Position numbers and translations under genes: made by a program. From a bacterium (GTDB taxonomy: Bacteria; Zhuqueibacterota; Zhuqueibacteria; Residuimicrobiales; Krinioviventaceae), in contig OY843751.1 of assembly GCA_963693055.1 (NCBI GenBank), positions 512,001 to 576,000 of the forward strand: DNA of 64,000 bases, in the 5' to 3' direction. The notes under the pieces are model-generated. The model saw nothing but the letters and a program-made list of their open reading frames with translations, was not told where the DNA came from and made no database searches. Of this stretch, positions 1 through 64,000 are shown one piece after another. How positions within the stretch are numbered: the first letter of the stretch is position 1; every line of letters starts with the position of its first letter.

Positions 1-474
1 CGACGACCGCAGATGGAGCGTAATTTAAATACAAATCAGTCACGCCCAGGTGAGACACGTGGTGGTGGTATGATGCAGGATGTTCCCTGGAATTTGATTA
101 CTCCACGTTTTGTAAACAATACAACCGGTCAGGAAAAAAGTTGGAGTGAAGAACCCTTTGTTGCTACGGCAGGTGCTCAGGATAAAACAGGTGTATGTTT
201 TGAATTCAAAATTCCGTCATCAAAGATATCCGAAAATGGAATTGATCTGGCTGCCAAAGAATTTTATGTAGGTTTGGAAATTTCCGGCGTTGTAATGAAA
301 TCCAAGGACAGACCCGAAGGTGGTCCTGGTGGTGGTATGGGCGGCCCCCTCAGAGGTGGTATGGGAGGCGGATCGGGTGGAGGTCCGGGGGTATCTCGAG
401 TCAGCGATATGTCCAAAGATACAAAAGAATGGTTCAAGCTGATCAATATCATTTTTCAATCAAAGGCTAATTAA
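1..474 (+). CDS. Hypothetical protein, C-terminal part, with Gly-rich (GGPGGGMGG) segment; 5'-truncated by window edge
   Basis: Frame is open from base 1 to TAA at 472-474; a hairpin follows at 494-524. Confidence 0.75.
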   Translation, partial: RRPQMERNLNTNQSRPGETRGGGMMQDVPWNLITPRFVNNTTGQEKSWSEEPFVATAGAQDKTGVCFEFKIPSSKISENGIDLAAKEFYVGLEISGVVMKSKDRPEGGPGGGMGGPLRGGMGGGSGGGPGVSRVSDMSKDTKEWFKLINIIFQSKAN

Positions 475-527
475 ATGATTGTTATTACCATTTATTTTAC
501 ATTTTTGTTGGGAAAATGTAAAATCTT

Positions 528-552
528 GGAACAATAAAGTTACTTATACGTT
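528..552 (+). promoter_or_regulatory. ECF sigma-type promoter of sRNA unit 1 (GGAAC-N16-CGTT)
   Basis: GGAAC 528-532 and CGTT 549-552; same spacing recurs in units 2 and 3. Confidence 0.7.
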
Positions 553-559
553 TAAGTTC

Positions 560-626
560 TTAACAACCTTTACCCAGGTTAATATTAGAAGGACAGTTGC
601 CCTACCCAGCGGCTGTCCTTTTTTTT
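560..626 (+). ncRNA. Putative sRNA unit 1: two hairpins with UACCC loops, the second an intrinsic terminator
   Basis: AACCT-TTACCC-AGGTT (565-580); AAGGACAGTTGC-CCTACCCA-GCGGCTGTCCTT (589-620) plus T-tract; paralogous to unit 2. Confidence 0.65.
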
Positions 627-734
627 AGTTAATGTTGGCTATTGTACAATTTTTTGATTCTATTTTTAGAAAAAAAGTTTTTATAAATTTTTTTTAATTT
701 AGTGGTTATTTTTTTAAATTTTGCGTATTTTTTC

Positions 735-759
735 TGAACTTTTTTGCATGTAATACGTT
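735..759 (+). promoter_or_regulatory. ECF sigma-type promoter of sRNA unit 2 (TGAAC-N16-CGTT)
   Basis: TGAAC 735-739 and CGTT 756-759; -10 context ATACGTT identical to unit 1. Confidence 0.7.
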
Positions 760-766
760 ATAAATA

Positions 767-838
767 AAACAACCCCTTTACCCGGGTTGATAGCAGAAGG
801 ACAGTCGCTCCTACCCAGTGGCTGTCCTTTATTTTTTT
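767..838 (+). ncRNA. Putative sRNA unit 2, paralog of unit 1
   Basis: CAACCC-CTTTACCC-GGGTTG (770-789); AAGGACAGTCGCT-CCTACCC-AGTGGCTGTCCTT (797-829) plus T-rich tail. Confidence 0.65.
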
Positions 839-853
839 AATTGTGAATTTAAT

Positions 854-878
854 TGAACTTTTTTTTATATGCATGGTT
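854..878 (+). promoter_or_regulatory. ECF sigma-type promoter of sRNA unit 3 (TGAAC-N16-GGTT)
   Basis: TGAAC 854-858 and GGTT 875-878. Confidence 0.55.
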
Positions 879-884
879 GAAATA

Positions 885-952
885 ATATACCCTCCATTAT
901 CCCTTTATAGTCAAGAGGGCGGTTGTTTTGGATAAACAACTGCCCTTTTTTT
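885..952 (+). ncRNA. Putative sRNA unit 3: C-rich 5' seed (TACCCTCCA) plus terminator
   Basis: TACCCTCCATTATCCC at 888-903; hairpin AGGGCGGTTGTTT-TGGAT-AAACAACTGCCCT (916-946) plus T-tract. Confidence 0.55.
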
Positions 953-1025
953 ATGGGATTAATTGAATAGAGTCACCTGTTTTATCATTTATTGTTTGGA
1001 AATAAATGATAAACTGGAGGGTAAT

Positions 1026-1568
1026 ATGAAAAGAATAATCATTGGTGTTGTATTGGCTTCGATTGCTTCCTTTGCATGGGGCGCGTTTTACTGGATGGGT
1101 CCGTTGAGTGCTAATGCGTTCAATATTCAACCAGATGATAACAAGCTCCGAACTGCTTTAAAAGATGCTTTGCCGGAAAACGGAACGTTTTTCGTCCCAA
1201 ATCCCAATATGGACCAGGCCCATCATGCAAAGCTGCATGAAGAAGGGCCCATTGCCATGATCCATTTTATTCGTGATGGTAAGCCGTCAAATATGGGTGC
1301 GTTTATGGGATTTGGGTTCTTGATAAATATGTCCCTGGCTGCGTTTCTTGCCGTATTGTTGAAACTCAGTGCTCCCCGGTTGTCTGGTTATGGTAAGCGG
1401 GTTGGTTTTGTAGCACTGATTGGTCTGGCAGCATCCGTTTTCACCCGGATTGGTGGTGGCGTTTGGTGGTATCACAATGCAGCATGGGTATCCGTTATGT
1501 TCTTTTATGATTTGACTATTTATATTATCATCGGGCTGGTTTTGGCTAAATTCGTTAGATCCGAATAA
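1026..1568 (+). CDS. Hypothetical membrane protein (about 4 TM helices)
   Basis: SD GGAGG before ATG 1026; hydrophobic segments; ORF-track start 963 is probably too long. Confidence 0.85.
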   Translation: MKRIIIGVVLASIASFAWGAFYWMGPLSANAFNIQPDDNKLRTALKDALPENGTFFVPNPNMDQAHHAKLHEEGPIAMIHFIRDGKPSNMGAFMGFGFLINMSLAAFLAVLLKLSAPRLSGYGKRVGFVALIGLAASVFTRIGGGVWWYHNAAWVSVMFFYDLTIYIIIGLVLAKFVRSE

Positions 1569-1635
1569 AAAGGACTTGATAAAATGCCCGGTATGTTCTA
1601 ATTTGTATTTTATTGAAAAGAAAGGAATTTAAATT

Positions 1636-2400
1636 ATGGGTTGGCTGGGCAAAGCCATTGGCGGATCTTTGGGGTTTATGGTAGGTGGACCTTTTGGTGC
1701 TATTTTCGGTGCAGTGTTGGGGCACCAGTTTGATAAAACACAGACCTATTCACCCTATGACGGGCAACAACAGCGCCAATCATTTACGGATCAGGAAAAA
1801 AGTCAGGCTGTCTTTTTTGTTTCCACATTTTCTCTGCTTGCCAAGCTTGCAAGAGCAGATGGCAAGGTAACGCGTGAAGAAATTAATGTTATTGATGATT
1901 ATATAAAAAACTATTTGAATTTTGACAATGACGCGCGTGACATGGCGGTCAAGATATTTAATGTTGCCAAAGATTCAAACGAAACGTTTGATGCCTTTGC
2001 ACAGCAGTTTTACGGATTGTTCCGTAATGACCGGCAAATGCTCTACAGTATGCTGGAACTGCTGGTACGTGTAGCCAAAGCAGATGGAAATATTCATTCC
2101 AGTGAAGAGCAGATGCTACAACGGGCCGCAATTATTTTCAATATTGGAACGGCAGAATATGAACGAATAAAGGGTATGCATGTTCAGGATAATAATAAAT
2201 ATTATGCAATTCTGGGTGCAACGCCAAATGACACAGACGATGAAATTAAAAAGAAATACCGGCAACTGGTGAAAGAATATCACCCCGATGCTGTTATTGC
2301 CAAGGGAATGCCTGAAGAATTTATAAAATTTGCGACCGAGAAATTCAAAGAAATTCAGGAAGCTTATGATAACGTTATGAAAGAACGCAAAGCTGCCTGA
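1636..2400 (+). CDS. djlA: Co-chaperone DjlA (TerB-like domain plus C-terminal J domain)
   Basis: MGWLGKAIGG...GHQFD N-terminal anchor; KLARADG; J-domain HPD motif (EYHPD). Confidence 0.92.
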   Translation: MGWLGKAIGGSLGFMVGGPFGAIFGAVLGHQFDKTQTYSPYDGQQQRQSFTDQEKSQAVFFVSTFSLLAKLARADGKVTREEINVIDDYIKNYLNFDNDARDMAVKIFNVAKDSNETFDAFAQQFYGLFRNDRQMLYSMLELLVRVAKADGNIHSSEEQMLQRAAIIFNIGTAEYERIKGMHVQDNNKYYAILGATPNDTDDEIKKKYRQLVKEYHPDAVIAKGMPEEFIKFATEKFKEIQEAYDNVMKERKAA

Positions 2401-2438
2401 TTGAACGTTGGACCTATTTAATACCATGGAGAGTGTCT

Positions 2439-3341
2439 ATGAAAATTTATGATAAAGATATTTCAAGACGCCAGTTTATCAAGGTAACGGCGGGTGCTGC
2501 CGGTGCTGCCAGTTTAAGCAATGTGGCGCACGCGGCAGATAAAAAGCAAAAACGATCAGCCACAGATAGAGTAACTTTGGGTAAATCCGGATTAGTGGTC
2601 AGCAGACTTGCCATGGGCACCGGTTCGCAAAACGGCAAGGTGCAACGGCAACTGGGACAGGATGGTTTTAATGCTCTGGTACAATATGCATATGATCAGG
2701 GAATAACATTCTTCGATACCGCGGAAAACTATCCCGGCATGCATGATATGCTGGGCATTGCATTAAAAGGCTTTGACCGTGATAAAATTCAGATTCAGAC
2801 CAAAATGCCGTGGTGGAAATCTCCCAATCCGCAAAAAGAACTGGACCGCTATCGTAAACAATTGAATTCCGATTATTTTGATACCCTGCTGATCCATTGT
2901 GTGACCACACCCGATTGGGACGATACCCAGAAATACATCATGGATTTTTTGATGGAAGCCAAAGAGAAACAGTTGGTAAAAGCACCAGGAGTCTCGATCC
3001 ATGGCAGACTACCGTTAAAGACCGCTACGCTGGACGATTGGGGCGATGTGCGTATGGTGCGCATTAATCATGTCGGAGCCAGTATGGATGTTGCGGCCCA
3101 GGGAGAACAACCGGATGTGAATGCAATTGTGGCAAATGTTAAAAAAATGCACGACAGCGGCAAGGGCATAATCGGTATGAAACTCATTGGTAACGGCAAG
3201 TTCAAAGATCCCCAGCTCCGCAAAGATGCCATGAAATTTGTAATGGGACTGGATTGCGTGGATGCGGTTTCAATCGGGTTCAAGAGTCCCGCAGAAATCG
3301 ATGAAGCTATTGGAAATATGAATACGTATTTGAATATCTAA
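2439..3341 (+). CDS. Aldo/keto reductase with Tat signal peptide
   Basis: SRRQFIK twin-arginine motif; LGKSGLVVSRLAMGT; FDTAENY; D-Y-K-H tetrad present. Confidence 0.9.
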   Translation: MKIYDKDISRRQFIKVTAGAAGAASLSNVAHAADKKQKRSATDRVTLGKSGLVVSRLAMGTGSQNGKVQRQLGQDGFNALVQYAYDQGITFFDTAENYPGMHDMLGIALKGFDRDKIQIQTKMPWWKSPNPQKELDRYRKQLNSDYFDTLLIHCVTTPDWDDTQKYIMDFLMEAKEKQLVKAPGVSIHGRLPLKTATLDDWGDVRMVRINHVGASMDVAAQGEQPDVNAIVANVKKMHDSGKGIIGMKLIGNGKFKDPQLRKDAMKFVMGLDCVDAVSIGFKSPAEIDEAIGNMNTYLNI

Positions 3342-3378
3342 GTTTTCAGTTGTTAGAAATCAGTAATCAGAAATAGAT

Positions 3379-3416
3379 AAATCCCTCCAAGTATTCGTGT
3401 TTGGGGGGATTTTTTT
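3379..3416 (+). terminator. Intrinsic terminator between convergent AKR genes
   Basis: AAATCCCTCCAAG / TTTGGGGGGATTT stem plus T-tract. Confidence 0.7.
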
Positions 3417-3442
3417 GTTTGAACCATTTTACTGCAATCTGC

Positions 3443-3469
3443 TCGTGACAGAGATCATCTCTGTCACGA
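3443..3469. repeat. Perfect 13-bp inverted repeat with 1-nt spacer
   Basis: TCGTGACAGAGAT-C-ATCTCTGTCACGA. Confidence 0.85.
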
Positions 3470-3518
3470 ATTCAAGTCTTTTTGTTTATAGAAATAATCC
3501 TAAAATTAGCTGGCTTGA

Positions 3519-4472
3519 TCAAGCGGTCCTGAACAGTGGTTCTACCTGTTTGGCAGCCTGGGCCAGCATGTCCATTTCTTTGTCTGAGAGTGGGGTAATG
3601 TTGGATGCTATATCCAGTGCCCGTGGAAAGAACAAGGGTTCACCGGGCGGGATGGCCGCGGTCACACCCTGTGCAAAGGTGAATCTCAGGGCAATATCTG
3701 CAAGCTGATCATCCTCAATGGAAATGGGATGGTACCAGCACTTGTCATACATTTTTTCATCACCTTCCTGAATCCTTCCGCCTGCCAAGCCTTTTAAGGC
3801 CAGAATTCCCATATTGCGTTCTTTGGCTTTAGCAACAGCCTTGTGGGCAAAATTGCCCTGCAGCCATGTGGCGTAATTGATGGGCATGAGAATGGTATCA
3901 AAATCATATTTTTCCATCGCCAACAGGGCCGCTTCTTCGCTGTGGGCCGAGAATCCCACATAACGGATTTTTCCATCTCGCTGGGCTTTGTGAAATACTT
4001 CCATAGCGCCATCAGGACCAAATACCTGCTCAACATCCTCAATCGAAGAGAGTGCGTGCAGCTGGTACAGATCAAAATGGTCGGTGCGCATGTTTTTCAG
4101 AGACTGGTCCAGTTCTTCCTGTGCGCCGGCTCTGTCTCTCTTGTTGGTTTTGCAGGCAAGAAAAGCGTTTTTACGAAAAGGCTCTAATGCGGGTCCCAGT
4201 TTTAATTCGGCATTGCCATAAGAGGGGGCAACATCAAAATAATTTATGCCGCGGTCCACAGCTTGTGCAACCGCGCTATTGGCATTGTTTTGCTCTTCGT
4301 CCATAACCAGTATGCCCCCAAAACCAATTGCAGAGAGCATTTCGCCGGTACGTCCAAGTTGTCGTTTGGGGATGCTTTTTGTCCCTGCATCACCGGTACA
4401 ACTCAACAAAGTAGCCAAAGAAATAGCAGCGCTTCCGGTTAAACCCGATTTTATAAAGTCTCTTCTCTCCAT
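3519..4472 (-). CDS. Aldo/keto reductase, probable Tat lipoprotein
   Basis: MERRDFIK; LLSC lipobox; FDVAPSYG; DLYQLH; GKIRYVGFSAH. Confidence 0.9.
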   Translation of the reverse strand: MERRDFIKSGLTGSAAISLATLLSCTGDAGTKSIPKRQLGRTGEMLSAIGFGGILVMDEEQNNANSAVAQAVDRGINYFDVAPSYGNAELKLGPALEPFRKNAFLACKTNKRDRAGAQEELDQSLKNMRTDHFDLYQLHALSSIEDVEQVFGPDGAMEVFHKAQRDGKIRYVGFSAHSEEAALLAMEKYDFDTILMPINYATWLQGNFAHKAVAKAKERNMGILALKGLAGGRIQEGDEKMYDKCWYHPISIEDDQLADIALRFTFAQGVTAAIPPGEPLFFPRALDIASNITPLSDKEMDMLAQAAKQVEPLFRTA

Positions 4473-4509
4473 AAAAACTCCTTACAGATGCTATTTTTTT
4501 ATTTCAGGA

Positions 4510-4535
4510 TGAAACAAGCGCTGAAATATTACGTT
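4510..4535 (+). promoter_or_regulatory. ECF (SigW-like) promoter TGAAAC-N16-CGTT upstream of the PP2C phosphatase gene
   Basis: TGAAAC 4510-4515 and CGTT 4532-4535. Confidence 0.55.
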
Positions 4536-4598
4536 TGCATTTATAACAGGTTCATTATATATTAACATTGAAAGATATGTAATTATTGCGGAATTGCA

Positions 4599-5687
4599 AT
4601 GAAAATAGTTGATGGATTTAAGACTCTCAAGCGGTATTTTGATATCCTGACTACGGATATAAGCCTTCGTGATATGGAGTACATGATCAAGCGGGAAGGC
4701 CCAAGTGTATTTCAATTCTACAACCAGGGAAATGCGAGTCCTGATAAAAAACGAAACCGTTTTTTTCAAACACTGAGTTTAATTAAAAATCTTTTTTTGG
4801 GATTTATTTTGAAAATGAATCCTACTAACAGATGGATTTATATACCCGCTGTCTATTTGGTTATTACAGGCTTGTTGGAAAATCATGACCTTACTGTATT
4901 AGCCGGGTTTGTTTTACTAAACCTTTTGCTTGCGTTTGAAATGGCGGGCAAGATCATGGCCAAAGATGAGCTCGAGATCGCCCGGGACATTCAGATGCAA
5001 CTCCTTCCGGAAGCTCCTCCGAATTTAAAACAATATGATATCTCTTTTTTCTCCGAAGCTGCCCGTGAAGTAGGTGGAGATTTTTTAGATTTTATCCAAA
5101 ACGGGGAAAAACTGACAACGGTCATTGGTGATATATCCGGCAAGGGGATGCGTGCTGCTATTCATATGGTACAGGTGCATACAATCATCAATAGTCTTAA
5201 ATCAACAACAGGTACACACGAGTTTTTGTCGCAATTGAACGACCGGTTAGAGGGTGTGCTGCCCAAATCGGTTTTTGTGACCACCAGCTTTTTGTGCATG
5301 AATGGCAATGATTCTGTGGATTTTTACCGCTCGGGCCATTTGCCCATGTTTAAATATGATGTAAAAACGCAAAATTGTGAATCAATTGTACCACCGGGAT
5401 TAGGAATAGGGCTTGCAAGTACAGAAATATATGAAAAATCTCTGGTATGTGAGAAATTGAATATCAATACAGGTGATGTTTTTCTGTTATTTACTGACGG
5501 ACTGGTAGAAACTATGGATAGTGAACAACATGAATATGGTGAAGACCGATTGATGCAGGTTATGTGTGAACATGCAACCCTTTCGAGTAAAGAAATTCAA
5601 GATGCCATTTTAAAAAGTGTTGCCTTGTTCCGTGGTAAGCAAGCACCCCACGATGATCTTACCCTGGTCATTATTAAATGTATCTAA
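4599..5687 (+). CDS. Membrane-bound PP2C/SpoIIE (RsbU-like) Ser/Thr phosphatase
   Basis: ELEIARDIQ; EVGGDF; IGDISGKG; LFTDGLVE; HDDLTL motifs. Confidence 0.92.
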   Translation: MKIVDGFKTLKRYFDILTTDISLRDMEYMIKREGPSVFQFYNQGNASPDKKRNRFFQTLSLIKNLFLGFILKMNPTNRWIYIPAVYLVITGLLENHDLTVLAGFVLLNLLLAFEMAGKIMAKDELEIARDIQMQLLPEAPPNLKQYDISFFSEAAREVGGDFLDFIQNGEKLTTVIGDISGKGMRAAIHMVQVHTIINSLKSTTGTHEFLSQLNDRLEGVLPKSVFVTTSFLCMNGNDSVDFYRSGHLPMFKYDVKTQNCESIVPPGLGIGLASTEIYEKSLVCEKLNINTGDVFLLFTDGLVETMDSEQHEYGEDRLMQVMCEHATLSSKEIQDAILKSVALFRGKQAPHDDLTLVIIKCI

Positions 5688-5704
5688 ATCGTGTTTCTAA
5701 TCAT

Positions 5705-5749
5705 TGAGAATAATTCTCACTTTACACTTTTATTAAATCCATATAAATT
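5705..5749 (+). promoter_or_regulatory. Fur-type 7-1-7 operator next to a candidate sigma70 promoter
   Basis: TGAGAAT-A-ATTCTCA (5705-5719); TTTACA (5721-5726)-N17-TAAATT (5744-5749). Confidence 0.55.
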
Positions 5750-5759
5750 TTTCATTCAG

Positions 5760-6174
5760 ATTGCATACCTGATGTCACACGGACAAGCCAAGGTAAGTTC
5801 ATATCTACAACTAGCTGGCCCTATCAGGGGTTTATTGATAACCATTAAATTTAAAATATGAGCAATGTTAATCGATATATCTTTTATCCCATTGTACAAG
5901 ACCTTGTATTAACAAAAAAGCTGCAATATTTTGGAGTGCAGCGCCTTTATGCGCTGCGTCGGGCCGGAGGTCCGAGATTAAGCCGATCGGTATATTAAAT
6001 ATTATGAAATCATAAAGTATAGTAAATTCATTATTCTTGTCAAAAAGCCAATAAATCAAGATTGTCTTTTACTGTCCGCATTGCATAAAAGCAATATTTT
6101 TTACCATCCTCACATTTTCTGTCTTGTACAAAATATTTGTAGGAAAAGCATTTGCCTGCCGTCAGGTATGCAAT
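5760..6174 (+). ncRNA. Candidate large structured RNA with paired 5' and 3' ends (a MITE-like element is the alternative)
   Basis: ATTGCATACCTGA (5760-5772) / TCAGGTATGCAAT (6162-6174); nested TTGTACAAGAC (5892-5902) / GTCTTGTACAA (6121-6131); internal GC-rich hairpins; G-U pairs favour the + strand. Confidence 0.5.
6016..6043 (-). promoter_or_regulatory. Near-consensus antisense sigma70 promoter inside the structured element
   Basis: TTGACA-N16-TATACT on the minus strand. Confidence 0.5.
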
Positions 6175-6231
6175 GTTGTTGTGATTGGATTGATAAAGAA
6201 AAACGGTGGTATTTTTTATAAATGAAAAATC

Positions 6232-6268
6232 AAAAAAAAAGCCCTGATGTTTAGTCAGGGCTTTTTTT
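6232..6268. terminator. Bidirectional intrinsic terminator
   Basis: A-tract, GCCCTGA-TGTTTAG-TCAGGGC, T-tract. Confidence 0.85.
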
Positions 6269-6283
6269 GAATATCTTGGAACC

Positions 6284-7165
6284 TCAGGGTTTTTCTATTT
6301 GAAGTTCAAAGTTTGTTCCACACAATGATCCAAACAAGCCGATACCTCCCACAATACCGCCTTCCAACTCGGGATGTTCTCTGTAATTGTAATGCTGCAA
6401 GTTTTCATCAATAGCCGCAATCTGCATGGTGTTTGATCCAAAGAATACGATCATTGCATTATACCAAGATATAACGGGCTTGTTGTCATAATCTGATGAC
6501 TCGAGGTCCTTTAACTTCATAGATGCCCAGATACGGCGGGGCTCACTGTTTTTGCCGCCATCGTATTCTTCCTGATCATCAGGGAAATTATGGCTGTCAC
6601 TGAAAGGATAGATATATTCTGCGTTTTCATAGGTTTCGTTGCAAAACATTTCAATAAAAATGATCTGTTCCGGATCTTTATGTTCCAGATAAACCGGTTT
6701 ACGTAAACCTAATTCTGTTTGATATTCTGTGTTTACCTCGGTAGTGCTCAAATCTGTTTCCATTTTTAATAAAGCCGGTACTGTTGTAACAGAGCTTACT
6801 TGTTGATCACCGGTGTTTATATTCAGCGCATAGGTTTTTTCCGGTTCAATCATCAAGTCATCATTGTAATAATAACCGGGTTGAGTTGCAGATTCAACAA
6901 GCACTGTGGTTTTTCCACTGCCGGTTTCGGTTATGGTTACATCTGCATTGCGTATAGCCGCTTCTGATTTGTCATAATAATCATAAACCGGCTGCGAGTA
7001 AAAGACTGTAATTGCATGCTCTTCAGAAAGAGGCTCATTTCCATATAAATAACCATATACTACAATTTCTTTATCATATTCCGGATCTGCGGGGTTTTTG
7101 TCGCATCCCATAAACACAATGGATATTGAAAATACTATTATTATTAATTTATATATATTTTTCAT
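6284..7165 (-). CDS. Lipoprotein partner of the TonB-dependent receptor (DUF4249-like)
   Basis: FMGC lipobox; C-terminal GGIVGGIGLFGS motif; directly downstream of the TBDT. Confidence 0.8.
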   Translation of the reverse strand: MKNIYKLIIIVFSISIVFMGCDKNPADPEYDKEIVVYGYLYGNEPLSEEHAITVFYSQPVYDYYDKSEAAIRNADVTITETGSGKTTVLVESATQPGYYYNDDLMIEPEKTYALNINTGDQQVSSVTTVPALLKMETDLSTTEVNTEYQTELGLRKPVYLEHKDPEQIIFIEMFCNETYENAEYIYPFSDSHNFPDDQEEYDGGKNSEPRRIWASMKLKDLESSDYDNKPVISWYNAMIVFFGSNTMQIAAIDENLQHYNYREHPELEGGIVGGIGLFGSLCGTNFELQIEKP

Positions 7166-7180
7166 GTCTGATATCCTCTC

Positions 7181-9397
7181 TTAATAATTTACAGAAAAAC
7201 CAACCGTGGGAATGAATGGAAGCATGTTGGCATCATCCACAACCGCGGGATTTTGATTAGTATCAAACTGTCTGAACCAGACATTTTTATTGTTATAGAC
7301 ATTGATCATCTGGATGAATATTTCACCTTGTTTGCCCCAGAAAGAGGTATCCCGAAAGAGACCAATATCAAGTCTGTGATATGCAGGCAAGCGATAAAAG
7401 TTTTTCTCACCTTCCAAAACTGTATCGTATTCACGACCGTTTTGATCAACAACCGTATAGCGGGCAGTTGCTTCGGTATACGGCTGACCGGATCCGTATT
7501 TGAAGGCAAAGTTTAAGCGCCATTTGCGGGACAAGCGGTAATCCTGAATGGCTGTGAATGTATGACGTCTGTCATAAGTCGGATAATATTCTTTGCCAAA
7601 ATTATATCCGTCAACTTGTTTTTTCGTCCATCCCAGGGAATAGCCAAACCAGCCAGTGAACCCCCAAATGTTGTTGCGTAAATAGATATCCATGCCATAC
7701 GCTTTACCTTTACCGCTTAAAAAGTTGTCTGCGGCTGACATGTTTTCAACGGATTCGTCCGCGTCTCTAAATTCACGATATTCGGCAATATTGTAATATT
7801 TTTTATAATACCCTTCAACGTTAATAGAAAAGGTCTTGTCGTTATCATAAGAGTAACCCAAAATAAAATGATCAGCTTTGCCGGGCTCAAAAGTGTCATC
7901 AACAGGGAACCACATATCTGCAAAGCTCAAGCCTTCCATTTGTACCAGGTTTAAAAACTGGTGATATCTGCCAACGCTTAAAGTAACATCTGATTTATCT
8001 GTCAGTATGCGCTTTAAAGAAACACGGGGATCGAACCGTACATAATTACCATCTGTGTATTGGTCCAACCGGAGCCCGGTTTGTAAAATTGTTAACGGAG
8101 TGATCTTGAGATTGTCTTGAAAAAAGATGCTGTTATAATATCCTCCAAAAGAGTTACTATATTCAGTGTCTACCACATAATAATCCAGATCAAAATCTAC
8201 ATATTTAGTTTCAAATCCAAAATCCATCGAGTGACCTGATGATGGAGTATAGGTGAGCATGCCTTTCAAGGCAAGGTCTGTAACTTCATTAAAGTTGCCA
8301 AATTCAACCTGATCAAATGTAATTTTACTGTCACTGTCAAATCTGCTTCCCGCAAACACAAAGTGAGAAAACAGTTTGCTGTTAAACAGGTGGGTCCATT
8401 GAGATGAGAATGTACGGTTGCCCCATTTCAATCCAATATCTGTACCACCGCTGCTCATATCAAGCACATCGTGACCAGAGTAAAAACTGAGGCTTGCCTG
8501 ATTGTTATGATCAATATCCCAGTTGATTTTGCCGTGTCCATCATAAAAATAGTAGGGAAGATCAAAGTCTACCATTTTCTCAGCAAGTTCCAGATACGTT
8601 CTACGTCCCGAAATCATCCAAGAGCCGTGTTTCCAGGGGCCTTCAAGGGTTGTGCTTGCACTCAGTAAGCTCAGGCTGGTTTTACCTTCAAATTCCTGCC
8701 GGTTACCTTCTTTATTAACAACATTCAGCACAGAAGACAGTCTGCCTCCATATTGTGCGGGGTATCCGCCTTTTAACAGTTCAACCGATTTAATAGCGTC
8801 TGTATTAAATGTGCTGAAAAAACCAAACATGTGATTGGGATTATAAACATCGATGTGGTCTAACAAGATCAGGTTTTGGTCCGCGCTGCCGCCCCGAATA
8901 TACAATCCTGCAGAAAAGTCAGACAGTGTTGCAACACCGGGAAGCATCTGCAAAGAACGGAACAGATCCGCTTCTGCAACTGAAGGAATGGATTTTAACT
9001 GTGGGACCTTCATTGCTATTTGTCCCGGCTTGATATCCATTTCCCGTTGTTCACGGTCAGCTTCAACAACCACGTCTTGCATTGTAATTGTTTCGGATTC
9101 AAGATCAATGTCAAGAGAAATATCATCATTATTTTGCAAAGATTGTGTTACTATTTGTGTTTTGAAACCAATATAGCGAAAGCAAATTTCATATGTGCCG
9201 GCAGGGATTGACGTTAATACAAAATATCCCTTCATATTTGTAGTTGTGCCGATGGTGGTATCCTTTATCCAAACGTTACCCATAATAATTGGTTCTTTAT
9301 TGCCTTTTTCTCTTACAAAACCATGTATTGTGGCCGCGTTAACCGGTAACACCCCCGCGACGATACATAACAGGATTAACACTTTTTTCCAACTCAT
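7181..9397 (-). CDS. TonB-dependent receptor with CarboxypepD_reg-like N-domain and plug
   Basis: LQMLPGV; YIRGGSADQNLILLD; KGGYPAQYGGRLSSV; RLPAYHRLD; C-terminal aromatic residue; SD before ATG 9397. Confidence 0.93.
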   Translation of the reverse strand: MSWKKVLILLCIVAGVLPVNAATIHGFVREKGNKEPIIMGNVWIKDTTIGTTTNMKGYFVLTSIPAGTYEICFRYIGFKTQIVTQSLQNNDDISLDIDLESETITMQDVVVEADREQREMDIKPGQIAMKVPQLKSIPSVAEADLFRSLQMLPGVATLSDFSAGLYIRGGSADQNLILLDHIDVYNPNHMFGFFSTFNTDAIKSVELLKGGYPAQYGGRLSSVLNVVNKEGNRQEFEGKTSLSLLSASTTLEGPWKHGSWMISGRRTYLELAEKMVDFDLPYYFYDGHGKINWDIDHNNQASLSFYSGHDVLDMSSGGTDIGLKWGNRTFSSQWTHLFNSKLFSHFVFAGSRFDSDSKITFDQVEFGNFNEVTDLALKGMLTYTPSSGHSMDFGFETKYVDFDLDYYVVDTEYSNSFGGYYNSIFFQDNLKITPLTILQTGLRLDQYTDGNYVRFDPRVSLKRILTDKSDVTLSVGRYHQFLNLVQMEGLSFADMWFPVDDTFEPGKADHFILGYSYDNDKTFSINVEGYYKKYYNIAEYREFRDADESVENMSAADNFLSGKGKAYGMDIYLRNNIWGFTGWFGYSLGWTKKQVDGYNFGKEYYPTYDRRHTFTAIQDYRLSRKWRLNFAFKYGSGQPYTEATARYTVVDQNGREYDTVLEGEKNFYRLPAYHRLDIGLFRDTSFWGKQGEIFIQMINVYNNKNVWFRQFDTNQNPAVVDDANMLPFIPTVGFSVNY

Positions 9398-9458
9398 TGG
9401 GTTCCTTTCAAACATTATTATTGATTTGGTTGTAATTTAATTTGGATTCGGTCGGTAA

Positions 9459-9484
9459 TACGGAAATGATTCACACAGGTTTCA
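9459..9484 (-). promoter_or_regulatory. ECF (SigW-like) promoter TGAAAC-N16-CGTA for the TBDT operon
   Basis: Exact match to the SigW-type consensus on the minus strand. Confidence 0.7.
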
Positions 9485-9664
9485 TTTTACCAGCAAAAAA
9501 ATACATTTGTATGTTTAATTTGCGCTATTGTATTATATTTCTTGAATTTCGGCATATGATTATTTTCTGGTTTTTTAATGATGAATAAATATTTATGTTT
9601 TGTTACATTATAAATTGTATATTATGGTTTATAAGTTTTATTTGAAAATGGAGTTTTTAAACAG

Positions 9665-10912
9665 GTGCAGGAAATTCTTGAATTAGGTAAACAGGCAAAA
9701 CAAGCTGCTTTAAAATTGTCTACGCTTTCCGGCGAAGCCCGGCAAAATGCTATTGCTGCCATGCCTGACAAATTATTGTCTGTTAAAGGTGAACTTGCCA
9801 AAGCCAATGCCGCAGATGTTGAAGAAGCGAAACAAAATGGCCTGGCTGGTCCGCTGTTAAAACGCCTTGAGATAAGTGATAAAGTTTTTGATTATATGAT
9901 GAACCGACTCCTGGAGGTTGCTCAACTCCCTGATCCGTTGGACAGAGTACTGGAGGGGCATACACGTCCCAATGGTTTGCGGGTGGAAAAGATCAGTGTA
10001 CCATTGGGTGTAATTGGAATTATTTATGAATCCCGTCCCAATGTAACGCCTGATGCTGCGTCGGTATGTTTGAAAAGCGGAAATGCTGTGATTTTGCGCG
10101 GCGGGTCAGAATCTTTACGCACCAATATAGTATTGGCAGATGCTATGATATCTGCTCTTGTGGAAAGTGGTGTGCCGGAACATGCGGTGCAAATTGTAAG
10201 AGTACCAGGGCATAAAGCCGTTAGCGAATTATTGAAACTTGATCAATATATTGACGTATTGATACCCCGGGGCGGGAAAGGTCTTATTAAGCGAATTGCA
10301 GAAGGAACACGCATACCGGTTATAAAACATTATGAAGGACTTTGTCATTTATATCTAGCAAGTGATGCTAAGGAAGACATGGCTGTGGCGCTGGCGGTGA
10401 ATTCAAAATGTCAAAAAGTTGAAGTTTGTAACGCGCTTGAAACATTGCTGGTAGACGCAGAATCCGCAGAACGTTTGCTGCCTGTTCTGGACAAGGCATT
10501 TAAAGGAAATGGTGTGGAATTGCGTGGTTGTGAAAAGACACGTGCGATTTTACCAAATATTAACGCTGCAACAGAAGAAGACTGGTCAACAGAGTATCTG
10601 GCACCTGTATTATCTGTCAAAGTTGTTGATGGAATTGAAAAAGCTATGGACCATATCAATACCTATGGTTCCGGTCATACAGATGGTATTGTTACCCAAT
10701 CCCTTGAACTGTCAAACCAGTTTGTGAATGGAGTGGATTCGGGTTCGGTTCTGGTAAACGCTTCTACCCGGCTTTCCGGTGGAGGCGATTATGGTTTGGG
10801 TGCGGTTGTTGGTATTTCGACTGACAAATTGCATGCACGCGGTCCGGTAGGGCCCAATGATTTGACCTCCTATAAATGGGTGGCATATGGAAATGGACAT
10901 TTGAGAAAATAA
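9665..10912 (+). CDS. proA: Gamma-glutamyl phosphate reductase
   Basis: PLGVIGIIYESRPNVT; LKSGNAVILRGG; CNALETLLV; GISTDKLHARGP. Confidence 0.97.
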   Translation: MQEILELGKQAKQAALKLSTLSGEARQNAIAAMPDKLLSVKGELAKANAADVEEAKQNGLAGPLLKRLEISDKVFDYMMNRLLEVAQLPDPLDRVLEGHTRPNGLRVEKISVPLGVIGIIYESRPNVTPDAASVCLKSGNAVILRGGSESLRTNIVLADAMISALVESGVPEHAVQIVRVPGHKAVSELLKLDQYIDVLIPRGGKGLIKRIAEGTRIPVIKHYEGLCHLYLASDAKEDMAVALAVNSKCQKVEVCNALETLLVDAESAERLLPVLDKAFKGNGVELRGCEKTRAILPNINAATEEDWSTEYLAPVLSVKVVDGIEKAMDHINTYGSGHTDGIVTQSLELSNQFVNGVDSGSVLVNASTRLSGGGDYGLGAVVGISTDKLHARGPVGPNDLTSYKWVAYGNGHLRK

Positions 10913-10928
10913 AAAAAGAGATAGATTG

Positions 10929-11582
10929 ATGAAAAAACAGTATACGCATATTTTGTGGGATTGGAACGGAACTTTGTTGAATGATATGGATCATTGTGTA
11001 GTCTCTATTAACAAAGTGTTACGAAAACATAATAAACCTGAAATTGATATGGAAACCTATTACCGGGAATTTGATTTTCCTGTTCGTGATTATTATGAAA
11101 GAATAGGATTTAATTTTCAAGAGATCCCCTTTGAAGTCGTAGGTACAGAGTTTATAGAAGAATATTATGAAACCTGGACAGAGTGCAAAATGACCCAGGA
11201 TGCTATTGATGTACTCAAGGCAGTTAAAGAGGCAGGTATTTCACAGTCCATTTTATCTGCAGCCGGTACTGACAAGCTGGAAATGTGTACCGAGTATTTT
11301 AATATTCAGGATTATTTTACAGAATTAACAGGCCTGGATCATCATTACGCGCATGGCAAAGTTGATATTGCGCTAGAATATATGAAGCGAACCGGTATCC
11401 CTCCGGAAAAGATTTTATTTGTTGGTGATACGACCCATGATTATGAGGTTGCAAAGACGATTGGCGTTGATTGTGTCTTGTATAAAAACGGCCACCATCC
11501 TGTAGAAAAGTTGGAAGCCTGTGATGCGCCAACCATCAACTCTTTAAATCAGGTTCTGGATCTGATCAATCATAATTCATAA
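10929..11582 (+). CDS. HAD-superfamily hydrolase (phosphoglycolate phosphatase-like)
   Basis: WDWNGTL motif I; FVGDTTHD motif IV. Confidence 0.9.
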   Translation: MKKQYTHILWDWNGTLLNDMDHCVVSINKVLRKHNKPEIDMETYYREFDFPVRDYYERIGFNFQEIPFEVVGTEFIEEYYETWTECKMTQDAIDVLKAVKEAGISQSILSAAGTDKLEMCTEYFNIQDYFTELTGLDHHYAHGKVDIALEYMKRTGIPPEKILFVGDTTHDYEVAKTIGVDCVLYKNGHHPVEKLEACDAPTINSLNQVLDLINHNS

Positions 11583-12825
11583 AGTTGAGTTCTTTTGGAA
11601 GGGCGTAATTGAGTTTAAAGCTCGATATCAGTTCAGATACATTGAGCGTTGTATTGTTTTTAATACCGGCTGAGAAATTGAGCCATATACTGCTTTTGAT
11701 ATTGAGCTCTGCTCCCAGATTGAGCATAATTGTATTTTCTTCCAGTTTTTCATAACTATACAGCCCTTCTGCAAATCCTTTCAAGCTGTTTGTTCCCAAA
11801 TAGAATCTTGAAATGGCTGTAATGTTTTCTTCGCGAGCACCCAACCCACCTGGCTTGAATGACGCCGCATTAAAACCCAGTAATAATTGCGATGAGCTGC
11901 CAACAGGCAAACCCAGTGTTGCCCACACATTTACATTGTTCAATTGAACATTATTCGCCAGAGAATCCGGTTTTTGAGCGCCCAGTGCGAAAGCAAGATC
12001 GAGCTTGGTTTTGTTCCAGTTGGCTGCTTTAAATTTTGATTTCAGGCGCTCTATCTCCTTGTCCGGATCTATTCCTTTTTGCTCAACAAGTGAGAACCGA
12101 AGATTGATTATATAATCAATCATAGTCTTGATCTCTTTATCATCCGAGTTGTAATCCTCGGGTTTTACAGCGAGTCCGGTTAATAGATTATTTCTTAGAT
12201 CGTTTTTTATCTCTTTAATTGAACCCAATTCCGGAGCTGCCTTGTAAAGAAGCCATTGGTTAAATATTTCCGACTTTTCATAAACATCAAATCCATAATA
12301 GGGCTTGAATGATTTGTTGAATTCGTTTACCAGTTCGCCATGAATATCAACAGACTGTTTGAGTATTGCCACGGCTTTGAGTTGAAAAGACAGATCCTGT
12401 AACAGGTCGCCTTTATCTAAAAGGGTCATTCTTGCACCAAAAGCAAGTTTAGAAAGATTTGTGGAATCGGTTTGTGCTGCTGTTGATATTTTAAGACTGT
12501 ACCAGAGGCGGTTTTTTTTATAATCCTGAATACCGGTTCGGTCAGATTTGAACAATAAAAAGGGTGAAATTTCCACAGCAATGGTTTTGGGAATGCCCAG
12601 TTGAGAACCATTATAAAAATCTGAAAATGACATGTTGAAATCTTTGAGTGTTGAAGGACGCAATATATTACCGGGACTTCTATCCATTGCATTAAACGCA
12701 GGGATGTCAGGTATGGCAAAGTTGAGTTCGTGTTGAAGCAACGCTGTGTGATAGGGGGCTTGAGCGTATAGAATAAATGGATGAATTATCATTAAAGCAA
12801 AAAGTACTAGCAGTCTTTTTTTCAT
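11566..12825 (-). CDS. Hypothetical exported protein, probable outer-membrane beta-barrel
   Basis: Signal peptide; alternating amphipathic strands in the C-terminal third. Confidence 0.75.
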   Translation of the reverse strand: MKKRLLVLFALMIIHPFILYAQAPYHTALLQHELNFAIPDIPAFNAMDRSPGNILRPSTLKDFNMSFSDFYNGSQLGIPKTIAVEISPFLLFKSDRTGIQDYKKNRLWYSLKISTAAQTDSTNLSKLAFGARMTLLDKGDLLQDLSFQLKAVAILKQSVDIHGELVNEFNKSFKPYYGFDVYEKSEIFNQWLLYKAAPELGSIKEIKNDLRNNLLTGLAVKPEDYNSDDKEIKTMIDYIINLRFSLVEQKGIDPDKEIERLKSKFKAANWNKTKLDLAFALGAQKPDSLANNVQLNNVNVWATLGLPVGSSSQLLLGFNAASFKPGGLGAREENITAISRFYLGTNSLKGFAEGLYSYEKLEENTIMLNLGAELNIKSSIWLNFSAGIKNNTTLNVSELISSFKLNYALPKELNFMNYD

Positions 12826-12829
12826 TGAA

Positions 12830-13225
12830 TCAACCTATGGTTTGAGACAAAAGAATGTTTTTAAGTATGGTTTGGGTTGCTCCGGTCAGGTTGCCGCTTT
12901 CCGCATAGAGCCCCCCAATAGATTCACCGTTTTGCTTAAATGTTACATATATATTATAGGGTTTTAAGTTTTCGACATCCAATCCTTTAAAGTTACTGAG
13001 GAATTGTAAACGATATTTTTCGTCATTTAAATCATTAACAGGCAGGGTGATAGTCTCAACAATTGAACTATCAGTAGAGGTTTCGATATTATCTTTGGTA
13101 ACGGTTAGTATCTCTGTATCATTCAAATCATAAACTGACAGCTTGTAAGCCGCTACCATAACGCCTTCAAAAATCGGTTGTATATTTATATCGCCATTTG
13201 CTTTTTGAAACTCTATTGATTGCAT
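12830..13225 (-). CDS. Hypothetical beta-rich protein
   Basis: SD-like GAAAGGG before ATG; 4-nt gap to the downstream gene. Confidence 0.75.
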   Translation of the reverse strand: MQSIEFQKANGDINIQPIFEGVMVAAYKLSVYDLNDTEILTVTKDNIETSTDSSIVETITLPVNDLNDEKYRLQFLSNFKGLDVENLKPYNIYVTFKQNGESIGGLYAESGNLTGATQTILKNILLSQTIG

Positions 13226-13397
13226 TGTCGCCCTTTCTTGTTATTATTACACTGAAATTACAAAAAATACTATTTCAAAACAACAATCCGTTAAATTATA
13301 GGAATGATAAGCTTTTATAATCTGTTTAAATGATTAATAAAATACTTAAAAATGGTTTGTTTTTGTTAATAAAAATTTGTAAATTAATTACTTTGTA

Positions 13398-13490
13398 ACA
13401 TCTTGAGTAAGTACCAGCCTGTAAATACCCTTCCGGTCAGATTAACCCGATTTACATGTTTCTCAGATGTCTTGACAGCAATTGCGGGTT
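13398..13490 (+). promoter_or_regulatory. Structured 5' leader of the DEAD-box helicase gene
   Basis: ACATCT(T)GAG / CTCAGATGT and TGTAAAT / ATTTACA stems; competing AACCCG / CGGGTT pairing. Confidence 0.4.
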
Positions 13491-13520
13491 TATGCATAAA
13501 AACGATTTGAGTAAAAAAGA

Positions 13521-15113
13521 ATGAATTTGTTTGAAAATCTGGGCTTGTCCCAGAAAACATTGAGAGCTATTGAAGAAAAAGGATTTACCGAACCTACCCC
13601 TATTCAGGCAGCAGTAATTCCATTATTGTTGCAGAATGTAAAAGATGTTGTAGGCCAGGCGCAAACCGGAACCGGAAAAACTGCGGCATTTGGTCTTCCT
13701 ATGATCGAAACTCTCGACAAGGGCAAACATACAAGTGCCCTGATATTGACTCCTACCAGAGAATTAGCAATTCAAGTTGCTGATGAGATTAATTCTTTGC
13801 AGGGAAATAAAGGATTGCGTATTGAGCCTATTTATGGTGGACAATCCATTGAAACACAATTGAAAAAGCTGAAAAAGGGAGTAGACATTGTTGTAGGTAC
13901 TCCGGGGCGTGTTCGTGATCATTTACAGAGAAAACGTTTAAAGCTTGATCGATTGTCTTATCTTATTCTTGATGAAGCAGATGAAATGTTGAACATGGGA
14001 TTTGTTGAAGAGATTGAAGAAATTTTAGAATATGTGAATCCTGATCGTCGTACGTTGTTGTTTTCTGCCACCATGCCAAAACCGATATTGAATATCGCGC
14101 AAAATTACATGGACGAATATGAACTGGTTAAGGTTACGCCGCAGCAGGTTTCTACCGAATTGGTTGAACAGGTGTACTATCAGGTCAATGAAGGTGATAA
14201 ACTTGAAGCACTTTGCCGTGTAATGGATATGGATAAAGATTTTTACGGATTGGTATTCTGTCGTACCAAAGTGGATGCAGACAAGGTATCTCGTAAATTG
14301 ATTGACAAGGGTTATAATGCTGACGCATTACACGGAGATATAACCCAACAACAGCGTGAAAAAGTGTTAAACAGTTTTAAAAGACGTACCGTAAATGTGT
14401 TGGTTGCTACTGATGTCGCCGCTCGTGGTATTGATGTGCAGGATTTAACGCACGTTGTGAATTATACAATTCCACATGATCCTGAAGCTTATGTACATCG
14501 TATTGGACGTACAGGCCGTGCAGGAAAAATGGGTACCGCAGTTACTTTTGTAACTCCTGCAGATTTGAAACATATGAAACGTATTGAGCGTTTTGCCAAT
14601 GCCAAGATTCAACATGGAAAACCACCCAAAGTTCGCGATATTATCAGAGCACGTAAAGCCCGTATTAAAAATGATGTGCTGGCATACTCTGGTAGTGAAA
14701 TCGATGAAATTTATTTGAAAATGGCACATGATCTGTTGGCAGAAAATGATCCTGAACAGATGCTTGCTGCTATGTTGAAATATGCATTTAGAGACAAGTT
14801 GGATCGTGATAATTACAGAGAAATTTCGGCTCCAGCACCATTTGTCGAAGAAGATAGTAACGGCAAAGTCAGACTGTTTGTAGCCCGTGGAAAAAAAGTC
14901 GGCATGAATGATAAAAAACTCAAACAACTGGTGTGTAAAGGTGTGGATGTGGCTCCCCAAAAGATACGCAATATACGCGTATTTGACGATTTTTCGTTTA
15001 TTACCGTACCTTTAAAAGATGCGGACAGGATCCTTAAAATACATGGTAGAGGTGATCGTAAACGCAAACCATTAGTAGAACGTGCCAAAGTACCGGCAGG
15101 GGCAAAGCGATAA
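13521..15113 (+). CDS. deaD: DEAD-box RNA helicase with C-terminal DbpA-type RNA-binding domain (DeaD/CshA-like)
   Basis: AQTGTGKT; PTRELA; DEAD; SAT; HRIGRTGRAG motifs. Confidence 0.93.
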   Translation: MNLFENLGLSQKTLRAIEEKGFTEPTPIQAAVIPLLLQNVKDVVGQAQTGTGKTAAFGLPMIETLDKGKHTSALILTPTRELAIQVADEINSLQGNKGLRIEPIYGGQSIETQLKKLKKGVDIVVGTPGRVRDHLQRKRLKLDRLSYLILDEADEMLNMGFVEEIEEILEYVNPDRRTLLFSATMPKPILNIAQNYMDEYELVKVTPQQVSTELVEQVYYQVNEGDKLEALCRVMDMDKDFYGLVFCRTKVDADKVSRKLIDKGYNADALHGDITQQQREKVLNSFKRRTVNVLVATDVAARGIDVQDLTHVVNYTIPHDPEAYVHRIGRTGRAGKMGTAVTFVTPADLKHMKRIERFANAKIQHGKPPKVRDIIRARKARIKNDVLAYSGSEIDEIYLKMAHDLLAENDPEQMLAAMLKYAFRDKLDRDNYREISAPAPFVEEDSNGKVRLFVARGKKVGMNDKKLKQLVCKGVDVAPQKIRNIRVFDDFSFITVPLKDADRILKIHGRGDRKRKPLVERAKVPAGAKR

Positions 15114-15140
15114 TTATTTAAAAATTATTGTTTTTTATTT

Positions 15141-15186
15141 AAACCGGGTTTGTTGAGATAATGATCTTATTAATCCCGGTTTTTTT
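15141..15186 (+). terminator. Intrinsic terminator
   Basis: AAACCGGG...CCCGGTTT plus T-tract. Confidence 0.75.
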
Positions 15187-15380
15187 ATTGCATAAATTGA
15201 TTTTTTTTGTTAAAATCTTTTATTAATCATGTACGAGAATAAACAAGAATATTCTTAGATAATAGATCAAATTGTTCTATACAGAGCAAGTTTGGGAGTT
15301 TGATTTGTTATATTGCATTATGGGGTTCTGAAAAATTATTAATATACCTTATTTATTGAAAACTAGAAATAGGAATTGAA

Positions 15381-15893
15381 ATGCCAAGAGAAAATCCAGT
15401 TAATATTGAACTATCTTTGTCAATAGAGGAATTGGAAAATTTGATTTCAGCCACCATTGAGAAATATTATGAATTATTTGGACATGAATGTTTACAACAA
15501 TTTTGTGGATACGAAGAGATCGAAAATAGTGATTTAAAAGATATGTTGATGCCAGTTAAGCAGATAAATCAAAGTTTATTATATAATACCAAATGTGTTC
15601 GTATAATTCTAGTTAAGGGGTATAGAGGTGAGGGCATGTTTTTAAAAGATTTAAAAATGAGGGACGAGTTAATAACTATAATTGTGAATAAAAGTATGAT
15701 TGATGATTTAAACTCGGGACTGACAGTGCCAGCCCCAAAACAAACTTATAGAATAAAAACTGCATATATCGATGAAAATTTAGATAAATATTTTTATGAT
15801 TATAATAAACATATCTCATTGCAGACTTTTTATTCTGGCTTTGTTGAACAAAGAAATGAGAATTTGTATGAAACAAGAAAACGATTAGAATGA
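15381..15893 (+). CDS. Hypothetical protein (very AT-rich)
   Basis: 170-aa ORF with SD AGGA; no family recognised. Confidence 0.65.
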   Translation: MPRENPVNIELSLSIEELENLISATIEKYYELFGHECLQQFCGYEEIENSDLKDMLMPVKQINQSLLYNTKCVRIILVKGYRGEGMFLKDLKMRDELITIIVNKSMIDDLNSGLTVPAPKQTYRIKTAYIDENLDKYFYDYNKHISLQTFYSGFVEQRNENLYETRKRLE

Positions 15894-15919
15894 ATTTTGT
15901 TTTAAAATATTTACTATTT

Positions 15920-18163
15920 TTATAACCTCCACGCATAACCTATCTTGCAAAAAAATACCCGGTCTGTTTCATAAAGCGGGTCCATATTGTTGCCAGTGTA
16001 ATTATCTGTATACCCGAGATACAATGCGGTTTGTGGATTGATTTTGTATGAAAACAGCAGTTGAGTAAAAAAATATTTATCAATTGATTTTACGTCATCA
16101 TCAATATAAAGAGATGAATTCCTTTTATAATAATAGTATTGTAATATTGATCGGATGAACATGCGTTTACTGAATTGATAAACGAGTTTTATATTGCTGA
16201 TATGTGCACTATATAAACGCCCCGGTTGAACATCCAGATATTCGTATTTCTGCTCCCATTCTAAAGAAAAATGGTTTCCCGGTTTAAATGTTGTTTCTGC
16301 TATTAACAGCATGCGAGTGCCAGGACGCTCATTGCTATAATCGATCTGATCTCCATATTTACATTGCAGTTCAAAAATAAACAGCGATGTGGGGCGCATC
16401 AAAGTCCAAAAATTGATCAAATTCATGGGGTATTGTTTGCCTTTGTAATAGTCATTTGCCGATTCTCCATAAATGGTTATCTCGGTTTGATATGGGCCTT
16501 TGTATATAATTCTGCTTGTCCATGCGCTGTGCAAAGGCATGTACATCCAATCCCTTTTAATATCATGACTTGCATACCAGTTCAATACCGTGAACCAGCT
16601 TCCAGGTTCTCGCTGCCATTTTAGCATTCCCCCCAATTCCTGATATCGGATGCCGGCCTGGGTAATGAATCCCAAATCGGCCCTGTACCCCGGAGCAAAC
16701 TGCCGATACAATCCATACAACATGTAATTACGGGTTTCATGATAATGGCTTACAGATAATGCCGAGCCGTTTATTTTTCCCGGATTTTGTTCAAATGCCG
16801 CAGAAATAGAATCCGGGTATTGGGTGGTTGAGTTTAACACCTGAAAACGAAACTGATCTTGTGGTGTAAAACGCAATAAACCATCTATGCCACCCAACCG
16901 ATTATGATAGTTGTCACCTTCTCTGTCTGTAAGAATGATTCCAACATTTGATGTATTATAATCATATTTGTAACGCAGGGCGGTGTTGGTATTTTCTTTA
17001 AAAATAGTACCGCTTTGGGATGATTGTTCCCCAGGAATGATTAAATTTGTAATTTTGTCTCGCAAGCTGAAAAATCCCACAGTATGGGGCCCTTCTTTGC
17101 CCGTAAGCTTTATGCCGAAATCCGGATCGGCAATTGATCGGGTGTAAACAGCGCTGGTATAGGTTTTGAAATAGTCTCCACTCTCTAAAAAGAAAGGGCG
17201 CTTTTCAGCATAGTTTATGGCGTATTGACGGTTAATATCAAGATGTTTATTATCCGCTTCTACCTGTGAAAAGTCAGGATTCAGTGCGCCGTTTAATGCA
17301 ATATTCGGAGTCAAACCCAGGCGGGCTGAAACTCCTGCATCAATATCCTGCTGATCTGTGATCATGTGCGAACCATATCCATCCTGCCTTGTTGAACTGT
17401 GAATAGAAGATAAAGTGGGAGCAATCTCAAAGTCGCGACCGGGTTTAACGTTTTGAAACCCTTTTAATTTTAATGCCTGGCATAAATAGCAATTGTTGCT
17501 TCGGTCTCTGGGAAATGAGCCAAAATAATGTCTCACGTTACGGGGATAGTTACGTACAATATCGAATCCCCATACTTGTTCTTCTGATGTTTGCTGAAAT
17601 CCCAACGAGCTAAAAGGGATTGCCATTTCTACGATATAGCCGTCAGATGTTATTCGTCCATGAGAATCCCAAATCCCTTCCCATGAAATGGTATTCCCGG
17701 TTGCATCTTTGATCAAATCTCCCTGTATACCAAAGGGATTGCAGTAAAAATTAGTACTGCGCTGGTTATCATTAAATGTATCAAACAAAACCATCACCCA
17801 GTCGTCGCTGAAAATTTTATCCCGGTCACAGAAATGGGCCCGGATATCTTGTGGAGAAGGATCTTGACAGATAAATCCTACATATACATAATCCTTGTCA
17901 TACATGAGTAATGCTTGGGTTTGTACAGGTGCCGAAATATTTTCTCCCGGCTGAACTTCAATATTAGCGTTGACTAAAAGTGCGTCTTCCCATTGAGGTT
18001 CATCCAGTTTTGCGTCAATATGAATTCCTGATTTGACCTGGGGGATATGTAACGGATTTTCTAAATTTTCATTTGAAGATGCGTTGACTGTTTTAGATTG
18101 CATTATTATCAATATAATGAAAAGCTTGAAATATATGTTCATATGCATAGTGTAATACTCCAT
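15920..18163 (-). CDS. CBM9-like sugar-binding domain plus DUF5916 outer-membrane protein
   Basis: IDAKLDEPQW; LNPDFSQVEAD; EKRPFFLE; C-terminal KIGYAWRL. Confidence 0.85.
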   Translation of the reverse strand: MEYYTMHMNIYFKLFIILIIMQSKTVNASSNENLENPLHIPQVKSGIHIDAKLDEPQWEDALLVNANIEVQPGENISAPVQTQALLMYDKDYVYVGFICQDPSPQDIRAHFCDRDKIFSDDWVMVLFDTFNDNQRSTNFYCNPFGIQGDLIKDATGNTISWEGIWDSHGRITSDGYIVEMAIPFSSLGFQQTSEEQVWGFDIVRNYPRNVRHYFGSFPRDRSNNCYLCQALKLKGFQNVKPGRDFEIAPTLSSIHSSTRQDGYGSHMITDQQDIDAGVSARLGLTPNIALNGALNPDFSQVEADNKHLDINRQYAINYAEKRPFFLESGDYFKTYTSAVYTRSIADPDFGIKLTGKEGPHTVGFFSLRDKITNLIIPGEQSSQSGTIFKENTNTALRYKYDYNTSNVGIILTDREGDNYHNRLGGIDGLLRFTPQDQFRFQVLNSTTQYPDSISAAFEQNPGKINGSALSVSHYHETRNYMLYGLYRQFAPGYRADLGFITQAGIRYQELGGMLKWQREPGSWFTVLNWYASHDIKRDWMYMPLHSAWTSRIIYKGPYQTEITIYGESANDYYKGKQYPMNLINFWTLMRPTSLFIFELQCKYGDQIDYSNERPGTRMLLIAETTFKPGNHFSLEWEQKYEYLDVQPGRLYSAHISNIKLVYQFSKRMFIRSILQYYYYKRNSSLYIDDDVKSIDKYFFTQLLFSYKINPQTALYLGYTDNYTGNNMDPLYETDRVFFCKIGYAWRL

Positions 18164-18377
18164 TTTTCATCTGACAACTAACGAGTATTGTCAATTGGGT
18201 TAGGATATACGTCTCTCATGATGTGATTGGGTATAGAGCCACACCTGGTATTTAGTTAAGATATTTTAAAGCCTGTTATTAACCGGGGATGATTTAAATC
18301 TTGTCTGGACGTACCTCTCTTGTAAACCCATTCGGATACTGGGAAAGGTTTCTATACGATTTTATTGGTTTTTGTTT

Positions 18378-18410
18378 AAAAAGGGCCGGTGTTCAAGAAT
18401 CCGACCCTTT
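18378..18410 (-). terminator. Intrinsic terminator after the M56/M23 gene
   Basis: Minus strand AAAGGGTCGG...CCGGCCCTTTTT. Confidence 0.7.
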
Positions 18411-18429
18411 GTTTGGAGTCTGAAGGAAA

Positions 18430-19953
18430 TTAATTGTCAAGGTTGCTAAAATTAACATACTCTGCAGGATTAACGTTTTCATTATTTATCAGGATTTCAA
18501 AATGAAGGTGAGGGCCGGTAGATTTACCTGTAGTACCTACACTGCCTATTTTTTCACCTGTTTTGACTGTTTGTCCCAAAGTTACATTGACATCCTGCAT
18601 GTGAGAATACAGGGTCTGTACGTTGTTTTCATGCTGAATAACTACATACCGTCCCCGACCGTTGTTTATGGTATATTGGGTAACGACTGTGATAACTGTA
18701 CCATCTGCCGAAGCCAATATACTTGTCTCTTTGGGTGATTTTATATCGATCCCTGAATGGAACCTTTTCTTTTGTGTAAAAGGATCTATCTGATCTCCAT
18801 AGTCTGCACTGATTCTGCCGGTTTCAAGCGGCAAAACAAACTCTGTTTGAGATGCAGATATTGATGATGGTTCTGCTTTCGATACTGATTCAGGCATTGG
18901 CGTTTCTGCCGACACCTGGGGCAGGTATACTGCCATAGGCAGGACTAGCAGTCCCAGCAGCAGTACACCCACCCTGATGATGGTGTTGTTCGTTTTCATA
19001 AGCCTCCCTCTGCTTATTTGTTGTAAACGATTTTTTATGAATTGTGAATTACGTCCAAATTCTGGTAATAAAGCAATACGGTTAGAAGCAGCAACATTAA
19101 ATTTTAATACCTGAATTAAACCCATTCCATATTGTTTTCTCGATAAAGCAGAATTCTTTAATACCATTTGGTCACACAAAATTTCACGCGATTGATTGAG
19201 TCTCAGGTTTGTATACCAAACCAATGGATTGAAAAAATAGATGACCTGAATTAGGTATTGGAGTTTTAACCAGATATCGTCATAGCGTTTAATATGTGCG
19301 CATTCATGGGCAATAACGGGTTCTATGGTTGTGAATTCTGATGATGCCAATGCATGAGGTAGGCAAATTACAGGATTAATGATGCCAATTGTAAAGGGAA
19401 TATGATATCCCCTGGTCTCTACCAGTCTGATGTTACGTTTAATATTAAAATGACGTTTCCATAATTCTATTGTTTGTAATAACTGTTTGTCATTCAATGG
19501 AGTAGAGCGTTTAATTAACAGACGATAATGTTCCAGTCTGGCTAGTAAAACCACAAGAAACAGGAATATACCAATTAGCCATATTGCAACGAGTGTGTTT
19601 TGTATTGTAATAATATTGTTTTCAAGATTAGGTACCTGTAAAATGGCATTATCAGCTTCAGCAACAAAGGTATTGTCTGAAATGAGCAGATTGTTTTCAG
19701 CATTTACTTGTTTAGGTATTACTTGATATATGGCTGAAACCAAATTCCTTGCACTCCAGGGGGCTGAAATATCTGTGGGAAGAACCAGCCGTATCAGAAC
19801 CAGCGTCCATAATGCATAGTGCAGGTAAGGTGATTTTTTTCTAAAAATGAAGGATAAAAAAAGAACCAACAGGAATATCAGGGTTGAAAACAATACCTGT
19901 TCTTTAAGATACTCAAAAAGCTGGTGAGAGATTGTGAACAACAGGGTTTGCAT
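18430..19953 (-). CDS. BlaR1-type M56 metallopeptidase fused to a C-terminal M23 peptidase
   Basis: LWTLVLIRLVLP; HECAH (HExxH); FFNPLVW; REILCD; M23 motifs HSGID and STGPHLHFEI. Confidence 0.92.
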   Translation of the reverse strand: MQTLLFTISHQLFEYLKEQVLFSTLIFLLVLFLSFIFRKKSPYLHYALWTLVLIRLVLPTDISAPWSARNLVSAIYQVIPKQVNAENNLLISDNTFVAEADNAILQVPNLENNIITIQNTLVAIWLIGIFLFLVVLLARLEHYRLLIKRSTPLNDKQLLQTIELWKRHFNIKRNIRLVETRGYHIPFTIGIINPVICLPHALASSEFTTIEPVIAHECAHIKRYDDIWLKLQYLIQVIYFFNPLVWYTNLRLNQSREILCDQMVLKNSALSRKQYGMGLIQVLKFNVAASNRIALLPEFGRNSQFIKNRLQQISRGRLMKTNNTIIRVGVLLLGLLVLPMAVYLPQVSAETPMPESVSKAEPSSISASQTEFVLPLETGRISADYGDQIDPFTQKKRFHSGIDIKSPKETSILASADGTVITVVTQYTINNGRGRYVVIQHENNVQTLYSHMQDVNVTLGQTVKTGEKIGSVGTTGKSTGPHLHFEILINNENVNPAEYVNFSNLDN

Positions 19954-20345
19954 TAGGATTCCTCCTCGTCCATATTTTCCAGATAAGATTCAAGCTCTTG
20001 AATCTCTTCCGGGCTGAGAGTGTTTGAATCCGCAAACATGGATACAACCTGAGAAGTTTCTGTCTCAAGCACGCGGTCTGCAAAAAAACGGACAAAATGT
20101 GCTAGCCCTGCAGGTCGTGAGATGAGAGGGGTATAAAGAAAAATACCATGAAAATCTTCGCGCTTTAACAGACCTTTATTTACCATGCGGTCCATCATGG
20201 TTTTGGTAGTTGTATACGCCCATCCATAGGTGACTTGAAGTTGATCATGTGTTTCTCGAACGGTTTGTTTTCCGGTTTTCCAGAGGGTCCTTAAAATATC
20301 ATATTCGGCTCTGGAGAGATTTGGCAATGATTTGTCTAGTGTCAT
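19953..20345 (-). CDS. BlaI/MecI/CopY family transcriptional repressor
   Basis: LSRAEYDILRTLW; WAYTTTKTMMDRMVNKG; translationally coupled to the M56 gene. Confidence 0.92.
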   Translation of the reverse strand: MTLDKSLPNLSRAEYDILRTLWKTGKQTVRETHDQLQVTYGWAYTTTKTMMDRMVNKGLLKREDFHGIFLYTPLISRPAGLAHFVRFFADRVLETETSQVVSMFADSNTLSPEEIQELESYLENMDEEES

Positions 20346-20544
20346 TATTAAGCTCTGTTTGTTTTTAATATCTCTGCTAATTTGTAGTAGCACTATTAAT
20401 TTATAAAATTATTAGAAATTGTCAAGTATTTATTTTAAAATCTTTTCTTTTTTATTTGGTTTTTACAATATTTTTTGAATGTTTATTGAATTTTACTTAC
20501 ATTGTATTAAGCTTTTTACTAAATCTAAAACGGGAGCATGGGTA

Positions 20545-21759
20545 ATGAAAATTAGAGAAATAGTTGGTGCAATAGGACCGGCATTTATTATGGCCTCTGT
20601 TGTATTGGGACCCGGGAGCATTACAACATCATCTAAAATTGGTGCTGATTATGGTTACCAGCTGCTGTGGATTATTGTTCTCGCAGCTATTGCTATGGGC
20701 GCATATATTATGATGGCAGCAAGATTTGGGGTATCGCATGAAAAAAGTATACTGAACACAATTGCTGATTCTTATGGACGCTGGTTTGCGGGATTAATTG
20801 GTATTTCCTGTTTTTTAATGGCTTCCAGTTTTCAATTTGGCAATAATCTGGGTGTAGCAACTGCTATGCAAACCATTACAGGTATACCCGAGCCGGTTTG
20901 GCCTGTTATGTTTACATCAATGGCAATTATTCTGGTGTTTTATGCTAAAAATTTGTACAAAGTTTTAGAAAAGCTTATGATGGTGTTGGTTATGACCATG
21001 ATTATAGCGTTTTTTATAAATCTTGTTTTTACCAGACCCAATTTAGCAGCAACAGCAAAGGGCTTTATCCCTTCAATTCCTAATCATGCTTATAACGAAG
21101 TTGCAGCATTGGTTGCAACAACTTTTTGTCTGCATATTGCTATTTATCAATCCTATCTTGTTCAGAACAAGGGCTGGAAAATTGATGATTTAAAAAGCAG
21201 CATGCGAGATAATATTGCCGGAATTATCATGCTTGGTGGTATCAGTATGCTGATTATTATGACATCTGCTGCCGCACTGAATCCGCGTGGCATTCATATA
21301 GCAACGGCTGCTGATATGGCAATTCAGCTTGAGGCTCTTTTCGGTCCTTTTGCAAAGATTATATTCAGTATAGGATTATGGGCTGCTGCGTTTTCTTCAT
21401 TGACCGTTAATGCTGTTGTTGGTGGCGGATTAATGGCCGATGGTTTGGGACTAGGACGTACCATGGAAGAGAAATGGCCCAAGATCTTTACTGTATTTGG
21501 AATGCTTGTGGGAATGATGATTGCCGTATTTTTCAAAGGTAATATTGTCCATGCATTGGTTCTCGCGCAAGCCTCTTCGTTATTTGCTGTACCTGCTGTT
21601 GCAATTGGTTTGTTTATGATTTTGAATAATAAAAAAGTTATGGGCAAGCTTGTAAATACCTGGCAGCAAAATATTGTTGCGGTTTTTGGATTATTTTTGA
21701 TCATGATCATGGTTTGGCGGATGTATGAAAGATTGGTAGGTTTTTTAGGACAGCTCTAG
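20545..21759 (+). CDS. NRAMP-family divalent metal cation transporter
   Basis: IGPAFIMASVVLGPGSITT; GADYGYQLLW; about 11 TM segments; SD GGGAG before ATG 20545. Confidence 0.85.
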   Translation: MKIREIVGAIGPAFIMASVVLGPGSITTSSKIGADYGYQLLWIIVLAAIAMGAYIMMAARFGVSHEKSILNTIADSYGRWFAGLIGISCFLMASSFQFGNNLGVATAMQTITGIPEPVWPVMFTSMAIILVFYAKNLYKVLEKLMMVLVMTMIIAFFINLVFTRPNLAATAKGFIPSIPNHAYNEVAALVATTFCLHIAIYQSYLVQNKGWKIDDLKSSMRDNIAGIIMLGGISMLIIMTSAAALNPRGIHIATAADMAIQLEALFGPFAKIIFSIGLWAAAFSSLTVNAVVGGGLMADGLGLGRTMEEKWPKIFTVFGMLVGMMIAVFFKGNIVHALVLAQASSLFAVPAVAIGLFMILNNKKVMGKLVNTWQQNIVAVFGLFLIMIMVWRMYERLVGFLGQL

Positions 21760-21778
21760 TTGTTTAATTTTTTTAATA

Positions 21779-21816
21779 AAAAAGCCCTGTATCAGGTTAT
21801 ATGATGCAGGGCTTTT
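21779..21816 (+). terminator. Intrinsic terminator
   Basis: AAAAGCCCTGTATCA / TGATGCAGGGCTTTT. Confidence 0.75.
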
Positions 21817-21903
21817 CTCGTTTTGGGGTCCTTTGTTTGCTCAATTAATTAGAAAATGGTATATAAATTGCTATATATCTTTTGAGGTAAAGAGAGGTAT
21901 GTT

Positions 21904-23016
21904 ATGTATTTAAAATTTTTTGAAGAACCTTCAAAAAATACATTGCTCCAAACCTTGAAAGAAGTAGAGGAAACAACTGTTTATAAATCGGTTATGATTC
22001 TCGCAACGGCTAATCTGGAAATGACATCGGATGATTTTTTAAATGTATTAAACTCTCTGCATATCAAGGTGTTTGGAGGATTGTTTCCACAAGTTGTATT
22101 TGAAGACAAGTCCTTTGAAACCGGCTTGATTGTCGTTGCTATGGAACAAGATGTAGAGTTGATCAAGCTTGAAAATATAAGTGATCCTGATTTTAACCTT
22201 GAAGATTTTATTGATCCAGAGCTATCTATTGATTTTAATACAATATTTGTTTTTATAGACGGACTTGCCAAGGGGATAAGCAATGTTATTAATGAACTTT
22301 TTAACGAGTTTGGACTGGATGTAAATTATATCGGGGGTGGTTCAGGAAGCATGTCTATGCAGCAGGAACCCTGTTTATTTACTAATGATTCTTTTTTCGA
22401 CGATGGGGCTATATTGGCGTTGATGACAACTCAAAGTGGTATAGGGGTAAGTCATGGATGGAAAGATTTAACAGGGCCATTTAAAATTACAGATTCTTTT
22501 CAAAATGTGATCAAAGCAATTAACGGTGAACCCGCTTTTGAACTATATAAACGAGTTATTGCACAATATACTGATTTAGAGATCACAGAAGAAGCTTTTT
22601 ATGATATTGCCAAGTCCTATCCTTTTGGTATTACCATGTTGGATGATCACAGAATTGTAAGAGATCCTATAAAGGTTGTGGATGGGAAATATTTGGAATG
22701 CGTAGGTAATGTGCCCAATGGTTCCTTTGTTTATATTCTATCTGGTAACCGGGATGACTTGCTAGCCGCGGCAAAAGAAGCTTTGAAAAAGGGAGAAATG
22801 AATTATAACGGAAGCGATCAAAAAAGCTATATCTTTATTGATTGTATCTCCCGTGCACTTTATTTAAAAGAATCCTTTCTCTATGAAGTTACTACGGTTT
22901 ATCATCCTGAATATCAAATGTTTGGGGCGTTGACCCTCGGTGAGATCAGTAATACAGGTAAAGAATATCTTGAATACTATAACAAAACTATTGTTGTTGG
23001 AGTAATTGAATCTTGA
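21904..23016 (+). CDS. FIST N/C domain sensory protein (NosP-like)
   Basis: FGGLFP; IGGGSG; GVSHGW; DCISR; GALTLGEI motifs. Confidence 0.88.
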   Translation: MYLKFFEEPSKNTLLQTLKEVEETTVYKSVMILATANLEMTSDDFLNVLNSLHIKVFGGLFPQVVFEDKSFETGLIVVAMEQDVELIKLENISDPDFNLEDFIDPELSIDFNTIFVFIDGLAKGISNVINELFNEFGLDVNYIGGGSGSMSMQQEPCLFTNDSFFDDGAILALMTTQSGIGVSHGWKDLTGPFKITDSFQNVIKAINGEPAFELYKRVIAQYTDLEITEEAFYDIAKSYPFGITMLDDHRIVRDPIKVVDGKYLECVGNVPNGSFVYILSGNRDDLLAAAKEALKKGEMNYNGSDQKSYIFIDCISRALYLKESFLYEVTTVYHPEYQMFGALTLGEISNTGKEYLEYYNKTIVVGVIES

Positions 23017-26000
23017 ATGATGATTTAACACAATGCATGCAAAACTGTTATGAAGTTGCTTTATCCATTGGAACAAGTCTTGATTTAGATAAAATGCTTA
23101 AAAATGCATTGTTGAAATATACCAAAAAATTGAATTGTTTTGCCGGGCTTGTTCTTGAAGCTGTAGATACTAACAGTTATAATGTTATATTCTCAATTCC
23201 CAATCGGAATAAGACATCTTTGATAGAGATGGCAGACTTGATTCGTGCTAACGATGGAGATATTTATTCATTATCTGGAAAAATGAAACAATACCCACAT
23301 TTGAAAAATATTGATAAAGATTTTATTCAGTATATGAAACTGGAAGATTTTGGGCTGTTAATTCTATTTAAATATGGCTCTCCATTTAATCAGTTTATAT
23401 TTGATTCTCTGTCACCTTTGAATGAAAAGCTTGCTTATGCATGTATTGCTGCCAGAAAAAATGAAGATTTAAAAAAAGCAAATGAAGCATTGATAAAAAA
23501 AACGATTCACTTGAATGAATCTCAGAGCCAACTTCTTGATATGGTGGAGGTCAATGAAAAAACCAGAGAAGCTCTGATCAAAAGTGAACGAAAATATCGT
23601 TCAATATTTGAAAATATACAGGATATTTTTTATAGAACCGATAAAGATGGTATTATTACTGAAATTAGTCCTTCTATTTATAGATACTCTGGTTTCCCGA
23701 GAGATGAGGTTTTGGGGCAGCCTGTTGAATTTTTCTACAAAAACAAAACAGACAGAAGAAAATTAGATAAAGCTTTACGTGCAGATGGTGAAGTTACCGA
23801 TTTTGAAGTAAGGTTGAGACATAAAGATGGTAAAGTAATTTATACATCTGTAAATGCTCACGTGTTGTTTGATTTGCACCGACGTCCTATTGGTATTGAA
23901 GGCTCGCTACGGGATGTAACCAATCGAAAATTGGTTGAAATGGAGCTTACTCAGAGCAAAGAACAATTTCAAACCATAGTAAATTCATTGCCACAGGGAA
24001 TCATTACTATTGATGCGGAAACAAAAAAAATTGTTAGCTGTAATCCCAAAGCTTACGAATTATTGAAAACAACAAAAGAAAGAATGCTGGGCTCTTACTG
24101 TTACAACTTTTTTTGTCCTACACCCAAGAACTGTTGCCCGATTGATAGAAATGTTAATGTTGTAAATGATGAAAAATTTATTACTGCTGCAGATGGTGAA
24201 AAAATACCGGTTATGAAAACCGTTGTTACATTTCATGATAAAAATAAAAAATATTTTCTGGAAAGTTTCATAGATATACGTGACAAAGTCAAGGCGGATG
24301 AAGCATTAAAAACATCGGAAAGCAAGTACAGGAGCCTTGTTGAAAATATTCGTGATTTAATATTTACCATAAGCCCTGATGGAATTATTACCTATGTAAG
24401 CGACAGTATGGAAGAAATTTTGGGTTATTCTCCCGACTATTTTTTAGGAAGAAAATTGTTAGATATAATTCCTGAAGCTGAGCAAAGAAGAGCCCGGGTG
24501 TTATTGAAAAAAGGCTTTAGTGGAAATAAAGTAACACAATACCAGATTAAGACCCGTCATAAATCAGGTGAATTGGTGTGGTTAGAAGTATCTTTTTCAC
24601 GAATTTGGAACAATGAGCAGGTTGAAGGGGCCTTGGCTATTGCCAGAGATATTACTGAAAGAAAGCAGTTTGAAAATGAGCTGGTTAAAGCCAAAGAAGC
24701 CGCAGAAGAAGCTAACAAATCCAAAAGTCGTTTTTTGGCAAATATTAGTCATGAAATTAGAACTCCCATGAATTCAATTATTGGCTTTTCTGATCTTTTG
24801 GGTGACCTTTTAAACGACAAAACACAGTTGGAGTACCTTGGTGCAGTTAAATCCAGCAGTCATGCTCTTTTGGCCTTATTGAATGATATTTTGGACTTGT
24901 CTAAAATTGAGGCCGGCAAAATGGAGCTGAAATATAAATTTGTCGATATTTATGAATTTATAAATGATATCAATCAACAGTATATTTATGCGGCACAAAA
25001 AAAGAATATAAAATTTGAAGTAGAGATAGACCCGGAACTTCCTCATATGTTATCGATTGGTGAGGTACGGTTAAGGCAAATTTTGATTAATTTGATTGGT
25101 AATGCTATTAAATTTACTCATAAAGGCAGGGTGGTTGTTTCTCTAGGCTTTGATAATAAAAATAAAAAGAGTCAGACCGTTGATCTTGTCCTCAAAGTAA
25201 TTGATACAGGAATTGGAGTACCTGAAGATCAGTTTGAGAAAATTTTCCAATCATTTGTTCAAAAGAGTGGCCAGGATAACCGAAAATACGGAGGTACCGG
25301 TTTAGGCCTTGCTATTACAAAACGTTTAACTGAAATGATGAATGGTGAAATAAATATTGAAAGCAAGTTGAATGTAGGAAGCAGCTTTACTGTACATTTG
25401 AATAAAGTTGAATACAAAAAAACAGATACAAAACCCAAAACCCATATTGATAATTATACGGATGTTGAATTTTTAGGTCAATCCATATTGATTGTTGAAG
25501 ATAACAGCATGAACCAGCGACTGTTGAATAGATATTTTCAGGATTATAATTTAAATATCCGGCAAGCGATGAATGGTGTCAAGGCAATGAAAATTCTAAA
25601 AACTTGTACACCAACACTGGTGCTCATGGATTTGCAAATGCCGGCAATGGATGGATATGAGACGATACAGGAAATGAAAAAAATTAAAAGGCTTAAAGAT
25701 ATACCCGTTATTGCTTTATCTGCTACGATGGTTTCAGATTCTAATCGTGAATTCATTGATAAGCATTTTAACGAGTTTCTCAGAAAGCCTGTTATTAAAA
25801 AGGATTTGATTCATACAATCAGCAAGTATCTGAATCATATCAAAGTTGATGAAAAAAGCACCAGGGCAGAGCTGACGCAAGATAAATCGAATGTAATATT
25901 TGATCTGTCTGAAACCAAAAATGAATATTTTGATGCCCAATTTATTGAGCATTGGAATGGCATTAAAGAAACTATGGTCATTCAGGAGATAATTGATTTT

Positions 26001-26153
26001 GCTGATAAAGTTGAAATTATATCAAAGGCCCAGAATGATATAGAGTTGCAAAAATGGAGTGAAATGACCCGAAACGCGGCTAATAATTATCTTGTTGAAG
26101 ATCTTGAAGCGTTGATAACAATTTTTGATGATTTTATAAGTGAAACCAACTAG
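23013..26153 (+). CDS. Hybrid multi-PAS sensor histidine kinase with receiver domain
   Basis: Three PAS repeats; FLANISHEIRTPMN H-box; GGTGLGLAI; LMDLQMP; start overlaps the FIST stop. Confidence 0.95.
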   Translation: MNDDLTQCMQNCYEVALSIGTSLDLDKMLKNALLKYTKKLNCFAGLVLEAVDTNSYNVIFSIPNRNKTSLIEMADLIRANDGDIYSLSGKMKQYPHLKNIDKDFIQYMKLEDFGLLILFKYGSPFNQFIFDSLSPLNEKLAYACIAARKNEDLKKANEALIKKTIHLNESQSQLLDMVEVNEKTREALIKSERKYRSIFENIQDIFYRTDKDGIITEISPSIYRYSGFPRDEVLGQPVEFFYKNKTDRRKLDKALRADGEVTDFEVRLRHKDGKVIYTSVNAHVLFDLHRRPIGIEGSLRDVTNRKLVEMELTQSKEQFQTIVNSLPQGIITIDAETKKIVSCNPKAYELLKTTKERMLGSYCYNFFCPTPKNCCPIDRNVNVVNDEKFITAADGEKIPVMKTVVTFHDKNKKYFLESFIDIRDKVKADEALKTSESKYRSLVENIRDLIFTISPDGIITYVSDSMEEILGYSPDYFLGRKLLDIIPEAEQRRARVLLKKGFSGNKVTQYQIKTRHKSGELVWLEVSFSRIWNNEQVEGALAIARDITERKQFENELVKAKEAAEEANKSKSRFLANISHEIRTPMNSIIGFSDLLGDLLNDKTQLEYLGAVKSSSHALLALLNDILDLSKIEAGKMELKYKFVDIYEFINDINQQYIYAAQKKNIKFEVEIDPELPHMLSIGEVRLRQILINLIGNAIKFTHKGRVVVSLGFDNKNKKSQTVDLVLKVIDTGIGVPEDQFEKIFQSFVQKSGQDNRKYGGTGLGLAITKRLTEMMNGEINIESKLNVGSSFTVHLNKVEYKKTDTKPKTHIDNYTDVEFLGQSILIVEDNSMNQRLLNRYFQDYNLNIRQAMNGVKAMKILKTCTPTLVLMDLQMPAMDGYETIQEMKKIKRLKDIPVIALSATMVSDSNREFIDKHFNEFLRKPVIKKDLIHTISKYLNHIKVDEKSTRAELTQDKSNVIFDLSETKNEYFDAQFIEHWNGIKETMVIQEIIDFADKVEIISKAQNDIELQKWSEMTRNAANNYLVEDLEALITIFDDFISETN

Positions 26154-26163
26154 AGGTTTAATT

Positions 26164-27417
26164 GTGCTGAATGAAAGCGATATTAAAGATTCACTTGTAC
26201 TGATTGTAGATGATAATCCTAAAAATATTCAGGTTTTGGGAAAAATATTAACCATACATGGTTTCAGACCGGCAATTGCATCAAGTGGTAAGCAAGCTGT
26301 TAAAATTACACAAAAAAGAAAACCGGATTTGATATTGATGGATATTATGATGCCGGAAATGGATGGATTTGAAACTACTAAACAGATCAAGAACAATCCG
26401 GATTTGATAGACATCCCTGTAATATTTCTTACTGCCAAGGTTGAATTGCAGAGTAAACTCAAAGGTTTTGAACTGGGTGCAGTAGATTATATTATTAAAC
26501 CTTTTGAATCCATTGAGGTAATGAAAAGGGTGGAAACTCATCTGAAACTAAAAAAAGCGGTTGATATTATTACAAAATATAATAATGAGCTTGAAGTCCT
26601 TTTAGAAGAACGAACTCGCGATTTGATTGCAACAGAGCGGCATGCAGCTTTTAGTTTGATGATTCAGGGGCTTATACATAATTTTAAAAATGTGCTTACG
26701 GGTATATATAGTTATGGTGATTATTTGCAATACAAGATGGCCGACCTTGAAGAAAAGATATCTAATAATGATTTGGACATGGAAGGGGTCAGCGAGAAAA
26801 TTACAGAGATGATCCCTTATTGTGATAAAGTTGTAGAACGGTCTCATGATATGAATGATATGGTAAGCTCGCTTATGATAAAAAGTCGTCAGGATAAAAG
26901 TACTGAAATACAACTTGTAGATTTAAACGATTTGTTAAAACGGGAATTGGATTTTTATAATGCCAATATGCAATACAAACACAATGTTACCAAAGAAATT
27001 TATCTAAGTAATGATGCCTTGTATGCGCAAATCGTTCCAGGTGAAATGACCCAGGTATTTCAAAATCTTATCAGTAACGCACTGGATGCTTTTGGCGATA
27101 CCAAAAAGGGTATGCTTGAATTTACTTCCGGAAGAGAAAATGGCAATGTCTGGATATCTATAAAAGACAATGGCCCTGGTATTCCTCAGGAGATTCAAAC
27201 TAAAATATTTGAACCATTTTTTACAACCAAAAAAAGGGCAGATAATCAAGATGAAGGGCCATCAGGTACAGGTTTGGGTTTGTACATGTGTAAACAAACT
27301 GTAGAATCATACGATGGAGAGTTGAAACTAGAATCTCAAGTGGGGCAGGGAACCCGTTTTAAAATAATATTGCCGGAAGGTAATAAAGGAAATGGGCTGG
27401 ATAATATTATTTGTTGA
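26164..27417 (+). CDS. Receiver-histidine kinase hybrid
   Basis: LIVDDNP; LMDIMMP; NLISNALDA; DNGPG; GTGLGL; GTG 26164 follows AGAGG (26140 is an alternative start). Confidence 0.92.
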   Translation: MLNESDIKDSLVLIVDDNPKNIQVLGKILTIHGFRPAIASSGKQAVKITQKRKPDLILMDIMMPEMDGFETTKQIKNNPDLIDIPVIFLTAKVELQSKLKGFELGAVDYIIKPFESIEVMKRVETHLKLKKAVDIITKYNNELEVLLEERTRDLIATERHAAFSLMIQGLIHNFKNVLTGIYSYGDYLQYKMADLEEKISNNDLDMEGVSEKITEMIPYCDKVVERSHDMNDMVSSLMIKSRQDKSTEIQLVDLNDLLKRELDFYNANMQYKHNVTKEIYLSNDALYAQIVPGEMTQVFQNLISNALDAFGDTKKGMLEFTSGRENGNVWISIKDNGPGIPQEIQTKIFEPFFTTKKRADNQDEGPSGTGLGLYMCKQTVESYDGELKLESQVGQGTRFKIILPEGNKGNGLDNIIC

Positions 27418-28210
27418 TTAATTTTGAGGCACCTGCAGTTTTTTCTTTTCTATTGATCCAAAATAGAATATTTTTTTGACTCCGGTCCCATGCTATACCC
27501 TGGCCATGATTATTGATAGGTATTGTTTCTTGCCATTGCAAGATAGAGCCTGCTTTGGGTAGTGATAATACATAAACCTCACCCAGATCATGTCCTGTGC
27601 AGTATAATTTCCCATCAGGGCCCCACGAACCACCCGAGTTACTCATGGGTTTGAACTTTTCAATAATTGTATCCGGAAACGTCCAACTTTGCAGCTCTTG
27701 CCAGTTTTCATCGAGTTGTACCAGTACAGTAGATTCTACTCCCTTGCCGGTTTGTGCTTTAAAACGTTCATAGTGAGAAAAAACCGCCCACCAGGAATCG
27801 TTATAAAAATCTACCCAGGTGCAAGAACCCCATTTAATTCCAAAACTATGCGAACTAATATGTTCAAGCGTTTCAGCATTCCAAATTTCTATAGAACTGG
27901 TCATGGGTATACCCGGATAATTGGAATGGGCCGCGTATAGTTTTCCGTCTATGATTACACCGCTATCCAGATGTATTATGGGTTCGCTTTCTGAGCTTTT
28001 CCAGGATTTTATCAGTCTGTGTGTTGTTTTATCATACTTTGCTATTTTTTTTGTAGAGATGGTATAAATTGCATGACTGTCTACCGCTATACCCTGATGG
28101 GCATCGGGACAAGGGAATTCTAATAGAGTCTGAAATTCAGACTGCTGCGAAAATGAGCACATTGAGGATAACAGTATGAACAGAAATGTTTGAAATGCTG
28201 TTTTTTTCAT
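27407..28210 (-). CDS. Exported hypothetical protein, probable beta-propeller
   Basis: Signal peptide; AHQGIAVD, SNSGGSWGPDG and GQGIAWD blade-like motifs; coupled to the upstream transporter. Confidence 0.8.
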   Translation of the reverse strand: MKKTAFQTFLFILLSSMCSFSQQSEFQTLLEFPCPDAHQGIAVDSHAIYTISTKKIAKYDKTTHRLIKSWKSSESEPIIHLDSGVIIDGKLYAAHSNYPGIPMTSSIEIWNAETLEHISSHSFGIKWGSCTWVDFYNDSWWAVFSHYERFKAQTGKGVESTVLVQLDENWQELQSWTFPDTIIEKFKPMSNSGGSWGPDGKLYCTGHDLGEVYVLSLPKAGSILQWQETIPINNHGQGIAWDRSQKNILFWINRKEKTAGASKLINK

Positions 28211-29790
28211 AACCGCCCCATTATCTGAGCACATATAATAATAATTACAAGCGCTATGGGATAAACAGTTGCGTAAGCAATTTGAGGGGCATCACAATCG
28301 GTCATGGGGTCAATTGCCGCCAGGCCGGGTGTACTGGTCATGCCGCCGGTTAATGCGCCTAGTAATGTTAAAAAATTAATCTTGAATAAAAATCTGCCAA
28401 TGAATGTCCCTATTACCAGCGGTACCAGGGTAATTATAGCACCTACAATGAATAAGCTCATGCCATATTGTTTATAGCTTTCAGTAATGTGAGAACCCGC
28501 TTCGGTACCTACTGCGGCCAGAAAAAATAATAATCCCAATGTTCTCAAGAGCTGGTTAGCTGTTCCGGACATGGACCATACAATAGGGCCGGTTCGTCCC
28601 AGTTTACTAAGTAGTATCGCAACTGTTAAAACACCTCCGGTCAAACCCAGGCTAAAGGATGTGGTCCCATACAGGGGAATACGAAGCTTGCCGATTAAGA
28701 TACCTAAAACTATACCCACTGCAATAGGAAGGAAATCGGTTTCTGAGAGTTTACTGGCATTATTGCCCAACAGCTTTATAATATTTTTCATGTTTCCTTG
28801 ATCACTGGCGATCATTAGTTTGTCACCCATCCGAAGTTGATTGTTCGGACTAGGCGAAATGTCAATACCACTTCTGCGAATACGTGTGACATTGGCGTTA
28901 TAATTACGCAGCAGGTTCAATTCACCCAGTGATTTTCCTACAACTTTTTTATTCGTGATCAATATCCACTGCACATCATAACCCTTGCCAAGGGGCATCT
29001 CATCATCTGTTTTTGAACCAATTAAGATTTTAATACGTTCAAGATCTTTTTCCGAACCAACGGCTTTAATCATATCTCCGGTATAAAGAACGGTTTCCGG
29101 TACGGGGGTTATGGCTTCATCTTTGTGCATAACCCTTGAGATCGTTGCGCCTGTCATGGTTTTTACCTGCATTTCGCGCAAGGTTTTTCCGTTTACATTT
29201 ATATTTTCAACAATAAAGTTTGCGTTAAAGATTTTCGGGTATTGTGCATAAGCTTCTTTGTTATGATCGAGCACTGCCTGGTGAATGTCGACCTTGATGG
29301 CTTTGGGTAAAAGTCTAACGAAAAGAATAACTCCCAGCACACCAAAGGGGTATGCAACACCATAGCCAATTGAGGCAATAGGCGAACCTGCACTTTCTAT
29401 GGCTGCGGCAAGCCCAGGAGTACTGGTTAAGGCACCGGTTAAAAGTCCTACACCAATTTTATAATCAATACCGTATACTTTAACAAGCGCAATGGCAATT
29501 AATGTTGCGCTGACCATCATTGCTACAACAGTCAGAATAATCTTTAGACCTTGCTTTTGAAACGACCCAAAAAATCCAGGCCCGGCCTGAATACCAATTG
29601 TAAAAATGAATAACAAAACACCTATTTTGTTAAAATCCTGGGGAACAATGATACCAAAATAACCCATAACAAGTGCAACAAATATTACCGCTGAAATATC
29701 GAGCGATATCCCTTTAATCTTGATATGCCCAAACAAGATCCCCAGGGCTATAATCAAAAAGAGAGCAAAATAACTTTCAGATAACAGCAA
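28207..29790 (-). CDS. AspT/YidE/YbjL family antiporter with two TrkA-C domains
   Basis: Duplicated GALTSTPGL / GGMTSTPGL; YGVAYPFG; YATVYP. Confidence 0.92.
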   Translation of the reverse strand: MLLSESYFALFLIIALGILFGHIKIKGISLDISAVIFVALVMGYFGIIVPQDFNKIGVLLFIFTIGIQAGPGFFGSFQKQGLKIILTVVAMMVSATLIAIALVKVYGIDYKIGVGLLTGALTSTPGLAAAIESAGSPIASIGYGVAYPFGVLGVILFVRLLPKAIKVDIHQAVLDHNKEAYAQYPKIFNANFIVENINVNGKTLREMQVKTMTGATISRVMHKDEAITPVPETVLYTGDMIKAVGSEKDLERIKILIGSKTDDEMPLGKGYDVQWILITNKKVVGKSLGELNLLRNYNANVTRIRRSGIDISPSPNNQLRMGDKLMIASDQGNMKNIIKLLGNNASKLSETDFLPIAVGIVLGILIGKLRIPLYGTTSFSLGLTGGVLTVAILLSKLGRTGPIVWSMSGTANQLLRTLGLLFFLAAVGTEAGSHITESYKQYGMSLFIVGAIITLVPLVIGTFIGRFLFKINFLTLLGALTGGMTSTPGLAAIDPMTDCDAPQIAYATVYPIALVIIIICAQIMGRL

Positions 29791-29944
29791 AATATTTCTC
29801 CAATAATTGAATGGATAATATACAAAAAAGCAAACACAATTTAAATTAAATTTTAGTAATTGTAGAGCGTAAAGTTTTGAATGAAATATTTTTTGTTTTT
29901 TTTACTTGAAAATTGTAAGTTAGTAAAAGTAAAAAGGACAGGTA

Positions 29945-30430
29945 ATGAAAACGCTAAAAGAGATAATTTGTATTGTTGCTATATCAGTCGTATTGGGTTT
30001 ACTGGTGAATATGTTTCATCCCGAGCCTGCTGTATTATCCTGGGAGCGGCCTTTGCCCTTGATGAATAAAAGTGATGGGATGGAGATTGGTACTGATCCT
30101 GCAATTATTTCCATAGATCAGTTGAAGGATTTGATAGAAAAGGGGAATGTTTTAATCATAGACGCAAGATTGCCTGAGGAATATAATGTTGGGCATATCC
30201 CCGATGCGATCAATGTTTCATTTGATCTGCTGGGGGAACATGTACAAAAAATATTGCAAGAACCACGCGACCGTGCTCTTGTTACATATTGTGATGGACC
30301 TCCCTGTGAAAAAAGTGTTGTGTTGGCAACAGAATTGAAAAGTTTGGAATTTACCAAAGTTTATGTCTTTTATGATGGCCTGGAAGATTGGATCGGAAAT
30401 GGTAATCGGGTAACAGAGGAGGCAGAGTGA
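29945..30430 (+). CDS. Membrane-anchored rhodanese-like protein
   Basis: IIDARLPEEYNVGHIPDAIN; YCDGPPC; GLEDW. Confidence 0.9.
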   Translation: MKTLKEIICIVAISVVLGLLVNMFHPEPAVLSWERPLPLMNKSDGMEIGTDPAIISIDQLKDLIEKGNVLIIDARLPEEYNVGHIPDAINVSFDLLGEHVQKILQEPRDRALVTYCDGPPCEKSVVLATELKSLEFTKVYVFYDGLEDWIGNGNRVTEEAE

Positions 30431-30849
30431 TGAAAAAATGGATAATTCTGGGAATCCGTCTAATACTGGCCGCGGTTTTTATTTATGCGGGCATAGGAAA
30501 AATACTAGACCCTGCAGGCTTTACTGCTGATATAGAAAATTACAGGCTTTTACCCTATTTTCTTTCTGCTTTGACTGCTGTGGTATTACCATGGATTGAG
30601 GTGATATGTGGAATTTTGCTGATAACCGGTAAATGGATTAACGGTGCATCTTTGATCATTATAATATTGAATATGGTTTTTATAATTGCTATAACAAGTG
30701 CTATTTTGAGGGGGCTGGATATAAATTGTGGATGTTTTTCTTTGAGCAAAGAAGGTTCAAGCGTATCAATAGTTCGTATCGCGGAAGATTTTTTGTTTTT
30801 AGGATTTGCAATAGTGATATTTCTTGTTAATCGTAAATCGGCTTTATAG
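30427..30849 (+). CDS. MauE/DoxX family membrane protein
   Basis: RLILAAVFIYAGIGKI; LPWIE; RGLDINCGCF. Confidence 0.9.
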   Translation: MMKKWIILGIRLILAAVFIYAGIGKILDPAGFTADIENYRLLPYFLSALTAVVLPWIEVICGILLITGKWINGASLIIIILNMVFIIAITSAILRGLDINCGCFSLSKEGSSVSIVRIAEDFLFLGFAIVIFLVNRKSAL

Positions 30850-30962
30850 TATTTATCAGGAATTTTAAAAATATCTCTGTTTATCCTTGTTTATCAACAA
30901 AATTTTTATTATAACTGTATAATATAGTATTAAATGTTTTATTTGTTTAAACAAGTTTTAAA

Positions 30963-33611
30963 TTGAATGATTTGAATAAAAAAATCAACATGAATAGCAA
31001 TTCGAGTAATATTGTTCTTTTTTTTGAACTGTATTTGATTTGGTTGCTGCCTTTTTTTGTTTTGGAATTATATTCCAGTTCAGGTAGATTGTTCTCTCAA
31101 GATTATCATCCCTTTTATATTATTAATTCTATTATTTTGCTAATCGCCTTGGTTCCCGTTTTTGCGAAATCTGTTTTGAAGCAGAATTTTCGTTATAATA
31201 TCTATATTGCAATATTTTTAGTATTAGGATTTACCCATTTGTTGCAGTGGGGGCCCATGGGTTCAGCCAGCATGTATTATATTTCTGCATTGATTTTTGT
31301 TATTGCAGGACAAAGGTTACATCGATCATATCTGCTTCCTTTCAGTATGGCTTTGTACCTGATAATCTCTATCCTTATTCTAACTGATATAGTCCCTGTG
31401 TTTTTGATCGATGAAAATCAAACATTGTTTAAAACCTTTTCTTTTTTTGCTTCGTTTGGTTTGCTGATATATATGATTGTTTTGCTGAATGGTAACCAAA
31501 ACAAAAAAGTTTTTGTGAGTAATGAGGGGGGGCTGGATTATAAAAGTTTGTTTGAAAATTCGATATTGGGTATCTATCGATCAACGCCAGGTGGAGAAAT
31601 CCAATATGCCAACCCTGCTTTGTTAAAAATGCTTGGATATAATACTCTGGAAGAATTACAGGAACGAAACCTTGAGCAGGATGGCTATCTTGAAAGTGAT
31701 TCCCGTACAAAATTCAAAGAGCAAATTGAACAAAAAGGCCGAATTGTTGGATTTGAGTCAGCATGGAAAAAATATGATAAATCTTTTATATATATTCGAG
31801 AAAATGCAATCTGTGTTCGTGCTAAAAATAAAATACTTTATTATGAAGGCACAGTAGAAGATATTACCGAACGTAAATTTACTGAGGAACGGTTGCGTCT
31901 TTTTCAGAGTGCATTGGCAGCTTCTTCAGATGCCGTGGGAATGTCTACCCCTGAAGGTGTGCACTGGTTTCAAAACAAAATATTTGATGAGCTTTTTGGA
32001 GATATTGGAAGTGATCCTGCTGCTACATTGTATGTAGATAATCAGGTTGGGCGAAAAGTATTTGAAACAATTCAAGGCGGAGACCAGTGGATAGGTGAAG
32101 TAGAAATGTATGGCAAAGATGGCAGTGTTTTGCAAATACTGTTACGAGCGTATCCATTCAAAGATAAACAGGGAAACATTTCCGGGTTGGTTGGTCTGCA
32201 TACTGATATAACCAATTGGAAAAAAGCAGAAATTGCTTTGCGTGAAAGTGAGAAAAAATATTCTACGGTTGTTGAAAATAGCAATGATGCTATATTGATC
32301 CACAGGAATGGTAAAATTCTTTATGCCAATGCGGCCGCCTTTAGATACACCGGATATACTTATCATGAACTGGTTGGGAAAAATATGTTCGAGTTTTTAT
32401 ATCCTGATGATATTAACTCAATTAGTGTACGAATGAGTAATAGAATTGCGGGTGTGGATTTAAAGAGTTCTATTGAAGTGTCTATCAAGTTAAAAAATGG
32501 AGAATACTTGCCAGTAGATCTGAATGCTACTAAAATTGAATACCTGGGAGAACCTTCCATTGTTGTATTTCTGCGAGATATTCAGGAAAGAAAAATTGCA
32601 GATGAGAAATTAAGACAATATAAACGGGCCATTGAAGGTGTTAAAGATCTTATTGCTGCTGTTGATAAGGATTACAAAGTTATTTTTGCCAACAAGATGT
32701 ATTTGGAAAGGCATCAATTACAAAACAACCAGATTATTGGGGCCCATTTTGCAGATATTGTTGGTGAAAAAATATTTTATGATGTATTGAAACAAAAAAT
32801 TGATCAATGTTTACGCGGAGATATTGTATTTTTTGAGGTGCCATTTACCTACCCTGAGATTGGTGAAAGACAACTTGAAGTTTGGTATTATCCATTGAAA
32901 AATGAAAAAAATGATATTGAAGGTGTTGTCGGAATAGTTAAAGACATTACAGATAGAAAAAAAGCTGAAGACCAGATTAAAAGGAATTTGCAGGAAAAAG
33001 AAGTGATGTTGAAAGAAATACATCACCGGGTTAAGAATAATCTTCAAATCATGAACAGTCTGATTTATCTCCAGTCACGTCATAACAGTAAATTGACTTT
33101 TAAAGAATACGCAAAAGAACTGTCAGGACGAATTCAATCAATGGCTTATATTCATGAACAATTGTACAAGACTGAAAATATGGCAAGTATTTACATGCCA
33201 ACATATATTGAAAGCCTGGTAGGCTCTATTATGAACAATTATTCATGTGATAATATTATGGTTACTAAAGATATTGATGATATATATTTGGATATTGATC
33301 GTTCTGTTCCCGCAGGGTTGATATTTAATGAATTAATGACAAATGTTATAAAGCATGCATTCCCTGAGGAAAAAGGGGGGCTGGTCAATATTTCTTTAAA
33401 GATTAAAGATGATTCTTATGTGTTTATATTTAAGGATAATGGTGTGGGGCTACCCGATTCAATTGATATTAATGAACCTTCCACACTGGGGTTAAAGCTG
33501 GTTTCGATTCTGGTAAAACAATTGGATGGAATATTTGAAATAGAAAACCGTAACGGTTTGACCGTTACGGTTCGAATTTCTGCAAATGGGGAAAGTGGAT
33601 CTCACAATTAG
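30963..33611 (+). CDS. Membrane multi-PAS histidine kinase, HisKA_2/HWE-type
   Basis: N-terminal TM region; four PAS domains; LKEIHHRVKNNLQ; NELMTNVIKHAF; DNGVG; start uncertain (30963 or 30990). Confidence 0.92.
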   Translation: MNDLNKKINMNSNSSNIVLFFELYLIWLLPFFVLELYSSSGRLFSQDYHPFYIINSIILLIALVPVFAKSVLKQNFRYNIYIAIFLVLGFTHLLQWGPMGSASMYYISALIFVIAGQRLHRSYLLPFSMALYLIISILILTDIVPVFLIDENQTLFKTFSFFASFGLLIYMIVLLNGNQNKKVFVSNEGGLDYKSLFENSILGIYRSTPGGEIQYANPALLKMLGYNTLEELQERNLEQDGYLESDSRTKFKEQIEQKGRIVGFESAWKKYDKSFIYIRENAICVRAKNKILYYEGTVEDITERKFTEERLRLFQSALAASSDAVGMSTPEGVHWFQNKIFDELFGDIGSDPAATLYVDNQVGRKVFETIQGGDQWIGEVEMYGKDGSVLQILLRAYPFKDKQGNISGLVGLHTDITNWKKAEIALRESEKKYSTVVENSNDAILIHRNGKILYANAAAFRYTGYTYHELVGKNMFEFLYPDDINSISVRMSNRIAGVDLKSSIEVSIKLKNGEYLPVDLNATKIEYLGEPSIVVFLRDIQERKIADEKLRQYKRAIEGVKDLIAAVDKDYKVIFANKMYLERHQLQNNQIIGAHFADIVGEKIFYDVLKQKIDQCLRGDIVFFEVPFTYPEIGERQLEVWYYPLKNEKNDIEGVVGIVKDITDRKKAEDQIKRNLQEKEVMLKEIHHRVKNNLQIMNSLIYLQSRHNSKLTFKEYAKELSGRIQSMAYIHEQLYKTENMASIYMPTYIESLVGSIMNNYSCDNIMVTKDIDDIYLDIDRSVPAGLIFNELMTNVIKHAFPEEKGGLVNISLKIKDDSYVFIFKDNGVGLPDSIDINEPSTLGLKLVSILVKQLDGIFEIENRNGLTVTVRISANGESGSHN

Positions 33612-33631
33612 TTTGTTTGGATATTGGGAGA

Positions 33632-34540
33632 TTAAAAATTATCTGCGTCTATATAAGCTTGTAAAAGTGCTTTTTCACCCTCAATGCCTTTTTTAGACAA
33701 TCCATGCTCCATTCCCATAATGTAGGATGCGTCTTTTTCATAGATATGTTTAAAAATATTGCGATAGTTGATTTCTCCGGTGCCCGGTTCTTTACGTCCG
33801 GGATTATCTCCCATTTGAAAATATCCAATTTCGCTCCATGCCATATCCATATTGGGAATCAGGTTGCCTTCGGTGACCTGCTGATGGTAGAGATCGTCAA
33901 GAATTTTACAAGAAGGGCTGCCAACAGCCTGGCAAATCATATATGCTTGTGGAATTTTTGTAAGGAACAGACCCGGGTGATTGGTCCAATGATTTAGTGG
34001 CTCTAAAACCATAACCAGGCCCGAAGGTTCACAAATTTCAGCGGCACGTTTTAAATTATCAATTACATTGGCGGTTTGATAATCCCATTCCAGCCCTTTA
34101 TCATAACAACCGGGGACAACAGTAGTAAATTTTGCATTCACGCGTTTGGCAACTTCAACGGCAGCTTTAATGTCTTTGAGGATCTGATCGCGAATTTCCT
34201 TGTCGTTACTGGCAAAGTTAACATTTTTAAAATCGGCTGTTGCAACAAAGACCCCCATTTCAAGGCCCAGGCGGTCCATCTCTTTTGCAATCTTTTCCTG
34301 TGTTGCAATTTCGCGACCTTTCATTCCGTTATCTTCAAATGCTCTGAATCCTGCATCGGCAATGAATTTCAGTTGATCAATAAAATCTTCACCGGCATGA
34401 TGTTTAAACATACCAAAATGAGGTGCGTATTTTAATTTGAAATTCTGTTTTTTTACTGCAGCGGAAGCGTTTTTATAGCTTGTAGCAGCAACACCTGCTG
34501 CGGCAATACCTGTGGTTGCCAAAAATTCCCGACGATTCAT
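33632..34540 (-). CDS. Tat-exported hydroxypyruvate isomerase-like TIM-barrel protein
   Basis: MNRREFL; VLEPLN; DLYHQQ; DNPGRKEPGTGEINY. Confidence 0.9.
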   Translation of the reverse strand: MNRREFLATTGIAAAGVAATSYKNASAAVKKQNFKLKYAPHFGMFKHHAGEDFIDQLKFIADAGFRAFEDNGMKGREIATQEKIAKEMDRLGLEMGVFVATADFKNVNFASNDKEIRDQILKDIKAAVEVAKRVNAKFTTVVPGCYDKGLEWDYQTANVIDNLKRAAEICEPSGLVMVLEPLNHWTNHPGLFLTKIPQAYMICQAVGSPSCKILDDLYHQQVTEGNLIPNMDMAWSEIGYFQMGDNPGRKEPGTGEINYRNIFKHIYEKDASYIMGMEHGLSKKGIEGEKALLQAYIDADNF

Positions 34541-34682
34541 TGTACCTCCGAATTGTAAAATAAGCGATTAATTCTTTTTTTTATTCTATGGCTTTTTGGT
34601 AAAAGAGTCAAGAAAAAAAAGTTGTTGTTTGGAGCTAAAGCACAGCATTTACAGTAATTGAAAGTTAATGTTGTTTTTTGTA

Positions 34683-34730
34683 TTGACATTCAATTCAAGA
34701 ATAATTATAATCAATTAGGAATGATTATTA
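34683..34730 (+). promoter_or_regulatory. Consensus sigma70 promoter overlapped by two Fur/Per-like 7-1-7 boxes
   Basis: TTGACA (34683)-N17-TATAAT (34706); CAAGAAT-A-ATTATAA 34696-34710; TAGGAAT-G-ATTATTA 34716-34730. Confidence 0.75.
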
Positions 34731-34740
34731 ATAGAGCAGT

Positions 34741-35154
34741 ATGGAAACCAAAAACAACCGTTCTCTTTATAGACAAAGTAAGCAGCGCGACAGGATTTTA
34801 GAATTATTACGTTCTACTAAAACACATCCTACAGCGGACTGGATTTATGAGAATCTGAAAAAGGAATTCCCTAATCTTAGCCTCGGAACCGTATATCGTA
34901 ACCTTTCTATTTTGGCTGAGCAGGGTTTTATTAAGAAAATTCAGTATGGCAGCACGTTTGATAGATTCGAGGCCAATATTGCACTGCATTACCATTTGAT
35001 TTGTGACAAATGCGGCAGTATTTCTGATTTTGAAATGCCGGTAGAACAGGGGTTGAATGAAAAAGCAAACCAGTTTACTGAATTTAAAGTAAAACGACAT
35101 AAATTGGAATTTTTCGGATTATGTAAATCTTGCGGTGATCTTGAGATAGACTGA
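34741..35154 (+). CDS. Fur family regulator, PerR-like
   Basis: HPTADWIY; SLGTVYRNL; HYHLICDKCG; GLCKSC. Confidence 0.93.
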   Translation: METKNNRSLYRQSKQRDRILELLRSTKTHPTADWIYENLKKEFPNLSLGTVYRNLSILAEQGFIKKIQYGSTFDRFEANIALHYHLICDKCGSISDFEMPVEQGLNEKANQFTEFKVKRHKLEFFGLCKSCGDLEID

Positions 35155-35313
35155 GTGAGAGGCAACCCGGGGCCAGATAGACAATTATTAATGCTTTGAT
35201 ATAATAATTTCTTTTTTGTACCTTATAATGTGCATAATATTTTTATGCGCCCTGTTTTTTATTCTCTCAAATTATTACATAAATCATCACTGAAATTCTT
35301 GGAGGAATTTGTA

Positions 35314-35808
35314 ATGCATGAAAAAAGTATAGAGCTGTTAAATAAAGCTGTTGCGGATGAAATGACTGCTGTTCATCAATATATGTATTTTCATTTTCAT
35401 TGTGACGATCAAGGCTTTGATTTGCTGGCAAACCTGTTTAAACGTACCGCTATTAGTGAAATGATGCATGTAGAACAATTGGCAGAACGTATTTTGTTTT
35501 TAAAAGGTGAAGTTGAATTACATGCTGCCAAAGATGTTGTAAAAATTCATGATGTTAAAGAAATGTTGAAAACCGCATGTGGTATGGAAGAAGCATCTGT
35601 TAAAGATTATAACATGTGGGCGAATGAATGTGCGCAAAATGCAGATTCTGTATCTAAAAAACTTTTTGAAGCACTTGTAGCAGATGAAGAAGGCCATTTT
35701 GATCAGTTTGATACCGAGCTGGAAAATATTGAAAAATTTGGCGTTCAATACCTGGCTCTGCAATCCATTGAGAGAAGTAAAGCAATGGGCGCCGGCGGCG
35801 AAGCTTAA
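35314..35808 (+). CDS. bfr: Bacterioferritin
   Basis: DEMTAVHQY; EMMH (heme Met and ferroxidase ligands); ERILFL; DEEGH; SD GGAGG before ATG 35314. Confidence 0.9.
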   Translation: MHEKSIELLNKAVADEMTAVHQYMYFHFHCDDQGFDLLANLFKRTAISEMMHVEQLAERILFLKGEVELHAAKDVVKIHDVKEMLKTACGMEEASVKDYNMWANECAQNADSVSKKLFEALVADEEGHFDQFDTELENIEKFGVQYLALQSIERSKAMGAGGEA

Positions 35809-35844
35809 AAAATAATTTTTTTCTTGAATATTTTTGATTAAATT

Positions 35845-35872
35845 AAGGTCTGTTTTATAACAGACCTTTTTT
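35845..35872 (+). terminator. Intrinsic terminator
   Basis: AAGGTCTGTT-TTAT-AACAGACCTT plus T-tract. Confidence 0.8.
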
Positions 35873-35996
35873 ATTGGCCGTAATTAGGGGCTATATCGGC
35901 TCGTTAGTTAACAACCCCATCCAAGTTTATTCTTCTTAAAATATTATCACAGATTTTTGTGGTACTGCAGAGGTGTATTTCTAGAAAGACATAGAT

Positions 35997-37721
35997 ATGG
36001 TTCAGGAACGATTTGAACCCAAATTGATAACCGTTATCAAAGAGGGTTATTCCAGTTCGCAGTTTTTGAGTGATCTGGTTGCAGGAATTATTGTAGGTAT
36101 TGTTGCGTTGCCGTTGGCCCTGGCGTTTGCAATTGCATCAGGTGTCAAGCCAGAACAGGGGCTTTATACGGCAATTATTGCAGGATTTTTAATTTCTTTT
36201 TTTAGTGGAAGCCGGGTGCAAATTGGCGGCCCTACCGGTGCTTTTATTGTTATTGTTTACAATATTGTTCAGAATTATGGCTATAGTGGTTTGGCTACCG
36301 CTACGGTTATAGCTGGGGTGTTGCTCGTTATTATGGGTTTTTTACGCCTTGGTACAATCATAAAATATATCCCTTATCCTGTAACGGTTGGTTTTACTTT
36401 TGGTATCGCCATTATTATCTTTGCGGGGCAAATGCGTGACCTGCTAGGATTAGATATGGAAACTGTTCCTGCTGAATTTGTTGAAAAGTGGGTTGCTTAT
36501 GCAGACCATTTTCATTCCTTTAATTTTTATGCCTTTGGAATTGGACTTTTATCCGTTTTGATTGTTATCTTTTGGCCCAGGGTAACCCATCGGGTACCCG
36601 GTTCGTTGATTGCTATTCTATTGACTACTGCAATTGTACAGATTTTTGATGTGCCTGTTGAAACAATACAAAGCCGTTTTGGAAGTGTTTCCGGTCATTT
36701 TGGTGCAATACAAATTCCAAAATTGGATTTACAACATGTCAGGAATTTGTTCTCTCCGGCGGTATCTATTGCTTTGCTGGCTGGTATAGAGTCGTTATTG
36801 TCTGCTGTCGTTGCGGATGGCATGACAGGTCGTAAGCATAGATCGAATATGGAACTTGTTGCGCAGGGGATAGCGAATATTTTTTCTCCATTATTCGGCG
36901 GCATTCCGGCAACGGGTGCAATTGCCCGAACAGCTACCAATATTAAAAATGGGGGTAAAACCCCAATAGCAGGAATTGTGCACGCTGTTGTTTTGCTGTT
37001 AATTATGCTGTTTCTGGGCAAATGGGCAGCTTTAATACCTATGGCAACCCTGGCTGGCATTTTAATTATTGTTGCATACAATATGAGCGAGTGGCATTTG
37101 TTTATTAAATTGTTCAAAAGCCCCAAAAGTGATGTACTAGTATTGTTGATTACTTTTTTTCTTACCGTTTTTGTTGATTTGATTGTTGCTATCCAGGCTG
37201 GTGTTGTGCTGGCGGCTTTATTGTTTATGCGAAGAATGACCATGGTGACACAGGCGGGTTATATTAATGGTATTGTTCAGGATGAAGAAGAACAGGACGA
37301 CCTGAACAGCCTTTCGAGAAGAATAATACCGGATAATGTTGAAGTGTTTGAGGTGAATGGACCATTCTTTTTTGGTGCGGCAGACAAGTTCAAGAGCGCG
37401 CTGTACCAGGTACAGAAAAAACCGGATGTTTTGATCTTGAGAATGCGCAAGGTGCTATCCGTTGATGCTACAGGTTTGCGTGCATTGGAGGAAGTGGTTA
37501 ATAAAACGCGTCAGGAAGGGACGGTGCTTATTTTGTCAGGTGTGCATGCGCAACCGTTGGTTGCAATGGAACGTTCGGGACTGTTGGAAAAGATAGGTAG
37601 TGATAATTTGTTTGGAAATATTGATGACGCATTAAACAGGGCCAGAGATTTGATGGGCCTTCCTGTTGTGGAACCACCGCAACCCTTTATTCCGGTTGTA
37701 AAACGGGAAATGGATAAATAA
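35997..37721 (+). CDS. SulP family anion permease with STAS domain
   Basis: DLVAGIIVGIVALPLALAFAIASG; GGPTGAF; ESLLSAVVADG; C-terminal STAS. Confidence 0.95.
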   Translation: MVQERFEPKLITVIKEGYSSSQFLSDLVAGIIVGIVALPLALAFAIASGVKPEQGLYTAIIAGFLISFFSGSRVQIGGPTGAFIVIVYNIVQNYGYSGLATATVIAGVLLVIMGFLRLGTIIKYIPYPVTVGFTFGIAIIIFAGQMRDLLGLDMETVPAEFVEKWVAYADHFHSFNFYAFGIGLLSVLIVIFWPRVTHRVPGSLIAILLTTAIVQIFDVPVETIQSRFGSVSGHFGAIQIPKLDLQHVRNLFSPAVSIALLAGIESLLSAVVADGMTGRKHRSNMELVAQGIANIFSPLFGGIPATGAIARTATNIKNGGKTPIAGIVHAVVLLLIMLFLGKWAALIPMATLAGILIIVAYNMSEWHLFIKLFKSPKSDVLVLLITFFLTVFVDLIVAIQAGVVLAALLFMRRMTMVTQAGYINGIVQDEEEQDDLNSLSRRIIPDNVEVFEVNGPFFFGAADKFKSALYQVQKKPDVLILRMRKVLSVDATGLRALEEVVNKTRQEGTVLILSGVHAQPLVAMERSGLLEKIGSDNLFGNIDDALNRARDLMGLPVVEPPQPFIPVVKREMDK

Positions 37722-37731
37722 GATTATAAAT

Positions 37732-37761
37732 CACCGGCAGCCCTCCTGCTGGCCACCGGTG
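37732..37761 (-). terminator. Hairpin terminator between convergent SulP and TBDT genes
   Basis: Minus strand ACCGGTGGCC-loop-GGCTGCCGGT. Confidence 0.6.
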
Positions 37762-37770
37762 TTTGTTTTT

Positions 37771-40092
37771 CTAATGACCCAGTGTAAAACCTATTAATAA
37801 TCTTCTTGGGACTGATGGTCCATAAACATACCCTGCATCTCGGGCAATGCCTTTGTCAAAGTCTTTCTGAAAAGAGTCTGTAATATTGTACATACCGATT
37901 GAGAATGTACCATATGAATGCCCCATTACAGGCAGTTTGTAAGAAGCAACAAGATCAAAAGTTACAAAGCTTTTTGTATGTTCAAGACGATCTTGCACAA
38001 TGTATCCGGCATAGTGTGGAGCATACATGGGACCGGTATATTTTGAAATTCCAAGTAAATTGATTTTATTCGAAAGATCATATGAAAGCCGTACACTGCC
38101 ATATAAATCAGGGGTGCGGAAAATGTGTGTAGAATTGAAATCGGGTTCCGGGGAATCCAACTCGCTGTTTTGCAGGGTAAATCCGGTTGTGATTTCTGCT
38201 TTGCGTGTTCGAAAACCAACTTCAAACTCTACTCCTTTGACGACTGATCCATCGCCATTGGCACGATAAAATTCGAACTCATCGGTATTGGGATCATCTC
38301 TTTCATCCAGAATAAATGTTTTGGTAAGATCAGTATAAAATCCATTTAGACTGAACCGCAATCCATTTGTGCCCAGTATTTCTGTCCATTCTGCACCACC
38401 ATAAAAGGTTGTTGCCCGCTCTTCTTCCAAATCATCGCTATTGCGAATGATTTGACCTTCACCACCTACTTGAGTAATATGTAAATCTTCATCAAAGATT
38501 TGGGGAGGTTTAAAGCCAGTAGAAATACCACCACGTATGGTAAGAGGATTGGTGATATGCCAGCGCATAACAGCCCTGGGACTGAAAATAGCATTGTTTA
38601 TTTCAGAGTGTTTATCGATTCGGCTTCCATAAACCAGTTCAATCTGATCATTTTTATCCATTTTCCACATGTCTTGAAGGATTAATCCCAAATTGGTATA
38701 TGTTTCATCAATTATTCGATTGTAAGAAACGGCTATGTCTTTGAGTTTTTCTTGTTTGTATTGTACGCCTGCGGTTAGGAGGTGATTACTCAACAGGTAA
38801 TTTGCCTGGGCACCTGTTACCACTAGCGGATTTTCACTTTCTCCATAAGCATTAGGATCTTGCTCGGCACCATAATATGTATCACGGTTTGTTAGTGCCA
38901 GAGATGTGAAGACTTTATAATCAAGTAAGGCGCTGGGATTATGGGTCCACTTTAGTGAACCACCATATCGTTCTGTTTCGCTTGCTTCGGCAATGTCTGC
39001 TTTATGTGGAGCAAGATCAAATTTATTGCCACCCCGACGATCTTCGTGAATGAAGTGGGTTTGCAATGCCAGCTCGCCATTGATTACTGGTTTATAATAC
39101 CAGTTTAAACCAACTGCCTGATTTTCAAGTTTTCCGATTTCACTAAAACCATCGCTATTGGCATCCCAGGGATCACGATTCCTCATTGTTGCGAACAGAT
39201 ATCCACTCGAATTTCCTTTGCTATTTACTCGTGCAAGGGTAACTCCAAGCTTTTGGTCCAGATCACCATTGATGGAGCCGTTACGATAATCCAAAGCAAT
39301 GTCATTGTGAGTAGGTCGCCGGGTGATCAGGTTCACAACACCCGCAACAGCAGTGCCACCATATAAGGCTGAACCACCACCTTTAACAATTTCTACTTTT
39401 TCAATCATTTCATCAGGGAACTGTTCAAGTCCATAGACATTGGCAAGGCTGCTAATAACGGGGTCACTGTCAATAAGTACCTGGGTGTGGTGGCCTTCCA
39501 TGCCCAGCAGGCGTACCTGGGTAAAATTACAATTCTGGCAGTTTTGTTCAACTCTTACACCTGTTTGAAAGTCCAATACTTCTGCCAGGTTGTTTGCTTT
39601 TTGGGCCTGTATCAATTTTCGGGATACAACAGATGTTTTAACCGGTGCGTCTTTATAAAATTGAGGAACTCCGGTTGCTGTAACAACAACTTCTTCAGCT
39701 TTGATCACTGAGGGATTGAGTTCGAATTCAATGCTGGTTGTTTTGTTGAGGGATATTTTTACTTCTTTTTCAATAGACTCAAAACCCATCATTGATACTT
39801 TGAGTCTATACATACCTGGTTGAAGATTTGATATTTTAAATGTACCATCATGGTTGGTAGCAGCACCAAGATAAGTGCCTGTAATTAATACATTGGCACC
39901 AGGAAGCGGTTCATGACTTTCAGTGTCTAATATAACTCCAGCTAAGGTACCGTTTTGATTATTGTGATGATGACCTTTGCGGTGTTGATGTCTGTTGGTT
40001 TCCTGTGCGTATGAAATATGAATATTCAGGGATTGAAATATATATAAAACAGCGATGAACACTGCCAATTTGATAGAATAATTCCTTGACAT
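37771..40092 (-). CDS. TonB-dependent receptor with His-rich N-terminus and CQNC plug motif (probable metal uptake)
   Basis: HQHRKGHHH after the signal peptide; GVRVEQNCQNCNFTQVR; VKGGGSALYG; RDAGYVYGP. Confidence 0.92.
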   Translation of the reverse strand: MSRNYSIKLAVFIAVLYIFQSLNIHISYAQETNRHQHRKGHHHNNQNGTLAGVILDTESHEPLPGANVLITGTYLGAATNHDGTFKISNLQPGMYRLKVSMMGFESIEKEVKISLNKTTSIEFELNPSVIKAEEVVVTATGVPQFYKDAPVKTSVVSRKLIQAQKANNLAEVLDFQTGVRVEQNCQNCNFTQVRLLGMEGHHTQVLIDSDPVISSLANVYGLEQFPDEMIEKVEIVKGGGSALYGGTAVAGVVNLITRRPTHNDIALDYRNGSINGDLDQKLGVTLARVNSKGNSSGYLFATMRNRDPWDANSDGFSEIGKLENQAVGLNWYYKPVINGELALQTHFIHEDRRGGNKFDLAPHKADIAEASETERYGGSLKWTHNPSALLDYKVFTSLALTNRDTYYGAEQDPNAYGESENPLVVTGAQANYLLSNHLLTAGVQYKQEKLKDIAVSYNRIIDETYTNLGLILQDMWKMDKNDQIELVYGSRIDKHSEINNAIFSPRAVMRWHITNPLTIRGGISTGFKPPQIFDEDLHITQVGGEGQIIRNSDDLEEERATTFYGGAEWTEILGTNGLRFSLNGFYTDLTKTFILDERDDPNTDEFEFYRANGDGSVVKGVEFEVGFRTRKAEITTGFTLQNSELDSPEPDFNSTHIFRTPDLYGSVRLSYDLSNKINLLGISKYTGPMYAPHYAGYIVQDRLEHTKSFVTFDLVASYKLPVMGHSYGTFSIGMYNITDSFQKDFDKGIARDAGYVYGPSVPRRLLIGFTLGH

Positions 40093-40225
40093 TTTCTACT
40101 CCAAGTCAGATGAAAATATTTATATATATCCTGTATTATTGGACGGAATAGGATAGAGTCCAACAATTACCCATCGCAATAAACAGGTTGAAAAATGAAT
40201 GTGTTATAATGTGAAAACAGTTGTA

Positions 40226-40603
40226 TTAGATAGAAACAGGAGGTGCTCTAAGAATAATGAAAAATGTGAGAAATAGAGACTGTAAAATGTGCGTTCGCCC
40301 AATTTTTAGCTGTTGCGCGAATTTTTGGTCAATGAGAGAGTGTATGAAAAGTATAACAAGAAAAGCCAACAGTGTAAATAGCGTGTGGCAAAGAAGAAAT
40401 CCGCTTTCAGTGTGAGAATGGCTTTGATTGGGGCTGCCAGTTTTGTTGAATGGAATTGCATGGCTGTGAACTACAATTTTACCATCAGGCAGAACGTGAA
40501 TATGGGTAAATAGCATTGTAGCTATTAAAAGCATAGACAATGCTGCAATCATGAAAATTGATATTATAGAACAAAAAAGATTTTTTCTGTTATGACAGAT
40601 CAT
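40226..40603 (-). CDS. His-rich membrane leader protein ending in RAPP (DUF2946/CruR-like arrest-peptide candidate)
   Basis: 125 aa from ATG 40603, overlapping the mntR stop; TM-HIH-LPDG-HSH...HSH-TM...LRAPPVSI. Confidence 0.75.
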   Translation of the reverse strand: MICHNRKNLFCSIISIFMIAALSMLLIATMLFTHIHVLPDGKIVVHSHAIPFNKTGSPNQSHSHTESGFLLCHTLFTLLAFLVILFIHSLIDQKFAQQLKIGRTHILQSLFLTFFIILRAPPVSI

Positions 40604-41144
40604 TTTCCTGCCTAAAGTAATTTTCATCACCTGAGAAATAACATTCGATTTCGCAAACATCACATTGTTCATCTTGGTGGGTGCAATTGTAATTGTATTC
40701 TGAAAAGGCTTTGCGAAATGCAACAGCACGTGGATCATCTGAAAGGTAAAAGCCCATAAAAGATAGAATTTTGGCACTGGATTCTTTGGTAACCAGGTGC
40801 TCAATTTTGCAGGCATCTTCTTCTGCAACTGTGGGATTCACCAGCATAATCTCGGACAATAATCTTTCAAATAATCTTCTTTTCGACAATACCGCGTTTA
40901 CAAGTTGATTGCCAGTGTCAGATAGTTTAAAAAAACGGTTTTTATCTTCTAAAATATAGCCTTTTGCCACTAGTTTATTGACTGTTATGGAGACACTGCC
41001 ACGCGTTAATCCCAGGTAATTTGAAATATCTATGCTTCTTGCGTAACCCTGAGTTTTAACAAGTGTGTGTATTGCCATAAGATAATGCACTGAACTGTGG
41101 CTGAGTTCAATTTCGTCAAATTTTTTCCAAACATCTTGAATCAT
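40590..41144 (-). CDS. mntR: DtxR/MntR family metal-dependent repressor with Cys-rich tail
   Basis: HYLMAIH; ARSIDIS; AEEDACKIEH; tail CTHQDEQCDVCEIEC. Confidence 0.85.
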   Translation of the reverse strand: MIQDVWKKFDEIELSHSSVHYLMAIHTLVKTQGYARSIDISNYLGLTRGSVSITVNKLVAKGYILEDKNRFFKLSDTGNQLVNAVLSKRRLFERLLSEIMLVNPTVAEEDACKIEHLVTKESSAKILSFMGFYLSDDPRAVAFRKAFSEYNYNCTHQDEQCDVCEIECYFSGDENYFRQENDLS

Positions 41145-41156
41145 GATTGCTACTTT

Positions 41157-41207
41157 TGTTTTGCATGTCAAACATTGAAATATAATGTGATTATTATAAA
41201 TATACAA
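41157..41207 (-). promoter_or_regulatory. mntR promoter and palindromic operator
   Basis: TTGTAT-N17-TATATT (41207-41179); imperfect palindrome TGTTTTGCATGTCAAACA (41157-41174) at the expected start site. Confidence 0.6.
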
Positions 41208-41294
41208 GTAAAATTATGTGGTTTTTTATTTGAATATTTGTATTTTGAACAAGATTCAGATTTATTTGTACTTGATTTCTTGCAGTATGGAGAA

Positions 41295-41677
41295 ATGTAT
41301 GAAACTTTGCCAAAATGAACAACGATATTCTTGTTTTAACATCCTCGGGGCCATTAATTGATTCTGAAAATAAACAGTTCCTGGAAGATTCTTTTCATTT
41401 GTCAAAGAAAATAATCCCAGATTTGTTCTCATCGATAGCCGAAAGCTTGAAGGGCGCTTTTCAATAGGCGATGTTTTTTTTTTTTCAAATCAAAGATATA
41501 TCCCTGTGCACTGATAGAACCTATGAAAAAGTTGCAATCGTTGAGCGACAAGAGTTTCGTGATAAAATAGAGTTTTACAGAGTAGCCGCCTGGAACGCGG
41601 GATTACGGTTGAATTTCTTTTATGATTATGAGAGCGCTCTTGATTGGTTAAATACTCGAGTCCCCCCAAAGATATAA
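41295..41677 (+). pseudogene. STAS/SEC14 (SpoIIAA-like) protein broken by three homopolymer frameshifts
   Basis: GGAGAA-ATG at 41295; joined frames read ILVLTSSG...VLIDSRKL...KVAIV...FFYDYESALDWL. Confidence 0.6.
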
Positions 41678-41844
41678 TTATGGAAATATTATCATAAATA
41701 GCTGTGAAATTCTATATGATTTAAGGGACGCAAAGTTTGAATTGTATATGTGAATTGTAAGAAACCGTAGGTAGTAAAAAGGGCTTGGTATAAATATTAC
41801 TGAATTATAATCAAGCCCTTGAATGGTAATACAGCCAGGAATTT

Positions 41845-43206
41845 TTATAGATTTTTTAATTTTTCTTGCAGTTCCAAATACTCGCATAGCAAGTTGATAT
41901 TCATATTGAAAACAGTACTGTTGATTCTGTCTTTGGTGATATATTCACCACTCCATCTCACTCCGGGAATGTAATTTTTATACTTGTCATTTTTTGAAAC
42001 CCAGCGTCCTTGAGCATCCTGGCTTTTAATAATTTCCTTGATTTGTGGCTCAATTTCTAACAGACGGGCTTGTATCCCATCTTTGGTTTGCATGGGTTCT
42101 GGTAACGGAATTTTATTTTGAACAGCGTTAATGGTAATTTGACAACGTTTTTTTACTGCACTCAACGCATTACTTAGATCACTTTCATAACCGTAACCGG
42201 TTCTTCGTTCAATGTGCAAGCTGTCAGTAGTTTCTACTCTGATACGACCGCGATCGTAATAGAGGGGTTTGTTGGTATAGAGTTCAACAAAACGGGCCCA
42301 CTTGCCATTGGGGAGCTGGATATCATCCAGCCAGTTTAATGCATCTGGTATTGCAACAAGATAGTGTGGGTCATTTAGACATTCAAACAAGTCCAACAAA
42401 CTGTTCATAACACGTATAGTTACCAGGGGACAGGCAGCTGGGGGTTCAAAATCACGGGCCCAAGCCGGCTGCAGGTGTTGATTATATTGTTGTGCCCAAC
42501 CGGGTTGAGGAGGCGCAATTTGAGATATCATGAGAAAACGGCCAACTTTTTCTAATGATTGTCTATATTCAGGGTTTTTATAATATTGCCAGGCATCCAT
42601 CATGACCTGAATGCAGTCATTAATACCGCCATCATTAAAGGTGGCAAAATCGTGATAATTGCCCTGTTCAGGGTATTTGTGAGGCCAGCCTCCATCTGTC
42701 AGTTGGCTTTTTTGCATCATATCCATTGCTTTTTCAATTGAATGCGTTAGAGAATCCTCGTCAATGATTTGATCTAACTGCATTAAAAAGCGTATTGCAC
42801 TTTGAGTCTGATTATCATCAAAACTTACGATATCACTTTTATGGGTAACATTGATAGTATGGTCCCAACCACCGAGATCATTTTGACCACGGATTAATGC
42901 AAACGCAGCTGCTTTTGCGGCTTCAAGTGCGGTCTGACTCGATGTTGCGTGATATGCACGAATAAAACTCATACCCACAGCAGGTGTTCCCGGAGGCTGA
43001 ACTTCTATTGTATTATCATCGGTTCTGCTTTCGCCCCAGCGTTCAGTCATATCCAGTGTATAGCTATAAACATAGCCGCCGTGTACATTTATAGAGTAGT
43101 AATATTCTACTCCCTTTTCGATTGCGTTTTTTGCGTTTTGGACAATGTTTTGTGAAAAGGCGGTAATAGAAAAGAGGACGAAAATAGTAACTATTTTCTT
43201 TTTCAT
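41845..43206 (-). CDS. Pectate lyase, PL10 (PelA-like) family
   Basis: SFDDNQT; GGWPH; ATFNDG; WAQQY; PAWARDFEPPA; signal peptide from ATG 43206. Confidence 0.85.
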   Translation of the reverse strand: MKKKIVTIFVLFSITAFSQNIVQNAKNAIEKGVEYYYSINVHGGYVYSYTLDMTERWGESRTDDNTIEVQPPGTPAVGMSFIRAYHATSSQTALEAAKAAAFALIRGQNDLGGWDHTINVTHKSDIVSFDDNQTQSAIRFLMQLDQIIDEDSLTHSIEKAMDMMQKSQLTDGGWPHKYPEQGNYHDFATFNDGGINDCIQVMMDAWQYYKNPEYRQSLEKVGRFLMISQIAPPQPGWAQQYNQHLQPAWARDFEPPAACPLVTIRVMNSLLDLFECLNDPHYLVAIPDALNWLDDIQLPNGKWARFVELYTNKPLYYDRGRIRVETTDSLHIERRTGYGYESDLSNALSAVKKRCQITINAVQNKIPLPEPMQTKDGIQARLLEIEPQIKEIIKSQDAQGRWVSKNDKYKNYIPGVRWSGEYITKDRINSTVFNMNINLLCEYLELQEKLKNL

Positions 43207-43475
43207 AAGAGGTCTCCGGAAGTGAGTTGTTTTTATGATTATTAGTATATACATATTTTGTTTTGTAGTCAATAGATATATTTTCGCTGCATTCTGAGAA
43301 AAGGGTGATTGAAAAAAAAGGAAGAAACCTAAATTGATTATGTTATAATATTTAAGAATCTGTCTGATTTGCCGACAATATGTAATAATGCTAAATCCTT
43401 TCTTAAGCATTTCAATTGTTTTCAAGTAATATAATTAACAATATTTTTAAATTTCAAATTAGAATTGGGGAAGTG

Positions 43476-44345
43476 ATGGAATCTTTTGACTCTGAAGTAA
43501 TTGAAAATATAAAGCTTGAACCCGCAGATCTTGACTCTTTTGCATGTTGGAAAAAAGAGAATGGTCACGATATTGTAAATAATGAAGGCATCTATTGGGA
43601 AAAGATATTTCAAGGATTTTATCAACCGGCGCATATTGTGCAAAAATTAAGTCTTGAACAAATCAATTATCCTCAATTTTTGCACTGGGGTGTAAGAGGC
43701 GTTTTGCAGGATTCAGAGTCATCCCTTGCGAATGGCTTGATACCTTTTTATGCTTTTGAACAGATCGATAATTTTGATATCACTGTTTTCTCTCATCAAC
43801 GTCGGTCCAATATTCGAAAATGCTTTAGAAATGTTGAAATACGTGAAGTCAAAGATGAAAAAGTAATGTTAGAACAAGGCTATAATGTTATAACATCTTC
43901 TTTACAAAGAACAAATCATTTGGGAATACCTTCAAAAGAAAATTATATAAAGCATTGCACCGCGTACCTAAATAGTGGTGATAACAGCCATATTGTATTA
44001 GGTGCATTTCTGGAAAACAGGCTTTTAGCATATCTTGATATTTGTGCTGTAGAGGAAACCGCGTATTTGATGAATATGTATATTCACTCAGACGCATTAC
44101 GCTTTTCTGTTAGTCCGGGTTTGTTTTATAGTGCATTTTTACTTTGCCGGGAGAGTGAAAAAATTACCCAGGTATTAGCAGGTGGCCCAACTCCGGATGA
44201 TAACGGTTTGGAAATATTTAAAAAGAGAATGGGGTTTAATATAGTTGACGTTCCAACATTTTGCAAAATGAATAAAATGGTTGCTTTATTATTAAGGATG
44301 AAATGTCCTGAAAGTTATCATAAACTATTGACTACACACCACTAG
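43476..44345 (+). CDS. GNAT/FemAB-like acyltransferase-fold protein, paralog 1
   Basis: RRSNIRKCFRNVEI; VLGAFLENRLLAY; GLEIFKKRMGF. Confidence 0.75.
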   Translation: MESFDSEVIENIKLEPADLDSFACWKKENGHDIVNNEGIYWEKIFQGFYQPAHIVQKLSLEQINYPQFLHWGVRGVLQDSESSLANGLIPFYAFEQIDNFDITVFSHQRRSNIRKCFRNVEIREVKDEKVMLEQGYNVITSSLQRTNHLGIPSKENYIKHCTAYLNSGDNSHIVLGAFLENRLLAYLDICAVEETAYLMNMYIHSDALRFSVSPGLFYSAFLLCRESEKITQVLAGGPTPDDNGLEIFKKRMGFNIVDVPTFCKMNKMVALLLRMKCPESYHKLLTTHH

Positions 44346-44398
44346 TTATTTTCATTTTGTGAAATCTGATAGTATTATTTCTAATCAGGTGAATCTGA

Positions 44399-45271
44399 AT
44401 GAAAACTGTAGATATTGAACCAATTCTGTCAAGTATAACCCTTTTTCCTGCTTCAATTAAAGATTTTGCAATTTGGAAAGCCTCGCAAGGTCATCATATT
44501 GTTGAAAAAAACAATTTATATTGGCACGAGGCTTTTAAAGGCTTTTACCAACCGATACATATATTACAAGAATTGCATCAGAATCAAATCCATTCGCCTA
44601 AAATGATGGCCTGGGGAGTACGAGGTGCATTGAAAAAGAGTGAACAGTTTTTAGCAAATGGGGCAATTGAGTACTATACCCTCCCAAATTTAAACAGTTT
44701 TGATTTTAGCATGTTTTCTCAAAAACGGAGAGAAAATATACGTAAATGTTTTCGCAGGGTAGAAATTAAAGAAATAAAAGATGAAAATATTTTACTGGAG
44801 CAGGGATATGATGTTGTTCGTTCTTCATTAGAACGTACACATCATGCTTCCATACCCACAAAAGAAAAGTATCTTGCAAACGGCACAGCATATGTGAACA
44901 GGGGTGATAACAGTCATATGGTTTTAGGAGCGTTTGAAGACAATAAACTGCTCGCATTTTTAGAACTCTCAGCGGTTGAGGATACGGTTTATCTGGTGAC
45001 TATGATGATTGCATCTGAAGCATTAAAGCATGGTGTGAGCTCGGGTTTGTTTTATACGTCGTTTGAGCTGAGCAAGTATGCTCCCGGAGTAAGACGAATG
45101 TTTGCCGGTGGCAGAACCAGCGGACATGAAACGCTTGATGTTTTTAAACAAAGTATGGGAATGTCTATTGTTAAAGAACCATTCTGGAGTAATATTTTAT
45201 CTTCTGCAAGATTTGTTTTAAAACACAAGTACCCTCAAAAATACAATCGGCTGATTGGTGGATTGGTATGA
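44399..45271 (+). CDS. GNAT/FemAB-like acyltransferase-fold protein, paralog 2
   Basis: RRENIRKCFRRVEI; VLGAFEDNKLLAF; LDVFKQSMGM; colinear with paralog 1. Confidence 0.75.
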   Translation: MKTVDIEPILSSITLFPASIKDFAIWKASQGHHIVEKNNLYWHEAFKGFYQPIHILQELHQNQIHSPKMMAWGVRGALKKSEQFLANGAIEYYTLPNLNSFDFSMFSQKRRENIRKCFRRVEIKEIKDENILLEQGYDVVRSSLERTHHASIPTKEKYLANGTAYVNRGDNSHMVLGAFEDNKLLAFLELSAVEDTVYLVTMMIASEALKHGVSSGLFYTSFELSKYAPGVRRMFAGGRTSGHETLDVFKQSMGMSIVKEPFWSNILSSARFVLKHKYPQKYNRLIGGLV

Positions 45272-45500
45272 GTATGTTTAAATAATAGTCTGTTTTTAGT
45301 CTTGATAGAATTGTTGTTATATTGACAATAGCATTAATTATATGTATATATAGAAACATCTGAAATATTGGATTTTTTCATATTGAACTATTAAATTGAG
45401 TTCAATTTTCCAAAGAGATTAAAATATTTATAAAATCTATATCATTTGCAATTGTTCTTTGACAAAATTTACTATTATAACTCGAATGCATAGGTTATAT

Positions 45501-46564
45501 GCCTACGAAATGGCTCAAGTGGTTAATGTAACCATACGCCGGATATTATAAACCCATGCTGCAATCACAAATTCGAAACGATTTCGGCCCATATCATAAT
45601 AACTGCACCGATCATAATCTAATACTTGCTTCATGAAGGCAAACGGTCTTTCAACTGCATTCCGAACTTTAGATAATTGCTTATTTCTTTTTACCTGCTT
45701 TGATGTCAAATTTCGGTTCCTATATCCTTTATCAAGAATACCGCAATAGACTCCTTTGCCTCGCAGGTTGCACTTGCGGGCTTTGTTCGTGTAACCTTTA
45801 TCTGCGAACACCGCATTTTCTTTTTCTGTTATCAGATCCGGAAATAGATTGGTGTCGTGAATACTTGCGCTGGTAAACTCTACTGAATGAATAATATCAC
45901 TGTCTAAATCTGTACCAATATGGCCCTTGTAGCCATAATGCGTTTTGCCACGTTTCTTTGTGAAATCTGCATCACGATCACGTTTGCTTCCTGGTTTCGC
46001 TTGTGCTTGCTTAATGGTTGCATCAACAAGGGTTCCTTTGCCAACGATTAGACCCATTTTTTCAAGCTGTTTGTTGAATTGCCGGAACAGTATTTTATCA
46101 AGACCAAGGCGAGAAAATTGTTCACGATAGCGACAGATAGTGGTCTCGTCAGGGATTGCATCAGCACTGGTCAGTTCCAGAAACAATTGAAAACTACGTC
46201 GATCCGCAATCTCTTCTTCCAGGCGAGGATCGGATAAACCATAGATACGTTGTAATAAAAAACAACGAACAATAACTAACAAATCAAATGACGGCTTGCC
46301 TGCATTTGATTTTCTGGTTTTTGATTGTTCAATACGTTCTTCAATGGGTTCAAGCAAATTTTGCCAATCAATTTTTTCTTTGATAATTTCCAGAGCTTGT
46401 TTGCTTTGGGTTTTTATATGCTTTTTGAAATTTTCATTTGCTGCTGTGGTAAACAAGTCTTCATTGTGTATTCTATTGCGGCCCATGTGAAGCTCCTATT
46501 TGTTTTTTCATACAGCAAATTAGTAAATTTTAACCTTTGATTCTAATAATATTTCAGAGGTTTC
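45501..46564 (-). mobile_element. IS5-family insertion sequence (ends tentative)
   Basis: Transposase flanked by imperfect IRs GCCTACGAAAT / ATTTCAGAGGTTTC, with ATAT on both outer sides. Confidence 0.7.
45515..46486 (-). CDS. IS5-family DDE transposase
   Basis: LQRIYGLSDPRLEE; PDETTICRYR; VDATI; YGYKGHI; ADKGY; RNAVERPF. Confidence 0.95.
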   Translation of the reverse strand: MGRNRIHNEDLFTTAANENFKKHIKTQSKQALEIIKEKIDWQNLLEPIEERIEQSKTRKSNAGKPSFDLLVIVRCFLLQRIYGLSDPRLEEEIADRRSFQLFLELTSADAIPDETTICRYREQFSRLGLDKILFRQFNKQLEKMGLIVGKGTLVDATIKQAQAKPGSKRDRDADFTKKRGKTHYGYKGHIGTDLDSDIIHSVEFTSASIHDTNLFPDLITEKENAVFADKGYTNKARKCNLRGKGVYCGILDKGYRNRNLTSKQVKRNKQLSKVRNAVERPFAFMKQVLDYDRCSYYDMGRNRFEFVIAAWVYNIRRMVTLTT

Positions 46565-46597
46565 ATATAATTAATGTACTATTAACGAGGGGTGACT

Positions 46598-47002
46598 ATG
46601 AAGATAATTTCAATTTTAATTCTATTATTAATGTTTACGGCTTGTTCAGCACTGCTTGATCCTGATGAGCAGGCAAAGCTGGTCCTAAGTGAGGGGTCCT
46701 ACCAAAATTTTACCGATTCCTCCGGCAATACACATTCCGCCATACAATGGAAATATCGTGTGAAATCTGTTTCCTGCCAAATTGGTGGCTATGGATTAAA
46801 CAGAGGAGGGCATAGTGCTTCTGTTATCTGGTGGAAGAAGAAAACCATACAGCCGGGGATAGAGTATACGTTTTCAGATACACTCAATTCAGCAATCACG
46901 GCTAATAGCGGGACACGCGTTTCCATGGAGGGATATATAGATCAGGATAATGGCGGAATTAAATCCATTTCTTCTGAAATCCATTTGGTGGAACGAAAAT
47001 AA
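46598..47002 (+). CDS. Hypothetical lipoprotein
   Basis: SD GAGGGG; FTAC lipobox. Confidence 0.8.
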   Translation: MKIISILILLLMFTACSALLDPDEQAKLVLSEGSYQNFTDSSGNTHSAIQWKYRVKSVSCQIGGYGLNRGGHSASVIWWKKKTIQPGIEYTFSDTLNSAITANSGTRVSMEGYIDQDNGGIKSISSEIHLVERK

Positions 47003-47167
47003 AAATTAGACTGACAATTCAAGTTGTTCCAATTATTTAATTCTTGTATCCTGTAAAAGAATTAATTATACTCTGGTGTATACTGTTTGTATTTTTTTAA
47101 AATAGCTATTCTTTTTTATCCATCCTTTTTAAAAAGAGAACTGTCATTGAAAATACAGAGGAGCACT

Positions 47168-48618
47168 ATGAGAAACCTACCTCGTCGTCATTTTTTGCAA
47201 CTTGCAGGTTTAGCGGGGGCATCAATGTTAATCCCGGGTTGTGCAAAGAAAACAAAACCCAACATAGTATTGATTATGGCCGATGATATGGGCTATGGTG
47301 ATCCGGGTTGCTATAATCCGGAAAGTAAAGCACCAACTCCTAATATCGATCAGCTTGCGGCTGATGGAATGCGGTTTACCAATGCTCATTCAGCCGGGTC
47401 TTTGTGTATTCCCGCACGATATGGTTTGTTGACCGGCAGGTACCCCATGCGGGAAGATATGGACAAGCATCACTATACCAATCTGATTGAACCGGGACGC
47501 GAAACGCTAGCTACTATAGTCAAGAAAAGCGGATACCGGACTGCCATGGTAGGGAAATGGCACCTGGGTTTTGAACATATCGATGACCCTGATTTCAGTA
47601 AACCACTCAAAGGCGGTCCTGTTGATTGCGGTTTTGATTCCTTTTTCGGCATGCATGCATCGCTGGATATTCAACCCTATTATTATATCGAAAATGACCG
47701 TGCCGTATCTCCACCCACAGAGACGATAGAGGCCCACAACAGTCCCGATGTTACTCCTGTTCAGGGTGCATTCTGGCGGAAAGGTAAAATAGCGCCGGGA
47801 TTCAAACATGATGAGGTTTTACCCAAATTTGCGGAAAAGTCCATTACATTTTTAAAACAGCAGGATAAAAACAATCCGTTTTTTTTCTATCTGGCGCTTG
47901 CAGCGCCGCATACTCCCTGGCTGCCCCAGGGTAAATTCCGTGGGATGAGTAAAGCTGGGGATTATGGAGATTTTGTATCGCAGGTTGATGATGTGGTTGG
48001 CCGTGTCTTGAAAACGCTTCAGGACAAAGGTCTTGCTGAGAATACTCTGGTCATATTTACCAGTGATAACGGACCTGTCTGGTTCAAACAAGATGTGGAA
48101 CGTTATGATCATCGTTCTGTTTCTTTTTTACGGGGAATGAAAGCTGATGCCTACGAGGCGGGCACCGGATGCCCTTTATTGCACGCTGGCCCGGAAAGGT
48201 ACAGCCCGGCAGTGTAAACGATCATGTTATTAGTTTTGTAGATATTTTGGCAACACTTGCCGAGGTAGCCGGTCAGCCGTTAACCCAATATGCTGAAGAC
48301 AGCTATAGTATTGTTCCGATTCTGATGGACAAGGATTACCCAAAACCTTTACGGGAAGCTACTGTAATAGACAGTAACACGCTTATACAATGGCCCTGGA
48401 AACTGATTGTGGGATCAGGATTGGGTGGAATACATGCGCGTTATAATCCTGAATTGCAGGATGATCGACATAAAGGAACGCATTTTAACGAACTTTATAA
48501 TTTAGAAAAAGACCCATCTGAAACTCAAAATCTTGCAGAGCAGCACCCTGAAATTGTAGAGCGTTTAAAGAAATTGCTAAATACATATAAAGAACAGGGA
48601 TTCAGTGTAAAACGTTAA
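47168..48618 (+). pseudogene. Tat-exported S1 (Cys-type) sulfatase with a single -1 frameshift at ~48157 (possibly a sequencing error)
   Basis: PRRHFL; PNIVLIMADD; CIPAR; GKWHLG; expected YEGGHRMP is split across ORFs 47087-48217 and 48169-48618. Confidence 0.85.
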
Positions 48619-48646
48619 TTCAATTCTGATAAAAATTGGGAGTTTT

Positions 48647-49948
48647 ATGAAACGCAGACAGTTTTTAAAAGATCTGGTCACAGGTACCGCAGCAATATCT
48701 ACATTTTCGTTTTATCAATGCAGTAAAATAAAACCCAAGCCCAATGTTGTATTGATCATGGTAGATGATTTTGGGTATGAATGTATTCGTGCCAATGGCG
48801 GCACCTCTTATAAAACACCATATATCGACAGACTGGCAGAGACCGGCATGCGGTTTACGCATTGTTATTCCATGCCGCTGTGTACACCATCCCGTGTGCA
48901 GATCATGACCGGGAAATACAATTTTAGAAACTATACGGAATTTGGTGCGCTTAAACCGGGCGAGTATACGTTTGGTAATTTGTTTCAGCAGAATGGTTAC
49001 AAGACCTGCGTTGCCGGTAAATGGCAGTTGGCGGGAAGTGTAAAGGGCACACCGCAGGTTGGTGAGGGAACTATGCCAAATGATGCCGGATTTGATGAAT
49101 ATTGCCTGTGGCATTTAAATGTCCGTGATAAGCGTTACTGGTATCCTGTTATTGATCAAAATGGAGAAATGCGCAAAGATATTCATGATCGTTTTGGGCC
49201 GGATGTATTTGTTGATTATATAAATGATTTTGTGAACCGTAATCAAAAAGACCCATTTTTTGTATATTATCCCATGGCTCTTACCCACGATCCGTTTTTG
49301 CCAACTCCTGATGATAATCCCACAGACGAAGAAAAAGAATCCAAAGGACCTGAGAATTTCCCCAGTTTTGTTCGCTATACAGATAAAATGGTCAAACGTA
49401 TAGTAGATAATCTGGATAAATTGGGCTTACGAGAGAATACATTGATTTTGTTTACCGGAGATAATGGTACACACAAGAGTATAACCAGTCAGCTGGATGG
49501 CAAGCCTCTTCGCGGAGACAAGGGTATGCCCACCATTGCCGGTACGCATGTACCCTTGATTGCAAACTGGCCAGGAACAATTCCCGGGGGAGTTGTTAAA
49601 AACGATCTCGTAGATTTTACTGATTTTTTTCCCACTTTGGCAGAAACAGCAGGTATAGAGCCTCCTGTTGAATTGTTTTTGGATGGACACAGCTTTTTAC
49701 CCCAGCTAAAAGGCGAGACCGGAAATCCCAGAGAATGGGTGTTCTGCCATTATGATCCACGTTGGGGAACGCGACCCAGCGCCAGATATGTTCATAACAA
49801 ATATTTAAAGCTGTACGGCGATGGCAGAATATTCAATATTGCTTCTGATCCCCTGGAAGAAAAACCGCTTGAATTTGAAAACATGGACCGGGTAAGCCAG
49901 GAGACAATAAGAGAATTTGAAAAGGTGTTAAAATTATATCGGAAATAG
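48647..49948 (+). CDS. Tat-exported S1 sulfatase
   Basis: MKRRQFLK; PNVVLIMVDD; CTPSR; GKWQL; FTGDNG. Confidence 0.93.
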   Translation: MKRRQFLKDLVTGTAAISTFSFYQCSKIKPKPNVVLIMVDDFGYECIRANGGTSYKTPYIDRLAETGMRFTHCYSMPLCTPSRVQIMTGKYNFRNYTEFGALKPGEYTFGNLFQQNGYKTCVAGKWQLAGSVKGTPQVGEGTMPNDAGFDEYCLWHLNVRDKRYWYPVIDQNGEMRKDIHDRFGPDVFVDYINDFVNRNQKDPFFVYYPMALTHDPFLPTPDDNPTDEEKESKGPENFPSFVRYTDKMVKRIVDNLDKLGLRENTLILFTGDNGTHKSITSQLDGKPLRGDKGMPTIAGTHVPLIANWPGTIPGGVVKNDLVDFTDFFPTLAETAGIEPPVELFLDGHSFLPQLKGETGNPREWVFCHYDPRWGTRPSARYVHNKYLKLYGDGRIFNIASDPLEEKPLEFENMDRVSQETIREFEKVLKLYRK

Positions 49949-50017
49949 CGTTTGAATTTAGTTGTAATTGCGTTTAGTAACAGTGTTTATCTTGTGTGTG
50001 AAAAAATGGAGAACCGT

Positions 50018-51622
50018 TTGAAAAGATTCAAAGATTGTTCTGGCTTGATTTTAGTGTTTTTAGTAATTTGCTCAAATCTCGTTTATGCACAATCAACGAA
50101 AAACGCAATTCTTTCAACAGAAATTCTAGAATCATATATTGATCGATTTGTCGAGCAGGATGAAGAAATAAATGTTCAGTATATACCTAATGAAAAGGCA
50201 TTTGAATTTTTACAATCCAATATTCCACTGTTTGAATGTCCGGATAAAGATATCGAACGCACCTACTATTTCAGATGGTGGACCTTTCGAAAGCATATAA
50301 AAGAAACCCCAGATGGTTTTGTGGTGACCGAATTCCTGCCGGATGTCGGTTGGGCAGGGAAGCATAATACAATCAGTTGTGCAGCTGGACACCATTTTTA
50401 CGAAGGTAGATGGCTGCATGATTCGAGATTTCTAAATGATTATGCCCGGTTCTGGTTCAGAGGAGGTGGCTCACCACGGGGATATAGCTTTTGGGCTGCT
50501 GACGCTTTATATGCTTTTCATAACGTCCACATACAAGACTCTCTCCTAGTGGATTTACTTCCGGATCTGATTGAAAATTACGAAAAATGGATTGAGGGTT
50601 GGTTATGGAGAGATAAATGGCCAATAGGACAAGATCAAGATGGATTGTTTTATATTGTTGATGACCGTGAAGGTATGGAATTGTCAATCAGTCATTATGG
50701 TAAAAGACCTTCAATTAACTCGTATATGTATGGAGATGCCGTTGCCATAAGTAAAATTGCAGCATTAGATAATAATGAAGAGATAAAAAATCAATATGCA
50801 GCAAAAGCAAAAACGTTGCAAACCCTTGTTCAGGAAAAGTTGTGGGACGACGAGCAAAAGTTTTTTAAAACAAAACTCACAAATTCCGCAAAATTGGTCA
50901 ATGTCCGGGAGTTGATAGGGTATACACCGTGGTATTTTGGGCTGCCCGACAGGAACAAGGGCTATGAAGAGGCCTGGCTTGAGATTGTGAATACCGAAGG
51001 ATTTTACGCGCCCTTTGGACCAACAACGGCTGAACAACGCCACCCCAAATTTATGAAACAGCATACAAAGGGTTGCCAATGGGATGGACCTTCGTGGCCA
51101 TACTCCACATCTTTGACCTTGACTGCGCTTGCGAATGTATTGAATGATTATGATCAAGAGTATGTAACAAAATCAGATTATTTTGATCTTTTATCCATTT
51201 ATGCCAACAGTCACAAGCTTTTAAAACCAAATGGTGAGATAGTACCATGGATTGATGAAAATCTGCAGCCTTTTACCGGTGACTGGATCATGCGCTCAAT
51301 TAATATCATGTGGAACTGGTCTCGTGGTTATGAACGGGGAAAAGATTATAATCATTCTACTTTTTGTGATTTAATCATAACAGGCTTGATGGGCTTAAGA
51401 CCCAGTGCCGATAATGTGCTTTTAATAAATCCTCTGGTGCCGGAAAATGTTTGGGACTGGTTTTGCATGGATAATATATTATATAAAAATCATATTGTTT
51501 GTATTTTATGGGATGCTTCCGGAAAGAAATATAACCAGGGTGCGGGATTCAGGATTTTTATTGACGGCAAACCCGTTGCACAATCACAAAAGCTAGAGAC
51601 AATAGAGCTACAATTGGATTAA
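50018..51622 (+). CDS. Glycoside hydrolase, GH63/MGH1-like (alpha/alpha)6 barrel
   Basis: YYFRWW; DDREGME; RPSINSY; RELIG; WDGPSWP; DYNHS; start uncertain (50006 or 50018). Confidence 0.8.
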   Translation: MKRFKDCSGLILVFLVICSNLVYAQSTKNAILSTEILESYIDRFVEQDEEINVQYIPNEKAFEFLQSNIPLFECPDKDIERTYYFRWWTFRKHIKETPDGFVVTEFLPDVGWAGKHNTISCAAGHHFYEGRWLHDSRFLNDYARFWFRGGGSPRGYSFWAADALYAFHNVHIQDSLLVDLLPDLIENYEKWIEGWLWRDKWPIGQDQDGLFYIVDDREGMELSISHYGKRPSINSYMYGDAVAISKIAALDNNEEIKNQYAAKAKTLQTLVQEKLWDDEQKFFKTKLTNSAKLVNVRELIGYTPWYFGLPDRNKGYEEAWLEIVNTEGFYAPFGPTTAEQRHPKFMKQHTKGCQWDGPSWPYSTSLTLTALANVLNDYDQEYVTKSDYFDLLSIYANSHKLLKPNGEIVPWIDENLQPFTGDWIMRSINIMWNWSRGYERGKDYNHSTFCDLIITGLMGLRPSADNVLLINPLVPENVWDWFCMDNILYKNHIVCILWDASGKKYNQGAGFRIFIDGKPVAQSQKLETIELQLD

Positions 51623-51691
51623 TCAGGTATGGGGGCGCTACCAGAGAATGTAAGCACACATTGTATCCATTACAATGTGCGCTTTTGTTTT

Positions 51692-52486
51692 TTATTGATT
51701 TTTATAATAGATAAATTCTACGCTGTCATTGGTGCGTGTGTATTGCTTGAGATCGTCGATGCTTTCAGCCTGGTTGCAAACAAAGTAAAAAGAATCTCCT
51801 ATTCTCATCCCCACAAGCTCGCCACCATAAACAGATTTGATCCTTTGCAGTTCAGATACAAGCTTTGCATCCATAACAAAAGTAACATGGTATTCATACG
51901 CAAAACCATCTGTAGAGGCGTTTTCTTTTGTAATCTTTACTAAATGTGCATTCATTCTTGCCTGTTGGGGAATTTCTGCAGGCCATTGGTCTTGTTGCGA
52001 GTTTGATCCTGAATTTAATTCTGCAAAGTTGAAGGATCTAAATAATTGAATTGCTGCATTCTTTTCAAGCATGGGGGAGGCCATTACAACAATACTGGAA
52101 AATAGTTCAGGCATTTGCACACACATCATTGAATATGAATGCTTTGCATCCATTGCAAAATATACAGACTTTAGACCGTTCAGATCGAATTCTGTTTCAT
52201 TTTTTGATGCTGCCATCATTTTGTATTGCGAGAAATCTGAAATGGCATTAAAACTGATTTTAAAACCCGATTTTTGATTTTTTCTGTATTCTGCATTATA
52301 TACTACTGTTTCATTAAATTCAGCTTCTCCTTCTTTACTTGCCTGAATAAAAGAGTATCCTGGTAATGCTTGCTTTTTTGCCCATTTTTCAAAAGCAGTA
52401 AATAAAGTTTTGTCTGTAAAGTTGGCACCAATTGCTACACTCGTAATCGCAAAGAATAAAACGGACATTGTTATTCTTTTAACCAT
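51692..52486 (-). CDS. Exported hypothetical protein
   Basis: SD GGAG; signal peptide. Confidence 0.75.
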   Translation of the reverse strand: MVKRITMSVLFFAITSVAIGANFTDKTLFTAFEKWAKKQALPGYSFIQASKEGEAEFNETVVYNAEYRKNQKSGFKISFNAISDFSQYKMMAASKNETEFDLNGLKSVYFAMDAKHSYSMMCVQMPELFSSIVVMASPMLEKNAAIQLFRSFNFAELNSGSNSQQDQWPAEIPQQARMNAHLVKITKENASTDGFAYEYHVTFVMDAKLVSELQRIKSVYGGELVGMRIGDSFYFVCNQAESIDDLKQYTRTNDSVEFIYYKNQ

Positions 52487-52610
52487 AGTCGACTCCAAAT
52501 TTTGAAATTGTAATATTTTGAATGATTAAAGATATGCATTTATGAATATAAATTCAACTCGGTAGGTATTTTTTTTATTATTTTTAAAAGAATTTATCAC
52601 TAATGTTTTT

Positions 52611-53159
52611 TTACATCCACCAATTATCTTCTCCCTTGATTAATATCAGCTTGTCGTTTTTTAGATTATATTCAAAGGTTATTGTGGGGATGTATTGCCA
52701 TTTTGTAAAAATTGCGTCATCAATATGTTCTGGTAACTCGTCTTCATTGCCCTCAAAATCTAGTGTGAGCACATGTCGATTCTCATCCAATGTGATTTCC
52801 GGTGTGGATGGATGTGGAATGTTCCGGGATTCGGTAATTTTATTATTTCTGTGAACGGTTATAAAAACATAGCTGCTGGCAAAAACACCAGTGCCCATGG
52901 ATAGTTGAGAAATAAGCAGTACGTGTTTTCCACCATATGAAAATCGGTTATTTATATAAAAGCTGTCCCCACCGGTCAATTGATAGACGGTGTCTTGATC
53001 TACTGTAAGAAAATAATCCGTTTGTATACGCTCGTCTGCTTTTACAATTTGAATGTCTTTGGGGTGTTGCGGTATTGTGTTTTTCAATGCAAAAGTAAAG
53101 ATGAAAAGACCTGTAATGGTTCCCAGTACAATTGTTAGTATTACAGATACTTTTGACAT
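52611..53159 (-). CDS. Membrane-anchored hypothetical protein
   Basis: N-terminal TM helix from ATG 53159; SD AAGGA. Confidence 0.7.
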   Translation of the reverse strand: MSKVSVILTIVLGTITGLFIFTFALKNTIPQHPKDIQIVKADERIQTDYFLTVDQDTVYQLTGGDSFYINNRFSYGGKHVLLISQLSMGTGVFASSYVFITVHRNNKITESRNIPHPSTPEITLDENRHVLTLDFEGNEDELPEHIDDAIFTKWQYIPTITFEYNLKNDKLILIKGEDNWWM

Positions 53160-53229
53160 TAAAATCCATCCTTGAAAAAGTCCTGAAATATGATTAATAT
53201 ACAAAATTATTTTTGAATTAAAAGGTATT

Positions 53230-55155
53230 ATGAAGACGTTTATATATATAATTATTCTGTTAGTAATTGCTATATCAATCAGTATAATTTATGATACAAC
53301 AAGGATATTGAACATCCATGTCAGTCCTTCTCGTCCTGCAGAACGAATTGGTGGTGATGCACACGGTATGCTCTGGAAGCTGAAAAACGATCAGCCGGTT
53401 TCCCTTGAAAATGCGAAAAATATCAGGCAATATGTTGACAGCAGATACGATTGTTCGGATTTTCGTCTGCAATCGGTTTTGCGCATGTTGTATGAATATC
53501 CTGATGAACTGGGAAACGAGATTGCAGCAGAGTTTAGATCCATGCTGTTGAATTTTAAATATTGGATGGATGAACAGGGCGACGATGGAATGTGCTACTG
53601 GAGCGAGAACCACCAGATCCTTTTCGCGGCAGCGGAATACCTGGCGGGCCAATTGTATCCCACTGATATTTTTAGTAACAACGGTATGACAGGTGCCGAG
53701 CATATGGAAAAAGCCAGAGAGCGTATTTTGACCTGGCTGGACTATCGCTGGTATTTTGGTTTCACCGAATGGTATTCGAACACCTATTACGTTGAAGATA
53801 TTGCGCCTTTGAGCATTTTAATCGATTTTGCGCAGGATGATGAAATTGCTCAAAAAGCTAAAATCATAATGGACTTGCTGATTTATGATCTGGCATCGCA
53901 GTCGTGGAAAGGTACATTTGTTAGCAGCAGCGGGCGGATGTATGAGAAAGGCAAAAAATCCGGAGAACGTTCATCCATGCGGGCGGTTTCGGAGGCGATT
54001 TTCGGGTATAATACAGATCCGGGGGAGCGCAGGGGAATGGACCTGAATTTTCTCTATATCAACAATTATCAGGTACCGGAGGTTATACGGGCCATTGGTC
54101 GTGATGAAAGCACGGTTATAATCAAGGCCAGCAACGGTCTGGATGTGGATGAACTCGGCAGCCTGGGGCTGATAGGATTGGAAACCCGGCAGATTATGAT
54201 GCAGTGGGGCATGGAGGCTTTTACACATCCAGCAGTATTTGAAAATTCGCTCAATTATGTCCGCGAAAACGAAATGTTCAGTAACGAGTTTTTATATGAA
54301 ATGAAATATCTTGATTATCGGCTTTTACGATTACTGAAACCCTATAAACTGATCAATGCAATGACCTCACCCCAAACCAACGGCACCGCCATACAACGCT
54401 CCAATTGTTATACTTATAAAACGCCGTATTACAGTATGTACACCGCGCAAGACTATCATCCCGGTGAGTATGGAGATCAGCATCATGTGTTTGGTGTGAA
54501 TCTGGATAATTCTCTATCCGTGTTCCATACGCATCCGGCATTGCTTGCGGGTGAGAAACATCCCAGGGGCAATTCTCCCACTTATTGGGTAGGAAACGGA
54601 CACCTGCCGCATTCGGTTCAGGAAGAGAATATTAATCTTTCTATTTATAAATTGCCTGAAAATAAAGCACCATTAGAGTATAGACTGATAGATTTTACCC
54701 ATTTGTATTTTCCAATAGATCGGTTTGATCAGGTGATTGTGGACAGTAATTACGTGTTTGGCAGATATGGGGATACTTTTCTAGTATTTATTGGAAAGAA
54801 CAAGCTGGAATACAATGAACCGGAAAAGGATTTCATTCAGCACGGAAAACTTACCTACTGGATTTGTGAAATGGGTGATGCAGAAACAGAGACTTTTGAT
54901 GTATTTGTCAAACGGATAAAGGGGAATCCTGTAATATGGGTGAACGATCTGCTCAGCTACCAATCCAATGGCAAAACCGTGTCAGTTCAGTGGCAGCGGG
55001 ATTTTATGATCAACAGTGAGGATGTTTATGTCGATTATCCCCGTTTTGATGCACCCTGGACATACACAGAACGAGATCCGCAAGAAATACGATTTGAGCA
55101 CAAGGGACATACATTGTATCTCAATTTTAATAAAGGCATACGAGAATTTAATTAA
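53230..55155 (+). CDS. Exported hypothetical protein, possibly heparinase II/III-like lyase fold
   Basis: N-terminal anchor; helical half with WSENHQ and EWYSNTYY; beta-rich C-terminal half. Confidence 0.7.
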   Translation: MKTFIYIIILLVIAISISIIYDTTRILNIHVSPSRPAERIGGDAHGMLWKLKNDQPVSLENAKNIRQYVDSRYDCSDFRLQSVLRMLYEYPDELGNEIAAEFRSMLLNFKYWMDEQGDDGMCYWSENHQILFAAAEYLAGQLYPTDIFSNNGMTGAEHMEKARERILTWLDYRWYFGFTEWYSNTYYVEDIAPLSILIDFAQDDEIAQKAKIIMDLLIYDLASQSWKGTFVSSSGRMYEKGKKSGERSSMRAVSEAIFGYNTDPGERRGMDLNFLYINNYQVPEVIRAIGRDESTVIIKASNGLDVDELGSLGLIGLETRQIMMQWGMEAFTHPAVFENSLNYVRENEMFSNEFLYEMKYLDYRLLRLLKPYKLINAMTSPQTNGTAIQRSNCYTYKTPYYSMYTAQDYHPGEYGDQHHVFGVNLDNSLSVFHTHPALLAGEKHPRGNSPTYWVGNGHLPHSVQEENINLSIYKLPENKAPLEYRLIDFTHLYFPIDRFDQVIVDSNYVFGRYGDTFLVFIGKNKLEYNEPEKDFIQHGKLTYWICEMGDAETETFDVFVKRIKGNPVIWVNDLLSYQSNGKTVSVQWQRDFMINSEDVYVDYPRFDAPWTYTERDPQEIRFEHKGHTLYLNFNKGIREFN

Positions 55156-55164
55156 GGAACTGAA

Positions 55165-55374
55165 ATGGAAATAGATAATAAAGACGGTAGAATACGCGAA
55201 AATTTGAAACCCGGATTACGGGTAAATATTGTATTAAAAAAAGACCAGCGCACCGGAAAACTCACCGAAGGGGTGATCAAGGATCTGCTCACCAAAGTCC
55301 CGCGTCATCATCGCGGTATCAAAGTCCGCTTGGAAAACGGCGACATTGGCCGGGTGCAGGAGATATTGGAATAA
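55165..55374 (+). CDS. YwbE (DUF2196) family protein
   Basis: VNIVLKKDQRTGKLTEG; HHRGIKVRLENGDIGRVQ. Confidence 0.9.
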   Translation: MEIDNKDGRIRENLKPGLRVNIVLKKDQRTGKLTEGVIKDLLTKVPRHHRGIKVRLENGDIGRVQEILE

Positions 55375-55392
55375 TGGGGGTTAGTAACCCCT

Positions 55393-55746
55393 TTATTTAT
55401 ATTTGATGTATGATGCTTTAATTTGCCTTTTCTCTATATCCCCTCCATCGTCTGTACTGGATGAGGTAAAAGTACTGATGTCTTTAATAATAATTGCATC
55501 CGCTCCTTTTTCTCGCGCTTCTTTGATCAGGTTGTTTTGAATATCATCGTTTGATGTTAAAAATGCACCGCTGCTTGTTGCATGACCTATGACAGTGTAT
55601 GCATTTTGAATATCATGTTCAGAGTAAAAAACATCAATGTCTGTTGTGGGGCTGTAAGACTGCCCCACATAATGAACCCTGGCGCAACCATTCAAAAAAA
55701 GCAGGAAACTAATTATCCCCATTATCGTAAGATTCTGATTTTTCAT
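55393..55746 (-). CDS. Small lipoprotein (YbjQ-like fold possible)
   Basis: LNGC lipobox; EAREKGADAIII. Confidence 0.8.
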   Translation of the reverse strand: MKNQNLTIMGIISFLLFLNGCARVHYVGQSYSPTTDIDVFYSEHDIQNAYTVIGHATSSGAFLTSNDDIQNNLIKEAREKGADAIIIKDISTFTSSSTDDGGDIEKRQIKASYIKYK

Positions 55747-55965
55747 TTTTCCTCCCTTGTTTATTATTTGATGGATTTTGATGCTATTTTGTTTACATAG
55801 CTTGAGGTTTTAGCGTAAAAAAAAAGAAAAAATATATGTCTATTAATTACTTGGTTGTATTTAGATTATTACTTATATTCTTTCAGGGACCAGGCGCTTG
55901 ATGGTTGCTTTTCTTATTTAATCCAATCACATTGCAGTAAAAATTTAGAAAACAGGACGCATGAA

Positions 55966-57699
55966 ATGAATACGTTTAAAGGTATTTCATATTTGCTGCT
56001 GCTGTTATTATTTGTATTGGCGGGGTGCGACAGCCCTGTGCAGACAGAGCAGAAACTGGGCAGTTGGTACAATGACGAAAATGTGGTAAGTGGAGTGGGG
56101 GATATACTTGACATTGCCTGTTCCCCGGTTGACGAAAGTATTGTGTTCTCTCGCAGACAAGTGTTGATGAATCTCGTAGGTTTTGACTTTCAGGGAAACG
56201 CTCAGGATACTTTATATAAAGTCCCTTCAAGCCAGTACGAAAGTATTCGATTTTGCAAGGTGTCATCTGCCAATAAAATGGCTGTTCTGTACGAGGATGG
56301 TATCTTAAGAATTACTGATTTGAATACCCAATCGACTTCCAATTCATATTGGGGTGGTACAAACATCTATGCAATTAAATGGTCGCTTGATGGTCAAAAA
56401 CTGTATTTGCTGAATAACTTGGATTATGATTTGTACCATATCATTGTTCTGGATGATCAGGGTAACAAAATCGCTGAAACTGAAGTTCAGGGATTGAGAC
56501 TATATCATGATTTTAGTATTAGTCCCGATGGAAGCATTATGTTAACGTATGCATATATATATGAAAATAGCAATGATACCCGGGGTATTTATAAAATTAA
56601 TGTTGAAACCGGTGAATATGAATTATTTATTAAATCATCATACACTAATACACCTGCCATTTCACCTGAGGGTGAACGGTTAGCCTATCTGGCTGTCAAT
56701 GACTCAACACGCATCCGGTCACTTGTCCTGGCGGATAAAGATGGAAATACCATAGAAACCGTAGTGGACACGCTGGGTAGTATTGTTCATTTAGAATTCA
56801 CTCTCGATGGCAAGAAACTTTTGTTTTTAGGACAGCCCCACAGTTCAGTGACTGGTTTTGAAAGGGGCTGGTATGCCTATGATTTTGATTCCAAAGCATT
56901 ATCTTTTTTAAATCTTGATTTTAATGATCATTACTTTGCCGGATTCGGTCAGGATGGAGAAACATTATTGAAATATTATTATGGCGAAATATATAATATT
57001 TGCACAGTTGATCAGGATTCTAGCGTGGTGAGCGTGACTGATTTTACCGAGTATGAACAAGATGATCCTGTATATACACCGGATGGCAGTGAAATTTTGT
57101 TTGTTTACAGATCAGATTTTTATAAAGTACCGGTTACCGGGGGAGAATGGACACCTTTTTTGCATGATGCACAGACTTTTATTGATTCCAAGTATAATCC
57201 TGTTATATCTCCGGATGGTCATTATCTTGCATTTGAATACCAGTATGGAACAATTATTTATGACCTTGAGCGGAACCAGTCCTTGGATTCTATTGAGGAG
57301 GGTAAAAATCCTACCTGGAGTCCGAATAGTGATGAAATTGCCTGTGTGGTTAAGGCTGATTCCTATTATTCAGAGAATGAGGTAGACCAGGTGGTGATTT
57401 GTCATTTGTGGGAGGATGGTCTTGGTCAAAAAAGAAAATATGATGTCGGAGAAATTTATGATATTGACTGGATCAATGCCACCAGCAGCTTTCCCTATGA
57501 GATCCTGATCAGTTGTGGTTGGCGGGAAAATTATGGCTATGAACTCAAAATTCTGGATGAATGGACAGGAGACACTGAAAGGTTGATGAACACGACTTAT
57601 GGCCCCCTAGAGGCCAGGTGGTCTGCTATAAACCAGGATGTGGTTTTTAAAAGAGGTAATTATACCATTGAACGACGCAGAATTTTGGAGGATTTTTAG
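55966..57699 (+). CDS. TolB-like (PD40 repeat) beta-propeller lipoprotein
   Basis: LAGC lipobox after ATG 55966; repeated WSLDG, ISPDG, ISPEG, YTPDG and WSPNS. Confidence 0.85.
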   Translation: MNTFKGISYLLLLLLFVLAGCDSPVQTEQKLGSWYNDENVVSGVGDILDIACSPVDESIVFSRRQVLMNLVGFDFQGNAQDTLYKVPSSQYESIRFCKVSSANKMAVLYEDGILRITDLNTQSTSNSYWGGTNIYAIKWSLDGQKLYLLNNLDYDLYHIIVLDDQGNKIAETEVQGLRLYHDFSISPDGSIMLTYAYIYENSNDTRGIYKINVETGEYELFIKSSYTNTPAISPEGERLAYLAVNDSTRIRSLVLADKDGNTIETVVDTLGSIVHLEFTLDGKKLLFLGQPHSSVTGFERGWYAYDFDSKALSFLNLDFNDHYFAGFGQDGETLLKYYYGEIYNICTVDQDSSVVSVTDFTEYEQDDPVYTPDGSEILFVYRSDFYKVPVTGGEWTPFLHDAQTFIDSKYNPVISPDGHYLAFEYQYGTIIYDLERNQSLDSIEEGKNPTWSPNSDEIACVVKADSYYSENEVDQVVICHLWEDGLGQKRKYDVGEIYDIDWINATSSFPYEILISCGWRENYGYELKILDEWTGDTERLMNTTYGPLEARWSAINQDVVFKRGNYTIERRRILEDF

Positions 57700-57715
57700 G
57701 GTGAATACATTCAAA

Positions 57716-60034
57716 ATGAAGAACATGATCGCATGGATTGTTGTGTCGTTGATGGTATTGGCAGGATTCAGCTCCGGTTTTGCTGCTGTGCGCGGACTGG
57801 TGCTGGATGAAGATACCAAAAAACCTCTCGAACTTGTAAATATCAAGATATTGGATACAACATCAGGTACTTCTACTGACACTGACGGTTATTTTAAACT
57901 GGTCAATATACCAGCCAAATCTTTTGATATTGAAATTACCTGCATTGGTTACAAAGATCGCATCATTGAACATATTGATCCTGATAAAGATGTGTTTCTG
58001 GATATCTTTTTAAAACCGGATGTGATCAGCATGCAGGGAGTACAGATCGATGGTGACAAGTTTGATCCGCGGTACCGAACGGAATTGTCCCGTACGGACA
58101 TGATGACCTTGAAGGCCCGCGAGGTTTACAAAACTGCTGGCGCACTTGACGATATATCCCGTGCTGTGCAAATGCAGGGCAGTGTGGTCCCAGGTGGAGA
58201 TTATACCAGTTTTTACGCGGTACGTGGTGGATCACCGGACCAAAACATAGTTATGATGGATGGCATCCTGTTTCCCAATCCCTATCGTTTGCGCATGATT
58301 ATGGGCGGTGGATTGAGCGTGTTTAATCCGCATACGGTTTCTGATGTGAATCTGCAAGTGGGACATTTTTCAGCGGAATATGGAGATTTTATGTCCTCAG
58401 TATTGGGTGTGGAAAGCCGTTCCGGCAGGAGAGACCGATTCGGTTTTGGTGGAAACATAAATGCAATCAATACCAATCTGTATTTTGAAGGACCCATTTC
58501 ACATACTAATGGCAGTTGGCTGGTTACAGGCAGACGCAGTTATTTTGATCTGATAGCAGACCAGATTGATGACACCCAGGATACGTATCCCCAAACCTGG
58601 GATTATACCGCCAAACTTGTTTTCCCCGTTAATGCCCGCAACAAGTTTGAGATAAAGTCATTGTCCAGTCATGAAGAAATGTACATGAACTCGGAAGAGT
58701 ACAAGAATATAGAATTCAAAGAAAGCGCGGATATTGATCTGTTTGCGCTTACCTATAAAGGACTCTGGACAGATAAAATATATGAAACCATCCATGTAGC
58801 CTATTATGATGAAGCGTTTAATTATAATATCAACAAGCCCACCCGATGGGATTCAACAGATGCAAACTACAAGTCTAAAATCAAGAATTTTATGATCAAA
58901 GAGGATGTGTCCATAGAGTTGGCGGAAAATCATTGGATTAGCCGCGGATTTTATTATTCCATTATGGAATCTGACATGGGTTATAGTGACAATGTAAATG
59001 AGATCGCGTTTTCCAGACGCACCATGCCGCCTACTATTGACTATGACAGATCTCACAACCAGTTAGCCGCGTATGTGGATTATTCGGCACGCTGGTTTGA
59101 TCGTCTCGAAACCCGGGCCGGGGTGCGTTACGACTATTCATCCCTGGTGGAAAAGGGCCATACCAGTCCACGTATTTCCATGTTGTATCGATTATCAAAA
59201 AATGTGAGTATAAACGGATTTTGGGGCTTGTGTTACCAGTACCCCAATGTAATGTCCATCTTTAACCGGGACTGGCCCCTGGCTCTGGACAAAGTGGAGC
59301 AAGAGTTGGAGGCTGAACGCGCGGAACATCTGGTGCTGGGTATGAAAATGAATATCCTGGATTATTTCACAGCCCAGGTTGATGGCTATGTCAAAGCGTA
59401 TGATGATTTATTGTTACCCATGGATTTTGAACAATTTATCCCAGAAAACAGCGGTGAAGGTTATTCTGCAGGTATGGAGGTTTCGCTGCAAACCCGATCC
59501 CGTCCCACAGATCGGTTTAGCGCTATGATCAGTTATTCCTTGAGTGAGTCCCGATATCGAATTAAAGAAGAATATGAACGATGGGAGAGTAAATTTCGCA
59601 CATTTAGATGGATACCCTACAATTATGACCGGCTGCACAGTTTGACCGCCATTGGAAATGTCAAATTAACTAAAAAACTATCGGCAAGCGCAACTTGGCG
59701 ATATGGCAGCGGATTACCCTATTTTGAGATACATCAATTCAGAGATGTAAGCGGATTGCATAACAGTTTTGTAAAAGAATTTGATAATATTGAACGACTG
59801 CCTGCTTATATGCGGTTGGATATACGTGTGAATTATCTGTTCGAGTGGCTGGGAATGGATTGTTCCGGCTATATTGATCTCACCAATGTTCTAAACCGGA
59901 AAAATATTTACGATGTGTTATGGTACACCGATGATGATAATGTTACATATGACGGATATCAGAAAAGTATCTTCCGTCGCAACATTTACATGATGCCGTT
60001 TGTACCCTCTGTTGGTATCAGTTTTCGTTACTGA
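57716..60034 (+). CDS. TonB-dependent receptor
   Basis: VRGGSPDQNIVMMDG; FSAEYGDFMSSV; RLPAYMRLD; C-terminal GISFRY. Confidence 0.92.
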   Translation: MKNMIAWIVVSLMVLAGFSSGFAAVRGLVLDEDTKKPLELVNIKILDTTSGTSTDTDGYFKLVNIPAKSFDIEITCIGYKDRIIEHIDPDKDVFLDIFLKPDVISMQGVQIDGDKFDPRYRTELSRTDMMTLKAREVYKTAGALDDISRAVQMQGSVVPGGDYTSFYAVRGGSPDQNIVMMDGILFPNPYRLRMIMGGGLSVFNPHTVSDVNLQVGHFSAEYGDFMSSVLGVESRSGRRDRFGFGGNINAINTNLYFEGPISHTNGSWLVTGRRSYFDLIADQIDDTQDTYPQTWDYTAKLVFPVNARNKFEIKSLSSHEEMYMNSEEYKNIEFKESADIDLFALTYKGLWTDKIYETIHVAYYDEAFNYNINKPTRWDSTDANYKSKIKNFMIKEDVSIELAENHWISRGFYYSIMESDMGYSDNVNEIAFSRRTMPPTIDYDRSHNQLAAYVDYSARWFDRLETRAGVRYDYSSLVEKGHTSPRISMLYRLSKNVSINGFWGLCYQYPNVMSIFNRDWPLALDKVEQELEAERAEHLVLGMKMNILDYFTAQVDGYVKAYDDLLLPMDFEQFIPENSGEGYSAGMEVSLQTRSRPTDRFSAMISYSLSESRYRIKEEYERWESKFRTFRWIPYNYDRLHSLTAIGNVKLTKKLSASATWRYGSGLPYFEIHQFRDVSGLHNSFVKEFDNIERLPAYMRLDIRVNYLFEWLGMDCSGYIDLTNVLNRKNIYDVLWYTDDDNVTYDGYQKSIFRRNIYMMPFVPSVGISFRY

Positions 60035-60651
60035 TCTGCGGCCATTTCCTGCAGTTTGCCAATAACATAATCTTTGGTATCGTGCACCAGTTGCGGTAAT
60101 GTACCGCCAAACATGTCTGCTACTTCAGCATAGGCCTTTCGGATGTTGCTTTCCGCGTTTTCAAGGTAAGCAGCGTCCAGGTTTTCTGCGCCTTCCGGAA
60201 TCCAGATGTCCAGAATTCGAGCGCCGGTATTTTCAGCGTTGAAATAGTCGGGTACAATACCCATCTGGACTTTTTTCCAGTCCTCAGGATTCTCAGTAAA
60301 ATAGGCTTCAACACCAAAAGGATCGCTGGTGACTTTGTCTTTTTCGTAAAGCTGATCATAAGATTTGGCATACCCTTCCTGCAATAGCGCATAGGTTTGT
60401 CTCCAAATCTCTTTCCTGATACTTTCCCGATTCACAATGTCGTTAGAATCTTCTTCTGCAATCGCTGTGTCGGTTTCTGTAGATGTATTGACCTCTCCTT
60501 TTTGATTGTAAAAGGAGAAAAGACGTTCATTCATCATACGAGTAAAATCAAGCTTTTCTTCGGACTGTTCAGCCCCTTTTTCTTTAACTTTTTTTGTGTC
60601 GGTCAGCCTTGCTACGGGATCCGAATACGGATTAACCGGTGAAATCTGCAT
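60028..60651 (-). CDS. DUF5610-like hypothetical protein
   Basis: SD GGAGG before ATG 60651; YFNAENTGARILD; FGGTLPQLVHDT. Confidence 0.75.
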   Translation of the reverse strand: MQISPVNPYSDPVARLTDTKKVKEKGAEQSEEKLDFTRMMNERLFSFYNQKGEVNTSTETDTAIAEEDSNDIVNRESIRKEIWRQTYALLQEGYAKSYDQLYEKDKVTSDPFGVEAYFTENPEDWKKVQMGIVPDYFNAENTGARILDIWIPEGAENLDAAYLENAESNIRKAYAEVADMFGGTLPQLVHDTKDYVIGKLQEMAADQ

Positions 60652-60715
60652 AACACCTCCACCCATTCAAATACATATATAAATATACAAATACCATGGT
60701 TTACTACTGTTAATA

Positions 60716-60742
60716 GTATCGGCAGGATGTTATGAATCTTGA
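60716..60742 (-). promoter_or_regulatory. Sigma28 (FliA)-type promoter
   Basis: TCAA-N15-GCCGATAC versus consensus TAAA-N15-GCCGATAA. Confidence 0.7.
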
Positions 60743-60746
60743 ATGA

Positions 60747-60783
60747 AAAGCCGGAAAATTTATTTTTTCCGGCTTATTTTTTT
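60747..60783. terminator. Intrinsic terminator after the PHP gene
   Basis: AAGCCGGAAAA / TTTTCCGGCTT. Confidence 0.7.
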
Positions 60784-60786
60784 AAT

Positions 60787-61911
60787 TTATTGAAAGTGTA
60801 TTGATGGTTGAATGGATGTGGATAAAGGTGTATCAGGTGATGTTTTCAGGTTTTTAATAGAATAGGTAAGAGTGATAATTTTATCTCCCTTTAAATTCTC
60901 GGATTTGGCCCGAATAACTATTGGGGTGATTGTATGTGGTTCTAGCACAACCGTTTCAGTAAACTCTATCTCATCTGAATTATTGTTCGCTTTAAGCTGA
61001 AATTCAATATCAGAATTGTTTTGGATATACAAAGCTTTCCTTTCTTTCCCTTTTAAAACAATGTTCGTGTTTTCAATCATTATTGCATTATTGAACAGTG
61101 GTTCTAAATATTCTTTTTTGCCCATTATTACTTTATCAAACCATACTGCAGTTCTACCTGCTTTGAGTGCTTTGTGAATGCTTTCAGCCGTTCTCTCTTT
61201 TGCAAATACAAGTGTCATAGGACGATGACTACCAGTTTGCACTGGATATTCAAGAGATACCAGGCTGTGAATGTCGGTATTTCCCAGCATTGTGAGGTTT
61301 TTATCAATTGCCCACTGAAAGGCGAGTGGATAATATTCAGATTCATTAACAATTTCTATTCCATGCATCCAGCCATTTTCAAAAATTTCGGTATGTTCGT
61401 CATACCAGATTGGAATTGTATTGGGCTGCCGCCAACCGGGGTGGTTCCAGAAGACAAATGCGCCCTGGTCTATTGCTGCTTTAATGGCATCCTGCCATTT
61501 TTTAACATCAAGTTTATCAATATCATCTACAAAAAGGGCATTAAAGTGTCCTGGCGGCATATGACGTGTAATTTCTGCACCTTTTATTAGGATAATATTG
61601 AGTGATTTTGCTCGGTCTTTGGCAATTTCGTAGGGACGGTTGTGGTTTTTTGGTAAATCCTCTTTATGGACCTGGTACTCAATATGATCTGTTATGGCAA
61701 TGGCATCTAATCCCTCTGCCCAGGCTTCATCTACGCGAGCGGTTGGCCACACATCTCCATCTGAAAATACAGTATGCGTGTGCAAATCGCATTTCAATGT
61801 TTGATATCCAGGTATGTTGGGTATCTGGATAATATCTCGTGAACGAGCAAAAAGTATTGTATGTAACATGAAAATGCAGAAAACAACAGCAAACAAAGAA
61901 CGAGATTTCAT
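60787..61911 (-). CDS. Exported PHP-domain phosphoesterase (Sb-PDE-like)
   Basis: CDLHTHTVFSDG; AITDH; GHFNA; WNHP; GNTDIH; SD GGAGGA. Confidence 0.9.
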   Translation of the reverse strand: MKSRSLFAVVFCIFMLHTILFARSRDIIQIPNIPGYQTLKCDLHTHTVFSDGDVWPTARVDEAWAEGLDAIAITDHIEYQVHKEDLPKNHNRPYEIAKDRAKSLNIILIKGAEITRHMPPGHFNALFVDDIDKLDVKKWQDAIKAAIDQGAFVFWNHPGWRQPNTIPIWYDEHTEIFENGWMHGIEIVNESEYYPLAFQWAIDKNLTMLGNTDIHSLVSLEYPVQTGSHRPMTLVFAKERTAESIHKALKAGRTAVWFDKVIMGKKEYLEPLFNNAIMIENTNIVLKGKERKALYIQNNSDIEFQLKANNNSDEIEFTETVVLEPHTITPIVIRAKSENLKGDKIITLTYSIKNLKTSPDTPLSTSIQPSIHFQ

Positions 61912-62004
61912 CTGTTCCTCCATTTTGTGATGATTAGTAATTCTTAACTTTATCTACTAATGGTATTATTAGTTTTATTTTAGAGAATGATTAATAAATG
62001 ATTA

Positions 62005-62457
62005 TTATTGATTATCTTTCTTTGACAAGTAATTTATGATCTGGTGTAATTTATCTTTGAGCGCTTTCATGTCATCTATTGATAGGGGGGAATTCATTAA
62101 ATCCTGAACAAGTTTTTCCGGTACTTTTGCTGCCTTGAGACGCATTAAACGTCCTTTATCAGTAAGGGAAATAATAACTTTACGTTCGTCTCTGGAAGAG
62201 CGTGTTCTGGTTATGAACCCCAAAGTTTCCATGCGTTTAAGCAAAGGGGTTACGGTATTGGTATTAAGGACCAGTTTTTGTGCAATATCATTGACTGTGA
62301 TATTATCAGTTTCCCAAAGGACCATAAAAACAAGGTATTGCGGATAGGTGATTCCCAATTCATCCAAATAAGGCTTATATTCCCGTATAATCAACCGGGA
62401 AGCTGCATATACGGGAAAACAGAGTTGATTTTCCAGTTTTAATTGATCAAAATCCAT
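62005..62457 (-). CDS. ohrR: OhrR-like MarR family peroxide-sensing regulator
   Basis: LENQLCFPVYAASR (sensing Cys); TYPQYLV; TPLLKRME; RDER. Confidence 0.88.
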   Translation of the reverse strand: MDFDQLKLENQLCFPVYAASRLIIREYKPYLDELGITYPQYLVFMVLWETDNITVNDIAQKLVLNTNTVTPLLKRMETLGFITRTRSSRDERKVIISLTDKGRLMRLKAAKVPEKLVQDLMNSPLSIDDMKALKDKLHQIINYLSKKDNQ

Positions 62458-62499
62458 AATATCTACGTTAACAAGTTTGCCTTTGAATATACATTTTAT

Positions 62500-62985
62500 T
62501 TATGAAATCAAAAAGTTTTTTATCTCTTGCTCGATCTGTGCTGGCTTTGTAGTGGGTGAGAATCGCTTTACCGGCTCTCCATTGCTGTTAATAAGAAACT
62601 TTGTAAAATTCCATTTGATTTTACTGTTAAACAAACCACCCAAACTAGATTTAAGATATTTAAAAATGGGATGCGCATTAGGACCGTTTACCTCAATTTT
62701 GGAAAACATGGGAAATGTGACACCGTAATTAATCACGCAACTTTCAGAGATAGATTTTTCATTACCGGGTTCCTGATTTCCAAATTGGTTGCAGGGAAAT
62801 CCTAAAATAATAAAGCCTTTGTCTTTGTATTTTTTGTAAAGTTTTTCCAGTCCCTCGTATTGTGGCGTTAATCCGCATTTGCTTGCTGTATTTACAACCA
62901 GAATTGTTTTGCCCTGAAACTCTTTCATATTCGCCTGGTTTCCCTGAATATCTGTTGCTGAGAATTGATAAAAATTGTTTTGCAT
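62500..62985 (-). CDS. gpx: Cys-type glutathione peroxidase homolog
   Basis: VNTASKCGLTPQY; GFPCNQFG; IKWNFTKFL. Confidence 0.95.
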   Translation of the reverse strand: MQNNFYQFSATDIQGNQANMKEFQGKTILVVNTASKCGLTPQYEGLEKLYKKYKDKGFIILGFPCNQFGNQEPGNEKSISESCVINYGVTFPMFSKIEVNGPNAHPIFKYLKSSLGGLFNSKIKWNFTKFLINSNGEPVKRFSPTTKPAQIEQEIKNFLIS

Positions 62986-63021
62986 TATTTGTCTCCAATA
63001 GCATTAAATATCTTTAGCGAC

Positions 63022-63056
63022 TATATCGCTTACGATATAAAATTGAAAAGGTTTCA
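63022..63056 (-). promoter_or_regulatory. ECF promoter TGAAAC-N16-CGTA with a palindromic operator over its -10
   Basis: GTTTCA 63051-63056 and TACG 63031-63034 on the + strand; TATATCG-CTTA-CGATATA at 63022-63039. Confidence 0.7.
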
Positions 63057-63126
63057 AAAGTATTTACATTTTTCTAAATTTTAGTGATCAACATTGCAAA
63101 TAATTGAACTAGAAAGGGCGGGATAT

Positions 63127-63164
63127 AAAAAAAGGCCGTAATAAAATTTATTACAGCCTTTTTT
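63127..63164. terminator. Intrinsic terminator
   Basis: A-tract, GGCCGTAATAAAA / TTTTATTACAGCC, T-tract. Confidence 0.75.
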
Positions 63165-63181
63165 ATAATTAAAAAGATCAA

Positions 63182-64000
63182 TTATTTCATCATAACCATG
63201 CGTTTGCTGATTTTTTGGCTTCCGCTGGTTAATTGGTAAATATAGATACCAGATGCAACTGATCTTGCATTGTCATCTTTACCATCCCAGGTCAACTCGT
63301 AGTTACCGGCTGGCATTTCAGAATTTGCCAGTGTACGGATTGCTTGTCCCTGCAGATTGTAAACAACCAGTTTGGTCATTTCAGTTGCAGGCAGTGTAAA
63401 AGCAATATTGGTTGTTGGGTTGAATGGATTGGGGTAATTTTGTTTCAGATTAAAATCAGTAGCAACAGCTACTTCTTCTTCAACTGCGGTTCCACCAGGA
63501 ACTGAAGATCTAACTACAACATCATCAATGATGAATTGATCGCCAGCGTCAGTTGCAGGAGCAGAGCCAAAAGTAGCAAACATGTTATAAGTACCGGTAA
63601 CACGTGGTTCTGCGTCTACGGCTTCAATCAGCCATTCTTCGGGTTCATCTTCTTCAAAACCTTCCCAAATTTTAACTTTAATGTCGCCTTCGTTGAGGTA
63701 CCATTTTACCCAATAGAATACATCCAGGTCAAAATCAAAATCGGTGGGAGCTGCAAAATAGTTCCAGGAATCTGGATTCAACGCTGCCATCGCGCCTTCA
63801 TATTTTGCAACAGCAGTTTGGTCTGCCAAGGGATTCAGTACCAGTGCGTATGTTGAAGCTTCGGTAGGATCTGCGTCACCGCGTTTTTCATCCATAGGCA
63901 TTCTTGCGCCAACCACCAACATGGAAGAGGTAAAGCGTTTACAGTTAACCTGAAAAGTCAGAATCTGGTTTGGGCTGCCCCATGAATTCTGTTTTGCACG
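63182..64000 (-). CDS. Secreted protein with FlgD-Ig/T9SS-like C-terminal domain; 5' end beyond window
   Basis: LKQNYPNPFNPTT; YNLQGQAIRTL; WDGKDD; ASGIYIY; frame open to base 64000. Confidence 0.88.
   Translation of the reverse strand, partial: RAKQNSWGSPNQILTFQVNCKRFTSSMLVVGARMPMDEKRGDADPTEASTYALVLNPLADQTAVAKYEGAMAALNPDSWNYFAAPTDFDFDLDVFYWVKWYLNEGDIKVKIWEGFEEDEPEEWLIEAVDAEPRVTGTYNMFATFGSAPATDAGDQFIIDDVVVRSSVPGGTAVEEEVAVATDFNLKQNYPNPFNPTTNIAFTLPATEMTKLVVYNLQGQAIRTLANSEMPAGNYELTWDGKDDNARSVASGIYIYQLTSGSQKISKRMVMMK

Follow-up and report, generated by a model that had tools for sequence, protein, structure and literature searches.

Promoters of the ECF type are marked by the sequence AAC...CGT. 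The small RNAs (sRNAs) MicA and RybB pair through a linear seed at their 5′ end. MicA has been proposed to act on a single omp mRNA (excerpt of PMC1804206). In Listeria monocytogenes, LhrC1-5 form a multicopy set of two-hairpin sRNAs, which carry a C-rich loop motif and are induced by envelope stress. According to the excerpt of PMC4132741, LhrC blocks the translation of surface protein mRNA at the Shine-Dalgarno sequence, with loop contact preceding the opening of the stem, and Hfq is not needed. Here, we compare these systems with a predicted sRNA array located at G000:C1:512.6 kb. G000 designates the genome from which the 64,000-nt stretch analysed as a whole (the window) was taken. Positions in the array are those of the window; all others are given on G000:C1. 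The gene set of G000 comprises 5,008 ORFs from a simple caller of our own, on which all gene starts rest.

An earlier note on this DNA had described the array region as free of ORFs and equipped with three promoter-like boxes of identical spacing. Both statements proved correct. No ORF of at least 60 aa lies between 475 and 962, and the boxes read GGAAC-N16-CGTT at 528, TGAAC-N16-CGTT at 735, and TGAAC-N16-GGTT at 854. TACCC occurs at 571, 603, 779, 812, and 888. The features of the array and its flanks are as follows.

1..474, plus strand: 3′ part of the upstream gene (274 aa, function unassigned), the last gene of a cluster of ECF sigma, putative anti-sigma, and exported-protein genes
528..552, plus strand: ECF-type promoter motif of unit 1, with −35 GGAAC at 528-532 and −10 TACGTT at 547-552
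559..627, plus strand: predicted sRNA 1, with hairpin 1 at 565-580 (loop UUACCC), a linker, hairpin 2/terminator at 587-622 (loop CCUACCCA), and a U tail
735..759, plus strand: ECF-type promoter motif of unit 2, with TGAAC at 735-739 and TACGTT at 754-759
765..836, plus strand: predicted sRNA 2, with hairpin 1 at 770-789 and hairpin 2/terminator at 796-830
854..878, plus strand: promoter motif of unit 3, with TGAAC at 854-858 and GGTT at 875-878
884..952, plus strand: unit 3, with a 29-nt single-stranded, CU-rich 5′ part containing the anti-Shine-Dalgarno sequence UACCCUCC, and a terminator hairpin at 913-949
1015..1023, plus strand: TGGAGGGTA, the ribosome-binding site ahead of the downstream gene, with complementarity to the 5′ end of unit 3
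1026..1568, plus strand: downstream gene for a hydrophobic protein of 180 aa, no family assigned

The 5′ end of sRNA 1 is presumably near 559. Folding of units 1 and 2 yielded two hairpins each with TACCC in all four loops, and the stem differences between the two units were recovered, both in agreement with the earlier note. The register of hairpin 1 is not the same in the two units. Unit 3 forms a single hairpin, which is the terminator. The fold z-scores were −6.2 for unit 1 and −5.7 for unit 2, and none of 200 shuffles folded equally well. On the minus strand, the corresponding values were only −2.6 and −1.9; the plus strand folds far better because the stems contain G-U pairs, which become mismatches on the other strand. 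The U runs of the units likewise belong to the plus strand. A sibling-sRNA architecture, with a promoter motif, a short body, and a terminator for each unit, was supported, as previously claimed. Throughout the 6.5 Mb, this combination was found only in the three array units, plus one chance match to a tRNA.

All three units have retained their boxes and bodies in the congener G001, where the spacers have diverged. One unit was found in G017, which belongs to another genus of the same family, in a syntenic position between the orthologues of both flanking genes. The orthologue of the 274-aa gene lies directly upstream of the sRNA in G017, and that of the 180-aa gene lies downstream of the sRNA in both G001 and G017. 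Among the five copies from the three genomes, the promoter boxes are invariant and their spacer varies; GAAC, TACGTT, CCTTTAC, and the second TACCC are the invariant elements. In the alignment of hairpin 2, all 55 cells are paired, and 3 of the 11 pairs are changed on both sides, all by G017. This check of the stems for covariation supported the earlier note, with 3 of 500 shuffles reaching the same number of double-sided changes; given five related rows, the covariation lends modest support only. As two of the three genomes with units are congeners, the conservation also partly reflects relatedness.

Blastn, pattern, and covariance-model searches of G000 returned two copies of units 1 and 2 at a single locus, each with a promoter motif. 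The dispersed, promoterless copies that the earlier note had named as the sign of a REP-like repeat did not turn up. Units 1 and 2 might nevertheless be REP-like repeats or duplicated terminators that are not transcribed on their own. REP and BIME elements are numerous and dispersed, unlike the two copies here with their conserved promoter motifs, and the boxes and loops are invariant across genera while the stems covary. We regard a repeat origin as exceedingly improbable.

A survey of 125 genomes of the class with model R2, in which 32 candidates per genome were scored and many genomes were incomplete, found units in three: G000, G001, and G017. Matches to model R1 in four other genera were rejected as ordinary terminators without TACCC loops or promoter. 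Searches for promoter-plus-motif patterns in 43 genomes of the order and 167 of the phylum led to no further accepted units; as judged from the match sequences, the architecture was missing and the matches were as frequent as in the control. A metagenome scan gave 36 matches, none above 16.4 bits with R2 and none with the unit architecture. Among 14 loci of relatives of the upstream gene, a unit was present in G017 only, and it was absent from all seven loci of distant relatives of the downstream gene. G017 has, at G017:C108 ~9150-9200(-), a further hairpin with a TACCCC loop between its sRNA and the downstream gene. This second hairpin lacks a clear promoter or U tail and is possibly a decayed or divergent unit.

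The earlier note had recognised no known family. Consistently, Rfam returned six matches with E ≤10 in positions 1-3000 of the window, none of which reached its gathering score, and the LhrC model was not among them. No description of the units 1-2 family was found in the literature searched, which was covered in part. We conclude that units 1 and 2 likely represent a narrow, undescribed family of sibling sRNAs.

The first sign of a target came from a plain blastn search of G000 with unit 2, which matched G000:C1:4818830-4818864. On the opposite strand, this match is the leader of a gene for a 1,117-aa TonB-dependent receptor, G000:C1:4818827(-), at 4,818.8 kb and hence 4.3 Mb from the sRNA array. 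The receptor carries CarboxypepD_reg, Plug, and TonB barrel domains, and its gene is followed by those for an exported protein of 685 aa and for a PorV-like barrel. Nucleotides 771-801 of unit 2 are predicted to form a 30-bp duplex with leader positions −37 to −6, a stretch that contains the Shine-Dalgarno sequence; the duplex is interrupted by one mismatch and one bulge. The earlier suggestion that the loops pair with GGGUA-containing ribosome-binding regions has therefore gained a specific predicted target.

RNAduplex ranked the receptor gene 1st for unit 2 and 19th for unit 1 among the 5,008 genes, and a compact-duplex scan of the same genes placed it first for both units. In cofolding net of intramolecular structure, unit 2 reached −22.8 kcal/mol with the receptor leader (rank 1 of 5,008); the next gene scored −14.8, and the background had a mean of −2.4 with an sd of 1.8. 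For unit 1, the receptor was only third of the 3,872 genes scanned in G000 (−15.6), and the G001 copy of unit 1 scored −20.4 with the receptor leader. The 5′ domains gave −46.2 (unit 2) and −32.4 (unit 1) against the leader. None of 40 dinucleotide shuffles of either domain reached the real score genome-wide, the best values being −31.9 and −28.7, respectively. After removal of the terminator arm, unit 2 still ranked the receptor first, but its score was matched by 1 of 40 shuffles. All four copies of the units from G000 and G001 pair with the leader, at −35.6 to −46.7.

Three GGGTA within the last 100 nt upstream occur in only 2 of the 5,008 genes, the receptor among them. The other gene is g3019, G000:C1:3859755(+), a possible second target whose product resembles a response regulator at its N-terminus. 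Two of the three GGGUA sites of the receptor leader fall, as GGGUAG, into the loops of predicted hairpins and match loop 2 of the sRNAs. The last two sites are spaced like the sRNA loops, so that the reverse complement of the leader fits the sRNA covariance model; the antisense strand of the leader is the best non-self match of the model in G000 (E 0.9 and 0.4) and a weaker one in G001. On the opposite strand, the G-U pairs of the stems would be mismatched, so that the RNAs are complements of the leader and not mimics of it. In G001, the leader has an identical sequence in its last 65 nt and in the upstream hairpin, and the nearby upstream DNA has diverged. One tentative reading is that sRNA and leader mirror each other along the entire RNA, in the order and spacing of both loops and both arms. 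They would then form an Hfq-free two-loop kissing lock, and one partner might be an inverted copy of the other. We consider this reading rather unlikely.

Taken together, we think it probable that units 1 and 2 are sibling sRNAs, driven by ECF promoters, that pair in trans with the receptor leader and block its translation. Their near-perfect complementarity to the ribosome-binding region of the receptor suggests that they are likely stress-induced sRNAs switching the receptor off. According to the proposed mechanism, an ECF sigma factor of the GAAC-N14-TACGTT class would induce the units under envelope stress; efflux and envelope genes are among its other predicted targets. The UACCC loops would touch the GGGUA sites of the leader first, loop 1 (CUUUACCC) contacting GGGUAAAG beside the Shine-Dalgarno sequence and loop 2 (CUACCC) contacting the two upstream GGGUAG loops. 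Pairing would spread through hairpin 1 and the linker to ~30 bp, thereby masking the ribosome-binding site. RNase III would probably be recruited by the duplex, and the receptor operon would be repressed without Hfq. RNase III is present in G000. Hfq had no match in the complete G000 genome, which fits the long duplex.

We infer repression rather than activation from the coverage of the Shine-Dalgarno sequence alone. Units 1 and 2 could instead activate or stabilise the same leader by binding UCCUUCU, an element that could pair with the Shine-Dalgarno sequence. It is bound in the predicted duplex, and its position upstream of AAGGAGG is kept in the receptor orthologues of G009 and G011. However, the same duplex runs on across the Shine-Dalgarno sequence to −6, and the lowest-energy fold of the leader leaves that sequence weakly paired, with a stability not above that of shuffles (z −1.1). 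Activation thus appears quite unlikely. The titration of an RNA-binding protein, which the earlier note had offered as an alternative to pairing, was not supported either. For a Csr/Rsm-like decoy speak the repetition of the motif in the loops of several copies and a CsrA homologue encoded in G000. Unlike in Csr/Rsm decoy RNAs, however, the loops carry UACCC in place of GGA motifs, and GGA is found within the stems. Moreover, the loops are related to the leader by complementarity rather than identity, and a decoy would have no need for 30 bp of complementarity to an mRNA leader. We therefore judge the decoy function very improbable and retain repression by pairing as the preferred reading for units 1 and 2.

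Unit 3 differs from its neighbours. It matches model R2 at E 0.004, and both of its boxes are kept in G001. An outlier target was not found, 14 of 40 shuffles doing equally well, and the seed fits the GGAGGGTA ribosome sites of 12 genes, including the next gene downstream; unit 3 may therefore be a multi-target sRNA or a leader. It is likely either a third RNA, of the anti-Shine-Dalgarno type and with several weaker targets, or the leader of the next gene. In the latter case, the terminator would serve as an attenuator upstream of the 180-aa gene, and the 5′ end would fold onto the ribosome site. This agrees with the read-through fold, in which the 5′ end pairs with TGGAGGGTA at 1015-1023, both partners being kept in G001, and with the lack of a standout target elsewhere. 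On the other hand, the downstream gene ranks only 54th of 5,008 for the seed, the terminator is strong, and the fold shows no alternative antiterminator. In addition, the G017 gene is preceded by a different hairpin and lacks a TGGAGGGTA-type ribosome site. A leader function of unit 3 is thus a serious but minority possibility.

The broad fit of unit 3 also bears on a further explanation for units 1 and 2, namely that they are general anti-Shine-Dalgarno RNAs with numerous short GGGUA targets, among which the receptor leader would be a lineage-specific extra. Besides the 12 GGAGGGTA genes matched by unit 3, this would accommodate the G017 orthologue, which keeps the loops and for which no mirror leader was found, and it has a parallel in the redundant short CU motifs of LhrC (excerpt of PMC4132741). 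For unit 2, however, one gene stands far apart from all others. Signal peptides are not significantly enriched among the 12 genes by a rough heuristic (8/12 vs. 239/575, p 0.14). GGGTA is not enriched in TonB receptors (1/41 vs. 262/4,967 other genes, p 0.72), and a general repression of these receptors through GGGTA was rejected on this basis. We consider a general regulator unlikely and return to the single receptor as the preferred target.

In other genomes, the predicted pairing is limited. The receptor orthologue leaders of G009, G011, G034, and G036 lack GGGTA; those of G009 and G011 keep UCCUUCU, GGUAAAGGAGG, and the Shine-Dalgarno context, which are part of the complement. No sRNA was found in G009 (73% complete) or G011. 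A close orthologue of the target receptor was not found in G017, and the target search in this genome by blastn, patterns, receptor leaders, and model R2 gave nothing convincing. From the best 30 of 40 receptor matches in G017, 29 leaders were scored, the thirtieth having no start, and all were at −6.7 kcal/mol or weaker. One of the 29 has two GGGTA after a start-less Shine-Dalgarno sequence, with a pairing of −4.8 and a chance expectation of ~10%. The succession of a start-less Shine-Dalgarno sequence and two GGGTA occurs at six places in 167 genomes, and G000, G001, and G017 are the only genomes with both sites in a receptor leader; as the gap ranges of the pattern were chosen after the sites in these three genomes had been seen, this is a lead only.

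The start-less element is itself widespread. The receptor leader contains, at G000:C1 ~4818960(-), a perfect 16S-tail complement, AAGGAGGTG, that has no start codon of its own. It also occurs in 13 other leaders of G000 and in G001, G009, G011, G017, G034, and G036, located 59-204 nt upstream of many genes for receptors and exported proteins. It resembles the STAB-SD of cry3A (excerpt of PMC4113751); the search for RNase J in G000 did not reach its cut-off.

The ECF-type promoter class assigned in the earlier note was corroborated by an enrichment of the motif between genes at one spacing. GAAC-N14-TACGTT has nine intergenic occurrences, compared with zero to three at each of 15 other spacings, and shows no excess inside genes. 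The AAC version occurs 19 times, compared with 1-7 at other spacings. With 16 occurrences, compared with 7-20 when the spacing is changed, the GGTT −10 variant seen in unit 3 shows no genome-wide enrichment. The motif defines a predicted ECF regulon in G000, with the following GAAC-N14-TACGTT members.

G000:C1:1604232: RND efflux operon
G000:C1:4935231: HlyD adaptor
G000:C1:2392727: outer-membrane receptor
G000:C1:2320253: DUF4097 protein

A domain scan of 22 proteins chosen from behind such motifs revealed an RND efflux trio, a second HlyD adaptor, two outer-membrane barrels, a DUF4097 protein, an Omp85 protein, two glycoside hydrolases, regulators, and two ECF sigmas with their neighbours; five of the 22 had no family. 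An AAC-type promoter site also lies at window position 4512, ahead of a phosphatase-like gene at 4599.

The earlier note had advised looking for an ECF sigma operon left of the window, and one is indeed present 7 to 4 kb to the left. It consists of an ECF sigma gene, a probable anti-sigma gene, and genes for exported proteins, is contiguous in G001, and is broken up in G000 by DUF1670 gene pairs. In front of the sigma gene stands a GTCTAA-type box in place of CGTT, and we doubt that this gene encodes the cognate sigma of the units. Two other ECF genes have similar motifs: g2376 (G000:C1:3001706) has GAACTT-N14-CGTT immediately upstream, and g2884 (G000:C1:3669567), whose neighbours encode a zf-HC2 anti-sigma and an HtrA-type protease, is preceded by GGAACTT-N14-TGTT. 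Assuming autoregulation, one of these two is a likelier driver of the units than the neighbouring gene.

The DUF1670-type genes form two oppositely oriented pairs at G000:C1:507957-511519, Pfam having confirmed the first pair. They are missing at the same place in G001 and thus are probably insertion elements. The same cluster contains, at G000:C1:506715-507851, a gene whose exported product combines repeated helical units with a FlgD/secretion-tail domain; this protein has 378 aa in G000 and 496 aa, with more repeats, in G001. Neither protein flanking the array belongs to a Pfam family, and the Atlas look-alikes of the 180-aa protein are all hypothetical. In G000 and G001, the 180-aa gene is followed by a DjlA-like gene with TerB and DnaJ domains (window 1636-2400). 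Judging from the PorV-like and secretion-tail domains, the host is an FCB-group bacterium.

The array offers a concrete predicted sRNA-target pair, recovered from sequence alone, in a lineage without detected Hfq. The unusually long, mirror-like complement bears on the origin of trans-acting sRNAs and their targets. If the mirror reading were true, the birth of an sRNA-target pair would have been caught, and the pair would be the first described in this uncultured FCB-group lineage. In the logic of MicA and RybB, an envelope sigma factor turns on repair and efflux genes and turns off an outer-membrane protein via sRNAs. If our main reading is true, this logic has been reached independently with LhrC-like C-rich loops.

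The sigmaE-dependent MicA and RybB of Salmonella are ECF-driven sRNAs that lower outer-membrane protein synthesis (excerpt of PMC1804206). Units 1 and 2 likewise have the mRNA of an outer-membrane protein as their predicted target, and their conserved ECF-type promoter motif may place them under an ECF sigma factor, with g2376 and g2884 as candidates. They differ in that they have no sequence or Rfam match to these sRNAs, Hfq was not found, the motif is displayed in loops, and the predicted target is a TonB-dependent receptor with TonB barrel and Plug domains. The closest Rfam match by E-value is CcsR1 (RF02791), with E 0.12 and 19.7 bits compared with a gathering score of 65.3. As in the CcsR/cuckoo RNAs of Alphaproteobacteria, two-hairpin RNAs stand in tandem, with a C-rich motif per loop and, by prediction here, control by an alternative sigma factor (RF02791; excerpt of PMC8034643). 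Here, however, the loops carry UACCC and lack the CCUCCUCCC of CcsR, and there is no adjacent DUF1127 gene. Each unit also has its own promoter motif and terminator, whereas CcsR RNAs are cut from one RpoH-driven transcript (excerpt of PMC8034643). The long complementarity with matching loops on both partners recalls the cis-encoded antisense RNAs RNA-OUT and FinP (excerpt of PMC4132741), from which the units are set apart by their distance of 4.3 Mb from the target, their two copies, and the wobble pairs and mismatches in the duplex. With LhrC, the units have in common the multicopy two-hairpin design, the C-rich loops, and the predicted pairing at the Shine-Dalgarno sequence of the target (excerpt of PMC4132741). 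The motif is UACCC instead of UCCC, and a predicted ECF promoter takes the place of the LisRK control in LhrC. The host is a Gram-negative FCB-group bacterium, the predicted duplex extends over ~30 bp, and the complement is repeated three times in the target leader. By these features, units 1 and 2 are not members of the LhrC, MicA/RybB, or CcsR families. The LhrC trait of redundant C-rich sites that pair with the Shine-Dalgarno region of a target is, computationally, present in both units.

Follow-up and report, generated by a model that had tools for sequence, protein, structure and literature searches.

A histidine-rich leader peptide ending in RAPP as a candidate metal-responsive arrest peptide ahead of a TonB-dependent receptor gene

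Between a DtxR-family repressor gene and a TonB-dependent receptor gene, the bacterial window analysed here (the whole stretch of 64,000 nucleotides) encodes a small protein that carries six histidines and ends close to a RAPP motif. Judging from its sequence and that of its relatives, the protein is probably a leader that stalls its own ribosome at RAPP and keeps the receptor on until a divalent metal, bound by the six histidines, releases the chain. Taken separately, arrest at RAPP is very likely, tuning of that arrest through a metal at the histidine site is likely, and the proposed direction, with metal turning the receptor off, is probable. The principle of metal-sensing arrest is already known from CruR and CutF, and members of the present family were catalogued in bulk in 2025 (PMC12992588, a source that, like PMC9426467, PMC7886326, 10.1101/2021.02.06.430026 and 10.1101/2025.02.05.636593, is cited throughout for its accessible part). 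What appears to be new is a conserved, His-only leader family that resembles CruR and CutF yet is not DUF2946. Both characterised metal-sensing arrest peptides, CruR and CutF, use cysteine and copper. If the proposal is right, a His-only family of more than a thousand clusters would extend nascent-chain sensing to other metals, and the leader would be a regulatory handle on a common receptor family. Since BT_RS02460 and BT_RS02470/BT0503 are found in the genetically tractable B. thetaiotaomicron, the question is directly testable.

Table 1. Features of the leader locus (positions are those of the window)
Feature	Positions	Strand	Remarks
Putative sigma-70-type promoter of three-gene operon, TTGTAT-17 nt-TATATT	41179..41207	-	TTG..A and TATA(T/A)T align in 5/7 upstream regions
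Palindromic putative operator, TGTTT-N8-(A/T)AACA	41155..41176	.	in 7/7 regions before the DtxR-like gene
DtxR-family metal-dependent repressor, 184 aa	40590..41144	-	PF01325 28.3 vs 26 bits; PF02742 43.8 vs 27 bits
His6-RAPP leader ORF, 125 aa	40226..40603	-	ATG to TAA
First hydrophobic helix, residues 9-32	40508..40579	-	Kyte-Doolittle 2.67; basic N-terminus before; signal anchor or signal peptide
His beta-hairpin, H34-x-H36 ... H46-x-H48	40460..40504	-	four His in 144/144 aligned; strands predicted
Third His pair, H62-x-H64 (HSH)	40412..40420	-	H64 invariant; H62 in at least 90%
Second hydrophobic helix, best window residues 69-87 (stretch 66-91)	40343..40399	-	Kyte-Doolittle 2.67
RAPP motif, R119-A-P-P122, codons AGA GCA CCT CCT	40238..40249	-	three residues before stop; ends LRAPPVSI
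133-nt spacer with receptor GGAG RBS (40102-40099)	40093..40225	-	first part C-rich, G-poor
TonB-dependent receptor, 773 aa, CxxC (CQNC) in plug, His-rich N-terminus	37771..40092	-	Pfam plug and barrel

The plus-strand frame across 40226-40603 is full of stops and the ORF reads on the minus strand, a detail that can be added to the first-pass annotation, whose 125-residue ORF with two hydrophobic helices, His clusters and a LRAPPVSI end agrees with the translation. The leader ATG at 40603 lies 14 nt inside the 3' end of the DtxR-like gene (stop at 40590), with AGGCAGGA standing just ahead of it, and the distance of 133 nt given earlier between the leader stop and the receptor start (ATG at 40092) is borne out by the coordinates. 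As had also been pointed out, the leader is hidden within a 200-residue call that overlaps the upstream gene, listed as 40226-40828. This longer reading from a TTG is rejected: the extension is not conserved, and the same-genus copy has only 133 open codons. Residues 34-48 read HIHVLPDGKIVVHSH. Two AlphaFold2 runs on the leader (pLDDT 77 and 83) gave a helix at residues 5-32, strands at 33-37 and 43-47 and a long helix from residue 66.

Endings of this kind are rare in the genome. Among 28,997 six-frame stop-to-stop segments of at least 60 amino acids, only 16 have R[AG](PP/GP) within 15 residues of the stop, and five of the 16 are hydrophobic, His-bearing small genes that head transport operons. 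It is hardly credible that the leader is a chance frame or a vestige without a regulatory role in this genome, even with no RNA-structure signal in this copy and a paralog that has no ATG, given that the same-genus copy is 85% identical with its motifs intact, that the overlap with the repressor stop is conserved in five genomes and that the family comprises over a thousand clusters.

That family is large and has no Pfam or NCBIfam name (21 members and this ORF were scanned against Pfam). Counted as representatives at 50% identity, 1,154 match the profile at E<=1e-10 and at least 2,500 at E<=0.001. The protein is found in 17 of 41 relatives and, by profile, in 41 of 145 genomes of the phylum. 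It precedes receptors and ZnuA/ABC-3 operons in KSB1, Calditrichota, Ignavibacteria, Marinimicrobia and Bacteroidota, and a cluster look-up returned a taxon name, Bacteroidales, for one of ten clusters. Profiles are needed to recover these relatives, as a single-sequence protein search with the leader returned only one; Foldseek with the leader against the PDB gave no match at E<=0.001. Across 144 aligned members the mean column identity is 23%, with H34, H36, H46, H48, H64, R119, P121 and P122 invariant, and between the third His pair and RAPP only length and hydrophobicity are conserved. The top 150 representatives end in RAPP (89), RGPP (59) or neither (2), and CxxC is absent from this leader as well as from 147 of the 150. 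After the motif a tail of three residues follows here and mostly of 2-8 in the family.

Several variations on the theme were seen along the way. Two His-RAPP leaders stand in tandem before one receptor at six loci (L051, L054, L061, L062, L084, L093), a possible form of two-input control, and at L129 the second leader, after a His leader, is of CxxC type and carries RGPP. This genome holds three other small genes ending in RAPP, all on the plus strand (G000:C1:2105205-2105516, 4987367-4987663 and 2397380-2397757). They are of FHNH...HHxDCP and HFH...HH types without a Pfam match; two head lipoprotein and receptor operons and one a TolC/RND-type efflux operon.

The 55 copies collected from related genomes, among them one weak match of CxxC type (L081), comprise 33 with RAPP, 21 with RGPP and one frameshifted copy, whose RAPP lies in a different frame and which no receptor follows. 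Downstream of the 55 lie a CxxC-plug receptor in 36 cases and a porin-like gene with ZnuA and two ABC-3 permeases in 14, the remainder being three contig edges and two other contexts; these classes were sorted by motif, and the ZnuA/ABC-3 type was checked with Pfam on one operon. Because the leader profile itself contains RAPP, the link between leader, motif and receptor was tested twice more without RAPP in the query. A profile of the N-terminal 70 residues alone, run over 121 genomes, returned 45 strong matches, namely the same loci and three new ones that all end in RAPP; five weak matches were left uncounted. The second test used the receptor as anchor, since the leader alignment offers no conserved stretch of 7-10 columns for contig scanning. 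From the best 80 of 554 receptor relatives, 73 with at least 900 nt upstream were evaluated: 49 are preceded by a His leader, 8 by a CxxC-type R[AS]PP leader and 16 by neither, and a same-sized background window 2.5-3.3 kb upstream yielded none in 52. Twenty-six of the His leaders lie outside the training set of the N-terminal profile, and these carry RAPP or RGPP (22), RSPP (1), KSPP (2) or NAPP (1). The check proposed at first pass, that HxH clusters be conserved together with a terminal RAPP/RGPP and a receptor behind them, is thus supported. At L142, L152 and L162 the motif now reads KSPP or NAPP with all histidines kept, and these copies are natural controls for an arrest assay.

The persistence of the histidines where RAPP has decayed (4 of the 26 new copies) fits another reading: the gene would act through its completed product, a small metal chaperone with two membrane helices that serves the receptor or the ABC system, and RAPP would be of secondary importance. 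Its two good hydrophobic helices, its confident fold (pLDDT 83) and the tandem copies at six loci fit as well. A chaperone is nonetheless improbable, because the region from the third His pair to RAPP conserves only length and hydrophobicity, RAPP and RGPP are avoided in proteomes unless used (PMC12992588), and the motif codons are biased towards hiding the next start, as described below.

The receptor itself falls below every named NCBIfam cut-off, and no full-length solved relative of it was found; its plug cysteines C185 and C188 are invariant in 12/12. Leaders of CxxC type with RAPP or RSPP stand before the same receptor family at L131, L179, L181, L183, L184, L185, L187 and L188, and at L121:6391-6735. 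Those tested miss the DUF2946 model and form an unnamed CruR-like group, and a profile comparison of the His leader with a CxxC-type leader gave a probability of 5% with an alignment limited to the RAPP end. At L168 and L170, loci without a leader, the receptor follows FeoB-like genes (GTPase motif, by eye). In the window, a Fur/PerR-family regulator, a ferritin-like protein and a SulP transporter (34741-37721, plus strand) converge on the receptor gene and add iron context. Farther off are a transposase-like ORF (45515-46486, minus strand, by eye) and a sulfatase-like gene split into two overlapping frames (47087-48618, plus strand, by eye).

With this anatomy, a course of events can be proposed. 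The first helix would direct the growing chain to Sec, leaving the His loop outside, and the ribosome would halt with Pro121 in the P site. Metal binding would then fold the hairpin together with the third His pair, adding force and freeing the stall. Until that point, receptor expression would continue because the stalled ribosome opens the receptor's start region, covers a C-rich Rho site, or does both. The first helix reaches a Kyte-Doolittle value of at least 1.6 in 146 of 151 members, the second in 143 of 151, and the N-terminus is net positive in 148 of 151. Since both hydrophobic segments and the basic N-terminus are general in the family, an N-in topology with the His loop outside is suggested; hydropathy and charge thus agree with the earlier proposal that the His clusters are exported. 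As for the stall, RAPP and RGPP arrest in several contexts, RAPP alone is insufficient for arrest, and toeprinting of CruR placed the first Pro of its motif in the P site of the arrested ribosome (PMC12992588).

In the register of CruR, the last hairpin His lies a median of 73 residues from the inferred P site (range 68-77, SD 2, n=149), the third His pair lies about 56 residues away, and the second helix starts about 52 away. Work in E. coli puts the pull of a periplasmic domain at the point where ~70 residues separate its end from the centre (10.1101/2021.02.06.430026), and that of a helix between the point where its start is ~45-50 residues away and the point where its end is ~45 away (PMC7886326). 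Hairpin folding and insertion of the second helix would both coincide with the stall. The match between leader spacing and known force distances, which come from E. coli and SecM, is suggestive.

The placement of the second helix at a known insertion distance could also serve an arrest peptide that reads a cue other than free metal, be it Sec/YidC insertion, a metal chelate or heme, or periplasmic pH, or a constitutive stall that couples receptor synthesis to the membrane. The motif is also that of Sec/YidC monitors (PMC12992588), and one paralog heads a HmuY-like operon. Five invariant histidines arranged in HxH pairs, the interchange with CxxC-type leaders at the same position and neighbours of metal type rather than sec genes make such a cue unlikely.

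How a stalled ribosome would reach the next gene is addressed by the spacer. Family spacers span about 35 to 780 nt and are therefore too long for simple coupling. The spacer here has no unusual fold (z -0.09 and -0.63), and a search for conserved RNA structure in the spacer found none. With a 30-nt ribosome footprint placed at RAPP, the next start is predicted to open at a cost that is on average 1.6 kcal/mol lower; the average covers 58 of 84 loci, those with a recognisable SD and a spacer of at most 330 nt. By locus the gain exceeds 1 in 26/58 and lies under -1 in 1/58, and 32/58 are without a gain above 1. Control footprints 45-105 nt upstream give 0.1-0.2 kcal/mol, and ordinary gene pairs (70 of 478 pairs) give 0.07 kcal/mol, with 9/70 against 26/58 at the leaders. 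At 41 of 58 loci, synonymous recoding leaves the start less hidden than it is with the native codons. For the first motif Pro, 35 of 81 leaders use CCT, and so contain CCTCC, against 16.7 expected; CCT usage is closer to even at the second motif Pro (25/81) and at other leader prolines (83/291). The p-values of these codon and folding signals are overstated because kin are not independent. The present copy shows next to no opening of the start (8.01 to 7.86 kcal/mol), and its same-genus counterpart shows the opposite effect (8.60 to 9.60 kcal/mol). Turning to Rho, which is encoded in this genome, C exceeds G before RAPP in 73 of 83 cases. With no enrichment of C at synonymous sites (0.56 vs 0.56), the skew may only reflect the protein, and selection for a Rho site at synonymous positions is unsupported.

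The gene upstream of the leader had been called MntR. It falls far under the cut-offs of the NCBIfam equivalogs (57.8 vs 138 and 54.8 vs 153 bits), so that identity is rejected in favour of the DtxR family. Its C112, E115 and H116 align opposite C102, E105 and H106 of DtxR, and H79 and H98 of DtxR are not kept; all of these DtxR residues are presumably metal ligands. The C-terminal cysteines C154, C161, C164 and C168 are invariant in 5/5. A His replaces Met10 of DtxR, an invariant HSS-H stretch is present, and a C-x6-C-x2-C-x3-C tail, possibly a second metal or Fe-S site, takes the place of the FeoA domain. Repressor and leader occur together at seven loci among 84 distinct leader copies, so the pairing that the first-pass annotation drew on is rare in the family; at three loci the repressor directly precedes the receptor without a leader. 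The promoter in Table 1 was found by reading and is absent from the consensus-scan list. A promoter-like match at 41171-41143 was discarded, since the conserved start codon and its -10 overlap.

The palindrome is likely bound by the DtxR-like repressor, and the repressor likely controls transcription of the whole operon. A matrix built from the seven sites also picks out three beyond its training set: one ahead of the DtxR-like gene at L154 (score 25.3), one at G000:C1:1592068 (29.5) and one at 1483192 (29.1). The latter two, both new places, rank first in this genome, above every score from the shuffled genome (best 21.5). One lies 78 nt before a flavodoxin gene followed by DUF2023, and the other lies before a paralogous His-RAPP leader heading PepSY-TM, HmuY-like and receptor genes. 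This paralog (L099, G000:C1:1482741-1483151, minus strand), whose operator is about 40 nt upstream of the open frame, is followed by a 185-aa exported protein, PepSY-TM, a HmuY-like lipoprotein and the receptor. It has no in-frame ATG and its first TTG cuts into the first helix, so either a rare start is used or the gene has decayed. Immediately upstream stands an integrase-like gene (by eye). Two further sites were not counted: C1:2115692 before a second CxxC receptor, whose score of 18.5 is within the shuffled range, and C1:6514320 (22.2), which has no evident target. A loose version of the palindrome shows no excess over control. In five other genomes, where flavodoxin was not found, the strict palindrome marks only its own site in three, one extra site in one and nothing in one.

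Iron removal raises fldA-DUF2023 48- to 598-fold in three Bacteroidetes, and few Bacteroidetes genes are more iron-induced than fldA-DUF2023 and hmu (PMC10434189). The sites at the flavodoxin-DUF2023 genes and the HmuY-like operon therefore point to iron as the most likely metal of the transcriptional layer, on the evidence of one genome, and iron is accordingly rated a reasonably probable effector of the repressor. Iron, which the sole regulon evidence from this genome favours, was missing from the metals first suggested (Ni, Co, Zn and Mn). The idea of a transcriptional layer on top of the leader stands as far as the palindrome before the DtxR-like gene is conserved; the attribution to MntR does not. 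A hemerythrin gene, a LuxR-type regulator and a second CxxC-plug receptor also lie together in this genome (G000:C1:2114291-2118184, plus strand, L194), and the hemerythrin-regulator pair is iron-induced in Bacteroidetes (PMC10434189).

The leader may read another metal than the repressor layer does. By judgement, iron or manganese is a tentative first choice, zinc on the one hand and nickel or cobalt on the other are each unlikely, and copper is very unlikely; the ZnuA/ABC-3 operons suggest zinc or manganese. In B. thetaiotaomicron under iron depletion, leader BT0503 and receptor BT0504 rise equally and only 2.4-fold, so iron causes no visible uncoupling of their mRNAs there. It is doubtful, on present sequences, whether the whole family is a periplasmic His6 nascent-chain sensor of Fe(II) (or Mn(II)) in which hairpin folding and helix insertion jointly pull the ribosome off RAPP. 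Were it so, arrest peptides would include a sensor for a transition metal other than copper, with members ranging from KSB1 to the Bacteroides of the gut; one and the same receptor would be served by interchangeable sensor heads of His or Cys type, and leaders in tandem would form two-input gates.

The sign of the response could also be the opposite, with metal binding holding the stall and the downstream genes on when metal is present. CutF behaves in this manner, as Cu bound in the periplasm stalls it and the cutO start is thereby opened (10.1101/2025.02.05.636593), and family-like leaders before RND adaptor and TolC genes in the Fujiwara list (PMC12992588) would suit it. It is rather unlikely here, as 50 of the 55 copies head uptake-type operons and the operon carries a repressor-type operator that it shares with starvation genes.

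Among known systems, SecM, ApdA and ApdP share with the His leader a RAPP-type core, an N-terminal targeting helix and likely release by pulling, but they precede sec/yidC genes and have no conserved metal ligands (PMC12992588). DUF6769 (PF20558) denotes Bacteroidota His/Cys RAPP proteins before efflux genes. It is the nearest named Atlas cluster to the homolog P0014 (0.93, 107 shared features) and also ends in RAPP, but its His/Cys pattern is different, and PF20558 matches nothing in this genome or in any of the 21 members.

CruR of Bordetella pertussis (Bp2923, DUF2946, PF11162; PMC9426467) is likewise a small exported-type upstream ORF with a C-terminal RAPP, a fixed spacing from sensor to RAPP and a TonB-dependent receptor downstream. 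Its spacer is also long (162 nt against 133 here), and both have a stretch with C>G near the motif. In these respects the CruR-like logic proposed at first pass is upheld, with RAPP at a fixed sensor distance (68-77) and a receptor behind, yet outside DUF2946: PF11162 has no match in this ORF or the 21 members and none in the genome at E<=1, with a positive control. The sensor of CruR lies 45 residues before the R, against 53-85 in the His leader, which has no CxxC and instead six histidines in a predicted hairpin together with a second hydrophobic helix. CruR senses in the cytoplasm and its signal peptide is dispensable (PMC9426467), whereas the His leader is predicted to sense in the periplasm. 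A DtxR-like gene heads the operon here, with the leader second, and the metal is probably not copper; the neighbours are receptor or ZnuA/ABC-3 genes, with no copper genes seen among them. CutF of Rhodobacter capsulatus, also DUF2946, has a nascent chain that senses metal across the inner membrane and a stalled ribosome that opens the next start, as proposed here. It differs in its CxxxC, its EF-P-sensitive PPP motif, its stalling with Cu present and its control of a detoxifying oxidase (10.1101/2025.02.05.636593).

The closest precedent is the survey of Fujiwara 2025, which reports RAPP/RGPP ORFs before TonB receptors across Gram-negative bacteria in 5,450 cases and arrest for His/Cys-bearing Streptomyces leaders (PMC12992588). 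In the accessible part of its text the His-hairpin family is not singled out, no member is tested and no metal is named; nor did the other literature searched yield a description of the family, and the parts of the Fujiwara data not covered here could discuss it. The source data hold a sequence identical to P0154 (MBN2521813.1, by eye) as well as B. thetaiotaomicron BT_RS02460 and BT_RS02470 (BT0503) with the same His pattern by eye, and family members are listed there as hypothetical proteins before receptors, RND adaptors and TolC (PMC12992588). The His leader has the sequence features of that class: fewer than 300 amino acids (125), the motif near the C-terminus, a hydrophobic N-terminal helix and a TonB receptor downstream.
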